Positions 1 through 64,000 of a stretch of DNA of 64,000 bases are shown piece by piece (position 1 is the stretch's first letter; each line of letters opens with the position of its first letter). Position numbers and translations under genes: made by a program. The DNA comes from Myxococcota bacterium (GTDB taxonomy: Bacteria > Myxococcota_A > Polyangia > Nannocystales > Nannocystaceae). Below the pieces are notes generated by a model, which worked only from the letters and a program-made list of their open reading frames with translations, had not been told where the DNA came from and ran no database searches. The stretch lies in NCBI GenBank assembly GCA_039028615.1, contig JBCCHT010000025.1, positions 128,001 through 192,000 of the forward strand, given 5' to 3'.

Positions 1-39
1 GCCCCCGAGATGCGCGCGCAGGGCTGGTAGGCTTGGGCC

Positions 40-918
40 GTGGGCCCCTTGTTGACCGGAGGCTGGCGCGTCGACCCGCCGTCGGACCGCGACTATGACC
101 TCGAGCACGAGGCCGTGCGGGCAATCGCGGAGCACATGGAGCTGCGCCCCGAGGACGCCCCCACCCTGCCGACCTCGGCCGACCTGCGCGATGGCTTCGG
201 GCCTCCGGGCGACCAGGGGCCGCTGAACTCCTGCTCGTCGTTCGCGGCCGCGGCCCTGTTCGAGCACGGCATGAAGCGTCAGGGCCGGCATGCCGAGCCC
301 GGCTCCCCGCTGTTTTTGTACAAGGTGCAGCGCGACCTCATGTCCGAGCGCGGCGACAACGGCTCGTACCTGCGCACGGCCATGGAGGCGCTGGCGCTGG
401 CGGGCGTCTGCCCCGAGCGCTACTGGCCCTACGATCCGGCCCGCCTCGACCACGACCCGCCCGCGTTTTGCTACGCGGTCGCCGACAACTACGAGGCGTC
501 CGTCTACTACCGGCTCGATCACCCCGAGCAAGCGCCCACCGAGCTGTTGCGCTCGCTCAAGGTGCACCTCGCCCGCGGCCTGCCCGTGATGTTCGGCTGT
601 GCGCTGTTCCCCAGCCTCGACGCCGTCAACCAGACCGGCATGCTCGCCGAGCCCGGGCCGAACGACCCCATCGTCCTGCTGCACGCCTTCGTCGCCGCCG
701 GGTACGACGACGAGAAGGTCGTCTGCGACGTCACCGGGACCGTCCGCACCGGGCGCGGCGCGGTGCTCGTGCGCAGCTCGTGGGGCCTTTCTTGGGGCGA
801 GCAGGGCCACGCCTGGCTGCCCTACAGCTACGTGCTCAAGGGCATGACCCGCGACTATTGGGTGCTCGTGTCCTCCAACGGGCTGAATCGGCAGCAGTTC
901 GAGGAAATCTACACCTGA
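40..918 (+). CDS. Papain-like C1 family cysteine peptidase
   Basis: QGPLNSC (oxyanion Gln and catalytic Cys), HAFVAAGYDD (catalytic His), RSSWGxxWGEQG (the usual Asn is Ser), GVCPERYWPY. Confidence 0.9.
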   Translation: MGPLLTGGWRVDPPSDRDYDLEHEAVRAIAEHMELRPEDAPTLPTSADLRDGFGPPGDQGPLNSCSSFAAAALFEHGMKRQGRHAEPGSPLFLYKVQRDLMSERGDNGSYLRTAMEALALAGVCPERYWPYDPARLDHDPPAFCYAVADNYEASVYYRLDHPEQAPTELLRSLKVHLARGLPVMFGCALFPSLDAVNQTGMLAEPGPNDPIVLLHAFVAAGYDDEKVVCDVTGTVRTGRGAVLVRSSWGLSWGEQGHAWLPYSYVLKGMTRDYWVLVSSNGLNRQQFEEIYT

Positions 919-968
919 GGATGCGCTCCGCTCGGAACCTTCACCCTGGCTGGTGCGTCCAACCCGAG

Positions 969-1886
969 GTGAGCCTGGCCGTCCGCGTCCCCCGTGCCCT
1001 GCTGCCCATCGCGGGGGGCTTCGCGCTCGTCATTGGCCTGGTCGGGTGTGGGTCCACCAGTACCCCCGAAGACAGCCCCGAGACGGTCAGTCGCAGTCCC
1101 CGCTCCGACGGCAGCTCCCTCGGTGGGTCGAGCTCGTCGCGTCGCCAGCCCATCGCGCTGCCCCCCGTGCCGCCGGGCGAGGCCACGCTGCGGGTGCTCA
1201 GCTTCAACATCAACTTCGCCGTCGGGCACGACCCCCGCAACATCGCCGCCGTCGCCGGGGCCGATGCCGACCTCGTGCTCCTGCAAGAGACGACCGAGCT
1301 GGCCGAAGAAGCCTTCGTCGCCGCGCTGGGCGAGCAGTACCCCCACGTGCTGTTCCGCGAGTGCTGCCGCGCGGGGGGCCTGGGCGTCATGTCCAAGTAC
1401 CCCATCGTCGAGCAGCTGTACCTCGAGCCCACCGTGGGGTGGTTCCCCGCCTGGTACGTCGTGGTCGAGACCCCCGTCGGCAAGGTGCAGGCGCTCAATG
1501 TTCACCTGCGTCCGCCCATGAGCGACGGCGGCAGCTGGGTCGAGGGCTACTTCAGCACGCGCGGGATCCGGCGCGAAGAGATCGAGGACCTGTGGCCCGC
1601 CATCGATCCCGACGATCCCATGATCATCGCGGGCGACTTCAACGAAAACGCCGAGGGCTTGGTGGTCGAGTTTCTCGCCGGGCATGGGCTGGCCAGCGCG
1701 CTGCCGCAGGTGGAGCCCAAAGCGAAGACCTGGCACTGGCAGACGAAGGTCGGGAAGATCCGCGCCATGCTCGATCACGTGGTCTACGGCGGGGGTCTGC
1801 GGCTGCACGACGCCGAGGTGCTCGACGAGGGGTATAGCGATCACTTCCCCGTCGTCGCCGTGCTCGGGGCCGCGCCGCCGCAGTAG
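969..1886 (+). CDS. Endonuclease/exonuclease/phosphatase (EEP) family lipoprotein
   Basis: LRVLSFNI, DLVLLQE, IIAGDFN, LDHV, SDHFPV motifs; lipobox LVGC. Start is GTG 969 or ATG 921; the ORF-track extension to 468 overlaps the peptidase. Confidence 0.88.
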   Translation: MSLAVRVPRALLPIAGGFALVIGLVGCGSTSTPEDSPETVSRSPRSDGSSLGGSSSSRRQPIALPPVPPGEATLRVLSFNINFAVGHDPRNIAAVAGADADLVLLQETTELAEEAFVAALGEQYPHVLFRECCRAGGLGVMSKYPIVEQLYLEPTVGWFPAWYVVVETPVGKVQALNVHLRPPMSDGGSWVEGYFSTRGIRREEIEDLWPAIDPDDPMIIAGDFNENAEGLVVEFLAGHGLASALPQVEPKAKTWHWQTKVGKIRAMLDHVVYGGGLRLHDAEVLDEGYSDHFPVVAVLGAAPPQ

Positions 1887-1901
1887 CCCGGGCGGGCCCG
1901 G

Positions 1902-2981
1902 CTAGGCGCCGCGGTATCGTTCGAAGCGCTTCAGGTACATCGCCCGCAGCTCCTGGAAGCTCGAGTCCGAAGCGGAGTACGAGTCGATGATCGGGTTATA
2001 CGGCTCGCCGAGTCCCAGCCGGGAGCGAATGCGGCCGCCGAACATCTGCAGGCGCTTGCGAGCGAGGCGGGCGACGCCGCGGAAGTCGGTGACCTCGGCC
2101 GCCAGCTCTCGCTTGGACGCGCCGTAGCTCACCGTGTCGAAGAGGCTGCCGAAGGTGGCGAGCATGGGGTCGTCGATGTTGCCGTCGAAGTAGCGGTAGG
2201 CGAGCCAGGCCATGACGTCGGCCCGGTCGCCGCGCAGCGACAGCGAGAGGCTGAAGCCGTCGATCCACACCGAGTGCCACGAATAGGGCGTGTTGATCAG
2301 CATGTCGCCCGCCTCGAGCACGACCTGGGCGGCGAGGTCTTGCAGCTCGCGCTCGTCGTCGTCGTGCTCCACGGCCAGGCTCGCGCCCTCGCGATCGCGC
2401 CGCACCAAGTAGGTGAAGTTGCTGATCGCCACGGGCACGAACGACTCGGGGAGGCGCTCGATGGAGTACCAGCCCTTGCGCCCGTGGAGCTGAAAGAGCA
2501 GGTTGGCGTCGATGGCATTGTGCCAGCCGGTGGTGGTCTGCCGCTGCGTGCTCGAGCCGAAGATGATGTGGCCGGGGTTCTGATCGTCGGCGTAGACGTC
2601 GGCGGGCAGCACCTGGCGCTTGAGCCGACGGATGACGTCGACGGTCTGCTCGTCGATGTTGGGCGTGCCCGTGCCGAAGCTGCCGTAGACGTCCTGCCCC
2701 GCGTTCATGCTCGACCACAGCTTCGACCACGAAAACTCGCCGTTGAAGTCGCGGAACTCCCCCACTCGCCCGAGGTCGGCCTTGAGCAGGCGATCGGCGG
2801 GGAGGAAGGTCGAGGCGTCGAAGGACGGAGGCGTGAACGCGTTGCGCACGACCGTGGGGACCTGGAAGCCCGCCGACCACTCGACGAGGCGACGCTCGGT
2901 GATGGGCACGGGCGCGTCGAGCTCGACGATGCGCACGCGCCCCGACTCGTCTTTGCCGACCACTTCCGTGCCTTCGACCAT
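1902..2981 (-). CDS. JmjC/cupin-like (cupin_8 type) protein
   Basis: TTTGWH...NLLFQLHGRKGW...LEAGDMLINTPYSWHSV double-stranded beta-helix pattern. Confidence 0.75.
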   Translation of the reverse strand: MVEGTEVVGKDESGRVRIVELDAPVPITERRLVEWSAGFQVPTVVRNAFTPPSFDASTFLPADRLLKADLGRVGEFRDFNGEFSWSKLWSSMNAGQDVYGSFGTGTPNIDEQTVDVIRRLKRQVLPADVYADDQNPGHIIFGSSTQRQTTTGWHNAIDANLLFQLHGRKGWYSIERLPESFVPVAISNFTYLVRRDREGASLAVEHDDDERELQDLAAQVVLEAGDMLINTPYSWHSVWIDGFSLSLSLRGDRADVMAWLAYRYFDGNIDDPMLATFGSLFDTVSYGASKRELAAEVTDFRGVARLARKRLQMFGGRIRSRLGLGEPYNPIIDSYSASDSSFQELRAMYLKRFERYRGA

Positions 2982-3117
2982 CGATTCGACCGTTCTTTGT
3001 CGCGCCCCCGCGAGCGTTCGAGAGTATAGCTCGGGTCACGGGCGGGAAACATGCATCCGCGGGCCCGAGCCCGCGCGGTGCTAGCCTTGCGATTCGCCTC
3101 CCGGGTGCCCGGACCTC

Positions 3118-5031
3118 ATGGCCGCCATCGACATCAAGACGCTCGGGCGTAGCTCGCTCACCGGAGGCTTTGCGCAGGCGTGGCGGATCCTGTCCCGCTT
3201 CATCCTCACGCCGATCATCATCGCGCAGCTGGGCATGGAGGGGTACGGCGCGTGGACGCTGGTGTTCAGCCTCGCCGCGTACGTGGACATGTCGAACCTG
3301 GGCCTGGGGCTGGCCTACTCCAAGTTCACGGCGGAATGCGTCCGAACGAAGGAATACGAGCGTCTGGAGCAGATCCTGGGGGCAGGCATCGCGGCCATCG
3401 TCCCGGTGGGGCTCGTGGGCTTCGGGGTCGCGTGGTGGTTGGGCGAGTCGATCGTCTCCGTGCTGCGGGTGCCGGCCGAGCTCGTGCCCGATACGGCGTT
3501 CGCCATGCTCGTGGTCATCGCGGCCATGGTCTTGCGCATGACGGTGGGCTGTCGGCTGGAGATCTTGGCCGGCCTGCAGCGCATCGACCTGACCTTCCGC
3601 CTGAGCGTGCTGGCGTCGATCATCGAGTTCTGCGTCTCGCTGCCGCTTTTGCTGCTCGGCTACGGGATCCGCGGGCTCGCCATCGGGCACGCCGCGGGCC
3701 AGGCCACCATGTTCGCGCTGGCCTACTTCATGGTGGGCAAGCGCCTGCCGCAGGTTCGCATCTCGCCGCGCCGCGCCACCCGGCAGGGCCTGCGCGAGCT
3801 GCTGTCGGTCGGCGGCCGCTTCCAGATGCTCGCCATGTGGAACACGGTCATGGGCCAGGGCATCAAGCTGTTCCTGTCGTGGCTGATGGGTGTGCAGTGG
3901 CTGGGCATCTACGAGCTCGCCGACAAGCTCGTGCAGCTGGGCAAGACCGCGTCCGAGGCGGTCATCGCCCCCTTGATGCCCGCGTTCGCCAGCCTGCGCG
4001 CCGGGGGTGAAGCGCTGCGCGAGCGCATGCTCTTTCTCAAGGGATCCAAGGCCGACGTGGTGCTCGGCGGGATGTCCTTCGCCTTCCTCGGCTTGTTTGC
4101 TCCGTCGATCCTGCTGTTGTGGACGGGCCAGCCCCAGCCCTGGGCTACCTGGGCGCTGCAGGTGCTCGCGGGAGGCGAGGCGGTGATGCTGCTGACCTCC
4201 ATCGTCAGCTCCAGCCTGCGCGCCCGCGGGCAGGTGGGCCTCGAGTTCCGCTGGGCCGTGCTGAACTTCACCCTCTCGCTGGTGCTGCTGGCCGTGCTCG
4301 TCCCAACGATGGAGTTCGAGGGGCTGATCTATGCGCGGGTCATCGCGCGGCTGTTCAGCACCACCTGGTACCTGCACTCGTTCTTCAAGGTCTCGCAGAT
4401 CACCTGGGGCGAGTACCTGCGAGAGACCCGGCTGCCCGTGCTGCTGCTGCTCTTGCTCGGCGTGGGGGCGGCCATCCTGTTCGCGCGAGCGCTGGTGCCC
4501 TGGCCCGAGCTTTCGGGTCTCTCGCCGCGCTGGGCTGCCGTGCTCGACGTCGCCGTGTGGAGCGTGCCCTACCTGCTGCTGCTCGGCGCGGGGGTGTGGC
4601 GGATCTGCCTCGTCGCCGATGAACGCGTGGCGCTGGCCGACTTCGGGCGGTCGTTGCTGCGGCGGGATCGCGAGCCCTCCCAGGCGCCCGAGGTCATCAT
4701 TGTCGGGTCGGCCACGGATGCGCTGGTGGAGGCGGCCGGCGTCGTGGGTCGGGTGCAGGTGATGAGCGTGTCCGAGTCGGGGCAGTACCTGCTGTCGGGT
4801 GGGTCCGCGCGGCTGGTGCTGGTGGTGCTCGAGCCCGACGGTGATCCGTCGGAGCTGTGGTCGTGGACCATCGAAAACCGGCCCGAGCTGGCCGAGGCGA
4901 TGGCGTTCGTGGGCGGCATCGAGCACTCGCTGTACGCGGAGCACGGGGTGCGGCACTACGCCGAGACGCCCAATGCCGCGCAGTTCGAAGCGGACTGGCC
5001 CCAAAGCGAGTCGGCGCCCAGCGACGGCTGA
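3118..5031 (+). CDS. Oligosaccharide flippase (Wzx/MOP family) with a C-terminal receiver-like extension
   Basis: About 12-14 hydrophobic segments; LTPIIIAQLGMEGYG and DxGL motifs; LGIYELADKL; PAFASL; about 115 aa soluble tail. Confidence 0.85.
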   Translation: MAAIDIKTLGRSSLTGGFAQAWRILSRFILTPIIIAQLGMEGYGAWTLVFSLAAYVDMSNLGLGLAYSKFTAECVRTKEYERLEQILGAGIAAIVPVGLVGFGVAWWLGESIVSVLRVPAELVPDTAFAMLVVIAAMVLRMTVGCRLEILAGLQRIDLTFRLSVLASIIEFCVSLPLLLLGYGIRGLAIGHAAGQATMFALAYFMVGKRLPQVRISPRRATRQGLRELLSVGGRFQMLAMWNTVMGQGIKLFLSWLMGVQWLGIYELADKLVQLGKTASEAVIAPLMPAFASLRAGGEALRERMLFLKGSKADVVLGGMSFAFLGLFAPSILLLWTGQPQPWATWALQVLAGGEAVMLLTSIVSSSLRARGQVGLEFRWAVLNFTLSLVLLAVLVPTMEFEGLIYARVIARLFSTTWYLHSFFKVSQITWGEYLRETRLPVLLLLLLGVGAAILFARALVPWPELSGLSPRWAAVLDVAVWSVPYLLLLGAGVWRICLVADERVALADFGRSLLRRDREPSQAPEVIIVGSATDALVEAAGVVGRVQVMSVSESGQYLLSGGSARLVLVVLEPDGDPSELWSWTIENRPELAEAMAFVGGIEHSLYAEHGVRHYAETPNAAQFEADWPQSESAPSDG

Positions 5032-5256
5032 AAGATCGACGGGGTGGCGTCAGGCCTCGGCCTGGCCCCGGATATCCACTGATCGCCAACGTCATCGTCT
5101 TCGTTCGTCGCGCGCGTCGGAGGGCTCCCCCGTCCCCCGTTTTGGGTGGGTCCATCCGTTCGTAGCGGCGCCATGTCCATCGCCCGAGAGCCGGCTGAAC
5201 CGGGCCCGCTGTCGTGTTTTCACGCGCTCACGCCTATGGAGCGCTCCCGTGACCCC

Positions 5257-6810
5257 ATGAACGACCGATCGCTCCTTCGTCATCACCTCCTGCCCGCGCT
5301 GGTGCTGCTCTTGCCGAGCTGCACGACCGGCGTCGAACGCCCCACGACGGGGATCTCGGCTGGTCCTCAGCCCGCCGACGACAACGACGACCCCGGCGAC
5401 GGCTTCACGTCTACGACCGGAGGCTACGAGCCCGAAGGCACCGACGAGACGGGCGACGTGCCCGGTCCCGGGAACGCAGACGAGACCGCCGGGCCTGGGC
5501 CCGACCCCGGCGGCACCGAAGACACGGGAGGGCCTCCCGATCCAACCGGCACCATGGACTGCGATGCGGGCCCCTGTTGCAACGGCGGCCAGTTCGAGCC
5601 CGCGGGCACCGTCTGCGACGACGATGTGGACAGTGAGCTCGGCTGTCCGTGGGGTGTCGCCAACGGGTCCGACGTCGGTCGACGTACGCGCGATCGGACC
5701 TGCAGTGGCGCGAGCGCAGCCTGTGACGGGCCGCTCGGCGAGTGGGAAGAGTGGACGGTCGAGGACGACTGCAGCAGCACGGAGTTCTGCGATCCCGGGG
5801 CCTCGACGTGCAGCGCGGCGCCTCCCACCTGCAACGGTGGACCCTGCTGCGACGGCACGGGCGACTTTCGCCCGGCCGGGTTCGTGTGCGAGGCCGATGC
5901 CGAGACGGAGTATTCGTGCCCCTGGGGCACCAGCAATGGTGACGACGTCGGCGTTCGTCATCGCGACCGCACGTGCAGCGGCGGCAGTGAAAGCTGCAAT
6001 GGCCCGCTCGGTGCGTGGGGGCCATGGCAGACGCACGACAACTGCTCGAACAGCGAGGTCTGCTCGCCGGGTGATGCCACCTGCAACCCAGCGCCCCCCA
6101 TGCCTCCCGAGCCGGACTGCGCATCGGGAGCCTGTTGCGACCCGAGCGGCTTCTACCGCCCCGCGGGGTACGTGTGCGACGTCGATGCCGACTCGGACTA
6201 CGGCTGCCCCTGGGGCACGAGCCCCGGCGACGATGTCGGCGTTCGGTACCGCGACCGCACGTGCTCCGGCACCAGCTCCAGCTGCAACGGCGCCTACACG
6301 GGCTGGAGTTCGTGGCAGACGCAGGATTTCTGCACGAGCGACGAGGTCTGCGATCCCGGCGACCCGAGCTGCGACCCCGCGCCCTGCACCGAAACCGACT
6401 ACTGGAGCCCGACCACGACCTCCAACGATCGGTGGGATCGAAATGGCGTACAGCTGCTCCGCTTCGAGAAGCAAGAGGTCAACGGCAACCTCATCGAAGC
6501 TCGTGTCTGCAAGATCGGCGGCGGCGACTTCACGAACGACATCCACCTCGACTACGAAGAATGGGCCAAGTACTTCGGCTGGTTCATGGTCTCCGACACC
6601 ATCGACAGCATGGGCGCCGACTGCAGTGACTGGGTCGATCTCGACACCAGTACCTGGAGCGAGGGCGAGTCGATCGGCGCCCAGATCCGCGTCGTGTCCC
6701 CGGCCTGGTGCGCTCCCCAGTGGGACGACCAGTGCAACGTGGACCCGAGCTGCGGCACCTGTTGGTACTGGCTCTCCGACACCGTCATGACTCGGACTTG
6801 CCGGCCGTAG
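5257..6810 (+). CDS. Cys-rich lipoprotein with three ~85-aa disintegrin/TSP1-like repeats
   Basis: Signal peptide LLLPSC, acidic Thr/Gly linker, three near-identical Cys repeats, Cys-containing C-terminal domain. Confidence 0.8.
   Translation: MNDRSLLRHHLLPALVLLLPSCTTGVERPTTGISAGPQPADDNDDPGDGFTSTTGGYEPEGTDETGDVPGPGNADETAGPGPDPGGTEDTGGPPDPTGTMDCDAGPCCNGGQFEPAGTVCDDDVDSELGCPWGVANGSDVGRRTRDRTCSGASAACDGPLGEWEEWTVEDDCSSTEFCDPGASTCSAAPPTCNGGPCCDGTGDFRPAGFVCEADAETEYSCPWGTSNGDDVGVRHRDRTCSGGSESCNGPLGAWGPWQTHDNCSNSEVCSPGDATCNPAPPMPPEPDCASGACCDPSGFYRPAGYVCDVDADSDYGCPWGTSPGDDVGVRYRDRTCSGTSSSCNGAYTGWSSWQTQDFCTSDEVCDPGDPSCDPAPCTETDYWSPTTTSNDRWDRNGVQLLRFEKQEVNGNLIEARVCKIGGGDFTNDIHLDYEEWAKYFGWFMVSDTIDSMGADCSDWVDLDTSTWSEGESIGAQIRVVSPAWCAPQWDDQCNVDPSCGTCWYWLSDTVMTRTCRP
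5557..6372 (+). repeat. Three intragenic repeats (5557-5811, 5827-6084, 6115-6372)
   Basis: Each unit reads CxxGxCC..F..PAGxVC..CPWG...DVG.R.RDRTCSG.S..C.G....W..W...D.C...E.C.PG...C. Confidence 0.9.
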
Positions 6811-6982
6811 TTCTTCCCTCCGACTCGCGCCCCCCGGACGCGTGTCGGGCCAACCCGGAGCCGGCCTCGCAACGATGCCGGCTCGTCCGCGTGGAGTCGC
6901 CGTGACCGCCCTCCACGTGCTCGTTTTCAACGATTCCAGCCCATTGGGACGCCCGGGGTCGCAGGCGCTAGGATGCCGGCCA

Positions 6983-7606
6983 ATGGAGGACTGGGAGCTG
7001 TTCCGGGCGTGGAGCGACGGCGATCGAAAGGCGGGCGAGGCCTTGGTCCGGCGTCACGTCGGCGTGCTGACGCGATTTTTCCGCAACAAGGTCCGCAACC
7101 CCGACGACGCGGCCGAGCTGACCTCCGAGACGCTGCTGGCGTGCACCAAGAACAAGGACCGCATCGAGCCGACGTCGTTTCGATCGTACCTGTTCGCGGT
7201 GGCCATGAACACGCTGCGGCACTACTACCGCAAGCAGACCAAGCGAAAGCGAGAGCTCGACGACTTCGAAGAGCTGTGTGCGGGCGACTCCGATCACCCG
7301 CAGTCGCTCAGCTCGTTGGCCGAGATGGTCTCCGAGGGTCGCTTGCTCGTCCGAGCCCTGCGACGGCTCTCCCTCGACCAGCAGATCGTGCTCGAGCTCG
7401 AGTACTTCGAGACGCTCAAGGGCACCGAGATCGCCGAGCTGCTCGGCATCCCGCCCCAGACGGTCTACACCCGCAGCCGTCGCGGCAAGGAGCGGCTCAA
7501 GACGGTGATGACCGAGCTCGCCGACAACCCGCAGCTCGCTCAGTCCACCATCATGGGCCTCGAGACCTGGGCCCTGGAGATCCGCAAAGAGATGGACCGC
7601 ACCTGA
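6983..7606 (+). CDS. ECF sigma factor (kinase-associated type)
   Basis: Sigma2 (GDRKAGEALVRRH...FRSYLFAVAMN) and sigma4 (EIAELLGIPPQTVYTRSRRGK); C-terminal LAQSTxxGLETWA extension. Confidence 0.92.
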   Translation: MEDWELFRAWSDGDRKAGEALVRRHVGVLTRFFRNKVRNPDDAAELTSETLLACTKNKDRIEPTSFRSYLFAVAMNTLRHYYRKQTKRKRELDDFEELCAGDSDHPQSLSSLAEMVSEGRLLVRALRRLSLDQQIVLELEYFETLKGTEIAELLGIPPQTVYTRSRRGKERLKTVMTELADNPQLAQSTIMGLETWALEIRKEMDRT

Positions 7607-7619
7607 GCGGCCCCCCTTC

Positions 7620-8720
7620 CTAGCTGCGGGTCACCGAGTAGATCCGCAGGTCGCCAGCCGCCCCCGTGTCCTCGAAGTCGTCGCAGCTCGGCGGCTGCCA
7701 GTTGTGGCTCACCGAGCCGTCCGCGAAGAACTTGATGGGGCACACGATGTCCTCGCGCTCGGTGTTCGAGACGCGGGGCGTCCCCACACACAGCACACCG
7801 TACTCGTCCCAGACCGCCTCGAGCTGCTGGTACTCGCCCAGCCCGGCTTCCACCTCGGCCAGCGTGACGGGCCCGTCGGTGTTGTCCACGGCGGAGAACA
7901 CGTTGCCCGGATAGGTGTAGGGCTCACCGTCGGCGCAGTAGTCGGCGCGGACGACCCGGGTGGCGAGCAGGAACTCGTCCTCGGTCGAGTCGGTGGCCTC
8001 GTAGCCGAGCGCCATGGTCTTGCCGGGCACGCCCGCCATGCAGGCGATGTGTCGTAGCTCCGCGGCTTGGATCTCCATGTCCCCCGTCGACCCGTCGACA
8101 TGCAGGTAGTTGGCGACGCGAGCAAAGCGACCATAGTCGGCACTCTCCTCGCACAGCGACACGCGAATGCCGTTGGTGGGATCGACCCGGACCAGCTCGT
8201 ACAGGTCGTAGTCGTTGGGGCCGACCATGTGATCGACGACCTCGAGGTCCACGAAGTACTCGCCGCCGAAGTCGTGCGCCATCTGGAAGTGCAGCGTGAG
8301 GCCGATGAGGTCTTCGCCGACGAGCGTCGCGTCGGGCTCCGCCACCGAGTCGGCGCCCCACACCTGGAACTGGAAGTCGCCCTCCATGTCGAGCCGGATC
8401 CGCGCGACGTCGTCGGACGTGTCGAGCACGGGGGTGTCCAGCGCGCCGAAGATGGTGTCGGGGTGAGACACGCTCGTCAGCGTCGACGTGTAGCCGTAGC
8501 TGTTGATGAAGGGCGTGCCCGTGTCGTTGAACTCGTGCAAGTCGCGAGCGCTCGACGAGATCCACGCGTTGGTGTTGAGCGTCATGCGACGCCCGTTGTC
8601 GACCCGACCCGTTCGCAGGTCTTGATCCGAGTCGGCTCGCGTTCCCACGCTCTGGTCACACGCGGTCGCGCCCAAGGTCATGCACATGGCCAAGATGGAG
8701 ATCGTGTTCGAGCCGTTCAT
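7620..8720 (-). CDS. ADYC-domain lipoprotein
   Basis: TRVVRADYCADGEPYTYPG and EAVWDEYGVLC motifs; lipobox ATAC. Confidence 0.8.
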   Translation of the reverse strand: MNGSNTISILAMCMTLGATACDQSVGTRADSDQDLRTGRVDNGRRMTLNTNAWISSSARDLHEFNDTGTPFINSYGYTSTLTSVSHPDTIFGALDTPVLDTSDDVARIRLDMEGDFQFQVWGADSVAEPDATLVGEDLIGLTLHFQMAHDFGGEYFVDLEVVDHMVGPNDYDLYELVRVDPTNGIRVSLCEESADYGRFARVANYLHVDGSTGDMEIQAAELRHIACMAGVPGKTMALGYEATDSTEDEFLLATRVVRADYCADGEPYTYPGNVFSAVDNTDGPVTLAEVEAGLGEYQQLEAVWDEYGVLCVGTPRVSNTEREDIVCPIKFFADGSVSHNWQPPSCDDFEDTGAAGDLRIYSVTRS

Positions 8721-8749
8721 GCCCAAGGGGGTGCCCTCGACTCGTCGAT

Positions 8750-8791
8750 CTATTCACGCCCGATCGAAGAAAAAACAAATGCGCCGAGAAG
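8750..8791 (-). promoter_or_regulatory. Candidate ECF-type promoter for the ADYC gene
   Basis: Minus strand CTTCTCGGCGCATTTGTTTTTTCTTCGATCGGGCGTGAATAG, similar to the element at 11910-11948. Confidence 0.4.
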
Positions 8792-8915
8792 TGCCGTTGA
8801 TGGGCTTTCACATGTCTTGGCTACTGTTGTCGCCATCGGTGGTTTTGCGTTGCCAGTGCCCCGGGTTGCGTAGATACGGCGGGCCGGCGAGGCTGGGCTT
8901 GCCGGTCGACCAACG

Positions 8916-11900
8916 ATGGCGTCCCAGGAACGAGACGACGAATCCAGCGAGCTCGGGAGCAAGACCCGAGACGCCCGCGAGCCGAATACTCGCGAGGATG
9001 GGCTCACGCCCGAGCCGGCCTCCGAACCCCGAGGCGGACGCGGCCAGCGACGCCTCGAAGACCTGGTCCTGCAGCAGCTATTCGACGTGGAACCCGAGGC
9101 GGAGACCATCGGGCGCTACCGCGTGCTCGAGCGCATCGGCCAGGGGGGCATGGGCACCGTGTTCTCCGCCTACGACGAGGGTCTCGATCGCAAGGTGGCG
9201 ATCAAGGTGCTCGACTCGCCGGGTGAGAACACGGCCGCCTCGGCCCGACTGCAGCGCGAAGCCCAGGCGCTCGCCCGCCTCTCCCATCCCAACGTCGTGA
9301 CGGTGCACGAGGTCGGCGAAGCCGATGGCGAGCTGTTCGTGGTGATGGAGTTCCTGCGCGGCCAGAGTCTCGACGCGTGGATCCACGAGCGTCCCGCGTG
9401 GCCCGAGGTGCTCGAGGTCTTCGCCCAGGCCGGTCGCGGGATCGTGGCCGCCCACGCGGCAGGACTGGTGCACCGCGATCTCAAGCCCCACAACATCATG
9501 CGCACCGACGACGGCGCGGTGAAGGTGCTCGACTTCGGGCTCGCCCGGGCCGACGACACGCACACCGACGACGACGTCGAAGGCCCCTCGGAGCCCGCGT
9601 CCTTCGATGCCCAGCTCACCCGCACGGGCGCGCTGCTGGGCACCCCCGCGTATATGGCCCCGGAGCAGCATCGCGGGGAGCCGGCCGACACTCGGACCGA
9701 TCAATACGGCTTTTGTGCTGCCCTGCATCACGTGCTCTACGGGCGGCTGCCCTTCGCGGCCGACACGATGCAGGTGCTGGTCGCCAAGATCCTCGCCAAC
9801 CGCATCGACCCGCCGCCCAGCGATTCCCAGGTGCCCTCGTGGCTGGCCCGCGTCGTCCGCAAAGGACTGAGCGCTGCACCGGACGAGCGCTGGCCCTCGA
9901 TGCAGGCCCTGCTCGATGCGCTCGCGCGCGACCCCGCGAAGATCCGCCGTCGTCGGCTGACCATCGCGGGGCTGGGGCTCGCCGCGGTGCTCAGCGGCTA
10001 CGGGCTGTCGGAGCTGCGCACCGAGGCGGCCAACGCCTGCCCGAGTCCCCAGGACGAGCGCGAGCTTCTGTGGTCCGCCGCGCGCCGCGAGTCCGTGCAG
10101 GCGGCGTTCACCGAGGCCAACCCCCGGCGGGGCGCCGACACGCTGTCGCGCACGGCCGAGCCGATCGCGACCTATGTCGATGCGATGGGGCAGATGCGCA
10201 CCGAGGCCTGCGAGGCTCGCCGTGAGGGCGGGCAATCCGAGCGCCTCTTCGGCCTGCGCACCGCGTGCCTCGACATCCGTCGGGCGGGCGTCGATCAGCT
10301 GCTCGAGCGGTTCGAGCACGCCGACGCGGCCGCCGTCGACAATGCCGCCTGGGCCGTCGCCAGCCTTCCCCGCGTGGAGCCTTGCGGCGACGTCGAGGCG
10401 CTGCTGGCCTCGGTGCCTCCGCCCGACGATCCCGAGACCGCCGAGCAGGTGCAGCTGCTACGCGAGACGCTGGCCAGCGCCCGCTCGATGGGCCTGGCGG
10501 GCGCCTACGACGATGCGCTCTCACGGGCGAAGTCCGCGGTCGAAACCGCCGAGCGCTTGGACTACGGCCCGGCGATCGCCGAAGCCCAGCTGCGTCACGG
10601 CGACATCCTGCGCGAGGCCAACGATCACACGGCCGCCTACGACGTGCTCTCGCGCGCGATTCGATCGGCACTGGGCGCCATGCACTACGAGGCCGCGGCC
10701 GAGGCCGTGGCGCTTCGCAACTGGATCGAGGCCGACCGCCTCGATCGCCCGAAGCAAGCCTTGGCCACCGACGAGATCGCCGATGGCATGCTCGAGGCGA
10801 TCGGGCGACCGCCCCGGCTCCAGTGGTTGCTGCTCAACAACCGCGCCGTCGCTCAGGCCCGCGATGGTCGGCTCGTCGAGGCGGAGCGCTCCTATCGCGC
10901 CGCCCTCGAGGCCGCCCGGGCCCCCGGTGAAGGAGCGCTGCCGGTCGAGGTCATCTCAACGCTGGCCAACCTCGCCATCCTGCAGTCGGAGGGACTGGGG
11001 CGACCGGGTGCCGCCGCCAAGGAACTCCGCTCGGCCCGCGAACGGGCGGTGGCGCTGCTGGGCCCCGAAAACCCCCGGGTCTTCGCCCTGACCTCCATGC
11101 TCGCCGAGTTCCTCGGCGCCGCGGGTCGCCCCCAACAGGCGCAACAGCAGCTGGAGCTCGCGCGCCAGCATGTGCCGCCCGATGCCTATAGCCGGGTCCA
11201 GCTGCAGATCGACGCCGCCCAGCTCGCTCACCAGCGTCGTGACTACGAGGCCTCGCTGCGCAACGCCGAGTCTGCGCTCACCCTCGCCCGGCAACAGCTC
11301 GCCGACGACTCCTTGGTCTCCGTCGCGCTGTGGCGACGCGGCAGCGCTCGGGTAGAACTCGGCCAGACCGACGCGGGGCTCCAGGATCTCGAGGACGCGG
11401 TCGCGCGGGAGCTGAAGCGCTCGGGCCCCGACAGCGAGAGCGTCGCGCTGGCTCGGACCTTTGCCGGACTGGGTCTGCAGCGCCTCGGTCGAACCGACGA
11501 AGCGATCGCCCAGCTGGAGCAGGCACTGGAGATCACGGTCGCGCTGGGACCCAGCGCGCAGCCGGCCGTGGGGCGTCGCTTCTTCGACCTCGGGGACGCG
11601 TACCTGCAGAAGGGCTCGCTGTCGAAGGCCTCTGCGCTCCTCGGTCGCATCGCCGAGGCTCAGGACGCCGCGGGCTTCGCCGCCGACAGCATCTATCGAC
11701 TGCAGCTCGACCTGCAGCGAGGCGCGCTCGCGGCCGCCCGAGGGGAGACCGCCGCCGCCCGGACGATCTACCAGCGGGTGTGCCCGCGGCTGGCCGCCCG
11801 GGTCGAGCCCGACACGCCCGACCTCGTCTCCTGCCGCCAGGCACTCGCGCGACTCACGGACGACACGTCGCCAGCGAATTCCGGCGCGGAGCCGGGCTGA
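8916..11900 (+). CDS. Membrane Ser/Thr protein kinase with TPR repeats
   Basis: IGQGGMG, VAIK, HRDLKPHN, DFG, GTPAYMAPE; TM helix; Cys-containing domain; TPR repeats. Confidence 0.95.
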   Translation: MASQERDDESSELGSKTRDAREPNTREDGLTPEPASEPRGGRGQRRLEDLVLQQLFDVEPEAETIGRYRVLERIGQGGMGTVFSAYDEGLDRKVAIKVLDSPGENTAASARLQREAQALARLSHPNVVTVHEVGEADGELFVVMEFLRGQSLDAWIHERPAWPEVLEVFAQAGRGIVAAHAAGLVHRDLKPHNIMRTDDGAVKVLDFGLARADDTHTDDDVEGPSEPASFDAQLTRTGALLGTPAYMAPEQHRGEPADTRTDQYGFCAALHHVLYGRLPFAADTMQVLVAKILANRIDPPPSDSQVPSWLARVVRKGLSAAPDERWPSMQALLDALARDPAKIRRRRLTIAGLGLAAVLSGYGLSELRTEAANACPSPQDERELLWSAARRESVQAAFTEANPRRGADTLSRTAEPIATYVDAMGQMRTEACEARREGGQSERLFGLRTACLDIRRAGVDQLLERFEHADAAAVDNAAWAVASLPRVEPCGDVEALLASVPPPDDPETAEQVQLLRETLASARSMGLAGAYDDALSRAKSAVETAERLDYGPAIAEAQLRHGDILREANDHTAAYDVLSRAIRSALGAMHYEAAAEAVALRNWIEADRLDRPKQALATDEIADGMLEAIGRPPRLQWLLLNNRAVAQARDGRLVEAERSYRAALEAARAPGEGALPVEVISTLANLAILQSEGLGRPGAAAKELRSARERAVALLGPENPRVFALTSMLAEFLGAAGRPQQAQQQLELARQHVPPDAYSRVQLQIDAAQLAHQRRDYEASLRNAESALTLARQQLADDSLVSVALWRRGSARVELGQTDAGLQDLEDAVARELKRSGPDSESVALARTFAGLGLQRLGRTDEAIAQLEQALEITVALGPSAQPAVGRRFFDLGDAYLQKGSLSKASALLGRIAEAQDAAGFAADSIYRLQLDLQRGALAAARGETAAARTIYQRVCPRLAARVEPDTPDLVSCRQALARLTDDTSPANSGAEPG

Positions 11901-11909
11901 AGCTCGATT

Positions 11910-11948
11910 CTTCTCGAGCTGCACTTTTTTTTCGACGACCGCGAATAG
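11910..11948 (+). promoter_or_regulatory. Candidate ECF-type promoter for the RTX lipoprotein
   Basis: CTTCTCGAGCTGCACTTTTTTTTCGACGACCGCGAATAG, similar to the 8750-8791 element. Confidence 0.4.
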
Positions 11949-12105
11949 TCCCGATGGGGGCGGTCATTCCCCTTGTGAGCGCTGGACAGCGACGCGGGCC
12001 CCGAACCGACAGCGGGCACGAAGCTGGCCACGAACATGACCCTCCGCGGACCCGAGCGAGCACGCTCGAACGGCCCTCCGCATATCAGGACGAAAGCAAT
12101 CAGCT

Positions 12106-13461
12106 ATGAACACGCACACCCGTATCTTCCGCGCCCTTTCCCTCCCCAACCGTCGTCGTGGCCTCGGCCTCGGCTTGGCGGCCCTCACCGGCCTGTCCAT
12201 GCCCGCCTGTGATGCCCCCGAGGACGGCGAGTTCGCCGAGCTGACCGAAGAGGACAGCGACGGCAGCGAGTCCGATGCCGTGCCCCAGCTCGATGATGCC
12301 GAGCTCGTGGTCGAGCAGACCCCCGTCGCCCTCACGACAGTCGACATCAATGCCAGCACCTACGGCACCAACCTCGAGCTGACCATGTCGGGCAGCAACG
12401 TGCTCGTCCTCAACCGCAGCACCGGAGCCCAGCTCGCCTCCATCAACGTCAGCGGCGTCGACCGAATCGTCTACACTGGCACCAGCGGCGACGATACCCT
12501 CGTGGCCACCACCGTGACCGTGGCCATCGAAGCCTGGGGCAAGAAGGGCGACGACTACATCCGAACCGGCATGGCCGCGGACAAGATCTACGGTGGCAAC
12601 GGGGCCGACACCCTGCTCGGCAGCCAGGGCAACGACTACGTCTTCGGTGGCCCGGGCGAAGACACCCTCTACGGTGGAAACGGGGCAGACGTCCTCGAGG
12701 GCTCCAAGGGCGAGGACGTCCTCTACGGGCAGAATGGCAACGATATTCTCTTCGCTCACAAGATCAACGACACCAGCGACACGTGGGACGACACGCTCGA
12801 CGGCGGTAGCGGAACCGACTTCATGTGGATCGACTCCGGCGACAGCTCGACGAACGTCGAGAACGACCGCTCGAACGCCATCATCTCCATCCCCCACCTG
12901 TGGTGCACCGTTTACGGCGACGAGCTCGTCACGATGAAGAGCCGGTCGTCCGGCGAGTTCGCCAGCGCGGACAACGAGACGACCAACCTGGTCGGGGTGT
13001 ACCTCAAGACCGAGCCCTCGGCGGGCACTTCGGAGAAGTTCTACGCCCACTGCGACATGAGCGACACCTACCCGTACAAGCTGTTCTACCAGCGCTCGGG
13101 CTACGGCTTCGGCGACATTTGGGCCGCGAGCTGGGGTCCCTGGTGGGGCAACGACGAGATCGCCGATGGTATCTACGCCGGGCCCAACGGCAACCTCGAC
13201 GTGTCGGCCGACCACACCTTCGAACACCACCGCAACATTCTCGAGGGCATCTACCTCAGCGACAGCCTGGAGGACGCCATGGACGGCTACACGGGCAGCG
13301 GCCAACTCCCCTTCTACGACGGCGCCACCGCGAGCTGGACCTTCGGCTCCGACGATGAAACCGGGATCTGGAAGGTCGGAAACCCCTACATCACCTACGA
13401 CGCCGACGGCGTCGTCACCAACGAGAACCTGTTCCAGGTCACCCGCGTCGCGACCTGGTAG
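12106..13461 (+). CDS. Lipoprotein with RTX/hemolysin-type Ca-binding repeats
   Basis: Lipobox MPAC; tandem GGxGxDxL nonapeptides (GGNGADTLL, GGPGEDTLY, GQNGNDILF). Confidence 0.88.
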   Translation: MNTHTRIFRALSLPNRRRGLGLGLAALTGLSMPACDAPEDGEFAELTEEDSDGSESDAVPQLDDAELVVEQTPVALTTVDINASTYGTNLELTMSGSNVLVLNRSTGAQLASINVSGVDRIVYTGTSGDDTLVATTVTVAIEAWGKKGDDYIRTGMAADKIYGGNGADTLLGSQGNDYVFGGPGEDTLYGGNGADVLEGSKGEDVLYGQNGNDILFAHKINDTSDTWDDTLDGGSGTDFMWIDSGDSSTNVENDRSNAIISIPHLWCTVYGDELVTMKSRSSGEFASADNETTNLVGVYLKTEPSAGTSEKFYAHCDMSDTYPYKLFYQRSGYGFGDIWAASWGPWWGNDEIADGIYAGPNGNLDVSADHTFEHHRNILEGIYLSDSLEDAMDGYTGSGQLPFYDGATASWTFGSDDETGIWKVGNPYITYDADGVVTNENLFQVTRVATW

Positions 13462-13493
13462 TTCACTGAACCGAGGTCTCCCGACCTCGAACG

Positions 13494-13530
13494 AGACCGC
13501 CCGCCGCCGAGAGGTTGCGGGCGGTCTTTC
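13494..13530. terminator. Intrinsic terminator hairpin between convergent genes
   Basis: 11-bp stem AGACCGCCCGC/GCGGGCGGTCT followed by TTC; a second small hairpin lies at 13472-13489. Confidence 0.65.
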
Positions 13531-13539
13531 GTTGGGCGC

Positions 13540-14658
13540 TCAGGCCGATTTTTTGAGCAGCCTCTCCAGGCCGGCCTTGCGGAGCCGGGCGATGAACTCC
13601 TCGCGACTGTTCCCCACCGCCCGCGCCGCCGTGAGGAGGTCCCAGTCGACGGCCACCAACGTCGACAGCAGCAGGCCGCGGCGGGACTGGGCCGCGGACA
13701 GGCGCGCCGTCTTGAGAAACGCCAGCTGGCCCTGGTCGTCGAGGATCACCTCGCCCACGTGGTTGACGTCCTGGCGACGAAAGGTGGGCCGAAACCGCAT
13801 CAGGCGATAGCGATCCATGGAGTGGAGCTGCTGCATCTCGTAGTCGGCGTCGAGCAGGTCGCTGGCCATGAACGCGGCGAAGCGATTCCACTCGCGTCGC
13901 AGCCCGCCGACCGCCTGCTCGAGATCGTCGAAGGAGCGCACCGATGCGGCATCGATGGGGCTCCACAGCGCCGCCGTCTCGGGATAGAGCACCGCGTACT
14001 GCACGAGCAGGTCGGCGACCATGTCCTCGAGCATCGTGCGGTGCAAACGGCGGTAGTCCTCGGGCCGCGGCGTGATGAAGGCAGTGGAGAACGCATCGGC
14101 CACGAAGACGAGCGAGCCGACCTGGCCGGGACACAGCTCGAACACCCGCAGGGCATCGGCGAACCCGCGCAGGTCGAAGGCCCGAGAGACCCACTCGCTG
14201 CGCGGCGACAGCCCCCACGACAGCACCTCGCGGGTGTACTCGGGCCAGACCACGTTGGGACCGGTGAAGCCGACGCTGAGGTAGGCATCCATGCCCATGT
14301 GCTGGGGCAGCAGGCGAAGCTGCCCCCGCCCGATGCGCCGAGACAGCCGCTGCATGACCTTCACGTCGAAGACGTCCCGCGGCTTGGCCTTGCGCGGCAG
14401 CAGACGGGACCCGAGGTTCGCCCAGGGCTCCCCGTCGTCGAGTGCGGCCACCATCGCGTGCGGGATATACGAGGTGTAGGCCGTGCGTCGATCGAGCTGG
14501 ACCGTGGTCAGGTCGGCCGCAGTGGGCAGCGAGTAGAGCCGCAGGTCCTCGATGGGCGTCTCGCGGAGCAAGGGTACGATCCGCACCGCGCCGAAGACCT
14601 GCGAAGGCGCCGCCACGAGCCCCTCGAAGCTCAGCCGTCGTCGCTCGAAGCGTTTCAT
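13540..14658 (-). CDS. ARPP-2-like domain protein (family recalled, unverified)
   Basis: APSQVFGAVRIVPLLR..DLRL, YIPH, RLLPQH, GLSPRSE, ALRVFE..PGQVG, HRTMLED, FLKTARLSAAQ; ATGA-coupled to the upstream vWA gene. Confidence 0.65.
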   Translation of the reverse strand: MKRFERRRLSFEGLVAAPSQVFGAVRIVPLLRETPIEDLRLYSLPTAADLTTVQLDRRTAYTSYIPHAMVAALDDGEPWANLGSRLLPRKAKPRDVFDVKVMQRLSRRIGRGQLRLLPQHMGMDAYLSVGFTGPNVVWPEYTREVLSWGLSPRSEWVSRAFDLRGFADALRVFELCPGQVGSLVFVADAFSTAFITPRPEDYRRLHRTMLEDMVADLLVQYAVLYPETAALWSPIDAASVRSFDDLEQAVGGLRREWNRFAAFMASDLLDADYEMQQLHSMDRYRLMRFRPTFRRQDVNHVGEVILDDQGQLAFLKTARLSAAQSRRGLLLSTLVAVDWDLLTAARAVGNSREEFIARLRKAGLERLLKKSA

Positions 14659-16181
14659 CGGCGGCCTCCCGATGCGTCGTGCACGAGCGCCTGCACCCGT
14701 CCGTGGAGAAAATCCTGGAGTCCCGCGAGCGCCCCGTCGTCGGCGGCGAAGCGGGCAAACTCGAGCATGACCGGCAGGTCTTCGGCGTCACGCACCCCGA
14801 TGGTGGGAATGCGGGGCGTGAGCGTGCGCGGAGAGAAGTCGTCGGCATCGAAGACGGGGTTGGCGTGCACCACCACCGTCTCGCCGCCGGGATCGAGCGA
14901 TTGCCGAAACACCCGCAGCACCTCCCCGGCCGCACCGGGCGGGTCGTTGTCGAAGCCGTCGGAGAGCACCACCAACAACGAAGGCCGCTGGCGAAGCGCG
15001 CGAATCAGCGGCGACGCGAGATCGGTCGACCCCTGCGGCACCACGTGGAGCGACGAGTCGGGCAGGTCCGGGTCCAGCGGCGGGGGATGGGTCCACTCGG
15101 CCCGATAGTCCTGGGCGGCCGCGCGCAGCAGGTAGTGCCCGGCCAGGGTCACCGCGAGCGGGCGACGACGCTTCTCGGACGAGCCCGACATCGAGTAGCT
15201 GTTGTCGAGCACCGCGGTCACCGAGCCCAGGGAAAAGCGCTGCTGCTGCACCACCCGCTGCGCCGCGCGGGTCAACGCCGCATGAAGCTCGGGGCCCCGA
15301 GTCCGACGCTCTTCGGCCGATCGCGTGACCACCCAGCTGCACAAGCGCGTCAGCGGCAAGGCATCGAGGTCGACCTCCACCTCCACGCCCTCGCGCGCCG
15401 TGCTCTGCTGCAGACGCAGGCGCTCTCGCTTGGTCATGCGCGGCTCGATGCCCTTCAAGAAGGTCACCCGATCGATGCCGTGCGTCCCGGCGAAGCCCTC
15501 CGCCACCGTATAGGGCAGCTCGTAGATCGCCCGCGTGTCGTAGTGCGCCCGGCGATAGGCGTCGAGCAGCGAGTGCTCGTAGGCCCAGCCCTTCTTTCGA
15601 CCCTGCCGCTCGCCGAACAAGAAGCGCCCGAGCTCGGCGGGCAGCTTCATGTGGCAGTGCCGCACCGCGGCCCGCAGCGCCGTGCGGTACTTGACCGCGT
15701 CGAAGTTCAGGTCGCCACGCTCGCTCAGCCACTGCTTCACGATCGCCCGCGTGCGCCGATTGTTGACCCGGCGAGCCACCAGCGTGCGAAACAAGCGATA
15801 GGCCTGAGGCGGCGGCAAGCGTCGCAGCGCCGCCGAACACAGGCGCCCCTCTTCGCGCCACGCCTCGCCCGAGACCTCGCGGCTCGACGCCAGCAGGTTC
15901 ACGATGACCTTGGCCGTGTTGTAGTGGTTGAGCCCTACCGCGAGCGAGCGGGCGTACAGCCGACGGTAGTTGCCGCGGATATACTCGTGCAGGAACTCGA
16001 TGGAGATCGCCTGCCCGTCGGCACTGCCGTAGAACTCGCGCTGCCCCGTGCTCGAGAACGCCGCGTTGACGAACGTGACCAGGTCCTCGCGCTCGACTCG
16101 AGAGGCCGCGCGCGCCGAGCCGCCCTTGGGCAGTCGGTCGTGATCGGGTACTTGGGTGCGAGGCGGGCTCTGGGTCGTCAT
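14655..16181 (-). CDS. TROVE/Ro60-like helical protein with a C-terminal vWA (MIDAS) domain
   Basis: N-terminal EDLVTFVNAAFSSTGQREFY resembles the TROVE start; basic helical core; AVLDNSYS (DxSxS), G-S-T-DL, VVLSDG. Confidence 0.7.
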   Translation of the reverse strand: MTTQSPPRTQVPDHDRLPKGGSARAASRVEREDLVTFVNAAFSSTGQREFYGSADGQAISIEFLHEYIRGNYRRLYARSLAVGLNHYNTAKVIVNLLASSREVSGEAWREEGRLCSAALRRLPPPQAYRLFRTLVARRVNNRRTRAIVKQWLSERGDLNFDAVKYRTALRAAVRHCHMKLPAELGRFLFGERQGRKKGWAYEHSLLDAYRRAHYDTRAIYELPYTVAEGFAGTHGIDRVTFLKGIEPRMTKRERLRLQQSTAREGVEVEVDLDALPLTRLCSWVVTRSAEERRTRGPELHAALTRAAQRVVQQQRFSLGSVTAVLDNSYSMSGSSEKRRRPLAVTLAGHYLLRAAAQDYRAEWTHPPPLDPDLPDSSLHVVPQGSTDLASPLIRALRQRPSLLVVLSDGFDNDPPGAAGEVLRVFRQSLDPGGETVVVHANPVFDADDFSPRTLTPRIPTIGVRDAEDLPVMLEFARFAADDGALAGLQDFLHGRVQALVHDASGGRR

Positions 16182-16246
16182 CGGAAGTCACCGAAGGGGT
16201 GGCTCGACGACGATTCGAGCACGAGTTGGAAGAAGCGCCGGCCGGG

Positions 16247-16310
16247 GCGAGAAAGCGCGGATCACGTCAACGCGTCCAATCGAGTTCGGAAATCCGCACC
16301 GAAGTCCCGC
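16247..16310 (-). ncRNA. Candidate structured RNA (Y-RNA-like hairpin) upstream of the TROVE-like gene
   Basis: GCGGGA-CUUC-GGUGCGGAU...AUCCGCGCU-U-UCUCGC bulged stem enclosing UUCCGAACUCGAUUGGACGCGUUGACGUG. Confidence 0.45.
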
Positions 16311-16335
16311 AGCCGACCTCTTTGGCTTAACACGC

Positions 16336-17502
16336 CTACCGATGCGAGGCCAGCCAGGTCGCCCACTTTTCATAGTCGTCGACCGCCCACTCCTGCTCAC
16401 TCGCCCAGAACATCGCCCCCCACACCCGGGCGCGGATCGTGGCGTCCTCGCCCCGCAGCGCCCCCATGACGATCGCCTCCCAGGCCTCGCGATCGGCGAT
16501 GACCTCCTGACGAATGCGTCGGTACTTGTCGAGGTCCTCCTCGCCCACGCCCATGCCTTCGTCGGAGATCAGCATCTGCAGTGCCACCAACACGGCGTGC
16601 TGACGCTCCCACCACACCGTCGACTCGGTCATCTCGCGCAGGGCCGCGGCGTCGGCAAAGGGGTTGGCGCTCTCTCGCTCGGGGATGCCGAAGTGGTAGA
16701 TCTCGCCGCTCATCGCCTCGGACACGGAGCGCTTGGCATCCATGGTCACCGTGCCGGTTTGGCGATCCCAGGTGAAGTACCAGAAGCGACCGGGGCAGCC
16801 CGACGGGCAGTCGTCGCCCTCGCCGTACTCGAACACGACATGGGTGACCTCGGGTCGCTGCACGAGATAGGGCCGAGTCCCGCCGTCCATGGTGGGCATG
16901 TCCATCGCGGAGAAGGCCTTGTCCACGCCCTCGACCTCGAGCAACGCTTCGACCAGGTTCTCGTGGTCGAACTGCCCTTCGAAGTGCGCGGTGAGGCCCA
17001 AGAACGTGCTGACCTCGGTGTGGTGAACACCCAGCCGCTCGAGCGCCTGGTCGAGCGGCGCGTAGCCGAGCGGCTCGGGCAGGGCGGCACCGCGGCACTT
17101 CATCTGCTCCTCGAAATCCGAGGACTCGCCGATGGGCAGCCCCGTCGCCGCGACCGCCTGCGGAGAGAGCTGGAGCTCGATCTCCGGGTAGTGCGCGGCC
17201 ATGATCGCGAAGGAGCGGAAGTCGATCTCGGGCTCGAGCTGGTGAATCTGCTCGACCGCTTTCAGGGCCCCGGCCATCGCCTCGTCGGAGATGCGGATGT
17301 CCTCGGAGAGCCCCTGCAACATATAGAGCGCGGTGCGTTCCTCGATGAAGGGCTTGCGCGTAAGCGTGCTGGGCAGCTCCGAGGCCTGAGCGTGCCGGAC
17401 CGGGCTCCCGCACTCTTCAGCCCTTCGCGGGGACGAATGCGCGCAGGCGATTCCCATCGCACCGAGCACCAGGACATGAACAAGGCCGCGTGATTGCATC
17501 AT
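16336..17502 (-). CDS. Hypothetical lipoprotein
   Basis: Lipobox GIAC; GDDCPSGC motif; GC3-biased codons. Confidence 0.7.
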   Translation of the reverse strand: MMQSRGLVHVLVLGAMGIACAHSSPRRAEECGSPVRHAQASELPSTLTRKPFIEERTALYMLQGLSEDIRISDEAMAGALKAVEQIHQLEPEIDFRSFAIMAAHYPEIELQLSPQAVAATGLPIGESSDFEEQMKCRGAALPEPLGYAPLDQALERLGVHHTEVSTFLGLTAHFEGQFDHENLVEALLEVEGVDKAFSAMDMPTMDGGTRPYLVQRPEVTHVVFEYGEGDDCPSGCPGRFWYFTWDRQTGTVTMDAKRSVSEAMSGEIYHFGIPERESANPFADAAALREMTESTVWWERQHAVLVALQMLISDEGMGVGEEDLDKYRRIRQEVIADREAWEAIVMGALRGEDATIRARVWGAMFWASEQEWAVDDYEKWATWLASHR

Positions 17503-17584
17503 GTCCGGGCTCGCTGGGACCGCATACCTAGCAGTACCAGATCCGCCCGGCCGTGCAACCGCCGCGGCCCCTTGCCGAGCGACT

Positions 17585-17974
17585 TCAGAACTCGTCGGCG
17601 ATGCTGATGAAGCGCAGGTTGTTCGAGACCGCCTTGCCGATCTTGAACGAGCCGCCGTCGATGAAGCTGTTCGTATCGCGGAAGGCGTCGTTATAGATGG
17701 CCGTCCACATCAGACCGCGGGGCTTGCCGTCACGGCGACCGGGGACGTCGGTGCCCGAGGTGAGCTTGATGCTGCCGCCCTGCGTCCCCATCCACGTTCC
17801 CAGCGACGACCAATACGCTCGAAAGGCATCGACACTCGGCTCACCGAGCACCTCTCTCACCCGGAGCTCGGTCGGATCGTCGAGCAATTCATCCAGTTGT
17901 GCTTCCGACATCACCGCGAACCTCACGAGTTCGATCCGCATCCGCTCCGCGAGCTGTTGATCTGAGAACGACAT
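17585..17974 (-). CDS. Hypothetical protein (129 aa)
   Basis: Protein-like composition, less GC-biased than its neighbours; ATG at 17974. Confidence 0.55.
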   Translation of the reverse strand: MSFSDQQLAERMRIELVRFAVMSEAQLDELLDDPTELRVREVLGEPSVDAFRAYWSSLGTWMGTQGGSIKLTSGTDVPGRRDGKPRGLMWTAIYNDAFRDTNSFIDGGSFKIGKAVSNNLRFISIADEF

Positions 17975-18177
17975 TGCCCCGGCGTACGCGGCACGCCGCG
18001 ATCCGTTACGAACATTTCGAGGGTGACGACACGCGAATCCGAGCAACCGGAGGCCCGCGCTCATGGCCCTAGAACTGCTCTAAACCCGCGAATTCGACCA
18101 GTCGTCGGTTTTCGGTGGTCCACTGGGGCTCGAGATGACTCCAACAACTGGCAGAGGTCCGTCGCATTGACGACGAG

Positions 18178-19650
18178 TCAATCAACTCGCCCGCGATAAA
18201 CCCCACGACCGCCGTCTCCGCCGTCCGCGGTCGCGAACACGATGTCACCATCGAAGGGGTCGCCCGCGTTGAGCCGCGGCGATTGTCGGTACGCATTCCA
18301 GTCGAGCGTCTGCCAGCTGCCCGTGGCCGGATCGATGAGCCGTAGCGCGCCGTGCTCGGTCGAGTCCTCGTTGGCGATGGTCAAGATCCGCTCGTCGGCC
18401 AGCCACCGTCGACTGGTGTGCACCCGATCGGCGACGCGCTCGACTTCGCCGCCATCGAAGGGCACGAAGCTCAGGCTGCCCTCGTTCGCCACGGGCACGT
18501 CGTCGGTCTCGAAGATCTCCACGCCGGAGCCACGGCGCGACACCGTGCCCTGATGGCGAGCGAAGACCCGCGGGGACTCGCCCGGCACCCAGCGCAGCTC
18601 CTCGGTCTCGCCGTCGACCCGCCGGGCCAGCCACAGCTCGCCATCATCGAGCAGACCGCGAATGTCGGTCCGGGCCGGCGTGTCGATCCGAGCCCCGCCC
18701 TCGAGCCAGAACAGCAGCGGCCCCTGGTCGTCGTCGCGCACGAGCAGGTAGTCGCCCAGGTACGGGTTGGCCGTCCACTCGAGATGCGTATTGAGCAGGT
18801 GCGTGTCCGTGTGGTCTTCGCGATCGTGCAAGAAGACGGGGCCGACCGGCGTGTCGGGTTCACCCTCGGCGGGGTCGAGCGCCTGCCATACGAGCCAGCG
18901 ACCGTCCCCCGAGGCCCGAAACTCGCGGACCCCGGTCAGCTCGGTGGTCACCTCACCGCCGTCGAGGTCGACGTGCTGCACCTCGCCCGCTTCGGTCAGC
19001 ACGAGTGCCTCGCCGCCCTTGGCCCACAGCGAGGACGTCCAGTTCGATCCCGGGCCGTAGAAGGTGTTGCGGGCGGTTCGAACGCCAGAGGCGAGGACCT
19101 CGGGCGTGTCCGCCGGATCGGCCGGGTCTCGCAGCAGCACCAGGTCCCCAAAATCGCGATCGACGTCGGCCTCGACCGTCACCAACCCGACATCCGTGGT
19201 TCGCAGCGGACACCAACCCCCGAAGATCTCCCGTGGCGCCTGCGCCCCGCTCGGGTCGATGACCCACGCTCCGTGCCCGCCATCGCTGCAGGCCACGTCG
19301 ACGGCACCGAAACGGCTGGTCAGCGTGAGCCCGCGAGCCACGACCAGGGGCCGCTCCCCGCAAGGGTCGATGGCGTGGATCCGCAGCTCGAGGGTGGGCG
19401 GCAAGCTGGACAGCGGCAGGGCCGGGTCGACGACGAACGTGCTCACCAACACGCGCTCGGGGTCGGCCCCGCGATCGACGCGATAGGCGTGCTCACCCGC
19501 TTCCAGTGGCAGTAACCGATGCGGTCCATCGGTGCCGCAAACCGCGGACCAGGTGGCGAGCGGGGGCTCGTCGACGACCATCGGATCGACCGCATCGTCG
19601 CGACACCCAGCCCCAATGAGGGTCATGCCGAGCGCGAAACGTCGAATCAC
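18178..19650 (-). CDS. Hypothetical lipoprotein, beta-propeller-like
   Basis: Lipobox GAGC after GTG 19650; FRASGDGRWLVW TolB-like blade. Confidence 0.7.
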   Translation of the reverse strand: MIRRFALGMTLIGAGCRDDAVDPMVVDEPPLATWSAVCGTDGPHRLLPLEAGEHAYRVDRGADPERVLVSTFVVDPALPLSSLPPTLELRIHAIDPCGERPLVVARGLTLTSRFGAVDVACSDGGHGAWVIDPSGAQAPREIFGGWCPLRTTDVGLVTVEADVDRDFGDLVLLRDPADPADTPEVLASGVRTARNTFYGPGSNWTSSLWAKGGEALVLTEAGEVQHVDLDGGEVTTELTGVREFRASGDGRWLVWQALDPAEGEPDTPVGPVFLHDREDHTDTHLLNTHLEWTANPYLGDYLLVRDDDQGPLLFWLEGGARIDTPARTDIRGLLDDGELWLARRVDGETEELRWVPGESPRVFARHQGTVSRRGSGVEIFETDDVPVANEGSLSFVPFDGGEVERVADRVHTSRRWLADERILTIANEDSTEHGALRLIDPATGSWQTLDWNAYRQSPRLNAGDPFDGDIVFATADGGDGGRGVYRGRVD

Positions 19651-19762
19651 GCGTCCAGCATAGCAGCCGAGCGAACCACGCCAGTGGGGGCCCGTAGCCC
19701 GCGGCCGGTGCTGGGCGCCCCCACCCTCGACGGTCTTGCTCGGCCGCGCTAGCTTGGCACCC

Positions 19763-21028
19763 ATGGCTTATCGTTTGGATGGATTGAAGATGAAGATCGT
19801 CGCCGGGCTGGGCCTGTCGCCGCTGCTGCTGACAGGCACGTCGGGGTGCGTCTCGCGTTCGGTCGATGGTCCCGACGACGACATGGGCGGGGACGGCAGC
19901 AGCGGCATGGCGGAGACGTCGGGGTCCTCGGCCACGACCGCGATGTCGACCACGTCTCCCGTCACCACCCTGCCCCCCAGCGACGAGGGCACCACCTCGG
20001 TGCCGCCCGAGCAGATGTGCTTCCCCTCCGACGACTGGCTCGAGTGGGAGATCTGGTGGGGCGTCGATGCCAACGGCGACTGCGTGTGCGATCAAGAGTG
20101 CCAAATGGTCGTGCAGTCGCAGTGGGACGAGGAGAACTGCTGCGGCAGCTGCTGGTACACCTTTGGCGAAGTGCTCTGCTCCGAGCCGCTCGCCGGCCAG
20201 TGCCACTTCATCGTCACCATGTACGAGGAGGGCTGCGGCAAGGGCCGGCCGCTCATCGTGAACGACGAAGCCCGGGTCGCATGCGTGACCGAGCGCGACG
20301 ACTGGCAGCGCGGCGACATGCCGCGGGTGGACGGTCTGTCCCCGAGGCAGCGCCGAGAGCTCGCCGCGTACTGGACCGATGCGGCACTCGCCGAGCATGC
20401 CTCGGTGGCCTCGTTCGCTCGCTTCATGCTCGACCTGTCTGCCCTCGGGGCTCCGCCCGAGCTGCTCGCGGACACCAGCGCCGCCATGCACGACGAGATT
20501 CGCCACGCCCAGGTCGCCTTTGCCCTCGCGTCGGGTTACGGCGGCACGGCGGTGGGCCCCGGGCCCCTGCCCATGCACGGCCTGAACGCGGGGCAGAGCG
20601 CCGAGTCCATCGTGCGGGCCGCGGTGCGCGAGGGGTGCGTCGAAGAGACGCTCGCCGCGGCCGAAGCCGAGCTCGCCGCCCATCGTGCAACCGAGCCCAC
20701 CGTCAAAGCTGCGCTCACGGCCATCGCCGAGGACGAGGCGCGCCATGCCGTGCTCGCGTGGCGCTTCGTGGACTGGGCAGTGCAGCAAGACCGCTCGCTG
20801 GCAGCGGCGGTGCGTGACGAATTCGATCGCGCCATCGCGGCGGCACAGCGTGCCTCCGTCGCCCCCAGCACCGACCTCGAGCCCACCGTGGCCGCCGCCC
20901 ATGGCGTCCTGTCGGCGGACGCTCGCCACACGCTGCGCGCCCGGTGCCTGCGGGGCACGGTCGCCGTGTGTGCGAAGGCGATGCTCGTCGACCGTACCGA
21001 CGTCGAGTCGGCGTCGACGCTCGCGTAG
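19763..21028 (+). CDS. Myxobacterial ferritin-like domain lipoprotein
   Basis: TSGC lipobox, Cys-rich segment, GRPL, EHASVASFARF, DEIRH, EGCVEET, DEARH diiron motifs. Confidence 0.85.
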   Translation: MAYRLDGLKMKIVAGLGLSPLLLTGTSGCVSRSVDGPDDDMGGDGSSGMAETSGSSATTAMSTTSPVTTLPPSDEGTTSVPPEQMCFPSDDWLEWEIWWGVDANGDCVCDQECQMVVQSQWDEENCCGSCWYTFGEVLCSEPLAGQCHFIVTMYEEGCGKGRPLIVNDEARVACVTERDDWQRGDMPRVDGLSPRQRRELAAYWTDAALAEHASVASFARFMLDLSALGAPPELLADTSAAMHDEIRHAQVAFALASGYGGTAVGPGPLPMHGLNAGQSAESIVRAAVREGCVEETLAAAEAELAAHRATEPTVKAALTAIAEDEARHAVLAWRFVDWAVQQDRSLAAAVRDEFDRAIAAAQRASVAPSTDLEPTVAAAHGVLSADARHTLRARCLRGTVAVCAKAMLVDRTDVESASTLA

Positions 21029-21108
21029 AGCGAGGCGGAGACCCCCGTGCAGCGGTACGGACCCTTCATCTTGTTCGTACCGCGGCATGGGTCTACGTTG
21101 GCCTCGCG

Positions 21109-22278
21109 ATGAATCGACGCTCGCGGTATTCGACTCTGGGTTGGGCCTTGGTACTCGCGAGCTGCGGCGGCAGCGAAACCGAGCCCGCCGATGCGGCAGG
21201 AAGCAGCGGGTCCTCGCTCGCCAGCTCCGATGGCTCCGCCGACGCAGCATCTTCGGGTGACGGCAGCGACGGCCCCACCGATCCCACCGACCCCGGGTCC
21301 ACGAGCAGCGCGGACTCCAGCAGCGACGACGGCCCGCCGGGTGATTGCGAGGCCGAGGGTTTTCACGTCGACGGCGGTACGCTCTACGACGACCACTGCA
21401 ACCCGTTCGTCTTTCGCGGGCTCAACTACCCCTACGCGTGGTTTGCCTGGCGTGACGACACCGAGCAGCAATTCGCCGATATCGCGGCCGCAGGGGCCAA
21501 TACGATGCGGATCGTGCTGGCCAACGGCGAGCAGTGGGAGCGCATCGACGGACGGCAGCTGACCCAGGTCATCGACTGGGCGAAGAGCCAGCGACTGGTC
21601 GTCGTGCTCGAGATCCACGACGCCACGGGATGGTCGGAGCAGGCCAGCGCGGCCGATCCTCAGACCGCGGTCGACTACTGGCTCAGCCCCGACATCCGCT
21701 CCGCGATCGATGGCAACGAAGCGTTCGTGATCATCAACATCGCCAACGAGCCGCTCGGCAACGACACCACCGATCAGTGGGTGCCCTTCCACTCGGGGGC
21801 GATCGCCGAGCTTCGTCGGGCCGGCCTGCGACACACGCTCATCGTGGACGCGCCCAACTGGGGTCAGGACTGGAGCGGCACCATGCGCGACGGCGTGGCG
21901 GCGCAGCAGATCTTCGACGCCGACCCCGATGGCAACGTCGTGTTCTCCGTGCACATGTACGACGTGTACGGCACGGAGCCGAGCGTGCAGAGTTACTTCG
22001 ACGAGTTCCTCGCCTCGGGCCTGCCGCTCATCGTCGGCGAGTTCGCGGCCGACCACGGGCCGAAGAACCCGGTGGCGGCCGAAGCGATCATGGCCGCGAG
22101 CGAAGCGGCGTCGGTCGGCTACCTGGGGTGGTCGTGGTCGGGCAACTCGGCCGAGCTGGCGTCGCTGGACATCGTCGTCGATTTCTCCGGGGCCAACCTC
22201 TCGCCCTGGGGCGAGATGCTGGTCAACGGTCCCAACGGGCTGCAAGCCACCGCGCAGACCTGCAGCTGCTACGAATAG
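21109..22278 (+). CDS. GH5 glycoside hydrolase lipoprotein (beta-mannanase-like, GH5_8)
   Basis: Lipobox LASC; GANTMRIVL, EIHDATG, INIANEP (acid/base), DAPNWGQD, HMY, IVGEF (nucleophile), WSWSGN. Confidence 0.92.
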   Translation: MNRRSRYSTLGWALVLASCGGSETEPADAAGSSGSSLASSDGSADAASSGDGSDGPTDPTDPGSTSSADSSSDDGPPGDCEAEGFHVDGGTLYDDHCNPFVFRGLNYPYAWFAWRDDTEQQFADIAAAGANTMRIVLANGEQWERIDGRQLTQVIDWAKSQRLVVVLEIHDATGWSEQASAADPQTAVDYWLSPDIRSAIDGNEAFVIINIANEPLGNDTTDQWVPFHSGAIAELRRAGLRHTLIVDAPNWGQDWSGTMRDGVAAQQIFDADPDGNVVFSVHMYDVYGTEPSVQSYFDEFLASGLPLIVGEFAADHGPKNPVAAEAIMAASEAASVGYLGWSWSGNSAELASLDIVVDFSGANLSPWGEMLVNGPNGLQATAQTCSCYE

Positions 22279-22362
22279 GCGCGCATCCGCTGCCCCCGAG
22301 ATAGCGAGGGCAGCCGATGCGCGCTGGAGGGTGGTGGAGGCAGGGGAGTACTGCCCCACCGA

Positions 22363-23400
22363 TCAGTTGACGGTCGTCTCGGGGGGGCCGTCGCCCTCGG
22401 GCTCGAACTCAGGATCGAGCACCATGATGAACTTGTCGAACTCGAGGCCGTCCTCGCGCATGCCGAACGCGATGGTGTGCACGCCCGGTGTGTCGATCTG
22501 CAGCCAGATGTTGGCGTCGCGACGGCTGACGCCGTTGGCCGCCGACACGCCCGTGTGCTGAGAGCCGCCGCGGCGATTTTGCGTCCAGCCCCACCCGCCG
22601 GGGAACTGCATGCGCATGCTGCTGGGATCGATGAGGTCGTTCTCCGGCCACTCGCCGTCGAGCCCCACGTGGATCCCGTTGGCGGCCGGCCCCTGCCCTC
22701 GCGCCCGCGCCCAGACGTAGTAGCGACCGGTCTGCGTGAAGTTCACGCGGTACTCGAGCCGCGGCGCCTGGCTTTGGTTGTTGACCACGCCGAGGTTGCC
22801 CGTGTTCTGCTCGTGATCGGTCCGGCGACGATCGGGCAGCGGCTCGACATAGGCCCCGCCCGCCGCTTCGGCCGGATCGATGTCGTCGCCGTCACAGGTC
22901 GGGTACTGGTTGCACTCGGGTCGATTGTCGTTGGTGCACGGCGTGTCGGTGACGCAGGTGACCTCGGGGTCGTCCACGCCATCTCGGAAGGTGTACCAGT
23001 ACGCCTGCGTGAACTCGTTGTTGAGCTCGACGTAGTAGTGCTCGGCCTCCACCGACACGAGGCCGTCGACCTCTTCGAACTCCCAGTCCACCATGGGGCC
23101 GCCGGTCGAGCCGGTCTCGTCGCTGCCCGGTCCGGTGGTCTCGCTGCCGTCGTCGGACTCGTCGGAAGGATCGAAGGTCGTCGCCCCATCGCTCGTCTCG
23201 CCGGGCGTCGGGGTGGCATCATCGGTGGTCGCAACGGGCTCGTCGCCCGACGTGGATGCCATGCCCGAGCCGAAGCTCGGCGTGTCGGAGCTGCCTTCCG
23301 TGCCGACATCGCCACAGCCGGCGACGGCCAACAGAGTCACGAGGGTCGAGCTCGCGAGCAACGAGCGCGAAGCGAAGGTGGGTGTGGCTGAATCAAACAT
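22363..23400 (-). CDS. Lipoprotein with a jelly-roll carbohydrate-binding-like domain
   Basis: Lipobox VAGC; VSVEAEHY...YRVNFTQTGRYYVWAR...MREDGLEFDK. Confidence 0.75.
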   Translation of the reverse strand: MFDSATPTFASRSLLASSTLVTLLAVAGCGDVGTEGSSDTPSFGSGMASTSGDEPVATTDDATPTPGETSDGATTFDPSDESDDGSETTGPGSDETGSTGGPMVDWEFEEVDGLVSVEAEHYYVELNNEFTQAYWYTFRDGVDDPEVTCVTDTPCTNDNRPECNQYPTCDGDDIDPAEAAGGAYVEPLPDRRRTDHEQNTGNLGVVNNQSQAPRLEYRVNFTQTGRYYVWARARGQGPAANGIHVGLDGEWPENDLIDPSSMRMQFPGGWGWTQNRRGGSQHTGVSAANGVSRRDANIWLQIDTPGVHTIAFGMREDGLEFDKFIMVLDPEFEPEGDGPPETTVN

Positions 23401-24832
23401 TGCGGAATCCCGTGATCTCGGTTGGTTGGTAGTCGGGCCATCGCTCGGGAATCCCCGAGTCCACGCCGTAGGCCGCCAGGGCCTGGTGATAGACGTCGGA
23501 GGGGATCAGCGGCTGGTCGTACCAGCCCGCGTTGAAGCGGTCGCCGCCGCCGAGCACGGCGTGGAAGGTGTCGGCCGGGTCGTGGTTTTCTCCGTACTCG
23601 GTCCCGAACAACACCAGGCTGTTGTCGAGCACCGTGCGCCCGTTGAGCTCGACGATCGCGTCCATCGCCCGCAGCGTCTCGGCCACCAGACCGATGGAAA
23701 AGTGCTGATAGCGGCGGATGTGCTCGGGTCGATAGTCGTGGAAGATCCGGTCGTGCGGGGTGCCGTCGCCCAGCACTTGCTCGAAGTCGAGGCTGCCGCC
23801 CAGGGCGTCGTAGACCCCGCTGAAGCGAATGTGACCGCCTCCGCCCACGCTGAGCAGGCTGCCGAAGCGCACCGCGTCGCACGAGATGCCCAGGGCGAGG
23901 ATCTCCCCGATGAGGGTCATCGCCTCGCGTGCGACCTGCCAGGCAATCTGGGGCGCGCCGGGTCCGGTCGCTCCGTTGGCCGCGTCGTAGAACGAGTACC
24001 CGTCGGGGTCGTTGATGTCCCCCGCCTCGGGCGGGTCGCACACCAAGGGAATGTCGGGCTCTTCGTCGTTCGGCGCGAGCTGCGTCTCGACGTCGCGAAT
24101 CGCCGACAGGTGGTTGTCGATCTTCGCCTTCGAGGCGGCCCCCAGCGGCGAGGCATCCGAGGTCAGGTGTTGGTACTGGTCGAGCACGCTGTCCAGCACG
24201 CTGCGATGCACATGGTTGCGAACCAGCTGATCGGGGTCCGGCTCGCCGCCGCTGCCCGGATCGGGGGGCTCGAACATCCCGAAGAGCAGGTCGAAGATCC
24301 GCGACGGACGTCGCTCGGGTCGCTGCCCTGGGCTGCCGTCCTCGTTCCAGTGGCGCGTGAACTGAGACACCGCGCCCGTGCGCGACCAGATGCCGGCCGA
24401 GATCTCGGGCACGGCCACGTTGGGCACCCCCGAGGGATGGAGCGCGCGCTTCATCACCTGCTCCATGCTCGGGCCGCCCGCCTGGTAGTTGCCGCCGTCG
24501 CCTTGCTGCGGCACCCCGGTGAAGGTCGCCGCCGACGTGCTGAAGTGCGGCGTCCCGCTCGCGCTCAGCGGCCCCCCGTCGACGCGGGTGAACATCGCCG
24601 CCTTGTCGGCAAAGGGCGCGAGCGGCTGCAGCGGGCCCTCGAACTGCTCGAGCTGCATGGCGCGGGCGATCCCCAGGCCAAAGGACATGGTGAAGAGCCG
24701 ACACGGGGTGCCGTCGTCGGCCTCGGCGCGTGCGCTCGGCATGAACTCCTCGAGGAAGGGCAAGCCGATCGCGATGCTCCCCGCGCCGCGCAGCAAGTGT
24801 CGTCGAGTGAAGGTACGGGTCATCGTGCTCAC
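23393..24832 (-). CDS. DUF1552 family protein (Tat signal)
   Basis: TRRHLLRGAG..IGLPFLE, SMEQ, HLSAIRDVE, GRTVLDNSLV...E...H. Confidence 0.88.
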   Translation of the reverse strand: MSTMTRTFTRRHLLRGAGSIAIGLPFLEEFMPSARAEADDGTPCRLFTMSFGLGIARAMQLEQFEGPLQPLAPFADKAAMFTRVDGGPLSASGTPHFSTSAATFTGVPQQGDGGNYQAGGPSMEQVMKRALHPSGVPNVAVPEISAGIWSRTGAVSQFTRHWNEDGSPGQRPERRPSRIFDLLFGMFEPPDPGSGGEPDPDQLVRNHVHRSVLDSVLDQYQHLTSDASPLGAASKAKIDNHLSAIRDVETQLAPNDEEPDIPLVCDPPEAGDINDPDGYSFYDAANGATGPGAPQIAWQVAREAMTLIGEILALGISCDAVRFGSLLSVGGGGHIRFSGVYDALGGSLDFEQVLGDGTPHDRIFHDYRPEHIRRYQHFSIGLVAETLRAMDAIVELNGRTVLDNSLVLFGTEYGENHDPADTFHAVLGGGDRFNAGWYDQPLIPSDVYHQALAAYGVDSGIPERWPDYQPTEITGFRNV

Positions 24833-26517
24833 TCCGCGGGCGCGCTGCGCTTGAAGGTCAGTTGACGGTTTTCGGCCACCGACATCGCCAGGCCATCGAA
24901 GGTCTCCTCGGCGGCCACGAAGTCGTCGGCGGCTTGCTCGATGGAGCCCACCGCGGCCGAGGCCCGTGCCCCCGAGGCGTACTCCATCATGTTCTCCACC
25001 AGGCAGCGGCGGATCTGGTCCTGTCCCGCCAGCTGCCCGAGCATGTCGGCAGCGGAGGCAAAGGAAAGCTCGGGGCGGTCATCGAACGCGGGCAGCGTGC
25101 CGTTGGAGTACAGCGAGCGCCCCTCGGCATCGACCGTGGTGTAGCGCCCCAGCAGATCGAAGCGCTCGAAGCCATACGCGATGGGCTCGAAGAGCGTGTG
25201 GCACGAGGTGCACTGCGGCTCGATGTTCATGCGGAACTCGCTGGCCTCCCGCGGGGTCATCGATTCCGTCTGCTGCGCCGTGTCCATGATCTGCTCGGCC
25301 ACGTCGTCCGGCGGCGGCGTGAGGTGCTGACACAAGACGCGCTCGGTCATGAACACACCGCGTCCCACGAACGAGGTCGTGCCCAGCGCTGCCAAGAACC
25401 CGGGATGGGTCAGCACACCGCCGCGGGCCTGGAGCGTCGACGAGTCGTAGAGGCTCAGCCCCGGCTGCGGGTTCGCGACGCCAGCCAGCTCGGCGACGGC
25501 GGGGGTCATCATCAGCTCGCGCCCGTCGAAGAGCGCGGCCAGGGACTGGTCGTCAGCCGAGATGTGCTCGAAAGTCGCCATCAAGCTACTGACGAGCTGG
25601 TCGGCCACCTCGGGCTCGGCCGCGACCAGGCTGGCGATGGAGACCAAGGAGTAGTCCGCCCAGAACACCTCCCGGCTACGAGCGAAGCGGGGGTCGGCGA
25701 TCATGCGCTCGACCTGCGCCTCGATCCCGGTGGCATCGACGGCCCCTTCACCGCCCGCTTGGGCGGCGAACTCGAGCAGCTCGAGATCGGGTGCCGACTG
25801 CCACAGGAAGTAGGAAAGACGACTGGCCAGCTCGTAGCCCGTCACCAGCCGAATCTCGTCCGGCGTGCCGTCCGTCTCGACCTCGAGGCGATACAGGAAC
25901 TGCGGCGACTGCAACATCGCCTGCACGATGCCCGTGACCACATCCTCTTCGGTGGTGCCCGGCTCGGCCGCGATGGTCTCGGCCAGCTCGTCGTAGTCCG
26001 CCACTTCGTCGTCCTGCAGCGGGCGACGAGCCAGGCGCAGGCCGAGCCCTCGAATGAAGCTCTCGCGACACGAGGGGTCGGCCATGCCGACGCAGCCGCC
26101 GTGGATCTCGGTGAGCCCGTCGGCGTCGAGACGCTCGGTCACCGAGCGCGCCACGAAGGCGTAGGCGAGCACGTACTGCGTGTTGAAGAACTGCGACGCG
26201 ACCGCGGTGGAGTAGGCCCCCTCGATGGGGATGTCCCGCGGCAGCTGCTCGCGCTCCTCGTCGGTCAGCTCGACACCGAGCACATCGAGCACCGAGTACT
26301 CGTATTGCGTCTCCGTCAGCCTTCCCACCAAGGGTGGCGGCACGCTGTGCGGGTTGACGTCCTCGGGCACGCCATCGTCGTCACCGTCCGTCTCGCCGCC
26401 CGTGGCCGTGTCCGTACCGCCGTCGTCCGCCGTCATGGCGGGCGAGCCCGAATAACAGCCGACCAGGCCAGCGATCGCAGCAATTGCCACGCGCCGCGTT
26501 CTTCGCCGAAGCTTCAC
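24829..26517 (-). CDS. DUF1592/DUF1588/DUF1595 family lipoprotein with CxxCH
   Basis: RLTETQY, RRPL, LQSPQFLYRLE, YELASRLSYFLWQSAPD, RGGVLTH, CTSCH, GFERFDLLG; start tentatively GTG 26517. Confidence 0.9.
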   Translation of the reverse strand: MKLRRRTRRVAIAAIAGLVGCYSGSPAMTADDGGTDTATGGETDGDDDGVPEDVNPHSVPPPLVGRLTETQYEYSVLDVLGVELTDEEREQLPRDIPIEGAYSTAVASQFFNTQYVLAYAFVARSVTERLDADGLTEIHGGCVGMADPSCRESFIRGLGLRLARRPLQDDEVADYDELAETIAAEPGTTEEDVVTGIVQAMLQSPQFLYRLEVETDGTPDEIRLVTGYELASRLSYFLWQSAPDLELLEFAAQAGGEGAVDATGIEAQVERMIADPRFARSREVFWADYSLVSIASLVAAEPEVADQLVSSLMATFEHISADDQSLAALFDGRELMMTPAVAELAGVANPQPGLSLYDSSTLQARGGVLTHPGFLAALGTTSFVGRGVFMTERVLCQHLTPPPDDVAEQIMDTAQQTESMTPREASEFRMNIEPQCTSCHTLFEPIAYGFERFDLLGRYTTVDAEGRSLYSNGTLPAFDDRPELSFASAADMLGQLAGQDQIRRCLVENMMEYASGARASAAVGSIEQAADDFVAAEETFDGLAMSVAENRQLTFKRSAPAE

Positions 26518-26580
26518 GTCTTGCCCCCTCCCGAGCACCAACCGGAGCCACCACGACGGCGGCCCGCATGTACGAGGAGG

Positions 26581-26611
26581 TATTCCTCCCGCGGCCCCGG
26601 ACTCGTCACTC
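26581..26611 (-). promoter_or_regulatory. ECF-type promoter of the DUF1592 operon
   Basis: GAGTGACG-N18-GAATA, the same motif and spacing as 28181-28211. Confidence 0.7.
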
Positions 26612-26635
26612 GAACGACAAAGTAATTGTCGTTCG
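26611..26635. promoter_or_regulatory. Perfect inverted repeat, candidate transcription-factor site
   Basis: CGAACGACAA-AGTAA-TTGTCGTTCG abutting the putative -35 element. Confidence 0.55.
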
Positions 26636-26832
26636 CATCCATGCCGCAGCGTCATGCGGTGCTCCAGGCACCGGAACAGCCGCGACCCCGCGTCCGTGTC
26701 GCTCGACTCGAAGCTCGAGAGCCCTCGGGCCAACCGACGTGGATCTCGGTCGGTGGGCAGATTCCGATCGCCGAGGCCGAGCCGCTCTGCGCGTGCTGAT
26801 CCTCGGCGAGTTGCTTCCGACTCGACGAACGA

Positions 26833-27618
26833 CTACGGCGTGGCGGGAGCCACTGCGACGGGGCAGGCCTTCTCGAGCTCGGCTCTTCGTGCACCTCGCC
26901 GGGTCGACAGCAGCGTGCGCGCCGCGTCGATCCGCCCGGCACCGCACAGCGCCTTGAGCTTCAGCAACACGCGCTCCTCACCGAAGACACTGCCGGGATA
27001 CTTTGTCTGGTGCTCTCGCAGCTGCCCGAGCGCCTGACTGTAGCGACCCCCGGCCAAGCTCTGGCGGGCGGACTGCAGCAGCGCCATCTCGGCGCGCAGA
27101 TCTCCGGTCGATGTCGACGGCACGTCCTTGCGTCGCTTGTGCCCCCGCGAGGTCGAGCGGCGTCGACGGGGCCGCGCATCGGTGGCGGGCTCGGGCGCAG
27201 CTTCGGTGTCGGCCTCGGGTGTGATCGACTCGGCCTCGTCCTCCGCCTCGGGACTCGAGGCCGTGGTGCGGCCCCCGGCGGAGTACGCCTCGCCGCCCAC
27301 TTCGGCCGAAGCACGAGCGTAGCCCGCTTGGATCGGCTCTTTCGCGGGCACGATGGAAGACATCGGGGTGAAGGTCGACGCCATCCACAGCATGAGACCC
27401 GCCGCGAGTGCGCCCCCGAGGCCGATGGCCAGCCACAGTCGCCGGCCCCCCGCCGCTTCGTCGGACGGCGGTGCTTCGCCGATGCGCGGCGGTGCATCGC
27501 GCTCGACGGAGGCCTGCAGCTGCTCCCAGACCGAGGCGCGCTCCGAGGCGGGGACCTCGGCCCCGCTCGTCAGCTCGTCGAGCAACCGTCGGGCACTGGG
27601 TTGGAGCTCACTCACCAT
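26833..27618 (-). CDS. Putative single-pass anti-sigma factor with a C-terminal TPR-like domain
   Basis: Overlaps the ECF stop; one TM; Pro-rich linker; LRAEMALLQSARQSL...YPGSVFGEER..LKALCGAGR. Confidence 0.75.
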   Translation of the reverse strand: MVSELQPSARRLLDELTSGAEVPASERASVWEQLQASVERDAPPRIGEAPPSDEAAGGRRLWLAIGLGGALAAGLMLWMASTFTPMSSIVPAKEPIQAGYARASAEVGGEAYSAGGRTTASSPEAEDEAESITPEADTEAAPEPATDARPRRRRSTSRGHKRRKDVPSTSTGDLRAEMALLQSARQSLAGGRYSQALGQLREHQTKYPGSVFGEERVLLKLKALCGAGRIDAARTLLSTRRGARRAELEKACPVAVAPATP

Positions 27619-28174
27619 GGCGCTTCACCTCCGCGCGGTAGCGAGCGGCAAAGCGCTCGAACTTCTTCCGGGCCAGTCGCAGCCGCGAGTACACGGTGTT
27701 GGTCTTGGCTCCCACTGCGACCGCGACGTCGGGTGCCGCGACGCCCTCGACGTCGTGCAGCACGAACACGGCTCGTTGCTCCTCGGGCAGCCCGGCCAGG
27801 AACGTCTGCAGCAGAGCGTGAGCCTGGCTCTGCTGCAGCACCGTCTCCGCCGTGGCGACCGGCGCCTGGGGGGAGGGCACCGCCTGGAGTCGACGCTCGC
27901 GATGCACCCCAGTCCTGGCCCGCGCCACCACGTTGCGGGTAATGCCGAACAACCAGTTGCGGATCTTCCGCTCGCGATCGAAGTCGTGCCGTCGTCGATA
28001 CGCGATCAGGAACACGTCGTGCACGATGTCGCCGACATCCTGCGGAGGTGCGCCCATGTGTTTGGCGATGCGCCATACGAAATCGACGTGTTCCTGATAC
28101 AGCGCCGCCAGGTCGGTGGGGTCGACCTCGCCCGTGGCCCCGCCCGGGAGGCATCGGAGCTCTTTTGGCGACAC
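27608..28174 (-). CDS. ECF sigma factor
   Basis: LYQEHVDFVWR, DIVHDVF, RNWLFGI, RAVFVLHDVEG, NTVYSRLRLARKKF. Confidence 0.92.
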   Translation of the reverse strand: MSPKELRCLPGGATGEVDPTDLAALYQEHVDFVWRIAKHMGAPPQDVGDIVHDVFLIAYRRRHDFDRERKIRNWLFGITRNVVARARTGVHRERRLQAVPSPQAPVATAETVLQQSQAHALLQTFLAGLPEEQRAVFVLHDVEGVAAPDVAVAVGAKTNTVYSRLRLARKKFERFAARYRAEVKRHGE

Positions 28175-28180
28175 GACCCA

Positions 28181-28211
28181 TATTCATGCGAACGGGTCGA
28201 TTCCGTCACTC
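28181..28211 (-). promoter_or_regulatory. Putative autoregulatory ECF promoter
   Basis: GAGTGACG-N18-GAATA ending 7 nt before the GTG start, suggesting a leaderless transcript. Confidence 0.7.
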
Positions 28212-28263
28212 CAAACCCGCTCGAATTCACGTTTTTTTGGGGTCTACGACCCCCTGGAGGGCC

Positions 28264-29244
28264 CTAGGAGCCGGTTTTGCGCCGATCGCTCGCCCCGATC
28301 GCCCCCATCCGCACCCGCAGGTAGCCGCCCGCGCGAAACTCGGCGGCGCCCGATCGATAGATCTCCGCCACCGGTTCGGGGTCGGCGACGAAGCGATGCT
28401 CGATGAAGGGCACCATCCCGTCCACGAATACGCCGAGCCCCACCGGGCCCGCGATGGTGACCTCCACCGCGCCCCGCAGCCCGGCCGCCGCCCACAGCCG
28501 CTGCTCGCGTCGGGTGCTGGGCAAGCCCTGCCCGCGCGCGTCGATCGACCCCAGCTCGAGTACCCCGCACATCGGAAACGCGAACCGCTTCACCGCCTTG
28601 TAGGCGCAGCCCCGCAGGGCGCCGCGGAACACCTGAACCTGCATCGAGACGTCGTCGTTGGGGGGCGCGGCGACGATCTGCTGCGGGAGATCGAAGGCGC
28701 CACCGAGCTCCACCCGCCACGCCGACCCGGCAAGGCCGAGGGTGGCCTCCACCGCGGCCCCCGTTGGCCAGGCCCCGCGTCGGACCCCGCCCGCCAGCGC
28801 ACCGTAGATCCACGCCCGCGCCTGGGCTGGCTCTGGCTTCGGCTCCGGCTCCGGCTCCGGTTCGGGCTCGGGCTCCGGCTCGGCCGTTGTCTCCTCCACC
28901 GCGCCGAAGTTGGGATCGAGCGCCACCGCGATGATGAAGGCCGTGCTCTCGACCAAGGCTTGGCAACGATCGGCGCCGATGGTCCGGCGTTGTACCGAGC
29001 CGCCGCGCCCAAGCTCCAGCTCGAGCCGCCAGCCCCCCGCGTCGCTGCCCGTCACCTCCCCGCGTACCACCAGCGGCACCGCGGGCGACGTGGCCTCGGG
29101 CGACCGCATGCTCGCCACCGTTCGTTGCAGCACGTCCACGCCCGGGCATCCCGCGGGCGCGTCCCACTGCACCGTGTACGCGGGGGACTCCTCGGCGGCG
29201 GGGCTCGCCAGCGCCAGGGCGGCCGCAGTGATCAAGGAGAGCAT
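28264..29244 (-). CDS. Exported protein, WxAPxGCP N-domain with a probable beta-barrel C-domain
   Basis: Signal peptide, WDAPAGCP, (EP)n linker, alternating beta-strands; paralog at 62898. Confidence 0.7.
   Translation of the reverse strand: MLSLITAAALALASPAAEESPAYTVQWDAPAGCPGVDVLQRTVASMRSPEATSPAVPLVVRGEVTGSDAGGWRLELELGRGGSVQRRTIGADRCQALVESTAFIIAVALDPNFGAVEETTAEPEPEPEPEPEPEPKPEPAQARAWIYGALAGGVRRGAWPTGAAVEATLGLAGSAWRVELGGAFDLPQQIVAAPPNDDVSMQVQVFRGALRGCAYKAVKRFAFPMCGVLELGSIDARGQGLPSTRREQRLWAAAGLRGAVEVTIAGPVGLGVFVDGMVPFIEHRFVADPEPVAEIYRSGAAEFRAGGYLRVRMGAIGASDRRKTGS
28829..28885 (-). repeat. Hexanucleotide (Glu-Pro)n coding repeat
   Basis: GAGCCG/GAACCG units encoding EPEPEPEPEPEPEPKPEP. Confidence 0.8.
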
Positions 29245-29263
29245 GCGAAGGATCGAACCCGGC

Positions 29264-29971
29264 TCACTGCAGCTCGAAGGTGACCTCGGCGAGCGGGCCC
29301 GGTTCACCCATCCCGTTGTCCATGGGGTAGGGCTGCGCGCCCACGGTGTGCTCACCCACGGTCAGCATCCACGGCGCCAGGTCGGCCTCGATGTTGCCCC
29401 CGAGCGTGAACGGCACGATGTTCTCGGTGCGGATCTCCATACCATCGACGTAGAACACCACGCTCCCGACCTCGGGGCCCGACGCCTCGGCGGCCAGGCT
29501 CAGCGCTGCACCGCCGTAGTTGGCGGGATCGACCATGTCCCCGTCGACGAGCGGCCCGAGCAATACGTCGGTGTCGGCGTTGGCGAGGCGGAACCCGACG
29601 ATCTCGAGGAAGGGCTCCCCCGTGCTCGAGCTGCTCGAGCTGCTCGAGCCGGTCTCGGACTCGCTGCCCGAGTCGGTGCTCGAGCCACTGGTGGTCCCGC
29701 TCGTGGTGCTCGTCTCCGCCCCCGTGTCGTCATCGACCGATCCGCTGGTCGCCGACATCCCGGGGGGAAGCGAGGGCAGCCCCGTCGTCTCGTCGATGCT
29801 CGTGGTGATGCTCGGCGGAAGGCCCGTCGTCGAGCCCCCGCCGCCGCCCCCGTCCCCGCGCTCGCCCAGCGAGGTGGAGATCGAGCAGGCCATGAGCCCC
29901 GCCGCGGCCACGAGCACGCCCGGTGGTCCGTGACCACGAGCAGGGCGCCGCCGTGCGAGCAGAGAACTCAT
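29264..29971 (-). CDS. Lipoprotein with a Ser/Thr linker and an Ig-like C-terminal domain
   Basis: Lipobox LMAC; VGSVVFYVDG..RTENIVPFTL..GEHTV; start uncertain. Confidence 0.7.
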   Translation of the reverse strand: MSSLLARRRPARGHGPPGVLVAAAGLMACSISTSLGERGDGGGGGGSTTGLPPSITTSIDETTGLPSLPPGMSATSGSVDDDTGAETSTTSGTTSGSSTDSGSESETGSSSSSSSSTGEPFLEIVGFRLANADTDVLLGPLVDGDMVDPANYGGAALSLAAEASGPEVGSVVFYVDGMEIRTENIVPFTLGGNIEADLAPWMLTVGEHTVGAQPYPMDNGMGEPGPLAEVTFELQ

Positions 29972-30159
29972 GGCCACGCATCCTACCGGACTGCGATGCC
30001 CGACACCCGCGAGACGTTGCGCGCGCTAAAGAGGTTTGATGGGGCGCAACGCCACAAAAGTACGTCGCCAATTCGGTGCGGCGGCGTACCCCGATGAGGG
30101 ACGCCATGGGGAAACGGCGAGCGGCGCCGACCGCCGAGGCGCTATGCTGAGCGCCGCCC

Positions 30160-31377
30160 ATGAGCTTCGCTCGCCGCTCGTTTCGCTCCCCCTGGTCATG
30201 GCTCCCCGTGCTGGGACTCGCGCTCGCGTGTCAGCCCGTCATCCGCACCTCGAGCCCGTCCAGCTCTGGTGCACCACCTCCGGCCCGACCGACGACCACG
30301 CCCGCTCCGACCCCCGCGGCCCGACCCGCCCCCGTCAACCCGATGGTGGAGCTGGCCTCGGGCTCGCTGCACACCTGCGGGCGCCGCAAGACGGGCGACG
30401 TGTTGTGCTGGGGTCGCAACGACTACGGGCAGCTCGGCGATGGTCGTCGTCGCGACTCGGTCCGCCTGGTGAAGGCCGGCAGCCTCACCGATGCCACGCA
30501 GCTGGCCGCGGGCCACGACTTCACCTGTGCGCTGCGCAAGGGCGGCAGCGTGGTGTGCTGGGGCAACAACTTCGACGGCCAGCTCGGCGACGGGCGAGGC
30601 GCTCGCTCGGGCGCCATGAGCCTGCGACCGACTCGCGTGGGCGGCCTGGGCGAGGCGGTACAGATCAGCGCGGGCCAGTACCACGCGTGTGCGCTCGAGC
30701 GCGGCGGCACGGTCAAGTGCTGGGGCAGCAGCGAGAACGGACAGATGGGCGACGACTCGGCGCGGGCCTTCGCCCGACCGATGGCCATCGAGCGCCTGGG
30801 CCCCGTGTCGCAGGTCGCCTCGGGGTGGTCGCACGTGTGCGCGCTGGAGAAGGCCGGCCAGGTGAAGTGCTGGGGCCGCAATACCGAGGGGCAGCTCGGC
30901 GACGGCAAATCGGGCAGCCGGATCAAGCCGGTCGTGGTGACCGGCATCAAGACCGGCGTCGAGCTCGTGTCCGGGCACAACCACACCTGCGCCCGCACCC
31001 GCGACGGCGGCCTGTGGTGCTGGGGCGACAACTCGGCGGGACAGCTGGGCGCGGGCGCCCGGGGTGAGCCCAAGGCCTATACCCCCGTGCGCATGCAAAA
31101 CCTCGGTCGGGTGGTCGCGCTCGAAGGCGGCGCCCGGCATCACTGCGCGCGTCTCGACTCCGGGCGCGTCACCTGCTGGGGCAACAACGACGCGGGGCAG
31201 CTCGGCACTCGGGCCACGCCTCGCCCCTCACCGCCCACGACCCTGCGCGGCATCGAGGACGCCATCGACGTCGCCCTCGGTGAGCGACATACCTGCGTGT
31301 TGCGAAAGAGCGGCAACGTGTCGTGCTTCGGCGACGCCAAGGAGAGCGCCCTGGGCCCCTACGGCCCCAAGCGCTGA
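30160..31377 (+). CDS. RCC1-repeat lipoprotein
   Basis: Lipobox ALAC; about seven GxxHxC....GxVxCWGxNxxGQLG repeats. Confidence 0.93.
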   Translation: MSFARRSFRSPWSWLPVLGLALACQPVIRTSSPSSSGAPPPARPTTTPAPTPAARPAPVNPMVELASGSLHTCGRRKTGDVLCWGRNDYGQLGDGRRRDSVRLVKAGSLTDATQLAAGHDFTCALRKGGSVVCWGNNFDGQLGDGRGARSGAMSLRPTRVGGLGEAVQISAGQYHACALERGGTVKCWGSSENGQMGDDSARAFARPMAIERLGPVSQVASGWSHVCALEKAGQVKCWGRNTEGQLGDGKSGSRIKPVVVTGIKTGVELVSGHNHTCARTRDGGLWCWGDNSAGQLGAGARGEPKAYTPVRMQNLGRVVALEGGARHHCARLDSGRVTCWGNNDAGQLGTRATPRPSPPTTLRGIEDAIDVALGERHTCVLRKSGNVSCFGDAKESALGPYGPKR

Positions 31378-31386
31378 ACTCGAGGC

Positions 31387-32574
31387 TCAGCGGCAGCTCG
31401 TCGCGTCTGCGGCGTGCGTCTGCAACACCGCGTGCAGCGAGGCTTCCATCAGCTGCTGGGCGTCGTCGCTCGGCAGGTCGATACCCACGTGGATATGCCC
31501 CGCCGCGAGCACGTCGGGGTAGGTCCGCGCGTAGGCTAGTCCGTGGAGCCCGAGGAATCCGCTGAGGTAGTTGCCGCTGGTGCCCGTCTCGTCGATCTCG
31601 ACCGACGTCAGATCGAGGACCTCGGTCGCCGCGACGATGGCATCGACCGGCAGCTCGGTGGGCAGCACGTTGCCCGCCCGCCAGGTGCTGATCGCGTCCC
31701 ATGAGCGCTCGTCGATGGAGTCGCGGGTGGGGTGTGTCTGGTCGCCGTAGCCGTCGGAGCTCCAGTCGAACGCGACGGACTCGCCTCCGCCGTGTCCGCC
31801 TTCGATCGCCTCGATCTCCCAGCCGATGCTCCCGCCCCGGCTGGTGGTGATGAGGATGGTCGGCTCGAGCTCGTCGACGATGCGCCAGAAATCCTCCGAG
31901 GTCGCCTGGTAGTCCACCTGCAGATCGAAGTCGCGAGAGCCGACGCGGCCCTCGGAGCCGAAGGGATCGTTGCTGGGGTCGCCGTCGGGCGGGAACTCGG
32001 GGAAGAACGCATGGACGTCGTAGCCGTAGCCGCCCCAGTTTTCCCCCGTCCAGACCCCGTGGTTCTGCTTCGGGTTCGTGCTCCACTGCCGCAGCATCTC
32101 GTTGGTCGGCGGCCAGTAGCCCATGAGCACGACGTTCTTCACGCAGGGTTCTTCGGCCACGCACGTGGCCTCGTAGTCGACGCAGCACGTGCCGGTCTCC
32201 TCGCATCCATCGTGGCACTCGCAGCCGCTGGGAGCGACGCCATCGCAGAACCCGACGCAGCTGGCGAGGTCTTCTTCGCCGCCGTCCTCCGGCTCGCCGC
32301 CGCCCGCTTCGTCCGCCTCGACGCACAGGGTTCGGTAGTCGGAACAACAATCACCCAGCAGGCTGCATTGCTCGTCGCACCAGCAGGCCTCGCTGCCCGA
32401 ACCACCGCACGACCGGAAACAGCTCCCCGAGGCGTCGACGTCGGCGCCCGCGTCCTCCCGTTCGCCTTCGTCCGAGCCCTGGGCCACGCGCCCGTCGTCC
32501 TCCACCGCGCAACCGGCCAACAACGAGAGGGCAGCGCCCAGTACAACCATGGTCGATGCGTTCGCGATCTTCAT
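31387..32574 (-). CDS. Lipoprotein with two somatomedin-B domains and a pyroglutamyl-peptidase I (C15)-like domain
   Basis: LAGC; SC..C..C.CD..C...GDCCSDY..LC twice; VVLMGY, EIEA, SGNYLS, GHIHV. Confidence 0.75.
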   Translation of the reverse strand: MKIANASTMVVLGAALSLLAGCAVEDDGRVAQGSDEGEREDAGADVDASGSCFRSCGGSGSEACWCDEQCSLLGDCCSDYRTLCVEADEAGGGEPEDGGEEDLASCVGFCDGVAPSGCECHDGCEETGTCCVDYEATCVAEEPCVKNVVLMGYWPPTNEMLRQWSTNPKQNHGVWTGENWGGYGYDVHAFFPEFPPDGDPSNDPFGSEGRVGSRDFDLQVDYQATSEDFWRIVDELEPTILITTSRGGSIGWEIEAIEGGHGGGESVAFDWSSDGYGDQTHPTRDSIDERSWDAISTWRAGNVLPTELPVDAIVAATEVLDLTSVEIDETGTSGNYLSGFLGLHGLAYARTYPDVLAAGHIHVGIDLPSDDAQQLMEASLHAVLQTHAADATSCR

Positions 32575-32787
32575 GACGAGACGCGCGCCCGTCTCCCGCG
32601 GGGGCCGGGCGCTGCCAGGACTAGTGCCCCAGCGTCGACGGATCTATTCGGCCACGGGCCAATTGCTCGAATTGTGCCTCCAAAGGACCTCTCCGGGTAC
32701 GAACTCAACCCCTTCGAGCGCCTCGACGCATGGATTCGTGACGGGCAGCGCAATCCGATCGCGGCCGAGCGAACTCTACGGGGACGT

Positions 32788-34392
32788 ATGAACGCCCCTG
32801 CCCCCTCCCCCCGCCTCACCAGCGCACTCGCGGCGATCGGCTTGTCCGCCGCCCTCCCCTCCATCGCCGCGGCGGCCCCAGCCGACTACCGGGACTCCGT
32901 CGAGATGGAGACCGCCGTCGACCTGCTCGACGGCGCCGCGGGTGGGCGCATGAACGTGTTCACCGTCGGTCTCACCCCCGATGGCCACAAGACCCGCGCG
33001 GTGCAGCTGTCGGCCATCGACTCCGGCGGTGCACCCGATGCCGACTCGGGAGACAAGCCCGCGCTGCTGGTCGAGTGCGGCATGCATGCGCGCGAATGGG
33101 CGAGCCCGGAGAGCTGCCTGCTCTTTTTGCAAGGCTTCGCGCTGGCCGCGATCTTCAATCCCGCGCGGGTCGACGAGATCCTCGAGCATGCCGACATCTG
33201 GGTGCTCCCCATGGTCAACCCCGACGGCCGCGACATGGACGATACGGGCGGCGGCGACCCGACCAACTTCTGGACCAGCACCGCCCTGCACCCGGCGACC
33301 TCGTCGGACTCCAACGGCTGGCGAGACAACGCCCAGACCGTCAGCTGCCCCGCCGCGGTGGGCGGGCTCGGCGTCGGAATCGACCTCAATCGGGCATTTT
33401 CCAAGGGCTGGGATAGCGGCGAGACCGACTGCCTCAACAACAAGTTCCACGGCGAGTGGCCGTTCCAGGCCAAGGAAGCGAGCATCCTGCGTCGCTTCGT
33501 CAACAACCGCATGATCTCGATGTCACTGTCCGTGCACAGCTACTCGCCCTGCGTGGGCGCCCAAAACGGAGACCCCGGCGTGCCGCAGAACTTCCAGAGC
33601 ATCTGGAACGGGCTCGTGGCCGACCCCAACATGCAGCTGAGCTACACCCCGGGCAGCTGCGAGGGCAAAGGCGTCGGTCAGTTCACGGGCTGGATGGCGC
33701 GCTCCTCCGATACCGGTTTTCAGCGGGACCACAGCACCGAGCGTGGCGCGGTGTCCATGCTGCTCGAGCTGCCGCCCAACGGGGCCAGTTACAACGACGC
33801 CACCACGCTGTCCCCGTATCGCGATGCCCACGGGGACGGCTCCAACCCCTTCCACCCCAGCAGCGCCGTGTACATGAACACGGTGGCGACGCCCTTTTTC
33901 CAGTCGCTCATGTACCTGGCCGAGCAGGCCCGGTCGCCGTGGTGTGCCATCGATCCGGCCACGCTCGCGCCCGATCCCTCGTGCACGGAGGACTTCGGCC
34001 TCACCGGCTCCAAGATCGCCACCTGCGAGGACTGCATCGGCAAGATGATGTTCCGGGACATCGGCGGCCAGACCATCGAGCGCATGAGAGCGGGCGATCG
34101 CAGCGTGGTCTATCGCGTGCAGAACTTCGACTCGAGCACCGCGGGCACCGTGCAGGTCACCGTCGTGATTTCCTCGCGACCGGCCGGCAGCGGCACCTAT
34201 AGCACCGACCTCGTCGACACCCAGGTCTTCAGCCTCGCCTCGCAAGAGGGCGACACGGGCACGGTGCCGTTTTCGTTCACCGCGGGCCGCGACTACATGG
34301 TCTCGATCAACACCTGGGCGCTCTCCTTCCCGGGCTCGGACGACACGAACCCGGACAACGGACACCACCTGTTCCGCTTCGAGACGTTCTGA
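32788..34392 (+). CDS. Secreted M14 zinc carboxypeptidase
   Basis: GMHAREW, PMVNPDG, GIDLNR, SVHSY, LLELP; C-terminal beta-sandwich. Confidence 0.88.
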   Translation: MNAPAPSPRLTSALAAIGLSAALPSIAAAAPADYRDSVEMETAVDLLDGAAGGRMNVFTVGLTPDGHKTRAVQLSAIDSGGAPDADSGDKPALLVECGMHAREWASPESCLLFLQGFALAAIFNPARVDEILEHADIWVLPMVNPDGRDMDDTGGGDPTNFWTSTALHPATSSDSNGWRDNAQTVSCPAAVGGLGVGIDLNRAFSKGWDSGETDCLNNKFHGEWPFQAKEASILRRFVNNRMISMSLSVHSYSPCVGAQNGDPGVPQNFQSIWNGLVADPNMQLSYTPGSCEGKGVGQFTGWMARSSDTGFQRDHSTERGAVSMLLELPPNGASYNDATTLSPYRDAHGDGSNPFHPSSAVYMNTVATPFFQSLMYLAEQARSPWCAIDPATLAPDPSCTEDFGLTGSKIATCEDCIGKMMFRDIGGQTIERMRAGDRSVVYRVQNFDSSTAGTVQVTVVISSRPAGSGTYSTDLVDTQVFSLASQEGDTGTVPFSFTAGRDYMVSINTWALSFPGSDDTNPDNGHHLFRFETF

Positions 34393-34417
34393 CGCGCGTG
34401 CGCCCGAGCGACGAGCT

Positions 34418-35290
34418 TTAGTACAGATGCACGCAGGCGCCGTCGTCGGTGCATCCCATGTCGCCAGGGCACTCGTCGTCGAAGGTGCACAGCAGCACAC
34501 ACCCGATCTGCTCGGCTCCGATCTCGAAGCCGCACACGGGTATCGCCGCCCCCGAGGGCGGCGGCGGGCACAGTGACGAGTCCGCACCGAACGGAGTGTT
34601 GCAGTCGGTGTGCACGCAGACCTCGAAGGTGCCCTGAAAGTCGGTGTAGCAGCTGCCGTCGCAGGTCTCGTCACAGAGGCCGTAGGCGCGGTTGCTCAGG
34701 CAGACCTGGAACTCGGTGTTGCAGACCATCCCCGTGGGACACGGGTTGCCGCCCGAGCAATCGATGGAGCAGCCCTCGCCCTCGTCGCAGAACAAGGTGA
34801 AGACGTCGTTGCCGGGGATCTGGCAATCGCAATCGTCGGTGCAGCCCGCCTGCACGCAGATCTCCTGAGGGAAAGACACGGGGCCCATCTCCGCCTCCTG
34901 AATGCAAGACATGTTGTCGGCGGGCAGACACTGCGGGTCATCGCAGCTGGGCACGAAGGGCGGGCCGTCGGGCGGCACGCAGCCCACGGAATCCGAGGAC
35001 TCGCCGATGCCCGTCTCTTCCACGCCCGCGCTCTCGTCCGCCGTGACCCCGTCGTCGGTCGAGGGCGGCGTGGTGGTCGTCCCCTCGCCATTGCCCGTGG
35101 TCGAGTTCCCGCTGGTGTTCGGGTTGGTGGTGGTCGATGGCGTCGGACCGGAGGTACTGACCGCCGACGTCCCCGAGGTGGCGCCCGTGTCCCCGGAGGC
35201 AGCGACGGCGCCGCTTTCGTACGCGGGGTTGAGCCGCTGACATGCGACCAGCGTCAGTCCGCAGAGCAGGACGAGAAGCGGCGACTTCAC
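34418..35290 (-). CDS. Cys-rich lipoprotein
   Basis: LVAC lipobox, Thr-rich linker, C..C...CP.GM.C modules. Confidence 0.75.
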   Translation of the reverse strand: MKSPLLVLLCGLTLVACQRLNPAYESGAVAASGDTGATSGTSAVSTSGPTPSTTTNPNTSGNSTTGNGEGTTTTPPSTDDGVTADESAGVEETGIGESSDSVGCVPPDGPPFVPSCDDPQCLPADNMSCIQEAEMGPVSFPQEICVQAGCTDDCDCQIPGNDVFTLFCDEGEGCSIDCSGGNPCPTGMVCNTEFQVCLSNRAYGLCDETCDGSCYTDFQGTFEVCVHTDCNTPFGADSSLCPPPPSGAAIPVCGFEIGAEQIGCVLLCTFDDECPGDMGCTDDGACVHLY

Positions 35291-35462
35291 GATGAAAACC
35301 TCGCGGGTAGACAAGCCATGCAAACGATGCCTCTACGATACATCGGCATTGCACGCATGGGGACGAGTTCGAGGGCGTCCTGCGGTGGCTCGGCGAACGA
35401 GGCTCGAGCCCCGTGTCGTACACCAGGGCCGTTCGCGGCACGACATGTGCGATGATGGGTTC

Positions 35463-35693
35463 ATGGCGCGTACGTGGGGATGGATGGCATTGACGATGGC
35501 GCTGGGGTGCGGCCCCACGATCAGCGTCACCACCGAGGGCTCCGGGTCGGCCTCGACAGACGCCCCGTCGACGCGCGGGTCGCCCGGGCGGTGGCACGTG
35601 CTCCCATGGGCCTCGAGCACGTGGGCATCTGCGTGGACTGACCTCCCGATTCGATTAACAATGCGTCCGTGCCGGACTACGACGTCTGTGTGA
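35463..35693 (+). pseudogene. Possible truncated lipoprotein remnant
   Basis: MARTWGWMALTMALGC signal and lipobox plus a short S/T linker, then no domain. Confidence 0.35.
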
Positions 35694-37156
35694 TTGGCGC
35701 AGGGCCCGCGGGCTTTGCCGCGGCGATGCGTCTTTGGGACTTCGGGAAGCGCGTCTGCTTGATCGAGCGCAGTCGGGTGGGCGGCGCAGGGGTGCACAAC
35801 GGAGCCCTGTCTTCGAAGACGCTGTGGGAGCTTTCGTGCGACTACCGTCGGGCTCGACGACGCGACCGCGGCTACGTGGCCACCGACCTGCAGGTGCACT
35901 TCGAGGCGGTCATGCAGGTCGTGGAAGAGGCGACCGGCACCAAAGAAGAGCAGATCCAACGGCAGCTTCGCGAGCTCGCCAAGCCGCGCCCCGACGCGCC
36001 GGGCTCGATCACCTCGGTGCGCGGCACCGCGAAGTTCCTCGACCCGCACACGGTGGAGGTCGAGGGCAGGACCACGGGGGACAGCCGCCGCATCACCGCG
36101 GACCACTTCATCATCGCCACCGGTTCGCACCCGCGGGCGCTGCCCGACGTGGAGATCGATGGCCGCCGCATCATCACCTCCGATCACATCGGCCGCCTCC
36201 AGGGCTTCCCGCGGAGCCTGGTCATCCTGGGCGCGGGCGTGGTGGGCTGCGAGTTCGCCACCGTCTTCGCCAACTTCGGCCAGACCAAGGTCTACCTCAT
36301 CGATCGGGCGGAGCGGATCCTGCCCTTCGAAGACGTCGACGTCTCCCGCGTCTGTGCCACCAACCTCGAGGCCAAGGGCGTCACCGTGCACCACCGCGCC
36401 CGGCTGTGCTCGATGCGGGCGGTGGGCGACGAGGTCGAGTACACCATCGAGCACCCCACGGGCGGGCGCGAGACCATCCGAGTCGACAACGCGCTGATCT
36501 CCATCGGCCGGGTGCCCAACACCCAAAACCTGGGTCTCGAGGAGATCGGCGTGAAGCTGAGCGAGCGGGGACACATCGATGTCGACGACACCCGCAGCTC
36601 GCTGCCCCACATCCATGCGGTGGGGGACGTGACCCTCGACGTGGCCCTCGTGAGCGTGGGGGAGATCGAGGGGCGGCACGCGGCGGAGATCATCACCGGG
36701 CACCGCACCGCTCCGCTCGCGTACGACAACCTGTCCACCATCATGTTCCTCGACCCGGAGGTCGCCGCGATCGGCCTCAACGAGCAAGAGGCGCAGAAGC
36801 AGCGCATTCCGTATCGGGTGGCGGTGTACGGCTACAGCCTCGTCAACCGGCCGATCGCGATGCGGGCCACCGAGGGCTTCGTCAAGCTGCTCACCACGGA
36901 CGACGACGAGCTGCGGATCTTGGGCATGCGCGCGCTGGGAGTGCACTCGTCGACCATGCTCGAGGCGATCTCGCTGATGATCCAGCACAGTCGCTCGGCC
37001 AAGGACCTCGCGGAGCTGCTGCACCCGCACCCCGCCGTGACGGAGGGGCTGCAAGACTGCGTACGCATGCTGATGGGGACGTCGATCTACAAGCCCTCGG
37101 TGTTCAAGTCGGAGCTACGGCTGTCGCGGATCGGCTACGACGACGCCCCCGAGTAG
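35669..37156 (+). CDS. Class I pyridine nucleotide-disulfide oxidoreductase homolog lacking the redox cysteines (SthA/Lpd-like)
   Basis: IGAGPAG, IATGS, ILGAGVVGCEFA, AVGDV, HPHP..TE; GGAGVHNGALSSK in place of CxxxxC. Confidence 0.88.
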   Translation: MPDYDVCVIGAGPAGFAAAMRLWDFGKRVCLIERSRVGGAGVHNGALSSKTLWELSCDYRRARRRDRGYVATDLQVHFEAVMQVVEEATGTKEEQIQRQLRELAKPRPDAPGSITSVRGTAKFLDPHTVEVEGRTTGDSRRITADHFIIATGSHPRALPDVEIDGRRIITSDHIGRLQGFPRSLVILGAGVVGCEFATVFANFGQTKVYLIDRAERILPFEDVDVSRVCATNLEAKGVTVHHRARLCSMRAVGDEVEYTIEHPTGGRETIRVDNALISIGRVPNTQNLGLEEIGVKLSERGHIDVDDTRSSLPHIHAVGDVTLDVALVSVGEIEGRHAAEIITGHRTAPLAYDNLSTIMFLDPEVAAIGLNEQEAQKQRIPYRVAVYGYSLVNRPIAMRATEGFVKLLTTDDDELRILGMRALGVHSSTMLEAISLMIQHSRSAKDLAELLHPHPAVTEGLQDCVRMLMGTSIYKPSVFKSELRLSRIGYDDAPE

Positions 37157-37237
37157 CCGGCTCGTCGCCAGCCCTCCAAGGTTTACCCGACAGTACTTTT
37201 TTCGGAACGGTTCGGGCACGCGGGAAACAACCAGCGC

Positions 37238-39031
37238 GTGTCCGCCACCGCTCGCTCGCTTCCCGGTTCATCGCTTCTCGAGCTCGGGGTTCGCCGCATC
37301 CGAGGGCTGGCGAGCGCATTCGACTTCGGGGTGCCCACCGCCCGGCTCGAGCAACGTTTCGCCGATGCGATTGGACCCGAGGGTCGTCGCGCGCTCGGTC
37401 CCCGGCCGCGGTGGAGCTCCGACATCACCGACGACGGCACGCCGTTCGAATTCTCGGTGGCCTTCACTCCGCATGGGGCACCGACGCTGCGCCTGCTCTT
37501 CGAGGCGCAAGAGCCCGAGACCGCGGACACCCCCGCTCGACGCTGGTCGGCGGCCTGGCGCACCACCGAGCGCCTGGCCGCGCTCGGGCACGTCGACCTT
37601 CAGCGTCTTCATGCCATCGCTCCATGGTTCGAGCCCACCCGAGACTCCAGCGCCGACTTCGTCCTGTGGCATGCGCTCGATCTCAGCCAGCCCGAAGGCG
37701 AAGACGCGACCCTCAAGGTGTATCTCAACCCACGCGTGCACGGAGATGCGGGGGCGCCCGCCCTCGTGGAGCGGGCGCTCGTTCGGCTCGGCCATGCCGA
37801 CGCGTGGGCCGACCTGGTCGCTCGCCTCGCGAGGCACGGCGAGCATCGTTTCCAGTACCTGTCCCTCGATCTCGGCGCGAACGAGTCGGCGCGCACCAAG
37901 ATCTACGTCGCCCACCACGGGGTGTCGGCCGATCGCCTCGAGCGAGTCTTCGAAGGGAGTGAAGGCTACGGGGCGGGCGATGCCACGCGGTGGTGCCGGT
38001 CGGTCCTCGGGGGGCCCGGTCCCTACGAGCGACGCCCCGTGCTGTCGTGTTTCGCCTTCTCCCGCCGCACACCCGCTCCCGTCGGTACGCTTCACCTGCC
38101 CGTGCGCTGCTACGCCGAGGACGACGCCGCCAGTGCGCGCCGCATCCTCGCTCACCTGCCCGCGGCCGCAGCCACGCACTATCTCGATGCAGTGGAGGCG
38201 TTCTCCGCTCGCCCCCTCGGGGCAGGCCAAGGGCTCCAGACCTACGCCTCGTTTCGCCGGGAGCGCTCGGCACAGAGACTGACCGTGTACCTCGCCCCCG
38301 AAGGCTACGCGGTGCCCCGATCGGAGACACCGACCACGCTCGCCTCCATCGATCGCGTGGTCCTGGGGCACGCCAAGCGGCTGGCCACCACCCCCTTTTG
38401 CCGAAGGCTCGAAGGCCCCGCCTCGCTCCACGACTTCCGCCGCTTCTCCCGGGGCCTGAGCTTCTACGTCATGGCGTTTCAAGACATGCTGCGCTTGTGC
38501 ACCGAGCGGGTGACCGAGCCTCGCCTCGAGCGCATCGCCGCGACGCACCAGCGAGAGGACGCGGGACACGAGCAGTGGTTCGTGCACGACCTGCGCCACG
38601 TCGGTGAAGAACCCGACCTATCGTGGCTCTTCGGTCCCGAGCACCAGCCGATTCGAGACATCACCTACGGGATGCTCTCCGAGCTACACCGCACCTGCGA
38701 CGACCGAGTCCGGCTCGCAGTGGTACTGGCGCTCGAGGGTGCGGGCCACGTCTTCTTCAGCCGCGTCGTGAACTACACCGAGCGCATGGACGCGGACCTT
38801 CCGCTCCGGTACTTCGCGCGACACCACCTGGAGGTGGAACGAGCCCACGAGGTGTTCTCCGACGACGGCGAGGTGAGCCTGGAGGACATCACGCTCGAGC
38901 CGGAGGCATTCGCGGAGGCCGTGGCCATGGTCTCGCGGATCTTCGACGGCTTCACGCGCATGGCGGCCGACCTCGAAGCCGGGCTCTCGGTCCGCCCCGA
39001 CGCCGTGCTCGCCGAGGGGAGGCCCCAATGA
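37238..39031 (+). CDS. DMATS-type aromatic prenyltransferase fused to a heme-oxygenase-like diiron (HDO) domain
   Basis: SDITDDGTPFEFS, LRLLFE, KVYLNP, YLSLDL, RTKIY, TVYLAPEGY; then FQD, HQREDAGHEQWF, ALEGAGH, HHLEVERAH. Confidence 0.8.
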   Translation: MSATARSLPGSSLLELGVRRIRGLASAFDFGVPTARLEQRFADAIGPEGRRALGPRPRWSSDITDDGTPFEFSVAFTPHGAPTLRLLFEAQEPETADTPARRWSAAWRTTERLAALGHVDLQRLHAIAPWFEPTRDSSADFVLWHALDLSQPEGEDATLKVYLNPRVHGDAGAPALVERALVRLGHADAWADLVARLARHGEHRFQYLSLDLGANESARTKIYVAHHGVSADRLERVFEGSEGYGAGDATRWCRSVLGGPGPYERRPVLSCFAFSRRTPAPVGTLHLPVRCYAEDDAASARRILAHLPAAAATHYLDAVEAFSARPLGAGQGLQTYASFRRERSAQRLTVYLAPEGYAVPRSETPTTLASIDRVVLGHAKRLATTPFCRRLEGPASLHDFRRFSRGLSFYVMAFQDMLRLCTERVTEPRLERIAATHQREDAGHEQWFVHDLRHVGEEPDLSWLFGPEHQPIRDITYGMLSELHRTCDDRVRLAVVLALEGAGHVFFSRVVNYTERMDADLPLRYFARHHLEVERAHEVFSDDGEVSLEDITLEPEAFAEAVAMVSRIFDGFTRMAADLEAGLSVRPDAVLAEGRPQ

Positions 39032-40383
39032 GCGAGCCCGAGGTGCACCGCGACGAAGCCACACGCTCGAGCCATGCGCGGGACTTCGGCGGCATCGTGA
39101 CCGCGACGCCGGCCGGGGTCGCGCGGCCCGAGACGATCGACGACGTCCTCACCCTCATGAAGTGGGCACTGGCTCGAGGGTTGACGGTGACGCCGCGCGG
39201 CGGCGGTCAGAGCCAGAGCGGGCAGTCGCTGTCCGAGGGCGGCATCGTCATGGCGATGGAAGGCATGCGTCGGCTCGAGGTCGACCTCGTCCGGGGCCGA
39301 GCGCGATGCGGGCCGGGCGTGCGCCTACGAGAGCTGCTCGCCTACTGCACCCCCGCCGGGTGGAGTCCCCCGGTCGTACCGCTCAACCTCGATCTCACCG
39401 TGGGCGGCGTGCTCAGTGCGGGCGGCGTGGGCTCGTCGAGCCATGGCTGCGGACCCGCGATCGAGCACATCGAGTCGGTGGTCGTGGTCACGGGCGAAGG
39501 CGAACGCGTCGAAGCGACACCGCAGCACAACCGAGCGCTCTTCGACGCGGTGCTCGGGGGTGCAGGACGCTGCGCGGTGCTGTGCGAGGCCACCTTCATC
39601 CTCCGCCGCGCGCAGCCATCCGTGCGGACCTACAGCCTGCTCTTTGCCGACTTCGCCGAGGCCCTCGAAGCACAACGACGACTGACCGAAGCCAGGTGCA
39701 CCCATCTCGAGGGTTTCGCCACTTCGGCGATGATGGGCACACGAACGACACCCGGCGGCTCGCGACGGGCCTTTGCCCGGTGGTTTCACGGGATTCATGT
39801 GAGTTTCGAATACGCGGGGTCTTCCGCGCCCGAGCTGCCCGCCGAGCTGCCGGGGTCACCCGAGGTCGTGGCCACCGACGATGACGATCTGCTCGGGCAC
39901 GCCGCCCGCTACGACCTCCGATTCCAGGCCATGCGCGCCACCGGGGCCGACCGCCAGCTCCACCCGTGGTTCGAGGCGCTCATCCCCTTGGAGGCCGCAA
40001 CGGCACTGATTCCCGAACTGCTGCAGTCACAGCCACCGTGGCTCGGCGATGGGCACCGCGAGACGCTCTTCGCGGATCGCCGCACCCGCCCCTTTTTCGC
40101 CACGCCCGGCGGACCTGCGATCGCGTTCACCATCCTACCCCTGGGCGTCCCCGAGGCGCTGCGTGAACCGACGCTGCAGTGGCTCACCGCGCTAGACCGA
40201 CGCGTCCACGAACTCGGCGGCAAGCGTTACCTCTCCGGTTGGCTGCCCGACCGCAGCCCCCCCCGATGGCGCGCCCACTTCGGCGAGTCCTTCGATTCGT
40301 GGCAGGCGTGCAAGCGACGGTTCGACCCCCGCGGGTGTCTGTCGTCGCGCATGTTCGCCGCCCTCGATGCCGAGCCAGAGTGA
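39028..40383 (+). CDS. FAD-linked oxidase, cytokinin dehydrogenase-like (VAO/PCMH family)
   Basis: ARDFGG, TPRGGGQSQSGQS, DLTVGGVLSAGGVG, LFDAVLGG, HPWFE, KRRFDP; ATGA overlap with the upstream gene. Confidence 0.82.
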   Translation: MSEPEVHRDEATRSSHARDFGGIVTATPAGVARPETIDDVLTLMKWALARGLTVTPRGGGQSQSGQSLSEGGIVMAMEGMRRLEVDLVRGRARCGPGVRLRELLAYCTPAGWSPPVVPLNLDLTVGGVLSAGGVGSSSHGCGPAIEHIESVVVVTGEGERVEATPQHNRALFDAVLGGAGRCAVLCEATFILRRAQPSVRTYSLLFADFAEALEAQRRLTEARCTHLEGFATSAMMGTRTTPGGSRRAFARWFHGIHVSFEYAGSSAPELPAELPGSPEVVATDDDDLLGHAARYDLRFQAMRATGADRQLHPWFEALIPLEAATALIPELLQSQPPWLGDGHRETLFADRRTRPFFATPGGPAIAFTILPLGVPEALREPTLQWLTALDRRVHELGGKRYLSGWLPDRSPPRWRAHFGESFDSWQACKRRFDPRGCLSSRMFAALDAEPE

Positions 40384-40477
40384 CACCGACATCGCGGTGC
40401 CCCCCGCGCCGTGGCGAAGACCACCGCGCAGTTCGAAACTACGTAACACCTCGCCCGAGATGCGGTATGCACCCAGC

Positions 40478-41080
40478 ATGCGAACGCTCCCGCTCCTCGT
40501 CGTGATGGCTCTCGCCGCGTGCAACAGCAACGCCCCCGCCGCCAGCAACGCCAAGGACGAGTCGGCCAAGGCCAAACCCGCGGAGCCCAAGGGGCCCGTG
40601 CTCGACCAGACCGTCAAGATGCTCGACGGCTCGGACAAGAAGCTCTCCGACTACCGCGGCAAGGCCCTGCTGGTGGTCAATACGGCCTCCGAGTGCGGCT
40701 ACACCCCGCAGTACGCCGGGATGCAGAAGCTCTACGGCGAGTACAAGGATCGCGGGCTCGAGGTCTTGGCGTTCCCGTCGAACGACTTCGGCGCTCAAGA
40801 GCCCGGCACGCCGGAGCAGATCCGCGAGTTCGTCGACGACAACTACTCGGTGGAGTTCGCCATGTTCGACAAGGTGAGCACCAAGGGGCCCGATCAGTCG
40901 CCCGTCTATCAGATGCTCACCGAGCAGACGGGCGAAGGCCTCACGGGCGAGATCGAGTGGAACTTCACCAAGTTCATCGTCGACCCCGAAGGCCGCGTCG
41001 TGGCTCGCTTCGGCTCGAAGGTGGAGCCCAACGATCCGAAGCTGATCGAGGCGCTCGAGAAGGTGCTCCCGAGCGCCTGA
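40478..41080 (+). CDS. Glutathione peroxidase family lipoprotein (Cys type)
   Basis: VNTASECGYTPQY, LAFPSNDFGAQEPG, WNFTKF; lipobox LAAC. Confidence 0.93.
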   Translation: MRTLPLLVVMALAACNSNAPAASNAKDESAKAKPAEPKGPVLDQTVKMLDGSDKKLSDYRGKALLVVNTASECGYTPQYAGMQKLYGEYKDRGLEVLAFPSNDFGAQEPGTPEQIREFVDDNYSVEFAMFDKVSTKGPDQSPVYQMLTEQTGEGLTGEIEWNFTKFIVDPEGRVVARFGSKVEPNDPKLIEALEKVLPSA

Positions 41081-41096
41081 GCTCCCCCATCGGCGC

Positions 41097-42083
41097 TCAC
41101 TCGGCTTCGGCGTCGACGGCCGCGTCGGCGTGCGCCCGCAAGATCGCAGCCTCGTCGGCGGATAGCGAGTCGGGCCACCACGTGTTGTCGGCGACCGGCT
41201 CGTCGAGCAGCACGCGGGTGAACACGGCGGTGGCGAGGTAGGAACCGGCCACGTTGCGGTGACTGCCATCGCCCGAGTGCAAGACGATCTCCGGGTTCAT
41301 CGCCAGCGAGCGCTCCCACGCCTGCCCCACCGGGGCCAGCGTGCCGCCGACATCGACGGCGACCCCGTCGTAGGCCTCGTGCAGCAGCGCCTGCATGCCG
41401 GCCGGGCCCCCGCCCGACCACGGCTCGTCGTAGATCTCGTGCCCCGCGATGCGAGCCCAGGTCTCGAACATCACGGGCTCGGCCCCCGCCCCTTGGGCCA
41501 GCATCGACAGATCGACCGCCGCATTGTGGAAGGTGTTGGGCTGAACGAGCGGCTCGTAGCTCTGCCCCTGGATGATGACGAAATCCCAGGTCTCGTTCAT
41601 CAGCGAGTCTTGCACGTCGGGCCGGGCGAACAGATCGGCCACGGTCGCTCCGCCCTGAGTGACGGCGGCGATGAAGAAGTCGCGCCCCGCCGCCGTGGTC
41701 ATCTGCAGGACCATGGAGGACATGCCGTTACCTGCGGTGTAGCTGTTGCCCAGCATCAAGACGCGCCCGTCGGTGCCGGGGCCTTCGGTCTCCTCGGGCG
41801 TGCCCGTCGAGTCCTCGCCGATGGAGGTCGCGCTGGTCTCGACGCTGCCGGTCGACCCCGAGGTGCTGCCCGCGGTGCTCGTGCTGCCCGCGGTGCTGGT
41901 CGTGCCCGGAGACGGGTCGGTGGTGACGCTGGCCCCCTCCCCGCCCGTCGTGACCGCGTCCCCCGTGCTGGTCGAGGCGGCGTCGGCGTGAATGTTCCCG
42001 TCGTCGCCACACCCCGGACTGCCCAGGGCAACCGCGACGAGTAGAGCGACAGGAACGGAGGCGAGGCGAACGAATGCAGACAT
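41097..42083 (-). CDS. SGNH/GDSL hydrolase-like lipoprotein
   Basis: VLMLGNSYT, WDFVIIQGQS, APVGQAW, DGSH..AGSYL. Confidence 0.82.
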   Translation of the reverse strand: MSAFVRLASVPVALLVAVALGSPGCGDDGNIHADAASTSTGDAVTTGGEGASVTTDPSPGTTSTAGSTSTAGSTSGSTGSVETSATSIGEDSTGTPEETEGPGTDGRVLMLGNSYTAGNGMSSMVLQMTTAAGRDFFIAAVTQGGATVADLFARPDVQDSLMNETWDFVIIQGQSYEPLVQPNTFHNAAVDLSMLAQGAGAEPVMFETWARIAGHEIYDEPWSGGGPAGMQALLHEAYDGVAVDVGGTLAPVGQAWERSLAMNPEIVLHSGDGSHRNVAGSYLATAVFTRVLLDEPVADNTWWPDSLSADEAAILRAHADAAVDAEAE

Positions 42084-42151
42084 GACCAAGCTTTTGCGTA
42101 AGAAACAACGAACGCGACGAGCATCGCATAGCCGCGTCCGCTCGCCCACGC

Positions 42152-44329
42152 TCAGGGCTCGAGGACCTTGGTCTGCCCCTCCTGCCACCGCGTGAGATCC
42201 GACGCATAGAAGCGGGACCATCGCCGATCGGAGGGACCGCCTGCGAGCGCCGTGTGCAGAACCGTCTCACCCATGTCCGCGATGATCCGCAGCGAGGGAG
42301 CAAAGCTCGTGGCTCGATTGCCGCTGCGATAGACCTGCCCCTGATGCGGCGTAGCCCGCCCTCCTCGCAACGCAATGGGGCCTTTGTCGAAACCCAGCCA
42401 GCGCGGCAGCTTGCCGCCGAAGAGCATGTGATCGAGGGAGATCTGGTTGCGGTCACCCCAGCGTGCCTTCGGCTGATCGGCGACCGAGTCGAATGCGCTG
42501 CGGTACACCTCGTTCCGGCTGCGCTCCCCCAGCCACGGCGACGACTCGGCCAGCAGCACGCGATCGAAGTTCTGATAGAAATCGATGAACACCCCGGTGC
42601 CGTCCTGCAGATGTCGCAGGACTTGTTCCCCGAGGCCACCCCGGCCGAACACCTCGACATAGAGCTGGCGGTACCACGCCTCGAATAGCGGGGCGCCTGC
42701 GCTATCGGGGCCGTACTCGAGATCCCACCCGGCGAGCCGCTGCCCCGCCTCGGTCTCGGGCAACAGCGGCCGCAGGTGCTCCATGAACGCCTCGGCCTGG
42801 ATCGACCACACGTCCATGTGAATGCGAGTGTGATCCGAGCGCGACAGCGGGGCCGAGGCCTCGATGAGGTCGGCGATGCGACGCGCACGATAGTCTCCCA
42901 TCGGCATGTTGATCGGATCGGCGACGCCCAAGTCGTTGAGGTCCTGGTTGGCGGTGACGATGTAGCCCTGCGACGGGTTCATCACCCGCGGCAGCTGCTC
43001 GGGTGGCACGAAGCCCTGCCAGTCGTCCTCGTCGTTCCATCCCGGCCGCGGCACGAACCCGGAGACGCCCTCGCGACGCTGCGGCATGAGCCCAGACATC
43101 TGGTAGCCGATGTTGCCGTCGCCATCGGCGAGCACCCAGTTCCACGCCGTCTCGATGCGCCCCACGGCATCCATGCCGTCGGCCACCGTGGCCGCGGTCC
43201 ACATGTGCGCGGCCGCATCGAGCGAGCGCGAACCACTGTCGGCGCTGGACCACCGCGTACACAACAAGTAGCCCGCCTGCGCCGGATCGCCGTCGACTAC
43301 CCCGTGCTCATTGGAGTGCACCACCACCTCGACCGGATCCTTGCCCTTGCGCCGAATCGTCTCGGTCCGGGTCTCGAACTCGAGCCACTGGTCGCCGCGT
43401 CGGTACTTGCCGTCCTCGACCTGCTCGATCCAGCTGTCGACGGCATCCATGAAGGTATAGGTCGCGCCCCAGGCCAGGTTCCGGTTGCGCCCCACCAGCG
43501 GCGCGGGCAAGCCGGGCACGGTGGCGCACGCGACCTCGATGCGCGGTGGGCCCTCGATCACGAACGCCTGCTCGCACCAGACGTTGGGCAAGCGATTGGT
43601 CTCGAGGTGCGGGTCGTTGGCCATGACCGCGTGTCCCGAGGCGCTCCGCCGCGGCGCGACGACCCAGTTGTTGGAGGCCATCATTCGCGGCATGGGGCTG
43701 GCCCAGATCAGGGCCTCGGGCACCACTCTCTCGCCCAGCCGCACCTTCTCGAGCAGCTCCCGGCCGTAGCCCTCGGGGGCGTGCAGCTCGGGGATGTTGG
43801 GGAACAGCGAGCGCAAGCGTTCGTCGTCGACCCCCGCTTGCACCATCTCGACGAAGAGTCGCTCGACCTCGGCCTGCGACTGCGCCAAGGTCAGGTAACC
43901 CATCATGCGCGACAGCAACACGCAGTCCTCGATGCGCCAGGGCTCGTAACGCACTCCCAGAAGCCGCAGCTCCAGCGGCATGCGGCGCGAGAGTCGGGCA
44001 TTGATGCCGTCGCAGTAGCGATCGCACCACGCTCGGGTCTCGGGTGCGAGAGCACGCACCTGGGCCTCCATCGCCCCCGACCAATTCATGCGGCGGAAAA
44101 AGCGATCGACCTCGAGCATCTCGTCGTCCGAGGACAACAGCTCCGACGCCCGCCCTTGTCCGAGGATCCGCATCATCAGCATTTGCAGGCTGCGATCCAT
44201 GGCATGGCCGTAGCCCATGCCCCAGTGGGCGCCTTCGAGCGAGTCGGCGTGTACGTGGGGCACGCCGTGTTCATCACGAGTCAGGGTCACCCCGGCGGGC
44301 GCAGGACAACGAATGGCAGTGCGAGACAT
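42152..44329 (-). CDS. Penicillin acylase family Ntn-hydrolase
   Basis: RDEHGVPH, MASNNWVV (catalytic Ser), ANDPHL, TANQ; no signal peptide. Confidence 0.93.
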   Translation of the reverse strand: MSRTAIRCPAPAGVTLTRDEHGVPHVHADSLEGAHWGMGYGHAMDRSLQMLMMRILGQGRASELLSSDDEMLEVDRFFRRMNWSGAMEAQVRALAPETRAWCDRYCDGINARLSRRMPLELRLLGVRYEPWRIEDCVLLSRMMGYLTLAQSQAEVERLFVEMVQAGVDDERLRSLFPNIPELHAPEGYGRELLEKVRLGERVVPEALIWASPMPRMMASNNWVVAPRRSASGHAVMANDPHLETNRLPNVWCEQAFVIEGPPRIEVACATVPGLPAPLVGRNRNLAWGATYTFMDAVDSWIEQVEDGKYRRGDQWLEFETRTETIRRKGKDPVEVVVHSNEHGVVDGDPAQAGYLLCTRWSSADSGSRSLDAAAHMWTAATVADGMDAVGRIETAWNWVLADGDGNIGYQMSGLMPQRREGVSGFVPRPGWNDEDDWQGFVPPEQLPRVMNPSQGYIVTANQDLNDLGVADPINMPMGDYRARRIADLIEASAPLSRSDHTRIHMDVWSIQAEAFMEHLRPLLPETEAGQRLAGWDLEYGPDSAGAPLFEAWYRQLYVEVFGRGGLGEQVLRHLQDGTGVFIDFYQNFDRVLLAESSPWLGERSRNEVYRSAFDSVADQPKARWGDRNQISLDHMLFGGKLPRWLGFDKGPIALRGGRATPHQGQVYRSGNRATSFAPSLRIIADMGETVLHTALAGGPSDRRWSRFYASDLTRWQEGQTKVLEP

Positions 44330-44418
44330 CGAACGCTCTTTTGTAGCGCAGATTCGGCACGTCGGTCACGGCGTACGAACGGTTGCGCGCCCGCAGCAAA
44401 TCGCCGACGCTGACATCC

Positions 44419-46683
44419 ATGAGCGAGTGGACTTCGACGGCATGCATCTTGTGCGAGTGCAACTGTGGACTCGAGGTCCAGCTGGGCGGCGACGAAGGCC
44501 GCAACTTCGTGCGCCTGCGCGGCGACAAGGCCCACCCCTCGTCACGCGGCTATGCCTGCGAAAAGGCTCACCGACTCGACTACTACCAAAATGACCGCGA
44601 GCGCCTCACCCAGCCGCTGCGGCGGCGCATCGACGGCAGCTTCGAGCCCATCGACTGGGACACCGCGATCAAGGAGGTCGCCGAGCGCCTGGCCGCCGTC
44701 CGCGACGAGCACGGCGGCTCGTCGATCTTCTATTACGGCGGCGGCGGACAAGGAAACCACCTGCCCGGCGCCTACGCCTCGGCCACCCGCCGCGCGCTCG
44801 ACAGCCGCTACCGCTCCAACGCCCTCGCGCAGGAGAAGACGGGCGAGATGTGGGTCGCCGATCGCATGCTGGGCGCCTACACCCGCGGCGACTTCGAGCA
44901 CTGCGAGGTCGCCGTGTTCATCGGCAAGAACCCCTGGCACAGCCACTCGCTCGCCCGCGCCCGCGTGACCCTCAAGCAGATCGCCAAGGACCCCGCCCGC
45001 ACGATGATCGTCATCGACCCGCGGCGCTCCGAGACCGCGGCGATGGCCGACATTCACCTCGCGGTCCGCCCCGGGTGCGACGCCTGGCTGCTCGCGGCCA
45101 TGGTCGCCATCTTGGTGCAGGACAATCGCATCGATCGCGAGTTCCTCGACGCCCACGCCACCGGGCTCGACGGTGTACTGCCCGCGTTCACCGACCTCTC
45201 CGTCGCCGACTACTGCGAGCGAGCCGGCGTCGAGGAAGCCCTCGTGCGCAAGGCGGTCGACGTCATCGCCAAGGCCGGCAGCGTCGCCTCCTACGAGGAC
45301 CTCGGCGTGCAGATGAACCGCCACTCCACCCTGGTGAGCTACCTGCATCGCCTGGTGTGGCTGCTGACGGGCAACTTCGGCAAGCAGGGGACGCAGTACA
45401 TGCCCACGCCCTTCGTCAGCCTCGCCGGGGGCTCCAACACCTCCAAGGGCGGTCGCGAGAAGCTCACTCCGGTCGCCAAGGCACGGGTCATCGCGGGCCT
45501 GGTGCCGTGCAACGTCATCGCCGAGGAGATCCTCACCGACCACCCCGATCGCTATCGCGCCATGATCGTCGAGGCGGCCAACCCCGCCCACTCCCTGGCC
45601 GACAGCCCGCGCTTTCGCGAAGCCCTCCAGTCCCTCGACACGGTGGTGGTGATCGACGTCGCCATGACCGAGACGGCCAAGCTGGCCGACTACGTGCTGC
45701 CCTCGACCACGCAGTACGAGAAGGCGGAGGCCACCTTCTTCAACTTCGAGTTCCCGCAAAACTGCTTCCACCTGCGGCGCGCCATCCTGCCGCCGATCGA
45801 GGGGCCCCTGCCCGAAGCCGAGATCCACTCACGGCTGGTCGAAGCGCTGGGCGCCGTGACCGAAGACGACATCGCTCCGTTGCGTACCGCCGCGACCCAG
45901 GGCGGCCCCGCCTTCGCGCAGGCCTTCTTCACGCGGGTGCTGCCCAACCGCAAGCTCTCCGGGGTGGCCCCCGTGCTGCTGTACCGCGCGCTCGGACCCA
46001 CGCTCCCCGAAGGGCTGGCCGAAGGCGCGGTGGTCTGGGGCCTGGCCATGCGCTACGCGATGGAATACGGCCCGTCCCTGGCTCGCGCCGGCTACGAAGG
46101 GCCGCCGCCCATCGCGGGGGCCAAGCTCTTCCAAGCGGTGCTCGAGTCCCCCTCCGGCGTGGTGTTCTCGGTCGACGATTGGGACCAGAGCTTCAAGCGC
46201 GTTCGGGGCGGGACCATCGATCTGAACATCCCCGAGCTGCTCGAAGAGCTCGGCAGCCTCGACGATGTGCCCACCACCTCCGACGAGTTCCCCTTCGTGC
46301 TCTCGGCCGGCGAGCGTCGATCGCTGACCGCCAACACCATCGTTCGAGATCCCCGCTGGCGGAACAAGGCGCTCGAAGAGGCGCTGCGCATGAGCCCCGC
46401 CGACGCCGAGTCCCTCGGCGTACAAACCGGCGACCGCGTCCGCGTGCACACCAAGCGCGGCAGCACCGAGGTCGTCGTCGCCGTCTCGGAGATGATGCAG
46501 TCGGGCCACGTGTCGCTGCCCAACGGGCTCGGCCTGAGCTATCCCGATGACGAAGGTCGGCAGGTCCTCACCGGCGTGCCCGCCAACGAGCTCACGTCCG
46601 CCGAAGACCGAGACCCGATCGCGGGCACGCCCTGGCACAAGCACGTGCCCGCGCGGATCGAGCTGTCGACCGCGAGTCATTGA
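44419..46683 (+). CDS. Molybdopterin-dependent oxidoreductase (DMSO reductase family)
   Basis: CILCECNC..GYACEK 4Fe-4S motif, VIDPRRSET, TETAKLADYVLP, C-terminal dinucleotide-binding domain. Confidence 0.92.
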   Translation: MSEWTSTACILCECNCGLEVQLGGDEGRNFVRLRGDKAHPSSRGYACEKAHRLDYYQNDRERLTQPLRRRIDGSFEPIDWDTAIKEVAERLAAVRDEHGGSSIFYYGGGGQGNHLPGAYASATRRALDSRYRSNALAQEKTGEMWVADRMLGAYTRGDFEHCEVAVFIGKNPWHSHSLARARVTLKQIAKDPARTMIVIDPRRSETAAMADIHLAVRPGCDAWLLAAMVAILVQDNRIDREFLDAHATGLDGVLPAFTDLSVADYCERAGVEEALVRKAVDVIAKAGSVASYEDLGVQMNRHSTLVSYLHRLVWLLTGNFGKQGTQYMPTPFVSLAGGSNTSKGGREKLTPVAKARVIAGLVPCNVIAEEILTDHPDRYRAMIVEAANPAHSLADSPRFREALQSLDTVVVIDVAMTETAKLADYVLPSTTQYEKAEATFFNFEFPQNCFHLRRAILPPIEGPLPEAEIHSRLVEALGAVTEDDIAPLRTAATQGGPAFAQAFFTRVLPNRKLSGVAPVLLYRALGPTLPEGLAEGAVVWGLAMRYAMEYGPSLARAGYEGPPPIAGAKLFQAVLESPSGVVFSVDDWDQSFKRVRGGTIDLNIPELLEELGSLDDVPTTSDEFPFVLSAGERRSLTANTIVRDPRWRNKALEEALRMSPADAESLGVQTGDRVRVHTKRGSTEVVVAVSEMMQSGHVSLPNGLGLSYPDDEGRQVLTGVPANELTSAEDRDPIAGTPWHKHVPARIELSTASH

Positions 46684-46970
46684 GTCCCACCTCGCAGCAC
46701 CTCGACGTTCGGCGTTGCGAGTCGATCGGAAACGAACGGGACCCAATGTGGCCTCATCAAGGACACATCGGTCGGTCGTGTGCGCAGCGTCTCTACGTGA
46801 CGGCGTCGCCGCCAACTTCGGCGGGGCGCTGAGTCCATTGCGCCCGATTTCATTCGATTTCAAACAGCGTTTTTCGGGCTCAGACTGCGGCACAATGGCC
46901 GGAAGTCGGCGTGAACCGTCGAGTCTCTCGACGATTTCATTGCCGGTGCCCCCAACGCCCCGACGAACAG

Positions 46971-47684
46971 ATGATCAGGACGATCGACGAAACTGCTCGA
47001 GCCCAGCTCTTGCTGGTCGAAGACACGCCCGAGCTCGCCCATGCCCTCCTTCGCCTGCTGAACCGCGCCGGCTTGTTGGTGGTGCACGCGGGCAACTTCA
47101 CCGAGGCCCGCGCGGTGATCGACGATCCCGCCAGCCAATTCGACGCCGCCATCCTCGATCACCACCTGCCCGATGGGGACTCGCGCGCGCTGGTCTCTGC
47201 CCTCGCCCAGAAAGAGCCCGGCTGTAGCTCGCTGGTGCTCACGGGCGTCGGCGACCCCGGGCTCGCCAAGGACTATCGCGGGCGTGGGGCTTTCCGCTAC
47301 GTCGCCAAGCCGGTGAAGGGCGCCCAGCTGTTGGCCCACGTGCACGCCACGATGCTCGACACCCATCGCTGGCGCGCGGCGGGCATGCCGACCACGTACG
47401 TGCCGTCGCCGCCCGCCGTCGTCGTCGACGTCGAGGCCGCCGCCGATCGGCTGCGCTTTTTGGCCCGGCTTTCACCCACCGAACGCGAGGTCGCCTACTG
47501 GCTCTTGCAAGGGCTGCGCGACGCCCAGATCGCCCGACTGCTGGGGCGAGCCGAGCGCACCGCCAAGCGACACGTGGGGCAGGTGCTGTCGAAGGTCGGC
47601 GTGCAGAACCGATCGAGCCTGTGGGCGGTGCTCCGCAACGACGCCGATCACCAGCCGCCCTCGGAAGTCACCACCGCGCTGTGA
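46971..47684 (+). CDS. Response regulator, REC plus LuxR HTH
   Basis: LLVED, AILDHHLPDG, LTG, KP; LSPTEREV...TAKRHVGQVLSKVGV..R. Confidence 0.9.
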   Translation: MIRTIDETARAQLLLVEDTPELAHALLRLLNRAGLLVVHAGNFTEARAVIDDPASQFDAAILDHHLPDGDSRALVSALAQKEPGCSSLVLTGVGDPGLAKDYRGRGAFRYVAKPVKGAQLLAHVHATMLDTHRWRAAGMPTTYVPSPPAVVVDVEAAADRLRFLARLSPTEREVAYWLLQGLRDAQIARLLGRAERTAKRHVGQVLSKVGVQNRSSLWAVLRNDADHQPPSEVTTAL

Positions 47685-47692
47685 ATGTGAAA

Positions 47693-47718
47693 GAGAACCC
47701 CTCGACCGAGGGGCTCTC
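47693..47718 (+). terminator. Hairpin downstream of the response regulator
   Basis: GAGAACCCCTC/GAGGGGCTCTC stem with one mismatch; no U-tract. Confidence 0.4.
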
Positions 47719-47751
47719 AGCCATCGAGTACGTCGACATGCTCGATGCGAC

Positions 47752-48174
47752 ATGAAACTGCCGCGACTGTCTCCTCGCTTTGCGTCCATTGGTCTCGCTC
47801 GCGATACTCGCCGGTCGGCGGGGATCGGTCCGCAGACCTTCTGCAGCGTGAATCGCCTGACGGACATCGACGGGTGGGTGGGCGACGCGGCGCAGACCGG
47901 CTGCTACGACTCGGCCGCGTTCTCGACCCAGCAGAGCCGGTCCGCGAACAACCGAACCACGGGCATGTACATCCTCTCGACCGCGTACGCGCGCGGGCTC
48001 GGCTATCACAAGGTGGGCATCATCGACGGTGGCGACGACACCAACGCGGTGTGCCACATCCCGACGCAGCACGGGATCCCGCGCGACGGCCAGAACCTGA
48101 CGTGCAGCGGGAAGGTCTCCGGGACGTACTACTCGTACAACAACCTGTACTCCGAGCAGATCGACTTGAACTGA
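47752..48174 (+). pseudogene. Small ORF or 5'-truncated fragment of a Cys-containing protein
   Basis: Strong GC3 bias only from about 47830; the first ~27 codons look non-coding. Confidence 0.5.
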
Positions 48175-48305
48175 CCCCAGTGGCGGCAGCGGCGGCGGAG
48201 TCATCGAGAGCCGTCCTGCCAGTGGCCGCCGCCCTCGAACGCGAATCTAACCGGCTAAAATCAATACACTTTTAGCCTCTGTAGAGTTTTGCCGGACAAA
48301 GTCCT

Positions 48306-48343
48306 GGTAGAACGCGTTCTACCGAAGTAGAACACGTTCTACC
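48306..48343. promoter_or_regulatory. Tandem TetR operators matching the KstR consensus
   Basis: Perfect palindrome GGTAGAACGCGTTCTACC (48306-48323) and GTAGAACACGTTCTAC (48327-48342); both fit TnnAACnnGTTnnA. Confidence 0.85.
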
Positions 48344-48347
48344 TTAC

Positions 48348-49742
48348 ATGACTGCGTTGCCCCAGACCCCCGGTCGCCCCCTCGTGGGCCATCTGTTCGA
48401 CGTCCTCAAGCGCGGCATGTATCCGCTGCTGCGCGAGCACTGGCTCGAGCACGGCGATGCCTTCTCGCTTCGCGTGGGGCCGAAGCAGCTGGCCGCGTTC
48501 ATCCACCCCGACGCGGTCGAAGCCATCTACGTCACCCAGCGAGCCTCGTTCGTCAAAGGCGATGGCTACGACGCGATCCGGCTATTGGTCGGCGATGGCG
48601 TGCTGACGGTGGAAGGCGAGACGTGGAAGCAGCAGCGCCGCACGATCCAGCCGTGCATGAACCGCTCGTTCCTCAAGGGCTTCGCCACGCCGATGGTGCA
48701 GGCCGCGGTCGACATGCTCGACGACTGGTCCGATCGCGACGTCGAGACGCTCGACATCTATCCCGAGATGCTCCACCTCGCCCTGCGCATCCTGGGCCAG
48801 ACGCTCTTCAGCGTGGACCTGCGCAGCAGCGCCGACGTGTCGGCCGAGGCCTTCACCGTCGCCCTGGAAGAGCTCTCGCAGCGAGGCAATCAGCTGTTCG
48901 CGCCGCCGCTGTGGTGGCCGAGCCCCAGCAACATCCGGCTCCGCCGGGCCCTGCGTCAGCTCGACGAGATCGTCTATCAGATGATCGACAGCCGGGCTGC
49001 CTCTCGCGACGCGGGCGAGGAACAACCCGCCGACTTGATCTCGCTGTTGCTCGATCACCGCGACGACGATGGCCAACCGCTCGACCGACGCCTGGTGCAC
49101 GACGAGATCATCACCATGTTCCTCGCGGGGCACGAGACGACCGGGCTGGCGCTGACCTGGACCTGGTACCTGCTGTCGCTGCACCCCGATGCCGAGGCGC
49201 AGCTGCACGAGGAAGTCGATCGAGTGTTGGGCGGCCGCCTGCCCACCATCGACGACCTGCCGCAGCTCGAGTACACCAAGCGGATCTTGCAGGAGTCCAT
49301 GCGCCTGCTGCCCCCCGTGTGGAGCGGGGGCCGAAGCGTCTCGGGCGAGGTCGAGCTGAGCGGCTACCCGCTGCACGACGGCCAGATGGCGATGGTCTGC
49401 CCCTTCCTGACGCATCGACACCCGGAGTTCTGGAGCCACCCCGAGGCCTTCGACCCGCGCCGCTTCGAGGCCGCCAACCTCCGTGGGCGTCACAAGTACG
49501 CCTACTTCCCGTTCAGCGCGGGGCCGCGCATGTGCGTGGGCAATCACTTCACCATGATCGAAGCCCAGCTCGTCATGGCCGTGGTCGCGCAGCGCTACCG
49601 CTTCGATCTGCGGCCGGGGCACCTGGTCGAGCGCGATCACCAGATCACCATGCGACCTCGTCACGGCATGCAGATGTTGCTGCGCCGCCGCGACCAGGCC
49701 GCGGCCGTGTTCGACCCCCAACCGCGGAGGGCATCGGCCTGA
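48348..49742 (+). CDS. Cytochrome P450
   Basis: FLAGHETT, ESMR, FDPRRF, FSAGPRMCVG heme motif. Confidence 0.96.
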   Translation: MTALPQTPGRPLVGHLFDVLKRGMYPLLREHWLEHGDAFSLRVGPKQLAAFIHPDAVEAIYVTQRASFVKGDGYDAIRLLVGDGVLTVEGETWKQQRRTIQPCMNRSFLKGFATPMVQAAVDMLDDWSDRDVETLDIYPEMLHLALRILGQTLFSVDLRSSADVSAEAFTVALEELSQRGNQLFAPPLWWPSPSNIRLRRALRQLDEIVYQMIDSRAASRDAGEEQPADLISLLLDHRDDDGQPLDRRLVHDEIITMFLAGHETTGLALTWTWYLLSLHPDAEAQLHEEVDRVLGGRLPTIDDLPQLEYTKRILQESMRLLPPVWSGGRSVSGEVELSGYPLHDGQMAMVCPFLTHRHPEFWSHPEAFDPRRFEAANLRGRHKYAYFPFSAGPRMCVGNHFTMIEAQLVMAVVAQRYRFDLRPGHLVERDHQITMRPRHGMQMLLRRRDQAAAVFDPQPRRASA

Positions 49743-49756
49743 TACCGTGTTCGCAC

Positions 49757-50371
49757 GTGCCCGCGCCCGCCGCCCCGGTCGAGCCCCTCGACATCGAAGA
49801 GCCCCGCACGCGGCGGATCGTCGAAGTCGCGCTCGAGCTGGCCGAGGAGGGGGGCTTTGCCGCCGTTCGCCTGCGCACCGTGGCCGAGCGGGCCGGGGTC
49901 GCGCTGCGCACCCTGTACAAGCGCTTCCCCAGCAAGGACGACCTGCTCTTTGCCGTGCTCGTGGGCGAGCTGGTGCGGCTCGAGCAGCTCCTCGACGAGC
50001 GACCGGTGACGGGCAAGACCGCGGTCATTCGCCTGCGCGGGCTCTTCGAGACCCTCACCGAGTTCCTCTGCGGCCGCCCCAAGCTCGGGCAGGCCATCTT
50101 CCGCACCCTCGGCGGCGGCGCGAGCACCCTGCCCCACAAGGTCGGGGCGTTTCACAACCGCGTCGACGCGCTCATCATCGGCGCGATTCGGGGTGACGAC
50201 GAGCAAGCGCCCAGCGACCCCGCGCACCCGCACCAGCGCCTGGCCGCGATGCTCCAGCACGTGTGGTTTTCGAGCCTCGTCGGCTGGGCGGGCGGGGTGC
50301 ACCCCCCGGAGATGATCGTCGAGGCGGTGATCGACGCCGCGGCGCTCGTGCTCGAGCGCCCCGACGCATAG
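49757..50371 (+). CDS. TetR family regulator, KstR-like
   Basis: RRIVEVALELAEEGGF..VRLRTVAERAGVALRTLYKRFPSKDDLL; C-terminal HVWFSSLVGW resembles KstR DVWLSNLLAW. Confidence 0.9.
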   Translation: MPAPAAPVEPLDIEEPRTRRIVEVALELAEEGGFAAVRLRTVAERAGVALRTLYKRFPSKDDLLFAVLVGELVRLEQLLDERPVTGKTAVIRLRGLFETLTEFLCGRPKLGQAIFRTLGGGASTLPHKVGAFHNRVDALIIGAIRGDDEQAPSDPAHPHQRLAAMLQHVWFSSLVGWAGGVHPPEMIVEAVIDAAALVLERPDA

Positions 50372-50426
50372 CGAGATGCCCGGCTCCGCGCGCACGGAGC
50401 CAGGGATGGCGCTTCGAGGGTCGCCC

Positions 50427-51467
50427 CTACCAGCGCAGGACGGTGCCGCCCCAGGTGAAGCCGGTTCCGAACGCGGTCATCACCACCACCGAGCCGTCTT
50501 GGATGCGCCCCTCGGTGCGGGCTTCGTGCATCGCCACGGGAATCGTCGCCGCCGACATGTTCCCGTACTTGTGCACGACCATGTACATCTTGTCCTTGGA
50601 CACCCCAGCCCGCTCGCGGGCGACTTCCATGATGCGGATGTTCGCCTGGTGCGGGATGAACAGGTCGACGTCGTCGGAGCCGATCTCGGCTTCCTTCATC
50701 GCCGTGGTCGCGGCCTTGGACATCGCGGTGACGGCGTGGCGGAACACCGTGCTGCCTTCCATGTGCACGGTGTGGTCGAGGTTCTCCACCGTCTCGTGCG
50801 TGGCCGGCTTCCGAGTGCCGCCCGCCGGCTGGTAGAGGATCGGGGCCAGGTTGCCATCGGCGCCCCAGTTGGACGCCAGCACGCCGCTGTCGCCCTTGGT
50901 CGCCGCGATGACGGCCGCGCCCGCGCCATCCCCGAACAGGACGCAGGTGCTGCGGTCCTTCCAGTTGACCACCTTGCTCATCACCTCGCCGCCCACGACC
51001 CCGACACGCTGGGCGGTGCCGGAGTTCACCAGGGCAGCAGCGAGCTCGAGACCATAGAGGAAGCCCGAGCAGCCCGCGCTCACGTCGAAGGCGGCGGGGC
51101 CACTGAGACCGAGCTTGCCCTGCACCCAGCAGGCGGTGGAGGGGAACAGCGTATCGGCGGTGGAGGTGCCGACGATGATGGCATCGAGGGCTTGGGGCTC
51201 GAGCCCCGCATCGGTGCAGGCGTTGCGGAGCGCCTCCGCGCACAGGTCCGACGTCGACACATCGTCGGCTGCAATGCGGCGCTCCTTGATGCCCGTGCGA
51301 CCCGTGATCCACTCGTCGCTGGTGTCCACCATCTTCTCGAGATCCGAGTTGGTGAGCACTTTGGGCGGCAACGCCGTTCCGGTACCGACGATCTTGAGGT
51401 TCTTCAAGCGAGCTGTGCGCCCATCACGCGACGGCGCTCCTTCGCCCGTGTATGCCGTACCGGCCAA
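50427..51467 (-). CDS. fabH: Beta-ketoacyl-ACP synthase III
   Basis: DTSDEWI..RTGI, AGCSGF, LFGDGAGA, PHQAN, GNMSAA, FGTGFTWG; the start may be TTG 51407. Confidence 0.95.
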   Translation of the reverse strand: MAGTAYTGEGAPSRDGRTARLKNLKIVGTGTALPPKVLTNSDLEKMVDTSDEWITGRTGIKERRIAADDVSTSDLCAEALRNACTDAGLEPQALDAIIVGTSTADTLFPSTACWVQGKLGLSGPAAFDVSAGCSGFLYGLELAAALVNSGTAQRVGVVGGEVMSKVVNWKDRSTCVLFGDGAGAAVIAATKGDSGVLASNWGADGNLAPILYQPAGGTRKPATHETVENLDHTVHMEGSTVFRHAVTAMSKAATTAMKEAEIGSDDVDLFIPHQANIRIMEVARERAGVSKDKMYMVVHKYGNMSAATIPVAMHEARTEGRIQDGSVVVMTAFGTGFTWGGTVLRW

Positions 51468-51579
51468 CGGCTGGTCAACCGGTCGAGCCGCGGCCTCCGG
51501 TCGATCTTCCCGAGATCACGAGGTTTGCAAACCAACGTGGGAACATTCACCCATTGCGAGGCGTCTGCAGCGAAGCGCC

Positions 51580-51960
51580 GTGCATGATTCCGCCGATCCA
51601 CCGTCCCTGCGCGTGGCAAGGCCGCCCCTAGCGACCGCCTCTCGCATCTCCGACAACGCTTTCCACGTACTGGGGCTCACCCCACGGGCGAACTGGCCGC
51701 GTGTGAAAGAAGTTGCCGAGTCACTCCTCGCCGCGCTGTACGCCGAAGATCCCGGCGTCGGTCATTACGACACGCCCTGGGGGCCGCGCGCGCGAACGAC
51801 CCGAGCGGTGCACCGCGCCATGGCATCGCTGCAAGATCCCGACGAGCGAATCCATCACGAGATCTGGTGGGAGGCGCCCACACGTGGGGCATGGGACGAC
51901 GGTGAGCCCGAGGTCGCATGGCCCAAGGCGCCGGCCGCATGGGGATGGGCATCCCGATGA
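51580..51960 (+). CDS. Small J-domain-like protein lacking HPD
   Basis: NAFHVLGL...AMASLQDPDERIHHE echoes J-domain helices I and III-IV. Confidence 0.6.
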   Translation: MHDSADPPSLRVARPPLATASRISDNAFHVLGLTPRANWPRVKEVAESLLAALYAEDPGVGHYDTPWGPRARTTRAVHRAMASLQDPDERIHHEIWWEAPTRGAWDDGEPEVAWPKAPAAWGWASR

Positions 51961-53477
51961 GCGCCGCAGCCTTCATGGGCCTGTGTGTGCTCGGGTGCTT
52001 GGGCATGGTGGCCGCGCCCCTGCCCTCGTCCGAGATGATCGATCCCGACAGCAACCGCGCACGGTCGCATCGACGCTCCGAGGCTCGCCTCGCCGCCACC
52101 ATCTTCGTCATCGCGCTGCTGGCCTTCGGGGTGCTGCTCGCGCTGGGGCGCGGCGCATCGTGGCCCATCGTGCCGCTGGTCGTGCTCACCGCGGTCGGCT
52201 TGGTCGCGCTTCACCCGTGGCTCGCGGTGCGCTGGGTCTGCATTCCCCTCGGTCTGCCGCGCTTGGCCCTGAAGCTGGGGCGCCTGGGCGGTCACCCGTG
52301 GGTTCGCGATCCCGAAGGCGGCCAGGTGCTCGCCGCCGTGCTGGCACAGCTGCGACGGCCCGTCGATGACGACATGCACCAGTGGCTCCGCGGGCAGTTG
52401 CAGCGCGGTCCGCTGCGCGGGGCGGGCTTGGTCGCGGCCGGTCTGCTCGCCGCCGATGCGGGCGATCGAGCGAAGGCCCGGGCCCTGCTCGTCAGCCTCG
52501 ACGATCTCGATCCCGATCTGTGCCCGCCGCTGGCCCGCAAGATCGCACTCGACTGGCTCGTGGCCGATGCCGTGCGCAACGGCGATTGGGCCCGCGTCTC
52601 GACCCTGGCCGACGACCACCCCTCGCCGTCGCGTACCGTGCGACTGATGGCCCTGCTCGCTCGGGTCCACCGCGGCGAGACCCATGCCTCGGTGGGGTGG
52701 GCCTGGATGCTCGCGCCGCGCCGCCGCCACACGCTCGCGTTGGTCCGCGGCGTGCTCGCGCCGGCCGAAGGCCCCGTGCTGGAGCCGGTCGCCCCCGTCG
52801 ACGATCCGCGCCTGGCCGCCAACGACGGCGGCCCCAGTCCCGCCGAAGCGCTGGCCCTCCACGTCGAGGCCCTGGGCGACACCGATGCCCCCGGCCCCAG
52901 CGGTCGGCTCACTCGGCTGGGGCACGCCTGGGATCGCGCCATGGACGACTTCGGCTTTCGCGGTCGGGTGCGTCGCCGGGCGCAGAAGCTGCGCTGCACC
53001 GTCTCGGGCGAGCTGGTCATGGCCCGGCTGCATCGCGAGGCCTGCGAAGACCTCGCCCGCGCCCTGCTGCACTCGAAGGCCTCCGTCGACAGCCTCGGCG
53101 AGGGTCGCTCCATCGAGCGCGCCGTGGCGCAGATGCACACCATGGCCCTCGACGAGCTCGAGGAAGCCAGTGCCGTGCTCGCTGCCCCTCGCCCCAGCTT
53201 CGCCAGCGTCGACGACGTGATCTCGTCGTGGCTCACCTGGCTCAGCGTGCGGCGGCGCTACCAGGCCCTGGCCCAGGTCACCGCCCCCGAGCTTCGCAAG
53301 CAAGCCTATGTCGTGCTCGAGCTGAACGCTCGGCAGCTCATGGCCTGGATGTGGAACGAGCAACGAGAGCGGGGCCTGGCCAACGCCATCGCCACCTGGC
53401 TGATGCTCGAGGCCGAGCGGGTGCACGACGAAGAATCCGCCGCGTACCACCGCCACAACGTGTCGCTGGTGATCTAG
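51957..53477 (+). CDS. Hypothetical membrane protein
   Basis: Three N-terminal hydrophobic segments, helical remainder; ATGA overlap with the upstream gene. Confidence 0.7.
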   Translation: MSAAAFMGLCVLGCLGMVAAPLPSSEMIDPDSNRARSHRRSEARLAATIFVIALLAFGVLLALGRGASWPIVPLVVLTAVGLVALHPWLAVRWVCIPLGLPRLALKLGRLGGHPWVRDPEGGQVLAAVLAQLRRPVDDDMHQWLRGQLQRGPLRGAGLVAAGLLAADAGDRAKARALLVSLDDLDPDLCPPLARKIALDWLVADAVRNGDWARVSTLADDHPSPSRTVRLMALLARVHRGETHASVGWAWMLAPRRRHTLALVRGVLAPAEGPVLEPVAPVDDPRLAANDGGPSPAEALALHVEALGDTDAPGPSGRLTRLGHAWDRAMDDFGFRGRVRRRAQKLRCTVSGELVMARLHREACEDLARALLHSKASVDSLGEGRSIERAVAQMHTMALDELEEASAVLAAPRPSFASVDDVISSWLTWLSVRRRYQALAQVTAPELRKQAYVVLELNARQLMAWMWNEQRERGLANAIATWLMLEAERVHDEESAAYHRHNVSLVI

Positions 53478-53510
53478 CCCAGCGCTCGAGCAGCGGCGGC
53501 TCGCCCCGAG

Positions 53511-53909
53511 CTAGTGCGCCTCGACGCTCAGCGTGGCGGCGTCGGGGTCGGCCAGCAACGCGCCCACGTCTCCGTGCTGGGAGTCGATCCGGGCGCTGCG
53601 CTCGACCTCGCCGCCCGCCGGGATGCTCAGGTCCTTGGGCCTCGCCTCGAAGCGCCCGCCGGGCCACTCGAGCACATACATGCCCACGTTCACCGCGCTC
53701 GCCGTACCGTTGGTAAAGCGCAGGGTGACGCGGGCCGCGGGCGCGCTGTTGCCCGTTGGTTGGGCCTCGAGCAAAGAGGCCACGACCGCGTTGGAGCCCG
53801 GCTCGGCCGCGGCGGGAGGAGGAGTCGAAGACGGTGGCGTCACGGGGGCCTCCGGGGAGCAGCCGGCGAGCAGCACGGCGAGCGAGAGAATGGTACGGCG
53901 GTGGATCAT
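53511..53909 (-). CDS. Small hypothetical lipoprotein
   Basis: LLAGC lipobox, Pro linker, beta-rich domain. Confidence 0.7.
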   Translation of the reverse strand: MIHRRTILSLAVLLAGCSPEAPVTPPSSTPPPAAAEPGSNAVVASLLEAQPTGNSAPAARVTLRFTNGTASAVNVGMYVLEWPGGRFEARPKDLSIPAGGEVERSARIDSQHGDVGALLADPDAATLSVEAH

Positions 53910-53922
53910 GGCGGCGGAACCC

Positions 53923-56712
53923 TCAGGCGATGGCCGTGCCGTCGCCACCGCCCACGGGGAAGCCGGGGCCGCCCTCGGTGGGACCGTAGATGCCCTGCGG
54001 CGCGGGTGCGATGTCGAGGTTCACGAGGTAGTCGGGGATGAGCTGGTTGCGAGAGCCCGCGTTACCGCTCCAGTTGAACACCACGATGCCTTCGCCCGCC
54101 ATGCGGGGCAGGTTCGCGGCGCTGGTGAGCCGGCCGTTGGCCGTGGCCACCGCGTTCCATCGGGTGATGAAGTCGTTCACCGCCCAGCCGCGCACGGTGG
54201 CTGCGGTGACGCCCAGGTTGTGGGACCACATCTTCTCGCGGGCGGCCCGGACCCACTCGCGTTGATCGACGGTGACGTTGAGCTCGGAGTCCAGCTCGAA
54301 GCTGCGCACGTTGGCGTTGGCCGAGCCCACGCTCATCGTCTGGTCGTCGGCCATGATCATCTTGGAGTGCACCGAGCGGTTGAACATGGTGTACACGGCC
54401 GCGCGCGAGCCGAAGGCGGTGGTCACTCGCCGGAAGAACTCGTGCTGGAGGCCGTCGCCGTGCGAGGTGAGCGGGTTGGTGCCGTCGTCGGCCGCCGCGT
54501 TGGCCAACACCACGAAGATCGCCCGCAGAGAGCTGGCCGCCCCCGCCCGCGCCACGAGCTCGTCGGCCAGGCTCAGGTCGCGGAAGTACTGGTTTTCCAG
54601 GTACAGGAACGAGCGCGCGCAGTTGATGATCTTCGTATACGACTGCCGAACGTCGCGGCGATTGACGGTATACGCCCCGATGGTGGCGCCCGAGGAGATG
54701 GTACGGGTGAGCTGCACCGAGTGCGCACGCTTGGCCGCCGTGTTGTCGTCGGCGTGCAGGCGGCTGGGCTGGCTGAGCGTGCCGAAGCTGCCCCAGTCGG
54801 GCAGCAACGAGTTGCGAGCCCCGCCCTGCTCCCGATTCCAGCGCTCGACGAACTGCCGCTCGACGTCGCGGGTGATCGGCCCCTCCATCTTCATGGTGAG
54901 GTCGTGCCAGCCGATCATGCCGCTGTAGCTCCACGCCGAGGGCACCTTGCGCGACTCGATGTCGAGCCCCCCGCAGTACGCCGTCGTCGCGTTGCCCTGG
55001 CGCGTGACCATGAACTTCTGGTGATGGCTACCGATGAAGATCGGCCCCGAGCCGCCGCCGTGCAGCGCCCGAATGGCCGCGGCGCGCAGGCCCCCGTAGC
55101 TGGCCGGGTGGCGGCTGACGATGTACTTGAAGCGCGCCCGCGCGGTGGCGGAGAGCCCCCGCACCAGCGCCTCCAGCGGGGTGAGGCTGCTGCGGCGCAG
55201 CCACGCGTCGAGCCCCGAGAAGGGGTCGAAGTCGTTGATGAGGATGCGGACCTCCACCCCTTCGCCCGCCTTCTTGCCGAGCAAGCTGCCCCAGGTCGTC
55301 TCGCCGGAGTAGGCCCCCGTCTGCAGCCCGGTCGCCGGTTCGAAGAACCACGCCGACAGGTAGCAGAAGTCGCCGCTGCCCAGCGCCTTGACCGACCGCT
55401 CCATCTCGTCGAGGGGCTGGGTCGCGTCGATGTCGGGCGAGCTGCCGTTGGAGTTGCGACCGTTGATCAGCAGCTCGAGGCGCCCTTGGGTCGGCGCCGC
55501 GACCCAGTCGGTGTAGCTGGTGCTGCTCGCCGTCGGGATCCAGACCGAGCACGACGCCGAGGAGCCCGAGAAGTCGGGCGCCGACCAGTACAGCCCGTGG
55601 GTATTGGCCGAGTCGGCGCCGTCCCCATCGAGGAACATCCGCGTACCGCCGCGGTAGATCGTCGTGGAGTTGACCTCGACCTGCACCGACTTCAGCGCCC
55701 AGCCGTCGGTGCCCTCCTTGCGGATCATGATCTGCCGAAAGTCGGAGCGCCTCACCCCGCTGAGGTTGCGCAGCGTGAAGGTGTTGCTGGTATTGCGAGC
55801 GAAGTTGGAGGAGGGATCCCCCAGCGTCCACTCGTTGATTCCGTTGCTGAAGTACAGGTAGTCGCCGGTTCCCGCGTTGGCGACGTCGTCCGTCTCCACG
55901 GTGACGCGAAGCTGCGTGACCGCGGTCCCGGCCGCGGCGCGTGAGGGGTAGTTCCGCGAGGCCCACCACTTGCCGTGCTTGAGCTCTTCCCCCGGGCCGC
56001 CGTCGAGCCAGGTGCCCACCGCTTCGTCGAGCAGCACGGAGCCGTTGGCCGTGACCCGGATGTGCTGCACCTTCCACCCATCGGTGCCTTCCTTGCGCAG
56101 CGCGATCTGGCGAATGTGGCTCAGCCGTAGGGAGCCGAGCGCCCGCAGCGTGTACGTGTCGGTCGCCCCCGTCTGGAAGTCGTCGTGGTCGGCCCGGTCG
56201 AGCAGCCACTCGCGGGTGCCGACGTTGAAGTACACCGAGTCGTTGGTCCCGCTGTCCGCGTCCGAGGCCGTGGTCAGCCGCACCTCCAGCGAGGTGACCG
56301 CGGCATCGGTCCGGCCGGAGCCCAGCGACACGGGGGTGCCGAAGTCGGGCGCCTGCCAGCGAAGGCCGTAGAGCAGGCCCGCCCCCTCGCCGCCGTCGAG
56401 GAACATGTTGATCGTGCCCCGATAGAGCGGCGTGCCGCTCATCGCCGGGTTGTTGACCCACACCTCGATCGTCTGCGGCTTCCAGCCGTCGGTCCCCGTC
56501 TTGCGCAGCTGGATCGCGGTGATGTGCGAGGTGTCCAGCCCAGGCGAAATGGCGAGGGTATAGGCGCGCGTCTGACCGGGCTCGAAGTCGTCGCGATCGG
56601 TATCGAGGTACCACTCGCGCGTACCGATGCCGAAGTAGACGAAGTCGTTGGTGCCGGAGTCGGCGTCGCTCGACGTCACGAGCTTGACGATCAGGGAGGT
56701 AATGGCCGTCAT
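53923..56712 (-). CDS. Phospholipase D with three N-terminal PLAT/LH2 domains
   Basis: Three T.....GT.D.VY...EW.L....F..G....F/YTL...GW repeats; HHQK..GGLD, WHD, YLENQYF, VHSKMIMADD..GSAN. Confidence 0.85.
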   Translation of the reverse strand: MTAITSLIVKLVTSSDADSGTNDFVYFGIGTREWYLDTDRDDFEPGQTRAYTLAISPGLDTSHITAIQLRKTGTDGWKPQTIEVWVNNPAMSGTPLYRGTINMFLDGGEGAGLLYGLRWQAPDFGTPVSLGSGRTDAAVTSLEVRLTTASDADSGTNDSVYFNVGTREWLLDRADHDDFQTGATDTYTLRALGSLRLSHIRQIALRKEGTDGWKVQHIRVTANGSVLLDEAVGTWLDGGPGEELKHGKWWASRNYPSRAAAGTAVTQLRVTVETDDVANAGTGDYLYFSNGINEWTLGDPSSNFARNTSNTFTLRNLSGVRRSDFRQIMIRKEGTDGWALKSVQVEVNSTTIYRGGTRMFLDGDGADSANTHGLYWSAPDFSGSSASCSVWIPTASSTSYTDWVAAPTQGRLELLINGRNSNGSSPDIDATQPLDEMERSVKALGSGDFCYLSAWFFEPATGLQTGAYSGETTWGSLLGKKAGEGVEVRILINDFDPFSGLDAWLRRSSLTPLEALVRGLSATARARFKYIVSRHPASYGGLRAAAIRALHGGGSGPIFIGSHHQKFMVTRQGNATTAYCGGLDIESRKVPSAWSYSGMIGWHDLTMKMEGPITRDVERQFVERWNREQGGARNSLLPDWGSFGTLSQPSRLHADDNTAAKRAHSVQLTRTISSGATIGAYTVNRRDVRQSYTKIINCARSFLYLENQYFRDLSLADELVARAGAASSLRAIFVVLANAAADDGTNPLTSHGDGLQHEFFRRVTTAFGSRAAVYTMFNRSVHSKMIMADDQTMSVGSANANVRSFELDSELNVTVDQREWVRAAREKMWSHNLGVTAATVRGWAVNDFITRWNAVATANGRLTSAANLPRMAGEGIVVFNWSGNAGSRNQLIPDYLVNLDIAPAPQGIYGPTEGGPGFPVGGGDGTAIA

Positions 56713-56945
56713 CCGCTGCTTCCTGTCCCATCTCCGCGTCGGGCCGCTGGCCAACGACGCGGAGTTACGAATGGGGTCGGAATTCTAGGCTGCGGCCGAT
56801 TTCCACTCAAGCACGCTCGCCTCCGACGTCCCTCGTTCCCGCGACTTCGCGCCCACGCTCCCGAATCGGGTCGGGTCTCATGACCTCTCGTCGAGCCAGC
56901 CCATGAGCCGCTCGACGACGCGCGACCCCGATCGCGCGTCGGACC

Positions 56946-59852
56946 TCAACGAGCGGACGAGTCCTGCTCGGCGAGCCACTCCCGGCCGCGCTCACGCAAG
57001 TCCTCGCCGACCTCGGGCCGCGCGACCCAGGCCTTCATCTGCTCGACTGCGGCCGCGGGCTCGTCGAAGCCCATCGCCATGATGAGCAGCAGCTGGGCGC
57101 GATGCCGCAGGCCCTGGAATTGCGGATGGTCCTCCGTCAGCGCGATCACCTGGTGGGCAGCCGAGCGGATCTCGTCGGGTTCCTCCGCCACGAGCGCGGC
57201 TTCGGCCAGCCCCAGCAGCGGCATGCCCAACCGCGGGTTGTCTTCTCCCAGCGCACGCGTGCGGATCTCCAGTGAGCGGCGGAAGTAGTCCCGAGCCTCC
57301 TCCACGTGCCCCTGCCCCAGCAGCGCGCCCGCGAGGTTGCTCTGCGCTACCGCGAGGTGGGGAAACTCGGCGACCGCGTTGTCGGTGAGCAGCTTGACGA
57401 TCCTCTCCAGCGTGGGGCGGGCCTCGTCGTAGCGCTCGAGCGCCAGGTAGGTGTTGGCCAGGTTGTTGAGCACCATCGTGTGCAGCAGGTTGTCGCCGGC
57501 ATCGATGCTGTCGACCACCGCCACCGCTCGCGCGTGCCAGCGCAGCGCTTCATCGAAGTTCCTCATGTCGTTTTGGATCCCGCCGAGGTTCGACAGCGCG
57601 ATGGCCAGGTCGACGTCGGGAACGCGGGTGGCTTCGTGTAGCGCGAGAGACCGCTCGAGAATCGGCTGCGCCTCCTTGGGGCGACCGCCCTCGATGTGCG
57701 CGGCGGCGATGTCGTAGAGCGTGTTGTACAGCGCCGGGTGCTCGGACCCGTAGAGCGCCTCCTGCTCGCGGAGCAGGCCTTCGAGGCGTTCGACGCCACC
57801 GTCGAAGTCCCCGTCGACCACGTCCACCATCGCCAAGCGGCGGAGCGTCTGGAACGAGGTGGGATGGCGAGGCCCCAGCGTACGCCCAAAGATCTCGAGG
57901 GCGCGCTCGAGCTGCGCTCGGGCCTCGACATGCTCGCCGCGCCCCATCGCCTCGCGGCCGAGGGCATGGGCATGGCGACCGTGATTGAGATCGCCTTCGG
58001 CGCCCATCTGGTCCAACAGCACGCTCGCATGCCGCAACCACAGCGTTCGCCGATCACCGAGCTTGGAGCCTCGGCCTTCATAGGACTCGGCCAACAGCGC
58101 GGCCCCGAATGCCGTCTCGAGCTCGCCCGCTCGAGCCGCCTCGAAGTAGGCATCGACCACGTAGTCGAAGCCCTGTTCGTTGCCTTCCAGGTAGAACGCG
58201 GCCTTCGCTCGCCGAAGGGCCGCGCTGGCGACCAAGGGTGCCCACGCGAGTTCCGTGGCGCGCTCGTAGACGGCCGTCGACCGCACGAGGGCGTCCTCGT
58301 AGTCCCCCGTGGTGTAGGAGGCCCACGATCGCGCCAGCTCGTGTCGAGCCTCGCGGACCTGCTCGCGAGACTCGTCGGGCGGTACCGAGATCTGCTGGAG
58401 CCGAACTGGGTCGAGGCACGTATCGGACGACGCCAGGTTCTTGGACGCCACGATGGCCGAGGCCATGACCGCGTCGTTGGGGTGAGACAGCTGGTCGATG
58501 ACCACGTACAGCTCCACCCGACGATCATCCAGGCACCACTGCGCGCGGGCGTACTTGGAGCGCATCCACGAGCGATCCACCGTGTGATGGCGGCAGACCT
58601 CGATCGTCGCGTCCGCCCACGCCTCGGCACGCGCGCCCAGGACCGCGAGCACCTGGGACGCCGTGACCTTGGCGTACGGTGCTTCGTGACTCCCGAGCGC
58701 CTCGCCGAGCGCCTCGCGGCGCGATTCGTTCCAGACCTCGGAGATCGCGGCCCCCTGCTCTTCGCAGGCCTGCACCAGCTGCGCGCTCCGTAGCTGCACG
58801 GCGCCGATCCCTGCTGCCCCGACCATCGCAACGCCGGCCACCGCCCACGCGGCTCGGCGTCGCTTCACTCGCCCCCAGGCGCGACGAAGGTCGTCGAGCA
58901 GCTCCGCCATCGACGGCCAGCGCTCGCCGGGCTCGACGGCCAGCCCGCGCTCGCACGCCTTGCGGACCGACGGCGGCACCCCGTGGCCCGGCGGTGGATC
59001 CTGACGCGCGCCGCGGACCACGTTGGCGGCCAGCTCGTAGGTCGAGCCGCCCTTGAAGGGTCGACGGCTGAACAGCGCCTCCCACAGCATCGAGCAGAAC
59101 GCGAACTGGTCGGTGCGCGCGTCCAGGGGACGCCGCAGGAACTGCTCGGGCGACATGTACTGCGGCGTACCGACCGCGGGAGCCATGGTGCCCGCACCGA
59201 TGGAGACGTCGGTCCCGTCGCCGGTCGAGCCGGTGAGCTCGGTGCCCAGCTGGGCAATGCCGAAGTCGGTCACCCGCGGGCGGCCGTCCTTGCCGACCAG
59301 CACGTTGTCCGGCTTGAGATCGCAGTGCACGAGCCCGGCTTCGTGCGCGGCCACGATGCCGCGCCCCACCGCCAGGTACATCTGCAGGACTTCTCGCCAC
59401 GCGCGTCGTCGCTCGCGCTGCCAGCCGCGCAGCGTGGTGCCCTCCACCAGCTCCATCGCCACGAACGCACGGTCGTCGGTAATCCCCACGTCGTGCACCG
59501 TGACCACGTTGGGGTGGCTGAGCCGGGCCATGGCCTTGCCTTCCCGCAGCAGGCGCTCGTCGACCGCGAGATCGGGATGCAGCACCTTGATCGCGATCCG
59601 TCGCTCGAGCTGCGGATCGTAGGCCTCGTACACCCGACCCATGCCGCCCGCGCCGATCGAGCGCCGCAGCTGGTAGCGACCGATCTCCTCCGGGCCTCGC
59701 TCGCTGACCGTCTCCGCGCCGAACAGATCGGCCAGCACTTTGTTGAGCCCCAGCGCACGCTCGAGCGAGGGTGGCTTCAGCTCGTCGACCCCGGTCGGCG
59801 GCGCGACGTCGCCGTCCGTCGAGGGCACGGAGTCGTACTCGTCGGCGCTCAC
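56946..59852 (-). CDS. Membrane Ser/Thr protein kinase with TPR repeats (HCD, non-RD)
   Basis: IGAGGMG, IAIK, HCDLKPDN, DFG, GTPQYMSPE; TM; TPR repeats; GTGA coupling to the ECF stop. Confidence 0.95.
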   Translation of the reverse strand: MSADEYDSVPSTDGDVAPPTGVDELKPPSLERALGLNKVLADLFGAETVSERGPEEIGRYQLRRSIGAGGMGRVYEAYDPQLERRIAIKVLHPDLAVDERLLREGKAMARLSHPNVVTVHDVGITDDRAFVAMELVEGTTLRGWQRERRRAWREVLQMYLAVGRGIVAAHEAGLVHCDLKPDNVLVGKDGRPRVTDFGIAQLGTELTGSTGDGTDVSIGAGTMAPAVGTPQYMSPEQFLRRPLDARTDQFAFCSMLWEALFSRRPFKGGSTYELAANVVRGARQDPPPGHGVPPSVRKACERGLAVEPGERWPSMAELLDDLRRAWGRVKRRRAAWAVAGVAMVGAAGIGAVQLRSAQLVQACEEQGAAISEVWNESRREALGEALGSHEAPYAKVTASQVLAVLGARAEAWADATIEVCRHHTVDRSWMRSKYARAQWCLDDRRVELYVVIDQLSHPNDAVMASAIVASKNLASSDTCLDPVRLQQISVPPDESREQVREARHELARSWASYTTGDYEDALVRSTAVYERATELAWAPLVASAALRRAKAAFYLEGNEQGFDYVVDAYFEAARAGELETAFGAALLAESYEGRGSKLGDRRTLWLRHASVLLDQMGAEGDLNHGRHAHALGREAMGRGEHVEARAQLERALEIFGRTLGPRHPTSFQTLRRLAMVDVVDGDFDGGVERLEGLLREQEALYGSEHPALYNTLYDIAAAHIEGGRPKEAQPILERSLALHEATRVPDVDLAIALSNLGGIQNDMRNFDEALRWHARAVAVVDSIDAGDNLLHTMVLNNLANTYLALERYDEARPTLERIVKLLTDNAVAEFPHLAVAQSNLAGALLGQGHVEEARDYFRRSLEIRTRALGEDNPRLGMPLLGLAEAALVAEEPDEIRSAAHQVIALTEDHPQFQGLRHRAQLLLIMAMGFDEPAAAVEQMKAWVARPEVGEDLRERGREWLAEQDSSAR

Positions 59853-60502
59853 GATGACTTCGGCGCCGGGGTGAGACCGGCACGGATCTGTCCGGCCCAC
59901 GTTTCGAGACCGACCACGGTGGATTGGGCGAGGGCCTCGTCCTCGGTGAGCGCCTCGATGGCCTCGCGCAGCCGCGTGCGACCGCGGCGACGGCGGGTGT
60001 AGACGGTGTCCACGGGCACCCCGAGCAGCTCGGCGATCGCGGCTGGATCGAGGCCCTCGACGAAGTCCAGCTCCAGCACGATCTGCTGCTCGATGGGGAT
60101 CCGTCGCAGCGCTCTCGCCAGCAGCTGCGCCTCTTCCCGTCGGGCAATCATGCGAGTGGGGCTGTCACCACCCAGGGTCTGGGCCACACACAGCTCCGAG
60201 AAGTCGTCGAGCTCGCGGGCGCGCTTGGTCTTCTTGCGCAGGTACGCCCGCAGCGTGTTCATCGCGATCGCGAACACGTAGCTGCGAAAGGCCCCCTGGT
60301 TTTCGATCGATTGGTGGCCACGCGTACACCCCAGCATCGTCTCCGACACGAGATCGGTGGCGTCCTCAGCGTCGCGAACCTTGTTGCGAAAGAACCGAAT
60401 CAGCAGGTCGTAGTAGCGCTCGACGAGGCGAGCCCCCGCCCGCTGGTCGCCGCCGCGCCAGCGTTCGAGGAGTTCGTGATCGGCCAGCTCCGAGTGCGGC
60501 AC
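59849..60502 (-). CDS. ECF sigma factor (kinase-associated type)
   Basis: Paralog of 6983-7606 (RFFRNKV, FRSY.FA.AMNTLR, LAQSTVVGLETWA). Confidence 0.92.
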   Translation of the reverse strand: MPHSELADHELLERWRGGDQRAGARLVERYYDLLIRFFRNKVRDAEDATDLVSETMLGCTRGHQSIENQGAFRSYVFAIAMNTLRAYLRKKTKRARELDDFSELCVAQTLGGDSPTRMIARREEAQLLARALRRIPIEQQIVLELDFVEGLDPAAIAELLGVPVDTVYTRRRRGRTRLREAIEALTEDEALAQSTVVGLETWAGQIRAGLTPAPKSS

Positions 60503-60816
60503 GGCCGGGAGTATCCGACATCGAGACCGCGGGAGTAGGCCCAAAGCCGCCGAATCGATGGCCCCTCGTGTGTCGGATCTCCGGTCGGCAGCTCCGCCGA
60601 TCCCGCGGGCCCCGAGTAGAGCACGCTAACGACGTTGAACCGCGTGCTGTACCCCGCTCATCGGCGACGACGGGCACGACGGGAGGGTCGTAGTCGCGCG
60701 CCGAGTTGCCGACATTGTCCTACTGAATGTAACGGGAGTGCCTTCAATTGCCTGTGAGCGTCGGAAAAAGTCACGGCCCGCGGTGTCGATTCTGATGAAG
60801 ACGGAAGACGCGACGA

Positions 60817-61074
60817 ATGAGGGTGCACACCGTCAGCGCGAATCAGCGGCGCATGCTGCTCGAGCTGCTCGCCAGCGAGCGAGCCGGAGAGTTCGCCCTG
60901 TTCATCGGCCGCTATCTCGGGCGTGATCGTACCGCCAGCGAGCTGTGTCGCCTGCGGCTCTCCGATTGGGTCGACGAGCAAGAGATCATCTTCACCGCGC
61001 ACGGGCGGCAGGTGGCCGAGTCCTTGGCCAACCGACTCGTCGATCGCTACGCCTACGCCGAGCTGGTGAGCTGA
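60817..61074 (+). CDS. Small hypothetical protein, possibly winged helix
   Basis: GC3-biased 85-aa ORF with an IIFTAHGRQVAE wing/helix pattern. Confidence 0.55.
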   Translation: MRVHTVSANQRRMLLELLASERAGEFALFIGRYLGRDRTASELCRLRLSDWVDEQEIIFTAHGRQVAESLANRLVDRYAYAELVS

Positions 61075-61075
61075 G

Positions 61076-61501
61076 CTACCACTCGCCCGTGTTGGGCATC
61101 GACAGCCAGGGCTCTTTGGGCGGCAAGGCTTCGCCGGCCTGGAGCAGCTCGACGGAGATCGCATCCGGCGAGCGCACGAAGGCCATGCGTCCGTCCCGGG
61201 GCGGGCGATTGATCGTCACGCCTGCCTGCTGCAGACGCTCGCAAGCCTCGTAGATGTCATCGACCGCATAGGCCAGGTGCCCGAAGTTCCGGCCTCCCGT
61301 GTAGGCCTCGGTCTGATCCCAGTTGTGGGTGAGCTCGACCTCCGGCTCCCCCTCGGCCGTGGCCAAGAACACCAGGGTGAACTTGCCCTTGGGTACATCC
61401 TTGCGACGCACCTCTTTCAGGCCCAACACCCCGAAGAACGCCAGCGTAGCGTCGAGGTCACGCACCCGGATCATGGTGTGGAGGTACTTCACGCCGGGCA
61501 T
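61076..61501 (-). CDS. gloA: Lactoylglutathione lyase / VOC family protein
   Basis: [35 protein letters not shown]. Confidence 0.9.
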
Positions 61502-61519
61502 GATACGGGAAAGCCCCGC

Positions 61520-62848
61520 TCAGGCACCTCCGCACGCGGCCGTCACGATGCGATCCCAGCGGGACGGGGCCGAGCCGGCCGCATAGCGCCGGGCCACGGC
61601 ACGGGCATCGTCGGCTCGGCCGGCCGTGCACAAGACCTTCAGGCGCGTCGAACGAGCCTCGTCGCGCAGGACGCCGCGATCGAAGCGAGCATCGTAGTCG
61701 TCGAGTACAGACAGAGCCTTGCTCGTGTCACCGCGACGCAGCGCGCCGCGGGCGAGCTCCAGCAGGCGCGTTTCCTCGGCGAGAGTCGAGGCTGCCGTCG
61801 GCGGAGGCACAGTCGTTGCCGATGGCTTCGTGCTCCGCCGTGCCTTGCTGGCGCGACGCTTCGGCGAAGGCTCGGTCGAGGCCGCCGACGCGCGAGGAGG
61901 GGGAACCGGCTCGACCGGCGGAGGCTCGACCGTCGCATCGACGACCGCGGGGGGAGGCGGGACCGCAGGTGGGCTCGGCGGGGCAACCGGCTCGGCGCGC
62001 GGCACCGTAGCGGCGACCGTCTGAGGCTCGCGCTCGGGCTGCTCGCCAGCCGAGGTCGATGCGACCCACGTCAGCCCCAGCGCTCCGGCCACGGCCCCCA
62101 CGACGATCGGCAACGTCCACCCACCGCTCGACGACAGCGTGATGCTCTCCCACCCGGGCACGGCCGGCGAGCTCCCCTGCTCGAGCTGCAGCGCGACCGC
62201 AGCCGCCACCGCCTTGCGACGCCGCGCCTCGGGGCGCTCTTGGGCCGCAGCCTGAAGCACCGCCCGCGGCCGCAGCTGGCTCACCCGTTGGTTGCCGCGC
62301 TCCCGCGCATGCATCCGCCGCAGCGCGGTCCCGAACCGCTCCCGAGCGAGCCGCAGCCGCGAGTGCACCGTGCGAGGGTTGACGCCGAGGATCCGTGAAA
62401 TCTCCCGCACCTCCACGCCCTCGATCTCGGCGAGCACGAACACGGTGCGCTTGGGCGGATCGAGCTGTTCGAGGAGCGTGTCGACCAGGTGCCCCGCCTC
62501 CGCCCGTGCGAGGTGATCCTCGGGGTCGACGGTGGAGCGACCATGCATGCCCTCGCCCGCCTTGGTGCGCCGCGCCGCCTCGCGCGTGTCGCTGCGGCGC
62601 CGGGTCGAGGCCACCCGCACGGCCACCGCATAGATCCACGTGCGCAGCGACGCATGCCCGCGAAACTCGGGCAGCCGCCGCATGACCACCAAGAAGGTGT
62701 CCTGCACCGCGTCGTCGAGGTCCGAGTCGGGCACGCCGCAGTGCCGCAGCACCCGCCAGACATACGCAGAGTGCGCGCGATAGATCGCGGTCAGGGCCGA
62801 GGGATCGGCCGATTCGCGGGATTCAAAGCTGCGGCTGCCTTCCGGCAC
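61520..62848 (-). CDS. ECF sigma factor fused in-frame to a TM and TPR-like anti-sigma module
   Basis: Sigma2/sigma4 motifs, then VSQLRP.., TM, Pro linker, LAEETRLLELARGAL..LKVLCTAGR. Confidence 0.82.
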   Translation of the reverse strand: MPEGSRSFESRESADPSALTAIYRAHSAYVWRVLRHCGVPDSDLDDAVQDTFLVVMRRLPEFRGHASLRTWIYAVAVRVASTRRRSDTREAARRTKAGEGMHGRSTVDPEDHLARAEAGHLVDTLLEQLDPPKRTVFVLAEIEGVEVREISRILGVNPRTVHSRLRLARERFGTALRRMHARERGNQRVSQLRPRAVLQAAAQERPEARRRKAVAAAVALQLEQGSSPAVPGWESITLSSSGGWTLPIVVGAVAGALGLTWVASTSAGEQPEREPQTVAATVPRAEPVAPPSPPAVPPPPAVVDATVEPPPVEPVPPPRASAASTEPSPKRRASKARRSTKPSATTVPPPTAASTLAEETRLLELARGALRRGDTSKALSVLDDYDARFDRGVLRDEARSTRLKVLCTAGRADDARAVARRYAAGSAPSRWDRIVTAACGGA

Positions 62849-62897
62849 GGAAAAACGCAAAGTCCTCGATGGTTGGTGCCGCCGATCGGCGTACGCA

Positions 62898-63938
62898 TCA
62901 AGGAATTTTTCGTGCGCGGTGGATCTCGAGGCCGACCAACCCCCGCAGACCGCCCGCGCCCGCCGTCCACTGGCCCTGGACGCCATCGACCGAAAAGGCG
63001 GGGCGGTACAGCGAGATCACGCCTTCGAGCCCGGCCCACAGCGAAATTCGCTCCACCATCGCGTACTCGAGGCCGGGTTGGAGCACAGCCCCCGCCCAGG
63101 GAGCGACCGCCGATCGAGCCTCGATGAGCGCATTGCCCGTGCCTTGCCCCAGCACGGCGCCGCCATCCACCCCGGCGCACAGAGGCACGCGCAGCCGACC
63201 CCGGCCGAGCACGGGACAGACCCGCACCCCACCGCTGACCAGGCGCACCACGCCGGCCGCGTCCTGCTGCGCATCGAAGGAGACCCGACGCCCCGACCAC
63301 GCCTGGACAGCCGCTCGTACCTGGATCCGCTCGGTCCCCAGCCAGGGGGAGAGCACGCCGCCAAAGCCGGCTCCGGGCAGCACCAGGCCTCCCGGGCCCG
63401 CGCCGAGCCGCACGCCGAACTCGAGACCGGGGGCGACCGACCGCTTCCGCTCGGCCTTCGTCTTTGGCGGGGTCCCGGGCGGCTCGGGCCGCGGGGGCTC
63501 CACGGGCGCGGGGCGTCTCGGCCGACGTCGCACCGCCGGCTCGGGCACGGTCGTTGGCTCCTGCTCCGCCTCCGACTCCTGCTCGGCGATCGCCTCCGCC
63601 GTCGTCAGAGGATCCAGCCCGACCGCGACCACCACCATGTTCGCGCGCGCCAAGAGCTCGCACTCGGGCGCCCACAGCTCGCGCGTGGACGAGGCCGGAC
63701 CCGCATCGAGCACCAACCGGGAGGCAAAGCCGTCGTCGCGGGCCTCCACCGTGATCTCCGCCCGCACGGCGATGGTGGGCGGAGCGTCGAGGGTCAGCGC
63801 CTCGAGCCAGCCGTCGACCTGCCCTTCATTCGGGCATCCCGGCGGCGCGACCCAACGCAGCGCCACACCAGCGCGACGGGGAACCTCCGACCGCGGGCTG
63901 GACAGCGCCATCGTCGCGATCAGGCCGAGCATGAGCAT
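62898..63938 (-). CDS. Exported WxAPxGCP protein with a probable beta-barrel
   Basis: WVAPPGCP, Pro-rich linker, beta-strand C-terminus; paralog of 28264-29244. Confidence 0.72.
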   Translation of the reverse strand: MLMLGLIATMALSSPRSEVPRRAGVALRWVAPPGCPNEGQVDGWLEALTLDAPPTIAVRAEITVEARDDGFASRLVLDAGPASSTRELWAPECELLARANMVVVAVGLDPLTTAEAIAEQESEAEQEPTTVPEPAVRRRPRRPAPVEPPRPEPPGTPPKTKAERKRSVAPGLEFGVRLGAGPGGLVLPGAGFGGVLSPWLGTERIQVRAAVQAWSGRRVSFDAQQDAAGVVRLVSGGVRVCPVLGRGRLRVPLCAGVDGGAVLGQGTGNALIEARSAVAPWAGAVLQPGLEYAMVERISLWAGLEGVISLYRPAFSVDGVQGQWTAGAGGLRGLVGLEIHRARKIP

Positions 63939-64000
63939 GTCGTTTTTCGTGATACCGCCGACCGACCGCGGCCACAAACCAACGAGACCGACTCATGCGC

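What the first reader, a model, noticed from the sequence alone, without database searches (positions are those of the whole stretch)
13540..16335. Ro60/TROVE-like vWA, ARPP-2-like partner and upstream RNA: candidate ribonucleoprotein repair or conflict system
Seen: two ATGA-coupled genes. The first has a TROVE-like N-terminal motif (GQREFY), an Arg-rich helical core and an intact MIDAS vWA domain. The second is a soluble protein that I recall as ARPP-2-like. A terminator closes the unit. Established: Ro60/Rsr proteins are HEAT-ring plus vWA proteins that bind adjacently encoded Y RNAs, which tether effectors such as PNPase. Inference: this is a divergent Ro-like RNP with a dedicated effector, and no rtcB/rtcR context is visible here.
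Basis: partly seen in the sequence, partly recalled or inferred. Interest (0 to 1): 0.82.

Follow-up and report, generated by a model that had tools for sequence, protein, structure and literature searches.

The report
Ro60-like ring with new Y RNA
This stretch encodes a distant relative of the RNA-surveillance ring protein Ro60, a conserved small folded RNA (no match in the Rfam catalogue) that the ring likely binds, and a partner protein predicted to bind DNA; a sister version on large virus contigs carries tRNA look-alikes in a similar RNA frame, so the unit is likely a sensor of damage to tRNA.

Summary
Confirmed and extended. The unit has three parts, minus strand: an ~81-nt structured RNA (16237-16317), a 508-aa protein and ARPP-2 (PF22549, E 8e-90). 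The predicted 508-aa fold matches three Ro60 structures first among 48,161 chains, over ~400 residues, though Pfam TROVE misses it. The RNA has three covarying helices (21 of 25 pairs change on both sides), a CGAA-bearing internal loop like phage Y RNAs, and no Rfam match. It precedes the gene in 57 of 57 testable loci; ARPP-2 follows in 72 of 74. A sister clade (28 viral loci, one paralog in this genome) pairs the protein with ARPP-1 and upstream RNAs where a similar frame holds a tRNA cloverleaf, a YrlA-like permuted tRNA or a short hairpin. ARPP-2 lacks the family's conserved cysteine and ends in a Fis-like HTH. Best reading: a Ro/Y-RNA particle whose tRNA-derived RNA tip senses tRNA-directed damage, with ARPP-2 as output; binding and function are untested, and RNA-seq showed no small-RNA peak. 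No rtcB or defence context. The scan reported the same trio earlier in another genome (e1-7212980). Not found in print in 8 searches; three key reviews were unavailable.

The parts
16237..16317 (-). Y-RNA-like small RNA: terminal stem with a bulged or mismatched pyrimidine before GGGA/UCCC, second 8-bp helix, conserved UUCCG(AA) internal loop, apical hairpin (divergent in this copy: 6-nt loop rather than the family's usual 7-nt loop)
   Evidence: CM hit 16229-16319, 50.6 bits, the only hit in the genome; fold; covariation on 50 non-redundant copies; no Rfam match
16285..16288 (-). CGAA in the internal loop, the motif used to recognise phage Yrl RNAs
   Evidence: sequence; CGAA in 31 of 50 aligned copies, counted by eye; PMC12135203 section 17
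14655..16181 (-). 508-aa divergent Ro60/Rsr-like protein: helical ring part (about residues 23-314) plus MIDAS vWA domain (about 318-480)
   Evidence: AF2 pLDDT 88.2, pTM 0.88; top three structural matches are Ro60s; hhalign to 17 TROVE proteins probability 97.2, E 3.2e-11; no Pfam, NCBIfam or PADLOC hit
13540..14658 (-). 372-aa ARPP-2 protein (domain at residues 10-281), translationally coupled by ATGA
   Evidence: PF22549 E 8.1e-90; follows the Ro-like gene in 72 of 74 testable loci
13543..13698 (-). C-terminal Fis-like helix-turn-helix of ARPP-2 (residues about 321-372), predicted
   Evidence: 7 of 70 family members match HTH_8, best E 6.6e-6, the window's own protein does not; a profile of this part finds 3 other ORFs in the genome at E up to 0.01, two with a GAFTGA-like motif
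13490..13533 (.). strong hairpin between the unit and the convergent RTX-repeat gene; likely shared terminator
   Evidence: not listed by the consensus scan

Best explanation
The unit encodes a divergent Ro60-like ring protein, a conserved Y-like RNA that the ring likely binds, and an ARPP-2 partner predicted to carry a DNA-binding helix-turn-helix; together they likely form a particle that senses tRNA-directed RNA damage. Shown: fold likeness to Ro60, the RNA's covarying structure, the fixed three-part order, and tRNA modules inside similar RNAs of the sister clade. Inferred: the ring grips the terminal helix and CGAA loop, as Ro60 does with Y RNAs; the RNA's far end is a swappable tRNA-derived payload (full cloverleaf or YrlA-like permuted elbow in the sister clade, a minimal anticodon-like hairpin here) that acts as bait or sentinel for tRNA-cutting nucleases; ARPP-2 is the dedicated output, in place of PNPase, and, having lost the family cysteine and gained a Fis-like HTH, would act on DNA or transcription rather than as the cysteine enzyme proposed for ARPP-1. 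The particle itself I put near 0.8; the sensing role and HTH output near 0.4.
Confidence: 0.42

Rival explanations
1. RYPER-like RNA quality control: the Y-like RNA is a plain tether or gate, and ARPP-2 is an enzyme acting on ends or sugars of damaged RNA held by the ring; the tRNA-like tip only stabilises the RNA or docks the enzyme.
For: This is how Y RNAs work where tested (10.1101/312249 introduction; PMC12135203 abstract). ARPP-2 keeps invariant polar residues E174, Q179, D201, H206, E303 and near-invariant H67, R104, R115, H120. ARPP was proposed to act on ribose (PMC9503650 passage). Sister clade sits among phage tRNA arrays.
Against: The cysteine behind the enzyme proposal is not conserved in ARPP-2; a Fis-like HTH is unexplained by this model; no ligase, nuclease or end-healing gene is conserved nearby.
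Confidence: 0.3
2. The RNA is a cis-acting leader (protein-bound attenuator or autoregulatory element) of the two-gene operon rather than a trans-acting Y RNA.
For: Always upstream and on the same strand, mostly 95-200 nt before the gene; in L015 and L125 it directly precedes ARPP-2; no separate peak in RNA-seq.
Against: 5' and 3' ends pair from just behind the promoter box; tandem copies in 5 loci; 858 nt away in L005 and 440 in L148; copies without the gene in L069, L075, L110, L118; tRNA payloads in the sister clade.
Confidence: 0.12
3. A stand-alone anti-phage or toxin-antitoxin module: ARPP-2 is toxic and is held off by the Ro-like protein and its RNA until infection.
For: Patchy spread: ARPP-2 in 9 of 301 genomes, the Ro-like gene in 20 of 251 and 28 of 201 genomes of two other samples; compact unit with variable flanks; the sister form is on viral contigs.
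Against: No PADLOC match; no defence-island context in most loci (one restriction-modification neighbour, L036); slow evolution (51% and 47% mean column identity); the RNA plus ARPP-2 occur without the ring gene in L015 and L125.
Confidence: 0.12

Closest known systems
Bacterial Ro60 (Rsr) with Y RNAs: Deinococcus Rsr-Yrn1-PNPase (RYPER); Salmonella Rsr with YrlA and YrlB (PMC4201824 passages; 10.1101/312249 abstract and introduction)
   Same: Helical ring plus vWA fold; small RNA gene next to it on the same strand, ends paired into a long stem; often two RNAs; modular RNA with a tRNA-like far end (sister clade has the YrlA order T arm, acceptor, D arm in 3 cases)
   Different: Protein misses Pfam TROVE and forms its own branch apart from the 8 TROVE proteins in the tree; RNA matches no Rfam family; GNCGAAN0-1G not met; fixed partner is ARPP-2, not a housekeeping nuclease; no rtcB/rtcR linkage seen; this genome has two other TROVE-positive genes
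Thermus phage phiLo Ro60 with Yrl1 and Yrl2 (PMC12135203 abstract and section 17; PDB 9l5y)
   Same: [quoted passage not shown]
   Different: 13% identity; phiLo particle recruits host PNPase; no ARPP gene reported in the parts I read
ARPP (PF20208) of ARG-centred and two-gene neighbourhoods (PMC9503650 passages)
   Same: Same superfamily; sister-clade partner is ARPP-1 and aligns to ARPP-2 at probability 98
   Different: The passages list HIRAN, WYL, deacetylase and ARG contexts, not a Ro-like protein or an RNA; ARPP-2 lacks a conserved cysteine and adds a Fis-like HTH
RtcR control of RNA-repair operons by damaged tRNA (recalled; only the title of Hughes et al. 2020 was seen in a reference list)
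   Same: Proposed logic: damaged tRNA in, Fis-type HTH out
   Different: No CARF or AAA+ domain here; the analogy is inference

Membership tests
Ro60/Rsr (TROVE + vWA) | Helical-repeat ring closed by a vWA domain | tested here: met
   Top three of 48,161 chains are Ro60s, about 400 residues aligned over model residues 28-500, rmsd 4.8-5.7; size of the central hole not measured
Ro60/Rsr (TROVE + vWA) | MIDAS motif in the vWA domain | tested here: met
   D326, S328, S330, D408 invariant in both clades
Ro60/Rsr (TROVE + vWA) | Match to Pfam TROVE (PF05731) at its cut-off | tested here: not met
   No hit at E up to 0.1; genome search with PF05731 finds two other genes, not this one. Remote homology is shown by hhalign
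Ro60/Rsr (TROVE + vWA) | Binds a Y RNA | not testable with these tools
   needs pull-down or gel shift
Y RNA (general) | Encoded beside the Ro gene, same strand, 5' and 3' ends paired into a long stem | tested here: met
   57 of 57 testable loci; helix 1 92% paired, 9 of 13 pairs with double changes
Y RNA (general) | CGAA-type motif on the 5' strand in a bulge or internal loop | tested here: inconclusive
   UUCCG nearly invariant; CGAA in 31 of 50 copies (by eye); the leading G of GNCGAAN0-1G is absent
Y RNA (general) | Accumulates as a discrete small RNA | tested here: inconclusive
   No peak in three long-fragment RNA-seq runs of a relative; promoter-like box and tandem copies favour it
YrlA (Rfam) | Rfam match; permuted tRNA-like D, T and acceptor arms | tested here: not met
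   No Rfam hit for the window RNA or for 9 sister-clade loci other than tRNA, tRNA-Sec and tmRNA; window RNA has no D or T arm
ARPP-2 (PF22549) | Score over the curated cut-off | tested here: met
   301 bits against 27
ARPP as described in PMC9503650 | Absolutely conserved cysteine and glutamine | tested here: not met
   No cysteine column at 85% in 70 ARPP-2 sequences; Q20, Q179, Q324 conserved. Which cysteine the paper means is inferred
rsr-yrl-rtcBA RNA-repair operons | Linked rtcB, rtcA, rtcR | tested here: not met
   None among 110 neighbouring ORFs scanned at E up to 1e-5, chosen from 171 called plus a few added, nor among 8 window neighbours

The most novel reading that the evidence does not exclude
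A second, deeply separate branch of Ro/Y-RNA particles, shared by bacteria and large phages, uses one protein-binding RNA frame as a plug-in chassis for tRNA-shaped baits (cloverleaf, permuted elbow, or bare anticodon loop) and wires cleavage of the bait to a dedicated ARPP output, a cysteine enzyme in phages and a DNA-binding switch in bacteria: a self-contained guard for the tRNA pool and a direct view of how Y RNAs arise from tRNAs.
Probability: 0.3. Interest if true: 0.88.

Novelty: new variant of a known kind. Interest (0 to 1): 0.7.

Why it matters
The general role of bacterial Ro60 and of tRNA mimicry in Y RNAs is open, and known effectors are housekeeping nucleases recruited from elsewhere. 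Here the RNA, the ring and a private partner are encoded together in under 3 kb, in genomes that include Myxococcus xanthus, so the whole particle can be rebuilt and tested. It adds an uncatalogued small-RNA family, gives a fold to a family with 1766 database relatives and no Pfam domain in the 120 listed (729 clusters at 50% identity), supplies a context for ARPP-2, and shows that some 'tRNA genes' with odd anticodons on phage contigs are tRNA modules nested in larger RNAs.

Full report
Observation. The window (about 68% G+C) holds two minus-strand ORFs, 14655-16181 (508 aa) and 13540-14658 (372 aa), coupled by ATGA. The second is ARPP-2 (PF22549, E 8.1e-90); the first has no Pfam, NCBIfam or PADLOC match. 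A strong hairpin at about 13490-13533 separates the unit from a convergent RTX-repeat gene; its U-rich tail is better on that gene's strand. Neighbours (kinase, RTX-repeat protein, glycoside hydrolase) are unrelated.

The RNA. Upstream regions of the first 13 loci share a motif. Fifty non-redundant copies, kept from 105, were aligned on sequence alone. My three-helix structure gives 92.9% paired cells, 21 of 25 pairs with changes on both sides, no shuffle of 500 as high, and 38-48% pairing when slid; RNAalifold returns the same helices. Kinship inflates the shuffle test, but many pair types recur at most positions. Rfam has no match. The RNA lies upstream in 57 of 57 gene-first loci with an intact 5' end and 200 nt upstream (52 by nhmmer; 5 by the covariance model; many are close kin), and ARPP-2 follows in 72 of 74 loci with 700 nt downstream. 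In a blind pattern scan of metagenomes, 45 of 118 matches were the RNA; 38 of the 45 carry the gene and none of the other 73 do. Of the 7 exceptions, two end within 50 nt of the RNA, one has ARPP-2 directly behind, and four of one lineage lack the gene nearby. A TAnnnT box precedes the first stem in 49 of 84 distinct copies against 21 of 336 control windows. Five loci have tandem copies. The internal loop has near-invariant UUCCG, with CGAA in 31 of 50 (by eye). PMC12135203 (section 17) describes phage Yrl RNAs as a 5'-3' stem flanking an internal bulge with CGAA; PMC4201824 (passages) gives GNCGAAN0-1G for YrlA, which is not met. The apical loop is 7 nt in 23 of 50 by a crude script, with the pyrimidine-U start and purine-A end of anticodon loops (recalled rule) and a variable middle; the window's copy is an exception. 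Three stranded runs of a Myxococcus-type relative (locus L184, 98% identical to an M. xanthus protein) show low depth and no peak over the RNA: inconclusive.

The sister clade. A paralog in the same genome (C27:169507-171123, 30% identical over 253 residues) lies behind a row of seven tRNA calls and before an ARPP-1 gene. It has 24 relatives on large IMG/VR contigs, some identical, and the main profile finds 4 more. All 28 have an ARPP gene downstream; 21 of 24 scanned hold tRNA calls. Upstream lie RNAs with a similar frame: terminal stem, RRACT, second helix, a UU(A/C/U)CAG-type loop. 21 of 43 motif hits within 1 kb close both stems, against 15 of 219 elsewhere; they occur in 12 of 25 loci, often in tandem, and hold a D-anticodon-T cloverleaf (8), a T-acceptor-D permutation as in YrlA (3), a T arm (2) or a short hairpin (8) (threshold chosen after earlier scans). 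The nested cloverleaves pass Rfam's tRNA cut-off. The clade-1 model picks up only the paralog's element, at E 1.3, so homology of the two frames is likely but not shown.

ARPP-2. It aligns with sister-clade ARPP-1 at probability 98. PMC9503650 (passages) proposes that ARPP uses a conserved cysteine on sugars; the sister clade has a C-I-Q motif, ARPP-2 has no conserved cysteine but keeps E174, Q179, D201, H206, E303. ARPP-2 has a C-terminal extension beyond the end of that alignment which resembles a Fis-type HTH: 7 of 70 members match HTH_8, and its profile retrieves HTHs of two likely sigma-54 activators in the genome. I took this lead from an earlier scan note and tested it here. No structure of ARPP-2 could be obtained.

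Mechanism. Shown: fold likeness, RNA structure, linkage, tRNA payloads in the sister clade. Inferred: the ring binds the RNA; the tip is a tRNA-derived bait or sentinel; ARPP-2 is the output, probably on DNA in this clade. I give the particle about 0.8 and the full sensing model 0.42, against an enzyme-tether model (0.3), a cis leader (0.12) and a toxin or defence module (0.12). PMC7824862 (passages) notes tRNA cleavage as host defence and ROT/TROVE proteins in some jumbo phages, which fits the sister clade's setting but does not mention this family.

Novelty. Eight full-text searches found no paper joining ARPP to a Ro-like protein or describing this RNA. Read: passages of PMC9503650, PMC4201824, PMC8421152, PMC10272220, PMC7824862; abstract, passages and section 17 of PMC12135203; abstract and introduction of 10.1101/312249. 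Not held: Burroughs and Aravind 2016 and 2023, Sim and Wolin 2018; these, the unknown source of PF22549 and supplements I did not open may already note the gene pair. The scan found the same trio earlier in another genome (e1-7212980), looked up after my reading was formed. Verdict: a new variant of the Ro60/Y-RNA kind; interest 0.70.

Noticed in passing
G000:C27:168539-172216 (locus L202:12540-16217, minus strand): Sister-clade unit in the same genome: seven tRNA calls, the last nested in a larger stem, then a 538-aa Ro-like paralog and a 324-aa ARPP-1; it groups with viral sequences in the tree, so it may be a prophage or mobile island.
   Followed up: partly
L216:5534-5607, L224:5517-5591, L227:5658-5733, L228:5595-5669, L231:5652-5726, L233:5553-5765: tRNA calls with odd or stop anticodons just before the Ro-like gene are modules inside larger RNAs, a likely source of false tRNA annotation in phage genomes.
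   Followed up: partly
L069:2970-3331, L075:2990-3084, L110:2990-3084, L118:270-521: The RNA (tandem in L069 and L118) without the Ro-like gene nearby, followed in L069, L075 and L110 by a 333-335-aa ORF with no Pfam hit.
   Followed up: partly
L015:335-1449, L125:1-365: RNA with a decayed 3' stem directly before ARPP-2, Ro-like gene missing.
   Followed up: no
L148:2919-3386, L223:7449-7724, L239:7179-7445, L240:6565-7035: Small ORFs inserted between the Ro-like gene and the ARPP gene; in L240 tRNA calls lie there too.
   Followed up: no
G000:C44:about 100031-101650 and G000:C16:about 126991-128544: Two TROVE-positive genes elsewhere in the genome, so this organism has four Ro-like proteins.
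   Followed up: partly
L013:5863-7281 and L193:671-3261: Broken copies of the unit (deletion in Sorangium sp. So ce1000; frameshifts in G623) that still keep the RNA.
   Followed up: no
window 12106-13461 (+), 7620-8726 (-), 8916-11900 (+), 20944-22278 (+): Ordinary neighbours: RTX calcium-binding repeat protein, ADYC-domain protein, Ser/Thr kinase with TPRs, GH5 glycoside hydrolase.
   Followed up: no
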